Positions 1 through 64,000 of a stretch of 64,000 nucleotides of DNA are shown one piece after another (position 1 is the first letter of the stretch; every line of letters starts with the position of its first letter). The DNA is taken from contig NW_026889752.1 of NCBI RefSeq assembly GCF_033153115.1, forward strand, positions 10,726,001 through 10,790,000. Reading direction: 5' to 3'. Under the pieces are notes generated by a model. It was not told where the DNA came from. It was given only the letters and a program-made list of their open reading frames with translations, and did no database searches. The translations under genes and the position numbers were made by a program. Source of the stretch: Saccostrea echinata. Taxonomy: Eukaryota.

Positions 1-42200: not shown

Positions 42201-45127
42201 TAGACCTACATACATTGATGAAGTTTGTATTTATTATACTATGAGGAAAAGGTATTCAGATTGAAATGTATGATTGTTAGAACGTAATGAAAATTCAATA
42301 AATGATTCATCATGTCACTTGTTTAAGTCAATTTTAGACATCCTAATTTTATAATTGAAAACATATTAATAGCTGTTTTATTCATTGATAAAATAAAAAG
42401 ATATGGGTTATATTATAAATGATATTTATTGACATTTCTAGTTTTTGAGTATTAAAAAATAAATTAAAAATAAAATGAAATAAATCAAAAAGTAATTTTT
42501 TTTTTATAATAAAATTTTAACCATTCTGTTGAGTTTCTTTGTAATCAAAATTAAGCACTTACAAAGAATAAGACTAGAAAAACACTAATAAAAATTGATG
42601 TCGCCATGCATAAATTCTTGCTTTAATCAATCTACTAGCAAAGAATAATTAAAATGCATGATTTGCGATGTGCCAACCATTTCCTTGTTTTTTGGTGCAC
42701 TGCCTCTTAAGAATAAATATCATTTATAACTTCATACTTTAATTTGAAGTTGAAATCGTCAGGGTATTTCATGAAAAACAATTTAATTTGTAATTATTAA
42801 TCGAGGAATTTCGACCTATAACCTTGAGAAAGCTAAGTATGTCAATCTTAATCCCCGTGTTTCCTACATGTATATCTTTTAAAACTCGATTTAAATCCTG
42901 TTGTAATGAACTGACTAATAAAAAGATTCAAATTGATTACCTCCACTAACTTTATGCTAAATTTGCTAGAATTAGCACTCTCTGGGTGCCTCTGTTTATA
43001 CTCTACTTCTTCATCAGTAATGCTATTTAATATTAAAACTTATTTATATAAAAAAAATGGGGTACCGGAGTGAGATAAAAATTTTTGTGTTTCAGCCTTC
43101 ACCGGGAGATCCTGACTGTACACCTGCTGGTCTCATTAAAGCTTGTCTCCACGGCGATGGAGTGGACAGGTAGGTCGAGAAAGACAAAAATAATTCGAAT
43201 TAAAGCAATATTTCGCTTTTGTCATTCTATTTAAAATTATCATCATTATTACTTTTTAGCTTACATGTACCTGCATCAAATGCTCAGTTGAGCTCTTCTG
43301 ACTGAAAAGTGTCTGGCGTCCGTCTGTCGTAAATTTCAACTTCTTCTGTAGAACCAAAAAGCAAATCTAACTGAACTTCCTGCAAATCATCCGTGGTTGA
43401 AGAAGATTTATATTTTAAATAGAGATACCATAAATAGGTATTTTCTGGGGATGAAATTTTTTTTATGAATTGACCTCTCAAATGTGCAAATAATTAATAT
43501 ACGTGCTTTTATTCTCTGCCGTTGCAATAGTCGGCGAAAAAAAATCATTTATGGAATATGATAACCGGATACAAAGGATTAAGCAGAGCATTGCAATGTT
43601 TTGGGTATTTAAGTATGAGATTGATGTGTAACCGTGTTCAGGATGAATCCAAATTAAAAGCAAGCTTAATACTCTACTACCTTTAAGGTAGTGTTCATTT
43701 TACTTTTATTTTGTACTGCAGTAAGCATTTTTTCTTTCTAATTATAGCACATAGCAATACATTAAAGGGTTTACATTGAAAATTAATTTCCTGAAAATAT
43801 TTTGCGCTTGCACTTTTTATGGATTTTCCCAATCTACAGAATCCAACAAAAAGTGAACAAGCACACAAAAAACCTGTAATACTGTATTTAGAAATTTGAA
43901 AAAAAAGTTCGAGAAAAGCACAGCGATACTTAACCTTCATAATATGCAAATGATTCATAGTTGTGTAGCTTCGAGATTTAGAAAATAATGGATCATGGGA
44001 TAGGATAGGTCATTAACTGATTATTAAATTTAATCTAATGCATATACTGCAAAATCACTTATTTTCGTGAGGTCTTTTTTGTGGTTGGGGGAAAAATTGA
44101 GTTCATGTGGATTTGATTTTGTAGATGAAGATTTATTGAGAAGTAATTTATGTGGAAAATTGTATTTCTTGCTGGATATAAATTCGTGGGTAGTTTCATA
44201 CCTCGAAAACAACGAAAATTAAACCCCCTCGAAAATGAGTCATTTTCACAATATGCAAACACATCTGTGAAAAATTTTGTCAAGGATAATGTCCAGTTAG
44301 TTAAGGATACACCAATGGTTTCCAAATTCCAGAATTTAATTTGCATGTAATTCTTTCAATATCAAAGATAACATAATAAAAGTATATATCATTTGAAAGC
44401 TTGTTAAATTAACTATTTAATTATCCTAATATAAACTTTAATTATTAACTTATTAAAAAATTATTTAAATATTAATGTATATTTTAGTGCATAAATATTT
44501 TATAAATTAATTTTTTTTGTATTTAACCCCTAAAAGTGGTCATTTTGCCTAAAGGTAGATTAAAGATTGAACTTAAAAACTGTATCTCAGTTTTTTTGAA
44601 AAATCTTCTAATTCAAAAGTTACAGCCATGTGCCCTCCAATGTTTCCAATTTATTGGCCTAATTTAACATTTCCCTCAGTAATTCCAAAACTAAGCTAGA
44701 TATCAAAGTCTGACCTAATATTGTAACTCATAACAAATCGTTATATTGAATTCATATACATGTATATTTTTCTATAGACCCTGATTGTGGAATTTGATTT
44801 TAAGAGTTTGATTCGTTATAGCTAATTTTAGAATTTATTTAAACGAATTTAAATCATTATAACAATTTTTTGAAGTCGTTATAACGAATTTGTTATAACA
44901 GATTAGATTCATTAAAATGAATTCAAAGAAATTGTTATAACGAATTACATTCGTTATAACAAATTCGACAATTTGTTTTATCGAATTCGAAAATATTTTT
45001 TGATACATGTAGGTCCTAAATGGGCTTCCGTAGGATTCAATTTTGGTTATGTCAAATTGAAGCTCCTTGATGCTGGTATGAGTTACAATATTAGGTCAGA
45101 CTTTTTATGCAAATGAAAACAAAACAA

Positions 45128-45158
<31 letters not shown>

Positions 45159-48100
45159 TATTTTAAAGGACACCAGGATTTATTAGGGTAGAATAAGTAT
45201 TTTGATTAAAGGTTGTTATGTTGAAATTACATTTTTTGTTAACATCAAATAATGTATTTTTTAAAAAAGATGGAAATTTTTAAAATTAATTTAAAAAAAA
45301 AAATAAATATCATTTTTTTTCCTCAGTGATACACGGTACCTGTTACTAATGACAGAAAACTATGGAGCTTTGACAGTTTTGCGACAGAAGATCCAGACAA
45401 TGAAGAATGCTATTACAATATTTGGTAGCAGCTTTCCTGGTGATCAAGAGTATAAGCAGGTATAATTTAGTGTTAAGTGACAAGTATATTCAGATAACAG
45501 TACTTCTTGTTGAATGGTACATAGTTAACAAAACATAGTACAATTACAAAAATAAAATTAGAAAAAGAACCCCATGATTAACAGAATGTGTATTAATGGT
45601 ACAAACAGGTTACAATAATCAAGCAACAGTGATCAAGAATACACACAGGTAACAGTTACAAGTAACAGTATTTAATTATTTACAAAGGTTTCAAAATCTG
45701 ATAATCTGGAGTCATACATGACACAGTGCCTAATTGATTAGACTACATACAGGTAATCATTATACTCAATAATCAAGAATTTGCAAAGATAATGTAATTG
45801 TTTCAATTCAAAAACACTTTGATAAAGTTACCCAAGATCGATAAATCTTATATCCCGCTATTTATTAAACTTTGATAATGAATATAACAACCAGGAAAGT
45901 TACCCAGTTGTTAAAGGTAAAGTAATTGTAACGAAAAATAAATCAGAGAGTCTAAGTGCTCCCATAAAAATCCTTTTGACTTGTTTTTCAGGTCTGAGAA
46001 ATTCAACTGCAAAGTTTAAAAAAAAAAAAACTTGTCAGCTTTGCCATGCTGGGCAATCAATAGGCTTGTTTCTACACTATAGTGAATGACAAGAATTTCA
46101 CTAGCAAAAAAAATACTCTAGTAAACTATAGTTAACTATAGTAAATCAAAGTTCCAAAGTTTTCACTATAGTAAATCAAAGTTCTAATGTTTTCGCTATT
46201 ATAGTAAACCAAAGTTCCAAAGTTTTTACTATAGTAAATCAAAGTTCCAAAGTTTTTACTATAGTTAATCAAAGTATCACTATACTATATCAACTTTTTC
46301 ACAATAGTTTATCAACTTATTAAAGTATTTAAATAATATTTTGCTTATTTTACCGTTTTGCAAGGGGTTGGAGTTGGGGTTGGGTGGGAGCTGTGGGTTT
46401 TGGGGTATGTTAATTTGAATTTACAAATTAGTTAATTCAAAGGCAATATTTTCATTTCTAAATTTTAAAGAATTACATTTTTACTGAAGTTGATGGAGAA
46501 GGTATTTTAGTTCTAAATGAAGCGAATTTTATTTTATAGCTTATTATTGTCCTTTCTCCATGAAAAAACATACACTACATCTACATTTAATTAAATACAT
46601 TAAAATGTTGCTCATCTGTGGCGCGACAGACAACCTTACATTAAAATTCATTTCTTGTACATTCATTTAGGGGAGGGATCGGGTTTATGTAAAATTCTCT
46701 GAAGCTTTTATGAATTTGAACATTAAATATCATAAAATGTTAATAATGAGAATAAAAAACATTATTCCTTGGGTTTTTCTATAGTAAATAAAAGTTTCAA
46801 AGTTTTTACTAAAGTTAATCAAAGTTCCAAAGTTTTTACTATAATTAACTAAAGTTCCAAAGTTTTCACTATAGTAAATCAAAGTTCCAAAGTTTTTACT
46901 TTGATACTATAGTTAACTATAGTAAACTATTGTTAACTATAGTTTATTATAGTATTTTTTAGGGTTTAAACACGGTGAAGTAGCATCATTCTCACTTCAC
47001 ATATTATATATACATACATTTATCATACTTTATACGGTGGATATTTGGTATCGTTTTCATATTAACAGCTGTGACGTTTCAATGGTTTTTGCGTAAAAAT
47101 GATGTCAATTGAGGTGGAGTCACATATAAAAACAGTGTAAAAATGTTAAAGCTATGTGTAAAACATGTTATAAAAAGAATGTGTAAAACATGTGATAAAA
47201 AGAATTTCCCATATGTTAATGGTTATTATAAGATTTGATTTTCATCTAAGTCGTTGTGTGTTTACTATCCCATCGCCAAGGCTCGAGATAGAAAATACAC
47301 AATCTGTGGACAAAAAATCATATCCAACCACAAAATATGGAAGATTCTGTACACATTTTATAGATGTATGGAAAAATTAACCGTTTAAAGATTTGCATGA
47401 AGACTGGAAACACAACGGTCCTTGTGAACTTGGAGAATCTTTATGAAAGTCTGTATGATGCCCTTGATCAGGTAATTTATCTATAATGCATTGAATTTCA
47501 ATACTGTATGACGCTTTAAACATTTGAAATTTATTCTTTGATCCCTATAAGTTCTTAGAACTTCATTTGATTTGCACATGGTTGCTTATATAGAGAAACT
47601 TGTCTTATCTATGTGTTGTGTACTCTGAAATCTTACCTAGTACGATAAGTCGCGGCTGGTTTTCAGTAAATTCAATAGATTTAAATGTTGTCTTATCCGG
47701 AATGTTTTTTTATCTGGCAAATATTTATGGAACCAATGATGTTTGGTTAAGACAAGTCCCACTGTGTGGCTGTTCATCCATATATTTGCATGTCTATCTT
47801 AATTCTTGAAATCTCTATAAAATTTTATTGCACTGTAGATCAATTTTAAGATGTGCTGGCAAGATCTTATTGTTATATAATTTGGGAAGTGAAAAACATC
47901 CATATATATCAAAAACTGTAATGTAGTCTAATTGTGATCTCATATATGATTTTATAAAGCTTTATGCCAATTTTATAATAGTTCTAGAATATTGCTGAGA
48001 TAATATTCACACACATCGCGCCACAACTAAGCATAAAACTTGATAAATTATATTTTAATGAGTTATGAATACTTTCAGATTTACGTATACTTTGGAAGAG

Positions 48101-51100
48101 AAAGATATGTAGATCTTAGATTGGGAACTCGTCCTGTCAAGAGTAGAGTCCACAAAAATTTCAGGTACAGAGAATATATGAACATTATTTTATCAGCTTG
48201 TGACCTTTGAAATCATTGAAATTAATTATAGCGGGAATTCGTCGAATAAGGTATAGATTGTATGTGGTACTTTTATAGCTACTTGCAAATCAAAATTTGT
48301 TAAAGCATGCAGAGAAAAAATAGCTAATACAGAATTAAAATCAAATAATATGATATTGATTGTAAATGGATTATACCAAAAATCTGATTGATTTTATGGA
48401 AAGCAATAAAAGTATATGTATTCTCAGGTTGATATCGTTGTAGCTGATAAGAAGGTTGTACATAGCAATGTAAACCAATAAATTATATAATTTTCAATTC
48501 ATTTACAGACTGATAGTTGTAGCAAAGAAGGAGGTTGTGTACAGTAAGTTCCCCATTCCTCTGATCCACAGACTGGAGAAACATTTCCTCAACATTTCCA
48601 CCATGTTGTCCCCAGTACAAGTCAGGCTGGCTCAGAAGTTAGAGAAATGGGCAGAACAATTTGTCAAAATAACAGTACCAATGTTCAGGAACGCAAGGTT
48701 ATTTGTGGCTTTCTTCTCCGTACCTATAATTTAATTTCTTGAAGATCTTAATGTAACAGATAATTAGTGACGGGAAAGATAATGATTTCTTTTTTTAAGA
48801 GCGTTTTTTCCGTTAAAAAGGTACAACTTCCTGAAGCGTTTTCATAATTTGTGAGAGATAATTATATTTTCTTATCGTTGATATTTTTCGGTTTCATCAG
48901 AGAGAAAGCAACTGAATACAAGATTGGACATGTATTCATGGGATTCAATGCTGATACGTGTGCTTCAATAATTCTCCATGTCTGCCAGAGATTCAGTGAT
49001 GATGACTTAGAAGGCATGGAGCAAGAGGTACAGAAAATATCTTAGGGATGGACGTTTGAAATGCAATAATATATGCATTGTTGCAGGAAGAGTTATCTTA
49101 AAAGAGAATTCTAGTAATGCAAGACTGCATCATTATAATTTTATTTGTCAAGGTTCCTGTATCACACCTACCTTTCTGTCTGTCGATCTCTCTTACAAAG
49201 GTTTTAAACATGACCATAATATAAGAGATCGACTTTCATTTATTGCCAGAATGAAAGTTAAGAATGTTTTATGATGATGTAAATGTCATAGAGATGTCAT
49301 AGATCATTTTCAACTTCGCAATAATAGGAATTTAATGCTTCTCGCTAAATGTTTCATAAAGAAAAAAAGTCAATATATTAACAAGTACAATTTTGATAAA
49401 ATAATATGTTTCATTTTCTGGCCAGGTGATGCAAGCTGCCAAGGAAGTCTTACTGTGGTGTGCCACTCCTGATGGTGTGCTGAGGGCAAGAAATAAAGTT
49501 CCTAAATGGGAATATGAATTTGTAGAGAACATTTACTATGAAAAACAGAAGCATGATAATTTACTATATTATCTTGACCAGAAGATTAGGATGGAAGATA
49601 GTGATGGGCTCCTTGCTCAGGCAAAGAATTTTTTTTCTGTTTTTAGTCACTTGAGTCAATCATGTGACCTGTTGCTACCTTTTTCGTCCGTCGTCGAGCG
49701 TAAACTCTCTCAACATTTTTAGTTTCTTCTCCAGAACCAATTGACCAAATTCAACCAAACTTATGATAAAACATTCTTGGGTATAGGAGATTCAAGTGTA
49801 TTCAAAAATAAGGGCCACATTCTCAAAAGGAAGATGGTAGTAAAAAAGATAATAGTGTAAATATTATAGGGGCTATTTAAAAAGAGGTTTTATAGCTGTA
49901 CAAGTACAACTGGGCGGAAAAAAAATATTACATTGTTATTAAAAAAAACTTTCTTACATATTGCATATTCAAAATTGTAAAAGAGTGAATCTCTAGGTAA
50001 GGGTGAAGCCACATTGGGGATTAAGATTTAACACTTGAATATAAAAGAAAAATATTCAAAGTTTCCCGATAAGTAACAGCAGGCCCAATAGTGATGCAGT
50101 AGGGCAGGCCAAAATTTAAGATCATGGTTGTATCTGTCAATACGTAGGTTTAAAAATCTTATTCTGAAGTATAACAAGGTATTGATTAGTCGTATTAAAA
50201 AGCACCCAACCTCAGGCCGTGCAGATTCATTTTTTTTTAAATTCGTGGCCCCTGAGGGGGAGGGTGGTAGAGTGCTGTAATATTAAGGGATTATGTTCTA
50301 CATGGGAATATATAGGGAAAAATCTTCTTCTGTACCCCTGGACATCAAGCAGGCAAGCTGTTAGCATGAAAAGTTCAGGAACCAGACTTCAGTGTGTGGA
50401 TAATTTGGTCACAAATTGAAAAATTCATTGCGTCTTTGAATTTTTCTCTATTTATAAAGGACATATATGGGCAAATGTAATTATTACAACGATTGCATAA
50501 CTCTATAGAAATCCCTTAAAGTCATATCCCCTGGGTTCATCGTTCATGCCCCATTGTGGGGCTACATTGGTCATAAGTTGAAATAAATATCGCATTTGAA
50601 AATCATCTTTACTCTTGGACATTTAGAAGATAAATTGTTTATATGATTATAATGAACACTGAAACCTTAAGTAAAATTGTAAAATTCATGTCCACTCCCC
50701 TCTGGCCTAATGTTTTGGCAAAAGAAAATGGCTAAGTTTATCATATACTGAAACATATGTTTTGTCCACTCTAGATATCCCAGTGAACTCGAAATAAAAG
50801 ATACCACAGAATCTGCAACATTTGTTTCATATTTGGAGGTTGACTATAGACGATAAGGGCCAACTTACAGCTAAATTGCATAACAAACGAAATGACTAGC
50901 TTTTCCATTGTCAACTTTCCTTATTTATGTAGTATCCTTCCGCTATCATCTGCATATGGGGTGTACATCTAATTCATTTGATTCCAAGAGCTTGCTCTAA
51001 GTACGTTCAATTTTTAAACCGCGGAAGGCTACTGACAGATTAGTTGCTGTTACAGGGATTTCAACAACCTCATCTTAAGTTAGCATTTCGTAAATTCTAT

Positions 51101-53141
51101 GGTTGTCATCATGACCTTGTTAGCAGATATTACCTATCATTGGGTCATATTTCGGCTGAAGTTTTTCATACAATAGTTATGCCTTTGTTTTTATGTTAAA
51201 TTCGACTATGGAATATTCCCTCTACCTAATCAATACAAAGGGATCAGGCGGGTGTGACCGCTCGACAGGGGATGTTTAGTCCTAGTAGGCACATGATCAC
51301 ACCTCCGAAATTTCCAGGGGTCCATGTTTTATGCCCCGTTCACTGGCTTGTAAAAGGCAAACTGTCCACATTTTAAAATGTTTTGTCCCCTGGCCAATGT
51401 TTAAACTCCAGAATAGGGCTAAGTCAGCCCTAAATTGAAAGTAAATAATATTTCGTTAAGATCTTTTTCTTTACTGACTTTGTGCAATCGTTTGCCTGAT
51501 TATTCAGAGCAGTTAGGCCTCTACAAAATAAAAGTGATGTCCTTTGGGACCATGGATCAGGGATGGATCAGGGATGGGGGGAGGGGCTAGGTTAGTCATA
51601 CATTGAAATTTATCTTCATTATATCAGGGCTTCAAGGGTACATGCTTCATGAATATAAGAATTATCATAGAATCCTAATCAAACTGTGAAATTCAGGCCG
51701 TAAGTGTTAATCACATGAGAAAAACCTGATACTCGGGTAATTAACAATGCCCATGGACCTTTTATTTCACTGGAGTCAGTCAGGTGTCCATTTGAAATCC
51801 GTACACACCCCTAAGTCTAGTCGTATGTCACTTATAAACTTCCTACCCACTTCCCCCTGGACGAAAGGGTGGAGCCAAAAATAAATTCATGCAACCTAAT
51901 AAAATCTTTTTACATGTATATACTCTTTGTTATCTTAGAAGCAAAGTATGTACATGTACATGAGTATAATTGGCAGTAACTCCTCTTTCAAAATCATGTA
52001 GTTCGTGCTAGTCCCTTGATTTGATGCCTAAGGTAGAAATAAGTTGGGCATTCACTACAGGAATTTATGTAACACTTAAAAACCATTCCCTTTACTTCTT
52101 GACATTTAACACGAATTCTTTTTGCATGTCTAGAAAAAGCTGAGTTAAACTGCTTCAAAATGTGAAATTAGTTTGCTTTTTCAAACTATTAGGAGTGGGA
52201 TAAGTTGTTTAATTACAAAAAAATACATGAAATATTTGGACACGTTCTCCTTACTCCCCGGCATATAGTGGTCAAAACTGTTTATAGGTGGTCACCTGAA
52301 TTATATAGGTGACCATTTGACATTTGTTTTCATTCTTGCATATTTTTTAACCTATCAGCTTTTTCCAAGAACAGCTTAAGTTTAAAATAGTATCTATGGT
52401 TCAAGTGGAACAAAATTGTGAACTTAATGGTCCCTGCATTTCGGGAATGGAGCCAAACACCTCAGAATGAATGATCTTCAGACATCTTTTATATTCTATT
52501 AAATCCAACAGTCAAAGTTTTGACATGCTTAGCTATTGGCTGTTTACCAAATTATGAAATTCTTGATCCCTGAGGTCAGGGACCAGGCTCCAGGTTGATT
52601 TGTAATATACTAGAAATGCATTTAACGTGTATCTTATGAAATTAACTTTTTTTTAGTAAAAACAAACTTCTAGCAGATAAGTTTTTTTGCATTATTATAC
52701 ATGTTTTCTAATTTTTACCAAAACGGTGATGGATTTTATTTTGTCCCCTGGGTCCATGGTTTAGGCCTTAGGATGGTCATATACTAAAAATAAATAACAA
52801 TCCCATAAAAACCATCTTCTATACTGATGGACATTAAGTTAGCAAACTGTTTCTTTGACAATAAAACACTTAGCTCTCAACCAAAATTTTGAAATATGGG
52901 GCTAACAAGACCATATATTAAAGACCACATATTAATCATATATTACACGTACAAAAATTATCTATACTCATGGACACCAGGAAGAAATTTGTTTCCATGA
53001 TTTAAATAAGCCACCTGAATGAATATGACAAAATACAAATGATTACATGTACCTGTTGTATTACACGTTTTTGCAATCAATTTGGATAAACTTTTTCAAA
53101 ATATTTTTTTCTTTTAAATAGAAAAATTGGAATATTGATCA

Positions 53142-53183
<42 letters not shown>

Positions 53184-55139
53184 GTGTGTGTGTGTGTGTT
53201 TGTAAATAAAGTTCAATTTATTTCTTCCTTGTAAAGTTAATCGAAAAACTAAATAACGTTTCCTTAATTATTACTTTAGCTATCTAGTTTGTTTATTGAT
53301 ATATGCTATTACGTTAATACTAAGTATCGTAAAAATATATTTTAAATTCATTAATCAATTGATATTATATTTTAGGTGACCACAAACTCCAAACTGCGCA
53401 CAGCAGTTGATATAACGAAGCTTTCTCAGTACCTCTACATTCCTCACACACAAATCACACTCCTCACTCTACAGTCATTTGATACAGAACAGCAGTTCTG
53501 TAGACAAGTCAAGTAAGTCATTAGATCTGTAGACAAGTCATGTAAGTCAGCAGTTCTGTAGACAAGTCAAATAAGTAAATAAGTCATTTGATACAGAGCA
53601 AAAGTTCTAAAGACAAGTCAAGTAAGTCAGCAATTCTGTAGACAGGTCCAGTAAGTTATTTGATACAGAGCAGCAGTTCTGTAGACAAGTCAGTAAGTTA
53701 TTAGGTCTGTTGAAAAGTCAGATAAGTCATTTGTTACAGAGCAGCAGTTATGTAAACAAGTTTGATAAGTCATTTGATATGAAGACAGCTGGTCAAGTGA
53801 GTCAGCATTTCTGTTGACAAGTCAAGTAAGTCGAATTACTGCAGCATTACAAGTACCTAAATCGAATATTTTTATGACCCTCAGATTGGAAGGGGAGGTT
53901 TTGTTTGTCCTGTCATAAAATTTATCATTCTCATTTTGTAACTTTAGAAAAATATTTAAGAGGGCTGGGTGGTCATGGCCATTTTTAGACTATATTGATC
54001 TCCTTTAGAAGAAGAGCTCCATATAAAGATATACAAATATGATCAAATTTTAAAACTAAAATGTATGGATTTTTTCTTTGCCAAATGATAGTTGACAACT
54101 TAAGGTATCATATCTAAAAAAAAATAAGTTATATCTGATGGTTAATTTGTTGACCCCCCGTCCTCCTTAATTCCCGTTAAGTCCNNNNNNNNNNNNNNNN
54201 NNNNNNNNNNNNNNNNNNNNNNNNNNNNNNNNNNNNNNNNNNNNNNNNNNNNNNNNNNNNNNNNNNNNNNNNNNNNNNNNNNNNNNNNNNNNNNNNNNNN
54301 NNNNNNNNNNNNNNCCTTTCTTGAGGTCGGTCCCTAGAATTGCGAGGTCGATATGCTTTTCTGTGAAGTAGATATATCTATTGATTGACCGAATAAAAGG
54401 GGTACATTATATATATATATTTTACAGAGATTGACAAAACAAAATTTTAAAATGATGAGAACAAGCCACAAGTTTGTTCTCTTGTCAATTTTAACACATC
54501 GAGACTGGAAATCAAAATATATTAAGCTGTTTGATGTAATTTCTTTTTTTAATACTGATTGGGTTATTAAGGGGATTTACTAGTTTAAATGGTTATATTT
54601 GTTTTGTAATGTTTTTTATGATTTATGATGAAACAAATCTAATATGTTTTAATATTAAGTACATCCTTATGCATTGTTATCTCTCACCAATTATTATAGA
54701 GAATCCTTTTATAAATAGTAGTTGTAGTATATATTTTTTTCAAACACATCATATCATATTAGCTATTGTGAAATCAGCACTATTGTTGTTTTACAGAAGA
54801 TAATTTCCATTGGAAACTCATTTTTTGGCAAATAAGTGTGAAAACCGAGTATGCTTAGCGTTAGGAATGGCCAGTCTTGGGACTTCTGATTATCTATAAA
54901 TTCATAAAAATATGGAAAACTTCTTTTGTAGACAAAGCTTTGAGAGAGACTTAGCTGCCGAGTCTCTGTTGATTGTACAGTGTGACAGTGGAAATGAGAA
55001 TGCCAGCCTTGTGGCCTGTGCCCAGTATTCTGTGTTAGATCAGCTGCAACAGCTGGAGGAGGAGAAGACAGGGAAGACACACATTGTCTTCATCATCCAT
55101 CTCCCCAGGGTGGCAGGTGGAGGATTTACAGAATTCCAG
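7288..55139 (+). CDS. RNF213: RNF213/mysterin-like E3 ubiquitin ligase-AAA+ ATPase, partial multi-exon gene (28 exons traced, AAA core region)
   Basis: The spliced translation carries RNF213 signature peptides in the expected order: DPSWAELRHF, YELTTDN, IPVIIMGETGCGKT, VHGG, FFDEANTTEAIGLIKE, AACNPYR, LVYRVQPLP, VWDFGQL, FVSLRDVER, ELRIPLFLVGK, SNWAMDPAKMNRG, REFFGLRDFYSLIKM, NLYESLYDAL, FPIPL.RLEKH, FDTE. Every junction is phase-compatible. Confidence 0.95.
7945..9330 (-). mobile_element. Decayed RTE-clade LINE, RT and 3' end
   Basis: Minus-strand peptides DPFSVGTGVRRGC, LNFTDDINLLS (FADD motif remnant), IKIDIRKRWI; many stops and frameshifts. Confidence 0.75.
8024..8344 (+). mobile_element. 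tRNA-derived SINE (bivalve Meta+Deu-domain type, BivaMD-like) inserted in the LINE
   Basis: B-box GTTCGAATC, Deu-like CCTTCGGATGAGACCTTAAAAACCGAG, (CAAT)n tail, ~14-bp TSD TCAATTTGTTCCAC/TCAATTCGGTCCAC. Family name is from memory. Confidence 0.8.
9335..9857 (+). mobile_element. HINE-family fragment
   Basis: TTTTAGCTCACCTGAG head and sequence similar to 1619-1950. Confidence 0.65.
9858..9928. repeat. (TA)n microsatellite
   Basis: Perfect TA run of ~35 units. Confidence 0.98.
9946..10211. mobile_element. MITE with ACTATAGT subterminal motifs
   Basis: CCCTAACAAAA...TTTTGTTAGGG TIRs; same motifs as 46099-46964. Confidence 0.65.
10810..11435 (-). mobile_element. Penelope-like element remnant (GIY-YIG endonuclease region)
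   Basis: Minus strand RVPLVITYHP, AYRRPRNLKDMVIR, C..RRCLLC, YLISCKVC..QYV, EPVGEHFN, EKFWMHRL. Confidence 0.8.
11690..12240 (-). mobile_element. Upstream fragment of the RTE LINE
   Basis: Minus strand AIKILKNGKTADSDGI (KAxGxDGI motif); same strand and correct order relative to 7945-9330. Confidence 0.6.
13021..13305 (-). mobile_element. tRNA-derived SINE, Deu-domain subfamily lacking the Meta-like segment
   Basis: A/B boxes on the minus strand (TGGCGCAGTGG, GGTTCGAATCC); Deu core and tail shared with the 8024 copy. Confidence 0.85.
13389..13554 (+). CDS. RNF213: RNF213-like exon 2
   Basis: DIGQNDLLFDDKEFRSDVFQRPFQYL...PQTCLQTLLK; AG/GT bounded. Confidence 0.9.
13911..14050. mobile_element. 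140-bp foldback MITE-like element
   Basis: 42-bp terminal inverted arms with 2 mismatches, extending imperfectly to ~64 bp. Confidence 0.8.
14241..14409 (+). CDS. RNF213: RNF213-like exon 3
   Basis: HCGIRDPSWAELRHFVWFLNTQL...FLIQMSR; AG/GT bounded. Confidence 0.93.
15708..15838 (+). CDS. RNF213: RNF213-like exon 4
   Basis: NFATRSLNMSEESP...DAEEEEDEDVLRQFQLRRTWEN; AG/GT bounded. Different frame from the ORF-track call at 15736. Confidence 0.9.
16200..17080 (-). mobile_element. Highly decayed non-LTR RT remnant (tentative)
   Basis: Minus-strand LLANRSFSVQT and AFVCGDLGL (possible YADD remnant); higher GC than the flanks. Confidence 0.3.
17990..18433 (-). mobile_element. HINE-family element, reverse orientation
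   Basis: Ends TGATCAGAAAAGCTACTTGAGCC..CTCAGGTGAACTAAAA, the reverse complement of the HINE head. Confidence 0.75.
18960..19600. repeat. Degenerate ~130-145-bp tandem array (probable Helitron-type central repeats)
   Basis: About 5 copies of GCCAAGGGAGAGAAAATATG..ACAAGGATTTT..TTTCATCTAG. Confidence 0.7.
19750..20700 (-). mobile_element. 5' end/ORF1 remnant of a CR1/L2-type LINE
   Basis: Basic N-terminus (KQKKRKKAK), coiled coil (MKRMVESKLDK...IRSLKDELSLDL), RRM-like SGIPVTEDENV...VRLPSR..KPGLVKISF; broken frames. Confidence 0.65.
20964..21190 (-). mobile_element. tRNA-derived SINE (BivaMD-like), tail lost
   Basis: Reverse complement of the 8024 family including the head. Confidence 0.85.
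21286..22260. mobile_element. TTAA-flanked non-autonomous DNA transposon (Kolobok-like)
   Basis: TTAA|GGCTACACCCAGA...TCTGGGTACTGCC|TTAA; a related inverted copy lies at 56703-57090. Confidence 0.65.
22891..23088 (+). CDS. RNF213: RNF213-like exon 5
   Basis: FFNPDHHSMTFLGFNI...NENFDSLPR; AG/GT bounded. Confidence 0.92.
23193..23315 (+). CDS. RNF213: RNF213-like exon 6
   Basis: DQKLYKLCSVMG...DPDPSYELTTDNVKKIMGIYMRFK; AG/GT bounded. Confidence 0.93.
23445..23565 (+). CDS. RNF213: RNF213-like exon 7 (first active AAA Walker A)
   Basis: CDIPVIIMGETGCGKTRLVKFMC...MIHMK; AG/GT bounded. Confidence 0.95.
23605..25415. mobile_element. Non-autonomous hAT transposon
   Basis: Perfect 8-bp TSD TCCATTGG (23597-23604, 25416-25423); TIRs CAGGGTTGGGGT/ACCCCATCCCTG; AATTAC/GTAATT subterminal arrays. 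Confidence 0.88.
25512..25753 (+). CDS. RNF213: RNF213-like exon 8 (first active AAA Walker B)
   Basis: VHGGT...TVLFFDEANTTEAIGLIKEIMCD...IVAACNPYRK; AG/GT bounded. Confidence 0.95.
27068..27150 (+). CDS. RNF213: RNF213-like exon 9
   Basis: HSEDLIKRLEQAGAGYQVDADKTTDRI; AG/GT bounded. Confidence 0.9.
27401..27534 (+). CDS. RNF213: RNF213-like exon 10
   Basis: QVPVRRLVYRVQPLPQSMLPLVWDFGQL...MVRRY; AG/GT bounded. Confidence 0.94.
28881..28980 (-). mobile_element. SINE 3' tail fragment
   Basis: Reverse complement of the tail of the 29148 copy. Confidence 0.75.
29148..29445 (+). mobile_element. tRNA-derived SINE (BivaMD-like)
   Basis: Collinear with 8024-8344. Confidence 0.85.
31155..32193 (+). 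mobile_element. Decayed, internally deleted mariner transposon
   Basis: TA|CGAGGGTTGTTCGAAAGTTCGTGGAC...GTCCACAAACTTTCCGAACCTTCG|TA; transposase N-terminal remnant MEQQLTIQFCVVL...VYTWDRRYLNDRDS near 31544-31700. Confidence 0.8.
32646..32738 (+). CDS. RNF213: RNF213-like exon 11
   Basis: IREGKLPNEPNFNKSVSHILTSAQEFMRRQQ; CAG acceptor, GTAAG donor, phase 0-0. Confidence 0.88.
32867..33066 (+). mobile_element. 5'-truncated SINE (Deu domain + tail)
   Basis: CCTTCGGATGAGACCTTAAAAACCGAGG...(CAAT)n. Confidence 0.85.
33321..33530 (+). repeat. 42-bp tandem repeat (5 copies) spanning the exon 12 acceptor
   Basis: Units at 33321, 33363, 33405, 33447, 33489; consensus CTTGTTTATTCTACAGGATGAGTGTAGTTTTGTCAGTCTGAG. 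Confidence 0.92.
33505..33666 (+). CDS. RNF213: RNF213-like exon 12
   Basis: DECSFVSLRDVERVLEVMSWFY plus an acidic tail; donor GGG|GTTAGC inferred from phase. Confidence 0.88.
33778..33947 (+). CDS. RNF213: RNF213-like exon 13
   Basis: TVSDLTKSLVLALGVCYHACL...LDIITR; AG/GT bounded. Confidence 0.92.
34071..34293 (+). CDS. RNF213: RNF213-like exon 14 (second Walker A, GKSGSSKS)
   Basis: AKNQALRENVFMMVVCIELRIPLFLVGKSGSSKSLAKTIVADAMQG; AG/GT bounded. Confidence 0.95.
34426..34596 (+). CDS. RNF213: RNF213-like exon 15 (degenerate second Walker B)
   Basis: VQMLSFLCSRLSMPEGIVGIFRQCA...SVVVLDMMGLAEDSSKMPFT; AG/GT bounded. Confidence 0.93.
34744..34806 (+). CDS. RNF213: RNF213-like exon 16
   Basis: VLHTLLEDGCQGDEIPEEHKK; AG/GT bounded. 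Confidence 0.9.
35240..36690. repeat. ~155-bp satellite-like tandem array (about 9-10 degenerate copies)
   Basis: Recurring CATGGTTACTAAAAATAGAAATT..GTGAAATTCTTTCAAAA (e.g. 36280, 36435, 36590). Confidence 0.85.
39470..40002 (+). mobile_element. Penelope-like RT C-terminal/3' remnant
   Basis: LYDKRDEFHFSIVN..YLCSNIPLSSSYGVYVSQLIRYARA; homologous to 50775-51340 and 41460-41675. Confidence 0.75.
40483..40619. other. Assembly gap (N run)
   Basis: Ns in sequence. Confidence 1.
40886..40995 (+). CDS. RNF213: RNF213-like exon 17
   Basis: VAFIGISNWAMDPAKMNRGILVQREVPDLEELVNSA; AG/GT bounded. Confidence 0.94.
41198..41332 (+). CDS. RNF213: RNF213-like exon 18
   Basis: GICSGNK...REFFGLRDFYS; AG/GT bounded. 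Confidence 0.93.
41968..42139 (+). CDS. RNF213: RNF213-like exon 19
   Basis: LIKMVYNFA...IRRNFGG...VEKIKI; donor ATT|GTAATT inferred from phase. Confidence 0.88.
43096..43169 (+). CDS. RNF213: RNF213-like exon 20
   Basis: PSPGDPDCTPAGLIKACLHGDGVD; TTTCAG acceptor, GTAGGT donor, phases fit both neighbours. Confidence 0.85.
45327..45459 (+). CDS. RNF213: RNF213-like exon 21
   Basis: DTRYLLLMTENYGAL...IFGSSFPGDQEYKQ; AG/GT bounded. Confidence 0.93.
46099..46964. mobile_element. Non-autonomous element with 30-bp subterminal tandem repeats
   Basis: ACTATAGTAAATCAAAGTTCCAAAGTTTTT arrays at both ends; ends TTTTTTAGGG like 9946-10211. Confidence 0.7.
47364..47471 (+). CDS. RNF213: RNF213-like exon 22
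   Basis: MYGKINRLKICMKTGNTTVLVNLENLYESLYDALDQ; AG/GT bounded. Confidence 0.9.
48079..48164 (+). CDS. RNF213: RNF213-like exon 23
   Basis: IYVYFGRERYVDLRLGTRPVKSRVHKNFR; AG/GT bounded. Confidence 0.92.
48509..48697 (+). CDS. RNF213: RNF213-like exon 24
   Basis: LIVVAKKEVVYSKFPIPLIHRLEKHF...; AG/GT bounded. Confidence 0.93.
48901..49027 (+). CDS. RNF213: RNF213-like exon 25
   Basis: EKATEYKIGHVFMGFNADTCASII...MEQE; AG/GT bounded. Confidence 0.9.
49426..49620 (+). CDS. RNF213: RNF213-like exon 26 (GC donor)
   Basis: VMQAAKEVLLWCATPDGVLR...YYEKQKHDNL...GLLAQ; ends CAG|GCAAAG. Confidence 0.87.
50775..51340 (+). mobile_element. Penelope-like RT C-terminal/3' remnant
   Basis: YPSELEIKDTTESATFVSYL..., IVNFPYLCSILPLSSAYGVYI. 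Confidence 0.75.
53144..53198. repeat. (CT)n + (TG)n microsatellite
   Basis: Direct reading. Confidence 0.95.
53376..53512 (+). CDS. RNF213: RNF213-like exon 27
   Basis: VTTNSKLR...ITLLTLQSFDTEQQFCRQVK; TAG acceptor, GTAAGT donor. Confidence 0.9.
53473..53832 (+). repeat. Minisatellite built from the exon 27 3' end plus donor site
   Basis: About 10 variable copies of (GTCATTTGATACAGAG)CAGCAGTTCTGTAGACAAGTCAAGTAAGTCA. Confidence 0.9.
54185..54314. other. Assembly gap (N run)
   Basis: Ns in sequence. Confidence 1.
54932..55139 (+). CDS. RNF213: RNF213-like exon 28
   Basis: SLLIVQCDSGNENASLVACAQY...HIVFIIHLPRVAGGGFTEFQ; AG/GT bounded. Confidence 0.92.
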
Positions 55140-55774
55140 GTAAAAAAAAATACGAGTATCCACTTATTTTTATTTCAGGAAAGTTGAAGGGAACATAGCA
55201 ATGTAAGCGTCTTTGGTAGTAAATTGAAAATGAATGTTCTGTTGTTTAAATGCTTTAATATGCTAGTTCCCTATATATGTACTTGTCACTAGCTAGCATG
55301 TATATAGGTACAACAATATGCTACTTGTCTGTTTGTCTGTTTTATAAACTTTTTTTTAATCTGATGCACTTATTTAAATTTCTTTCAATCTACAGACTTT
55401 GGATTTAATATATAAACTGTGGAAGGGAGAGGAAATGAAAAGAATTAAAATGATCAGAGGTTAGGAGAAATGTCCTGGCCCTTTCACACACATGTGTTAA
55501 AAAATCAGATATTCTTTTAAAATATATGAAATCCAGAAACATATATTTATTGCAAAGGTGGCTTGTAATAAGAGGAAGCTGCTCTTAGATTTTGGGATCA
55601 TGTACATGTGGTCAGACGTTTAAATCAAAATAATCTATTATAACTATGTTGATGCATATATTTCTTTGAGAAAGATACACAGTATAATTGCTTCTTTAAT
55701 TAAAATGAAACTCAGAAATTTTAATATATTGTAATCGGTCATCAACAAAATTACTTTGTGAAAAATCACTCTGA

Positions 55775-56690
55775 TTCTAAATACAAGCTCTTTGAATTTG
55801 ATATTCAAAGAATGCTGGAGATCCTCATTGACAGCATCTGTGTATTCCTAGGAGACCTGGTCTTTTCCAGCAAACGGAATTTCGATGGGCGCTAATTGTG
55901 CTCCTTTACTTGCCGACCTGTTTTTATATTCCTATGAAGCAGAATTGATTAATTTTGATACTTAAAAAATGTAAAAAAAAAAAAAATCAAATCTAAAATT
56001 CAGAAAATTTATCAAACACACGAGAAAAAAAACCCCACAATAGTTACTTCCATTCATATGTCGACTCAGTATATCCCCGTGAACTCAAAAGATACTACGG
56101 AGACTCTATCTGTTTTATATTTGGATGTTTTACTAAAGACACTACGGGCCGACTAACAACTTAACTGACGACGTTTTATCAATTAACAATAGTTACTTCC
56201 ATTCATATGTCCACTCAATATATCCCAGTGAATCCAACGTAAAGGACGCTCTCTCCGAGATTGGAAGGTCGTGAGTTCGAATTTTGGCCACAACTGACCT
56301 AAGTCGATAAAACCTAGGTAGCAACTGTTCCTTCGCCAAGCGCTCGGCACTTTGAAATGAAAGATGCAGGCCTTCGGATGAGACCATTAAAACCCGAGGC
56401 TCTGTGTCACGGTAGGCGTTGGTATGACAAATATCCCTCACTTCTCAATGGTACTGAATGCTGAGTAAAGGTCTTAATTTGAAGCCCTTCACCGTTTTTT
56501 GGTGACGTCTCTATATGAGTGAAAATTCTCAAACGGGACGTAAAATAACATACAGTCAATCAATAAAAAAAAGATACCACAGAGTCTATTGCATCTGTTT
56601 TATACTTGGGGTTTTTATTTACTAAATAAAGGCGCTATAGTCCAACTAACAATTTAACTGAGACAAATAAGGTTATTTCTGCTTTTTCCT
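55775..56690 (+). mobile_element. Penelope-like RT remnant with internal tandem duplication and SINE insertion
   Basis: GISMGANCAPLLADLFLYSYEAE; ~150-bp segment duplicated (56040 and 56189). Confidence 0.75.
56239..56562 (+). mobile_element. tRNA-derived SINE (BivaMD-like)
   Basis: Collinear with 8024-8344. Confidence 0.85.
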
Positions 56691-56702
56691 CTCATGGGTA
56701 TT

Positions 56703-57090
56703 TTAAGGAAGCATTCAAATCATATCTCGGGAAATTTAGACTTTTTAAAGAAATTAAAGTTTGATAATTTACCAAAGCCACCGATAAAATGTAAACCATT
56801 ATTAACTATTGCATAAAGACAACGGAGTGTCTGGGGCCAACAAGTGCACCACCACGACGTCATCACGTGACAGCGTAGAAAAATATTCCTTAATAAAAAA
56901 AAGTTAACAGAACAATATTACCCCGGGTTTAATAAATTCTTTAAGTAAATATATAGTTAAAAACAGCTCTTTATGCCTAAAATGTGCTACTAGAATCCCA
57001 ATGAATATAATTATTATAATTAATTATTATTCCAAACATTCGCAAGAAACCTTACCCGATGTTTTGCATTTGTGATAACCAGATTTTGGT
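56703..57090. mobile_element. Fragment of the TTAA-flanked family seen at 21286-22260 (inverted)
   Basis: Matches the reverse complement of 21900-22264, e.g. ACGACGTCATCACGTGAC. Confidence 0.65.
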
Positions 57091-57857
57091 CTTTTATAGG
57101 TTTATTGTGTCATACAAGTTACAACATTTATAATGGTATAATAATAATGCTAATGATAATCATAATGGCAGTGTGCTGTACAAATGAAAAATAAAGAAAA
57201 AAACTTACTTACAAATTTAAATTCACATGATTGTAATGAAGTATTAATTAAAAATGAATAAAAATTAAGATACAGAATTATGACAGACAGTTGACCTTTT
57301 CATTATAAAGATTTATAGTATATTACACTCATAATTAATTGACATTATGAATAAATATGTATAAGGAATATGCCTAATATAAACCTTACCCCAATTAGGG
57401 CAAAATGCACAAAAGGTTAAGGTCACAATGTGTATTGGTCACAGTGATGCAATCTAATAAAAATCAATATATCTATGTTAACCCCTTTCATACTTAGAAT
57501 TAAAATAAATAGCCAACAGAATATGAAAACTTTTATCAACAAATACATGTCTTAAACTTATTCTATTAGAATAAATATTTTCTTACTTTATAAATATTAA
57601 AATATTCCTACCAAAACATCATTTACTATTATGAACAAAGATATCTAAAAAAAAAAGAATAAAAAATAAAAACTTACAGTTGGTATTTACTATTACAGAC
57701 ATGCAATTGACTTCAACAGTTACACAGTCTAGCGCGAAACATTTCGTGCAAAATCATAAACTATGAAATCACGTGATCACAGGAAGTGAAGTTGAAATTA
57801 TCAAAATATTAAACAACCTACATTTAACTTAAAACTTATATGTATTTTCTATAATTA

Positions 57858-58453
57858 TGTAGCAAATTTATAATAGTTGATTGTCAGATTCCGGATTGTT
57901 ATCATGGTTATAGCTACCTGTTATTAATTTTCTATTTAGCTGTTTAGTCTTATCTATTTGTAAGCTAGGGCAGTTTATTGCTTTTTAATTATAGTGATAA
58001 TTAGTTAATCACAGGTGGTCATTGTTTAATGTTATGTATTGCCTCCCCACTTAGAGGAGGTAGAGTTTTCACTCCCCACATTGTGGAGGCTCGGTAGAGT
58101 ATATAAGTAAGCGAATTTGATCATTTGTACAGTTAAAACAGTTAAAGTAGTTGCAGTTGTGTAGTGAATTGTTGTAAATATCAGACAGAATAGATTTAGA
58201 CAGAGTAGCAGGGTTTAGGATTTTATATATTTTATCTGGATTATTTTACTATTATTTCTAATGTGAAGTGTGGACTATATATGTGTAAATATTGTGTATA
58301 GATATGTAAATAAATTAGTGAACTTTTATGCGGACTTCATAGCATTATTCTGAGGAGGGGTGAGAATTTCAGTAAAAACCGCTCGGACAGTAAATGTTTT
58401 TAAACTCAGCAGTTTAATTAAGCTGACTCCCCCGCAGCTCGGACTGCGCTACA
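57858..58453 (+). repeat. 5' LTR (596 bp)
   Basis: TGTAGC...GCTACA inverted termini; TATATAA at 58100; AATAAA at 58309; first 106 bp repeated at 63895. Confidence 0.95.
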
Positions 58454-58455
58454 AC

Positions 58456-58467
58456 TGGTGGCAGCGG
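58456..58467 (+). promoter_or_regulatory. Primer binding site (tRNA-Leu type)
   Basis: TGGTGGCAGCGG, 2 nt after the LTR, complementary to the ...CCGCUGCCACCA 3' end of tRNA-Leu. Confidence 0.85.
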
Positions 58468-58727
58468 ATGATGCTGTTACCGCGGCTATGCAGGAGGAAT
58501 GTATACGCATGACGGAAAATGTAAGGATGAAAGAAAGAAGAATAGAAAGACCTGTTTATGATATTCGTAATTCTTATGCAAGAAATGTCAACAAGAATAA
58601 TCACACAGAGCGAGGTAGTTTTAAATCAGTGAAACGATGCTACAGATGCAATTCTACAGGACATTTACTAAAGGACTGTCCGAAAAAGACACTTAACCAA
58701 AATAAACGTGAAGCAAGGGAGCCTTAA
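58468..58727 (+). pseudogene. gag: Truncated gag (C-terminal part only, CCHC zinc knuckle)
   Basis: CYRCNSTGHLLKDC (CX2CX4HX4C). Confidence 0.88.
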
Positions 58728-58729
58728 AT

Positions 58730-61700
58730 GCAAGTCGAGGCAGTAGGCCATGCGTCGGCTAAGTTAAGGAAGCGGCCTTGTACTGTTAACCTGCAATATC
58801 GTGATGTTAAGGAAATTGATGGTGACATTTCACAGTCAGTAACTATGGCAACACAGACGAGATATTATAGAGGACCTGGATTATCATTCTAATGTGAGTG
58901 AACGCGTTGTACACATTCCTGGAGAATCTGGAATGAAGTTAAAAGGGTTTATAGAAGGAGCACCATCAGAATGGAAATTAGACACAGGAGCCATAAATAC
59001 GTTCATAACAGAAGATGCCTATTACAGCATCCTTCCAGAACAACGACCAGTACTTGAGTTCACAAAGAAGAAATTTCAAGCTGCCGATGGAAACAACTTG
59101 CATATTATAGGAACAGCTGAAATATTGATATCATTTGCTGGGTTTAGTGTGATATTTCGTGTATTTGTTGGAGGTATTAAAACAATTTACTTGGACTGGA
59201 TTTCATTACAAGATTTAAATGCCAGTGGGACTTTGATCGTAATTTGTGTATTCTAAAATGTGTATCAGATAGTAGTTTACAGGGATCTCATGTGTTTTCC
59301 ATAGAGGTTTGTGTAATTCTACCACATCATGAAGCAATTACTACAGCCAGAGTTTACTCAGGACCAGGAGGAGGAATAGGAATTTTAGAGCCCTTGCAGA
59401 ATTTTGTACTTAGCCATGGATTAGCGGTTGCTCGTGTGCTTGTGAGTTTGGATGCTGAACAGAGTTGCATCTATTTACGGGTATTTAATCCATTTGAGCA
59501 GGAAGTACGTGTAAAAGAGAATATGGCCGTAGCATTCGTTGAACCAGTTGAGTGTGTTTCATCTTCTGTCAAAATTACAAATGTTTGTTGTGTGGATTAG
59601 ACGTCAAATAGGAAATTGCCAGATTTCCTTGAGCCGGTGTTCACTGAGGGATGTGAACATTTGACTGATGAGCAAACAAAGAAATTCAAAGATTTTCTCC
59701 TGAGTCGTGTAGAGGTTTTTGCTGACCCGAGTAAACCACTTGAGAGGGCACGTGTTGGAGAACATTTTATAAAACTGAAAGAAGAAATACCTTTTAAAGA
59801 AGTTGTAAGAAGAGTCCCAATCTTTAAACGTGAGGTTATGGATAATGAGATACAGAAACTGGAAGAACAAGGACTAATTGAGAAGTCTAATAGTCCTTGG
59901 TCGTCTCCCCTTGTCTTAGTGCAGAAGAAAGATAAGAGCTGGAAACTATGCTGAAAGCTGAACGCAAACACCATCAAGGATGCTTATCCAATTCCCAGAG
60001 TAGCAGATGATCTTTATTCCTTAGCAGGATCGGCGTGGTTTTCGTCGTTAGACTTAAACATGGCGTACCACCAAATTCCCATGCACAAGGGTGATAAAGA
60101 GAAAACAGCATTTGCTACCCCTCGTGGAGGATTATATCAATACACAATAATGCCATTCGGACTGTGCAATGCACCAGCTACTTTTCAGCGTGTTATTGAA
60201 AAAGTTTTGAGCGGGTTACAGTGGCGAATATCAGTGTTATACCTCGACGATATCATAGTTCACAGCCGTGACTTTGATACACATCTAGAGAACTTGAACT
60301 TAGTACTTGATCGATTACAAGAGGCAAATTTAAAACTGAAGGCTAAAAAGTGCAACTTTTTCCAGAAGGAAGTGAATTTCCTCGGGCATGTCGTATCTCA
60401 AGAAGGAATAAAAACTGATTTGTCCAAGATTACATTAGTGAAAGAATGGAAAGTACCAAAGAATGTCTCTGAACTTAGAAGCTTTCTTGGACTGGCATTA
60501 TATTATCGTAGATTTATCAATGGATTTGCTAAAATAGCAAAGTGTTTACATGCTCTCACTGGTAAAAATAGTACATGGAACTAGACTTCTCAATGTACAG
60601 AAGCTTTTGAATTGCTAAAGGAGAAACTTGTGTCAGCACCAATTCTTGGTTACCCGGATGTAAAGGGAAGTGAATTCATACTGGATACAGATGCTATTGG
60701 AGCAGTCCTGTCACAAATACAAGATGGTAGAGAAGTTGTTATTTGCTATGGAAGCCGTGCCCTGTCTAACTCAGAGAAAAACTACTGTGCTACAAGAAAA
60801 GAAATGCTCGAAGTAGTGTATTTCATCAAACAATTCAAACATTATTTTCTAGGACGAGAATCCTTGTTACAGACTGATCACGGATCACTAGTGTGGCTTC
60901 ATAAGATGAAAGAACCAGAAGGTCAGATGGTTAGGTGGCTTCAACAATTAGGACCAGATATATTCCGAATTGAACACCGTTCTGGGAAGCAGCATGGAAA
61001 TGCTGATGCGATGTCTAGAATTCCATGTGATTCAACTTGTAAACAGTGCAAACGTGAATCTACAAATAGTGACAGTGACAAATTCTCTCATGTTAGTGAA
61101 TTACGGGGAACTTTTAACACAATCAAAGAAGAAGACGTGTTTGCTCTTGACAGACTTTTTAGTGTTAATGTCAGTGACTGTGCACCAATACTAGGGGATA
61201 AAAGGCATAGAGCTAACAGGCCTACCAGAGCAAAAGCTAGAAAACAGCAAACAGAACCATTGGATATTCAGAACATTAAAAAACATCAACTCGAAGATAG
61301 CGGAATGCGCATTATTATCCAATGGCAGGAAAAAGGCAACAAACCCCCATTATCAGTGATATCGCGTGATATTCTGAGTGTAAATTTCGGTTTTCCAGAT
61401 GGGATTTGTTATACATGGATCATTGAATACTGTGCATTCGTTGGATAATGAGGATTACAAAATATGTGTTCCTCGGAAATTACGAAGTGTTGTGCTGTGG
61501 CAGCTGCATGATTCCATTAGTGCCGGACATATGAGAGAAAAGAGAACGCTTGCAAAAGTGCGAAATTCTCTTTATTATTGGCCAAGAATGCGACAAAGTG
61601 TGCATGATTTTGTCTTATCCTGTGATATTTGTGAGGAGAGGAAAAATCCACCAAGAAAGAAAAGATCCTGCATGAAGCAATATTTCAGTGGTGAACCGTT

Positions 61701-62766
61701 TGAAAGAATAGCAATTGATATTACTGGACCTTTTCCAAAATCGGACAAAGGATATTCTTACTTATTAGTAGTTGCTGACTACTTTACCAAATTCATGGAG
61801 ATTTTTCCTTTGGTAAACTTAGAAGCAGAGACAGTTGCTGAAGTGATTTTTAAGGGCTGGATAAAACGATATAGATGTCCAGGTGAAATTCATTCAGATC
61901 AAGGGAGACAATTTGAGAGTCACTTATTCCAAGGCTTGTGTCGGATATTTCAGATTAGCAAAACCCGGACAACCCCATATCATCCACGATCAGACGGAAT
62001 GGTCGAACGACTGAAGCGAACAATTAAAGAAATGTTGTCCAAATACATATGCTCAAATCAAACAGACTGGGATACTTACATCAATGGTATTGTTCTTGCA
62101 TATAATACTACGCCACACGAAACTACGGGTATGTCACCATATAGGATGGTATTTGGAAGAGAAGCAAAATAACCACTGAATCTCATGACTGAAAAAGATC
62201 TAACAAACAGTGATATTGAAATTAATGACGCAGAATATGTGCGCAACTTAGAAGACAAACTGATAGAAATTCATCAGTTGGCGAGGGAAACGATGAAAAA
62301 TAACTCTGAGATACAGAAACGAAATTTTGACAGAAATTTACGAGAAGTAACATACGAAGTTGGAGATTTAGTGCGCCGTAGTCAACCAAAAATTGTGGAA
62401 GGAACAAAACAAAAATTGGCTAGAAAATGGACTGGACCATGGATTATCAGAAAAAGACTACGAGAAGTATCATACTAGATAAAACATTCGGAAAATTCAA
62501 AACCCGTTATTATTTACTCAGATAACCTTAAACGATACCACGGCAGTAAAACTTTATCAGGTGTTAATTATGATGCTGATCCAGAAGACCCTGACGTTTC
62601 TAGTTTGCCGCTCCCCAACCAGACTGACCTAACTGTCTCGACACCCCATACGGAAACGACGGAACTTCAAAAGACTAGAAGAAACGTGGAACAGGAGTCG
62701 CAGCTTAGCACCACCTTGACACGCAAGGGCCGTGCAGTTAAATTACCGAAGCGTTACTTATTGTAA
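58730..62766 (+). pseudogene. pol: Gypsy pol (PR-RT-RNaseH-IN) with multiple stops and frameshifts
   Basis: LDTGA; SPWSSPLVLV; MPFGLCNAPATFQR; YLDD; FILDTDA; HGNADAMSR; H..H..C..C; IAIDITGP, HSDQGRQFE, GMVER; KWTGPW; terminal TRKGRAVKLPKRY*. Confidence 0.95.
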
Positions 62767-62793
62767 CCATTCTACAAAAAAAATTTGAGAGTA

Positions 62794-63561
62794 ATGTTAT
62801 GCGAATTTTGTGGAAGAAATATTATAAGAAAAGATAATTTACAACGACACATCAGAGAAAACCATTTGGACCAATTTATTGTAAACTGTTCTTATTGCCA
62901 GCGACCATTTTCGAGAACTTTCAGCCTAAAAAGACATTTACAAAATTCTCACAAACTTTCCGACAAAAATGCGAGAATTGAAGTGAAACACAGTAATAAA
63001 AAGAAGATGTCGCAAGAGGAACTAAATAAGGCTAAGAAAGCTGTATTTATCAGCTCGATGTATGAAGATATTACGCCAGTTAGTTCACCGCCACATCCGT
63101 CAACGGAATACGAACCAGTTAGTGAAGATGAAGATTGGCCGTCAATTGGGTCCGTTTTAGAAAACGAACTTCTTAACTAAACCAAGAAGGCCGACGCGGA
63201 TACGTTCGTAGAAGAGATCTTGTTTAGCAGTGCTGGAGAGACACAGTCAGGCCTTGGTGAATCTAGTACATGTAACTCTGACAACAATGGTTATTTAGCG
63301 GAATCCGTCGAAACTAAGACGCCAAGTGACAATACATCAAAGACAGTTACCTTAACTGAAACCATCATTATCAAGATGACTAAGAAAACCATTTCTCACA
63401 TTGATGGCACCACAGAGATTGTTCGGGATACCGAAATTTCTCATTCAGAAACTGTTAACCCAGACGAATTAGATGTTATGAAGTTTGCAACTGACGTGTT
63501 TACTGAAATTCCGGAACATTTTCGTAATCGAAACGTCAGGATTGTTGAATTAAATGATTGA
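62794..63561 (+). pseudogene. Extra retrotransposon ORF3: two C2H2 zinc fingers plus acidic Ser/Thr-rich tail, one in-frame stop
   Basis: Two CX2CX12HX4H fingers; ORF-track pieces 62785-63180 and 63220-63561 share one frame, separated only by TAA at 63178-63180. Confidence 0.82.
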
Positions 63562-63880
63562 CAAAATATTGTAAATTTGTGAACTAATGCTGATAGTGAA
63601 TGTGTTTAAATAATGTTTTTATTCTCATTATTGTTCTGATTAATATAATTTCATTGTATGCTATATGTTCTTCAGTTGTCAAAAATGTACAGTCAGATTT
63701 ATTTTTGTTTAATTGTTTGTTTATTGTACATGTATTTGAATATCTCTTATTATTTGATTAATTATGCGAAGTTAAAGTGTTGCTGATTTATGTGTTGTCA
63801 TGTATGTTTTTCTGTTTCAATTTTGTCAACGTTTCGTTTAGCTTAGTTTTTTTTCTTTATTTTGAGCGGAGTCAAAAATT

Positions 63881-63893
63881 AAGTGGGGGAGAG
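63881..63893 (+). promoter_or_regulatory. Polypurine tract
   Basis: AAGTGGGGGAGAG just before the 3' LTR. Confidence 0.9.
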
Positions 63894-63894
63894 T

Positions 63895-64000
63895 TGTAGC
63901 AAATTTATGATAGTTGATTGTCAGATTCCGGATTGTAATCATGGTTATAGCTACCTGTTATTAATTTTCTATTTAGCTGTTTAGTCGTATCTATTTGTAA
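63895..64000 (+). repeat. 3' LTR (truncated by window edge)
   Basis: 103 of 106 bases identical to 57858-57963. Confidence 0.96.

What the first reader, a model, noticed from the sequence alone, without database searches (positions are those of the whole stretch)
62794..63561. Gypsy retrotransposon carries a tandem C2H2 zinc-finger ORF in the env position
Seen: a separate same-strand ORF lies between the pol stop (62766) and the PPT/3' LTR, inside the element. It starts at ATG 62794, spans ~255 codons and has one premature TAA. It begins with two C2H2 fingers (CEFC-GRNIIRKDNLQR-HIRENH; CSYC-QRPFSRTFSLKR-HLQNSH), then a basic patch and an acidic Ser/Thr-rich tail, with no signal peptide or transmembrane segment. 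Known: canonical Ty3/Gypsy elements encode gag-pol, sometimes env; a stand-alone C2H2 protein is not standard. Inference: the layout resembles a small transcription factor. The finger-1 helix R-K-D-N-L-Q-R predicts a GAG triplet by the Zif268-type code, and the LTR has GAGGAGG (58054) upstream of its TATA box. It could be an element-encoded transactivator, anti-silencing factor or targeting factor. I cannot confirm that it is undescribed.
Basis: partly seen in the sequence, partly recalled or inferred. Interest (0 to 1): 0.8.

Follow-up and report, generated by a model that had tools for sequence, protein, structure and literature searches.

The report
Retrotransposon encodes its own transcription factor
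A group of jumping genes in oysters carries a small zinc-finger gene whose fingers match a short palindrome beside each element's own promoter, family by family, so these elements probably make their own on-switch, as some complex retroviruses do.

Summary
Confirmed and extended. ORF3 (62794-63561) is a fixed third gene of a Gypsy clade: 36 of 48 fetched loci with a similar sequence lie directly behind an integrase. About 13 families, 20-75% alike in protein, form one RT clade, and relatives occur in oysters, mussels and a scallop. The stop at codon 129 is private to this decayed copy; dN/dS against an open sister copy is 0.20. ORF3 has two C2H2 fingers, an acidic motif region and a conserved C-terminal hairpin-helix domain with no structural match. 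New here: the LTR carries two dyads (6 bp, 5-bp spacer, 6 bp; 58043 and 58072). The nearer one starts 28 nt before the TATA box in 7 of 13 families; none of 6 control LTRs has one. Half-site bases co-vary with each family's finger residues (48 of 54, permutation mean 34, p 3e-4). Of three testable prior predictions one held fully and two partly. Best reading: a self-encoded, family-specific LTR activator working like foamy-virus Tas. Binding, dimer, direction of effect and ORF3 expression are not shown. Ten paper searches found no description; Repbase, Dfam and GyDB were unavailable. The scan's earlier notes held nothing on this DNA.

The parts
57854..57857 (.). target-site duplication ATTA (left copy; right copy lies beyond the window end)
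   Evidence: locus L021
57858..58453 (+). 5' LTR, TG...CA, 596 nt
   Evidence: 96.7% to the 3' LTR
58072..58088 (.). proximal dyad, candidate operator, starting 28 nt before the TATA box
   Evidence: same offset in 7 of 13 families
58100..58106 (+). TATA box (chosen by eye; start site not mapped)
58456..58467 (+). primer-binding site, cut to 12 nt by the deletion; complementary to a tRNA 3' end (Leu identity recalled, not shown)
58468..58727 (+). remnant of gag (CCHC knuckle); about 1.7 kb of leader and gag deleted upstream
   Evidence: zf-CCHC E 1.4e-6
58843..62766 (+). pol in the order PR-RT-RNase H-INT, broken by five stops and two frame changes
   Evidence: RVT_1, RT_RNaseH, Integrase_H2C2, rve; protease had no Pfam hit and is assigned by motif and position
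62794..63561 (+). ORF3, candidate self-encoded transcription factor, 255 codons, broken here at codon 129
62800..62865 (+). finger 1 (positions -1/3/6 = R/N/R), matches the outer triplet GAG
62887..62952 (+). finger 2 (positions -1/3/6 = R/S/R), matches the inner triplet GNG
63061..63177 (+). acidic region with the conserved Y-E/S-D-I-S/T motif and a second similar motif; candidate activation or cofactor-binding region
   Evidence: (Y90, S94 nearly invariant)
63178..63180 (+). premature TAA, private to this copy
   Evidence: L022 and L025 read open over 272 and 263 codons
63349..63558 (+). C-terminal domain: long beta-hairpin plus helix, no Pfam or PDB match
   Evidence: pLDDT 86.5; best Z 2.3
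63881..63894 (+). polypurine tract, preceded by a motif conserved across families
63895..64000 (+). start of the 3' LTR (continues past the window, with both dyads)

Best explanation
ORF3 is an accessory gene of a bivalve Ty3/Gypsy clade. It encodes a sequence-specific transcription factor for the element's own LTR promoter. SHOWN: the gene is fixed behind pol, inherited with the element, conserved; the LTR has dyads at a fixed distance from TATA; dyad bases and finger residues change together between families. INFERRED: two ORF3 molecules bind one dyad, finger 2 on the inner triplet and finger 1 on the outer triplet; the acidic motif region recruits co-activators; the C-terminal domain may hold the pair together. 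The result would be a positive feedback loop private to each family, so that a family switches on its own copies (dead and solo-LTR ones too) but not other families or host genes. How ORF3 is expressed (spliced RNA, or re-initiation after the pol stop) is open. The copy in this window cannot make the full protein.
For: 36 of 48 loci fetched for ORF3 similarity have a same-strand integrase within 1.5 kb upstream. Of 12 loci picked only by integrase identity of 52% or more, 8 carry this ORF3, 2 a finger remnant, 2 truncated ones nothing. The 27 RT rows with this ORF3 type form one branch, SH-aLRT 100. 16 of 25 loci of this type tried have LTR pairs of 340 nt or more at 95-100% identity. dN/dS window vs L025: 0.20 overall at dS 0.63, 0.09 in the C-terminal domain; L123 vs L129: 0.16. 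Spacer-5 dyads in the 130 nt before TATA: 19 against 2.7 expected in 13 families, 0 against 0.9 in 6 control LTRs. Covariation: hand table 70 of 78 (permutation mean 51, p 5e-5; 59-60 of 66 after dropping near relatives); automatically picked dyads 48 of 54 (mean 34.3, p 3e-4); fixed window in all 13 families 60 of 78 (mean 46, p 7.5e-4). All 9 families with Arg at finger-2 position 6 have inner 5' G; the 4 without do not keep it. Dyad mismatches fall where the finger is relaxed (window: Ser at position 3; L092: Gly at position 6), which fits protein reading and not hairpin pairing. Predictions noted: L092 met (AAGGAG/CAGGAG at -28). The window family's dyad pattern occurs 29 times in 923 Mb, reversed control 0. 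Both arms together occur once in the internal parts of 16 elements, just behind one 5' LTR. Residues 86-145: 14 acidic, 2 basic, 9 W/F/Y/L.
Against: No binding, expression or reporter data. Three of 13 families (L118, L124, L129) have direct GAGGAG repeats, no dyad. Mismatches to the code: L104 Arg6 faces C in 3 of 4 half-sites, L130 Asn3 faces G, L102 Arg-1 faces A; finger-1 position -1 fits only 8 of 13. Prior predictions: L103 half met (its site is damaged by a duplication), L102 met at 4 of 5 specified bases, L100 and P0109 not testable. Families share ancestry, so permutation p-values overstate independence; the ORF3 tree is poorly resolved. TATA positions and the hand table were chosen by me. 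The recognition code is partly recalled, and PMC4330361 (passages) says one residue can specify different bases by context. A site 11 nt from TATA could equally repress. RNA contigs showed no splice joint into ORF3.
Confidence: 0.62

Rival explanations
1. Same binding, opposite sign: ORF3 is an autorepressor that sits beside the TATA box and limits its family's activity (copy-number control).
For: The proximal dyad ends 11 nt from TATA, where a bound protein could block assembly. The conserved acidic motif resembles the acidic LSD motif by which co-repressors dock on SPOC domains (PMC10111866, passages; the residue-level likeness is recalled).
Against: The acidic region with embedded aromatic residues is typical of activation domains (textbook knowledge). 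Carrier families are young and spreading. The retroviral parallel, Tas, activates (PMC517496, abstract).
Confidence: 0.14
2. ORF3 is an anti-silencing factor: it binds the dyad and removes or blocks host silencing (VANC-like), or titrates a SPOC-domain repressor through its motif, and does not contact the basal machinery itself.
For: Family-specific factor and target pairs that diverge together are the VANC pattern (PMC5735166, abstract). The motif is the most conserved non-finger part. Sister lineages carry finger plus BTB proteins and a histone-tail-like N-terminus.
Against: Sites are few and fixed relative to TATA, not spread along the element, whereas VANC targets often form tandem repeats. 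No enzyme domain. Motif binding untested.
Confidence: 0.13
3. The dyads are sites for host factors or RNA hairpins in the 3' copy of U3; ORF3 does something else (RNA export, integration targeting), and the match is coincidence plus shared ancestry.
For: R-x-x-N-x-x-R helices and GAG triplets are common defaults; several code mismatches exist. The dyads can form short stems.
Against: The sites differ between families in step with the fingers, sit at a fixed distance from TATA, and are absent from six LTRs of lineages with other or no ORF3. A prior prediction was met exactly. Mismatches break pairing but keep the predicted half-site.
Confidence: 0.09
4. One-off capture of a host zinc-finger gene, or neutral passenger DNA.
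For: The window copy has a stop; annotation pipelines list some relatives as host genes.
Against: Fixed position in about 13 families, one RT clade, dN/dS well below 1, and a Pacific oyster gene model that joins RT, RNase H and the integrase tail to ORF3.
Confidence: 0.02

Closest known systems
Foamy virus Tas/Bel1 transactivator (PMC517496, abstract read)
   Same: Element-encoded protein from the 3' part of an LTR retroelement that binds DNA elements in its own LTR promoter.
   Different: Tas belongs to Retroviridae, lies behind env and also acts on an internal promoter. Here the host element is an env-less Ty3/Gypsy, the protein uses two C2H2 fingers, and no internal dyad or shared internal TATA was found. 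No sequence comparison with Tas was run.
VANC anti-silencing proteins of Arabidopsis transposons (PMC5735166, abstract read)
   Same: Transposon-encoded, sequence-specific; protein and target motif diverge together between related families.
   Different: VANC acts on DNA methylation throughout the element and its targets often form tandem repeats; the carriers are DNA transposons (recalled). Here there are two promoter-proximal dyads in an LTR and a classical finger pair.
Non-env ORF3s of Ty3/Gypsy elements in bdelloid rotifers (PMC5408684, passages read)
   Same: Separate extra ORF in the env position, lineage-specific types.
   Different: Those are GDSL esterase, DEDDy exonuclease, coiled-coil or membrane proteins; the main text has no occurrence of 'zinc finger' or 'C2H2'.
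Mollusc Gypsy clades of Thomas-Bulle et al. (PMC6238403, passages read)
   Same: This element probably falls in one of their clades.
   Different: The main text has no occurrence of 'ORF' or 'zinc finger'. Clade assignment was not possible without reference sequences; supplements were not read.
Errantivirus env
   Same: Position between pol and the 3' LTR.
   Different: No env-like Pfam hit, C2H2 fingers instead.

Membership tests
Ty3/Gypsy LTR retrotransposon | Paired LTRs with TG...CA ends and a target-site duplication | tested here: met
Ty3/Gypsy LTR retrotransposon | pol order PR-RT-RNase H-INT | tested here: met
   protease by motif and position only
Ty3/Gypsy LTR retrotransposon | PBS and PPT | tested here: met
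   tRNA type recalled
Named mollusc Gypsy clade (MolGy, C-clade, Cigr-1 etc.) | RT/RNase H groups with reference elements | not testable with these tools
   no reference sequences on hand; tree holds only G000 loci
env-bearing Gypsy (errantivirus-like) | ORF3 is a membrane glycoprotein | tested here: not met
   Pfam gives only zinc fingers; model shows no membrane helix; no dedicated predictor run
DNA-binding tandem C2H2 protein | Two C2H2 fingers at canonical spacing | tested here: met
   (weak Foldseek rows are all finger proteins, best E 0.09); 7-residue linker, not the TGEKP type
DNA-binding tandem C2H2 protein | Sequence-specific DNA binding | tested here: inconclusive
   strong covariation, no binding assay
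Tas-like LTR transactivator (works-like claim) | Response element in own LTR | tested here: met
   candidate dyads
Tas-like LTR transactivator (works-like claim) | Raises LTR transcription | not testable with these tools
   needs a reporter assay
Tas-like LTR transactivator (works-like claim) | Internal promoter with its own response element | tested here: not met
   no dyad near ORF3 in 16 elements; TATA within 600 nt upstream in only 2 of 16
VANC-like anti-silencing factor | Family-specific protein and target that co-evolve | tested here: met
VANC-like anti-silencing factor | Loss of silencing marks over the element | not testable with these tools
   needs methylation or chromatin data
SPOC-binding LSD-type motif | Phosphoserine motif binds a SPOC domain | not tested
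   resemblance only; review passages

The most novel reading that the evidence does not exclude
A clade of env-less Gypsy retrotransposons in bivalves are 'complex' retroelements. Each family encodes its own two-finger transcription factor and carries a matching operator at its promoter, and the pairs have diverged into near-orthogonal circuits that can be read with the zinc-finger code. Sister lineages keep the finger module but swap the effector (BTB domain, histone-tail-like N-terminus), which points to a large, overlooked class of retrotransposon regulatory proteins.
Probability: 0.55. Interest if true: 0.92.

Novelty: new variant of a known kind. Interest (0 to 1): 0.85.

Why it matters
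LTR retrotransposons are usually thought to depend on host factors for transcription; self-encoded promoter-binding regulators are a mark of complex retroviruses. A Gypsy clade with its own factor and operator would change that picture, explain family-specific bursts, and predict that one active copy can switch on solo LTRs of its family next to host genes. The 13 finger-operator pairs are a natural experiment on the C2H2 code and each gives an exact, cheap binding prediction. Many 'uncharacterized C2H2 proteins' annotated in oyster and mussel genomes would be transposon genes.

Tried and rejected
Homodimer prediction of full-length ORF3: no answer, score 0.06, alignment not used; not counted either way. 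C-terminal domain against 48,161 PDB representatives: best Z 2.3; ESM Atlas: no usable hit for the domain, only unnamed finger clusters for the whole protein; none of this shows a new fold. RNA: only three runs with small word shares (0.05-0.09). Contigs of a relative about 90% alike span pol to ORF3 in one run and cover it in pieces in a second run of the same study; the single joint was non-canonical and did not enter ORF3. Contigs drop rare forms, so splicing is neither shown nor excluded. AG lies directly before the ORF3 ATG in four families only. Internal promoter: no support. Outside DNA for an out-of-genome test: viral contigs and metagenome contigs gave nothing. Integrase tree did not finish; the RT tree is the quick version, 11 of 53 loci dropped for lack of a 200-residue stretch. 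dN/dS: pair L097-L107 dropped (frameshifted), five between-family pairs saturated; very close pairs (0.19-0.78) carry post-insertion decay and few changes. ARAGORN and Rfam did not name the tRNA fragment matching the PBS. Only 8 of 20 planned outgroup loci were fetched, at 4.5 kb, so their LTRs are not in the control set. Nested insertion and host-gene capture rejected (see rivals).

Full report
OBSERVATION. The ORF is as described: ATG 62794, stop 63559-63561, one TAA at codon 129, two C2H2 fingers with Pfam E 3.1e-9. It lies 27 nt behind the pol stop and before a PPT and the 3' LTR. The element runs from 57858 past the window end; its LTRs are 96.7% identical over 605 nt and flanked by ATTA. 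This copy is dead: about 1.7 kb of leader and gag are gone directly after the primer site, and pol has five stops and two frame changes. The nearest named proteins are Saccostrea gene models, so the host is an oyster.

A FIXED GENE OF A CLADE. Searches of the own genome found five further close copies and dozens of distant ones at about 30-46% identity, matching both halves of ORF3. Of 48 loci fetched at 10 kb, 36 have a same-strand integrase within 1.5 kb upstream; the other 12 are fragments or other finger genes. L022 and L025 read open over 272 and 263 codons, so the stop is private to the window copy; at least 13 loci have one open frame with a finger and the C-terminal hairpin. As a check free of this selection I took 28 loci by integrase similarity alone. 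Of the 12 closest, 8 carry this ORF3, 2 a finger remnant and 2 truncated ones nothing. Of the 16 more distant, 10 carry other finger ORFs, 1 a finger-less ORF and 5 none. On an RT-RNase H tree of 42 rows the 27 carriers of this type form one branch (SH-aLRT 100, quick tree, midpoint root). 16 of 25 carrier loci tried have LTR pairs at 95-100%. dN/dS is 0.20 for window vs L025 (dS 0.63), 0.09 in the C-terminal domain, and 0.16 for L123 vs L129. A profile of the non-finger part found 111 clusters among 1.84 billion representatives. Of 30 looked up, the named ones are Saccostrea, Crassostrea virginica, Magallana, Mytilus and Pecten; most have no name, so the range beyond bivalves is unknown. One Magallana gigas model joins RT, RNase H and the integrase tail to ORF3, which places ORF3 behind pol in a second genus.

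ANATOMY OF THE PROTEIN. Two fingers (3-24, 32-53), a helical basic stretch, an acidic region with the motif Y-E/S-D-I-S/T (Y90 and S94 nearly invariant in 46 sequences), a variable linker, and a 70-residue domain that folds as a long beta-hairpin plus helix (pLDDT 86.5) with no clear match in the PDB (best Z 2.3). Residues 86-145 hold 14 acidic, 2 basic and 9 aromatic or leucine residues. In L024 and L025 the fingers are 93-96% identical to the window copy in DNA while the part behind them drops to 70-82% (dS 0.14 against 0.7-1.05). This suggests recombination that kept fingers and LTR sites together and swapped the effector half.

THE LTR SITES. The printout showed more: two dyads before the TATA box, each a 6-bp half-site, a 5-bp spacer and the inverted half-site. 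In the window they lie at 58043-58059 and 58072-58088, with TATA at 58100. Spacer-5 dyads number 19 against 2.7 expected in 13 families and 0 against 0.9 in six control LTRs; spacers 1, 3, 7 and 9 are raised as well, largely because the same centres are counted with shifted arms. The proximal dyad starts 28 nt before TATA in 7 families, 27 and 24 in two more (longer TA runs blur the count); L103 has a damaged site at 28, and L118, L124 and L129 have direct GAGGAG repeats. Four further degraded loci show a dyad at 28-29. The window family's pattern occurs 29 times in 923 Mb, mostly as pairs 29 nt apart, against 0 for the reversed control; I did not check that every place is an LTR.

COVARIATION. 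Fingers bind antiparallel, so finger 2 should read the inner triplet and finger 1 the outer one (canonical model; positions -1, 2, 3, 6 and Arg for G confirmed in passages of PMC4330361; Asn for A recalled). The half-sites differ by family: GNGGAG (window), GAGTGA, GAGCAA, GAGCAT, KAGCTG, NAGGAG, TTRGGY. All 9 families with Arg at finger-2 position 6 keep an inner 5' G and the 4 without do not; all 11 with Asn at position 3 keep a middle A and the 2 without do not; for finger 1, position 6 fits 12 of 13, position 3 fits 12 of 13, position -1 only 8 of 13. The total is 70 of 78 against a permutation mean of 51. With dyads picked by script it is 48 of 54 (mean 34.3, p 3e-4), and with a fixed window in all 13 families 60 of 78 (mean 46, p 7.5e-4). 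I wrote four predictions down first and then looked: L092 was met on both arms at -28; L103 had the exact half-site on one arm; L102 matched 4 of 5 specified bases; L100's LTR was not recovered. These three families are included in the totals above. A fifth prediction failed for lack of DNA. Limits: families are related, TATA boxes were picked by eye, and three residue-base pairs go against the code.

MECHANISM. Most likely two ORF3 molecules bind each dyad, about 50 nt upstream of the presumed start site, and the acidic region recruits co-activators, giving each family a private positive feedback loop. Binding is well supported by sequence (about 0.85); activation as the direction is inferred (0.62 overall). 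Autorepression (0.14) and anti-silencing (0.13) use the same sites. Coincidence or host factors get 0.09. How ORF3 is expressed is open: its ATG lies within about 40 nt of the pol stop or overlaps it, AG directly precedes it in four families, no internal promoter was found, and RNA contigs showed no joint into it.

COMPARISON AND NOVELTY. It is a Ty3/Gypsy element by every feature tested, and ORF3 is not env. It would work like foamy-virus Tas (PMC517496, abstract) but has no internal promoter and a different DNA-binding module. The co-diverging factor and target recall VANC (PMC5735166, abstract). Non-env ORF3s are known from rotifers (PMC5408684, passages; no zinc fingers mentioned). Ten searches of the open library (eight on Gypsy extra ORFs, zinc fingers, molluscs or self-encoded transactivators, two on SPOC motifs and Tas) listed no paper describing this gene or these sites; most hits I saw only as listings. 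Term look-ups in PMC6238403, PMC13524379, PMC8556966 and PMC2774666 (passages) found no such mention. Supplements were not read, subscription journals are missing, and Repbase, Dfam and GyDB could not be checked; a Repbase note on the ORF is quite possible, a description of the operator pairing less so. The scan's earlier notes held nothing on this sequence or genome, only extra ORFs in fungal and euglenid elements.

VERDICT. Real, conserved, and more structured than first reported: a new variant of a known kind (element-encoded LTR regulator), with directly testable binding predictions. Interest 0.85.

Noticed in passing
L145:6708-7919, L153:2833-4056, L154:3079-3834: Distant Gypsy families carry an ORF3 with zinc fingers plus a KCTD-type BTB domain (Pfam BTB_2 E 7e-19 to 1.5e-14). 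It could be an oligomerising regulator or a ubiquitin-ligase adaptor (inference).
   Followed up: partly
L141, L146:7089-7715, L147, L149, L150, L152, L155: A second RT clade (7 loci) has an ORF3 starting M-x-x-T-K-x-T-P/K (6 loci shown), like the start of the histone H3 tail (resemblance recalled), then a C2HC and a C2H2 finger, a W-x-x-x-D-P-G motif and a C-terminal hairpin. Relatives in Saccostrea and Magallana. Possible histone mimic.
   Followed up: partly
L148 (oriented 7002-7781) and L142, L143, L144, L156: L148 has a 260-codon finger-less ORF3 with no Pfam hit; L142 and L143 have nearly the same RT and LTR but no ORF3, so they look like deletion derivatives or a very recent gain.
   Followed up: no
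L125:7417-8046: Another lineage with a two-finger ORF3 and a proline-rich tail; no dyad found at its TATA.
   Followed up: partly
window 63862-63894: A motif of about 30 nt just before the PPT is conserved in 10 of 11 elements printed, across families whose 3' UTRs are otherwise unlike; possibly an integrase attachment or plus-strand priming signal.
   Followed up: no
L130 and L132 LTRs: In this basal family U3 holds many CCTAA-type repeats, expanded to more than 15 in L132; its finger 2 differs from the rest and its ORF3 lacks the acidic motif.
   Followed up: partly
window 53473-53832: Imperfect 29-nt tandem repeat array upstream of the element.
   Followed up: no
window 13224-13305 (-): tRNA-Ser(AGA) called by ARAGORN.
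   Followed up: no
window 54900-55187: Exon-like frame of a host gene just upstream of the element; it looks like part of a large RNF213-type protein (recalled, not tested).
   Followed up: no
G000 pattern hits: About ten places hold the window family's dyad pair away from the known internal copies; probably solo LTRs that an active family member could switch on.
   Followed up: no
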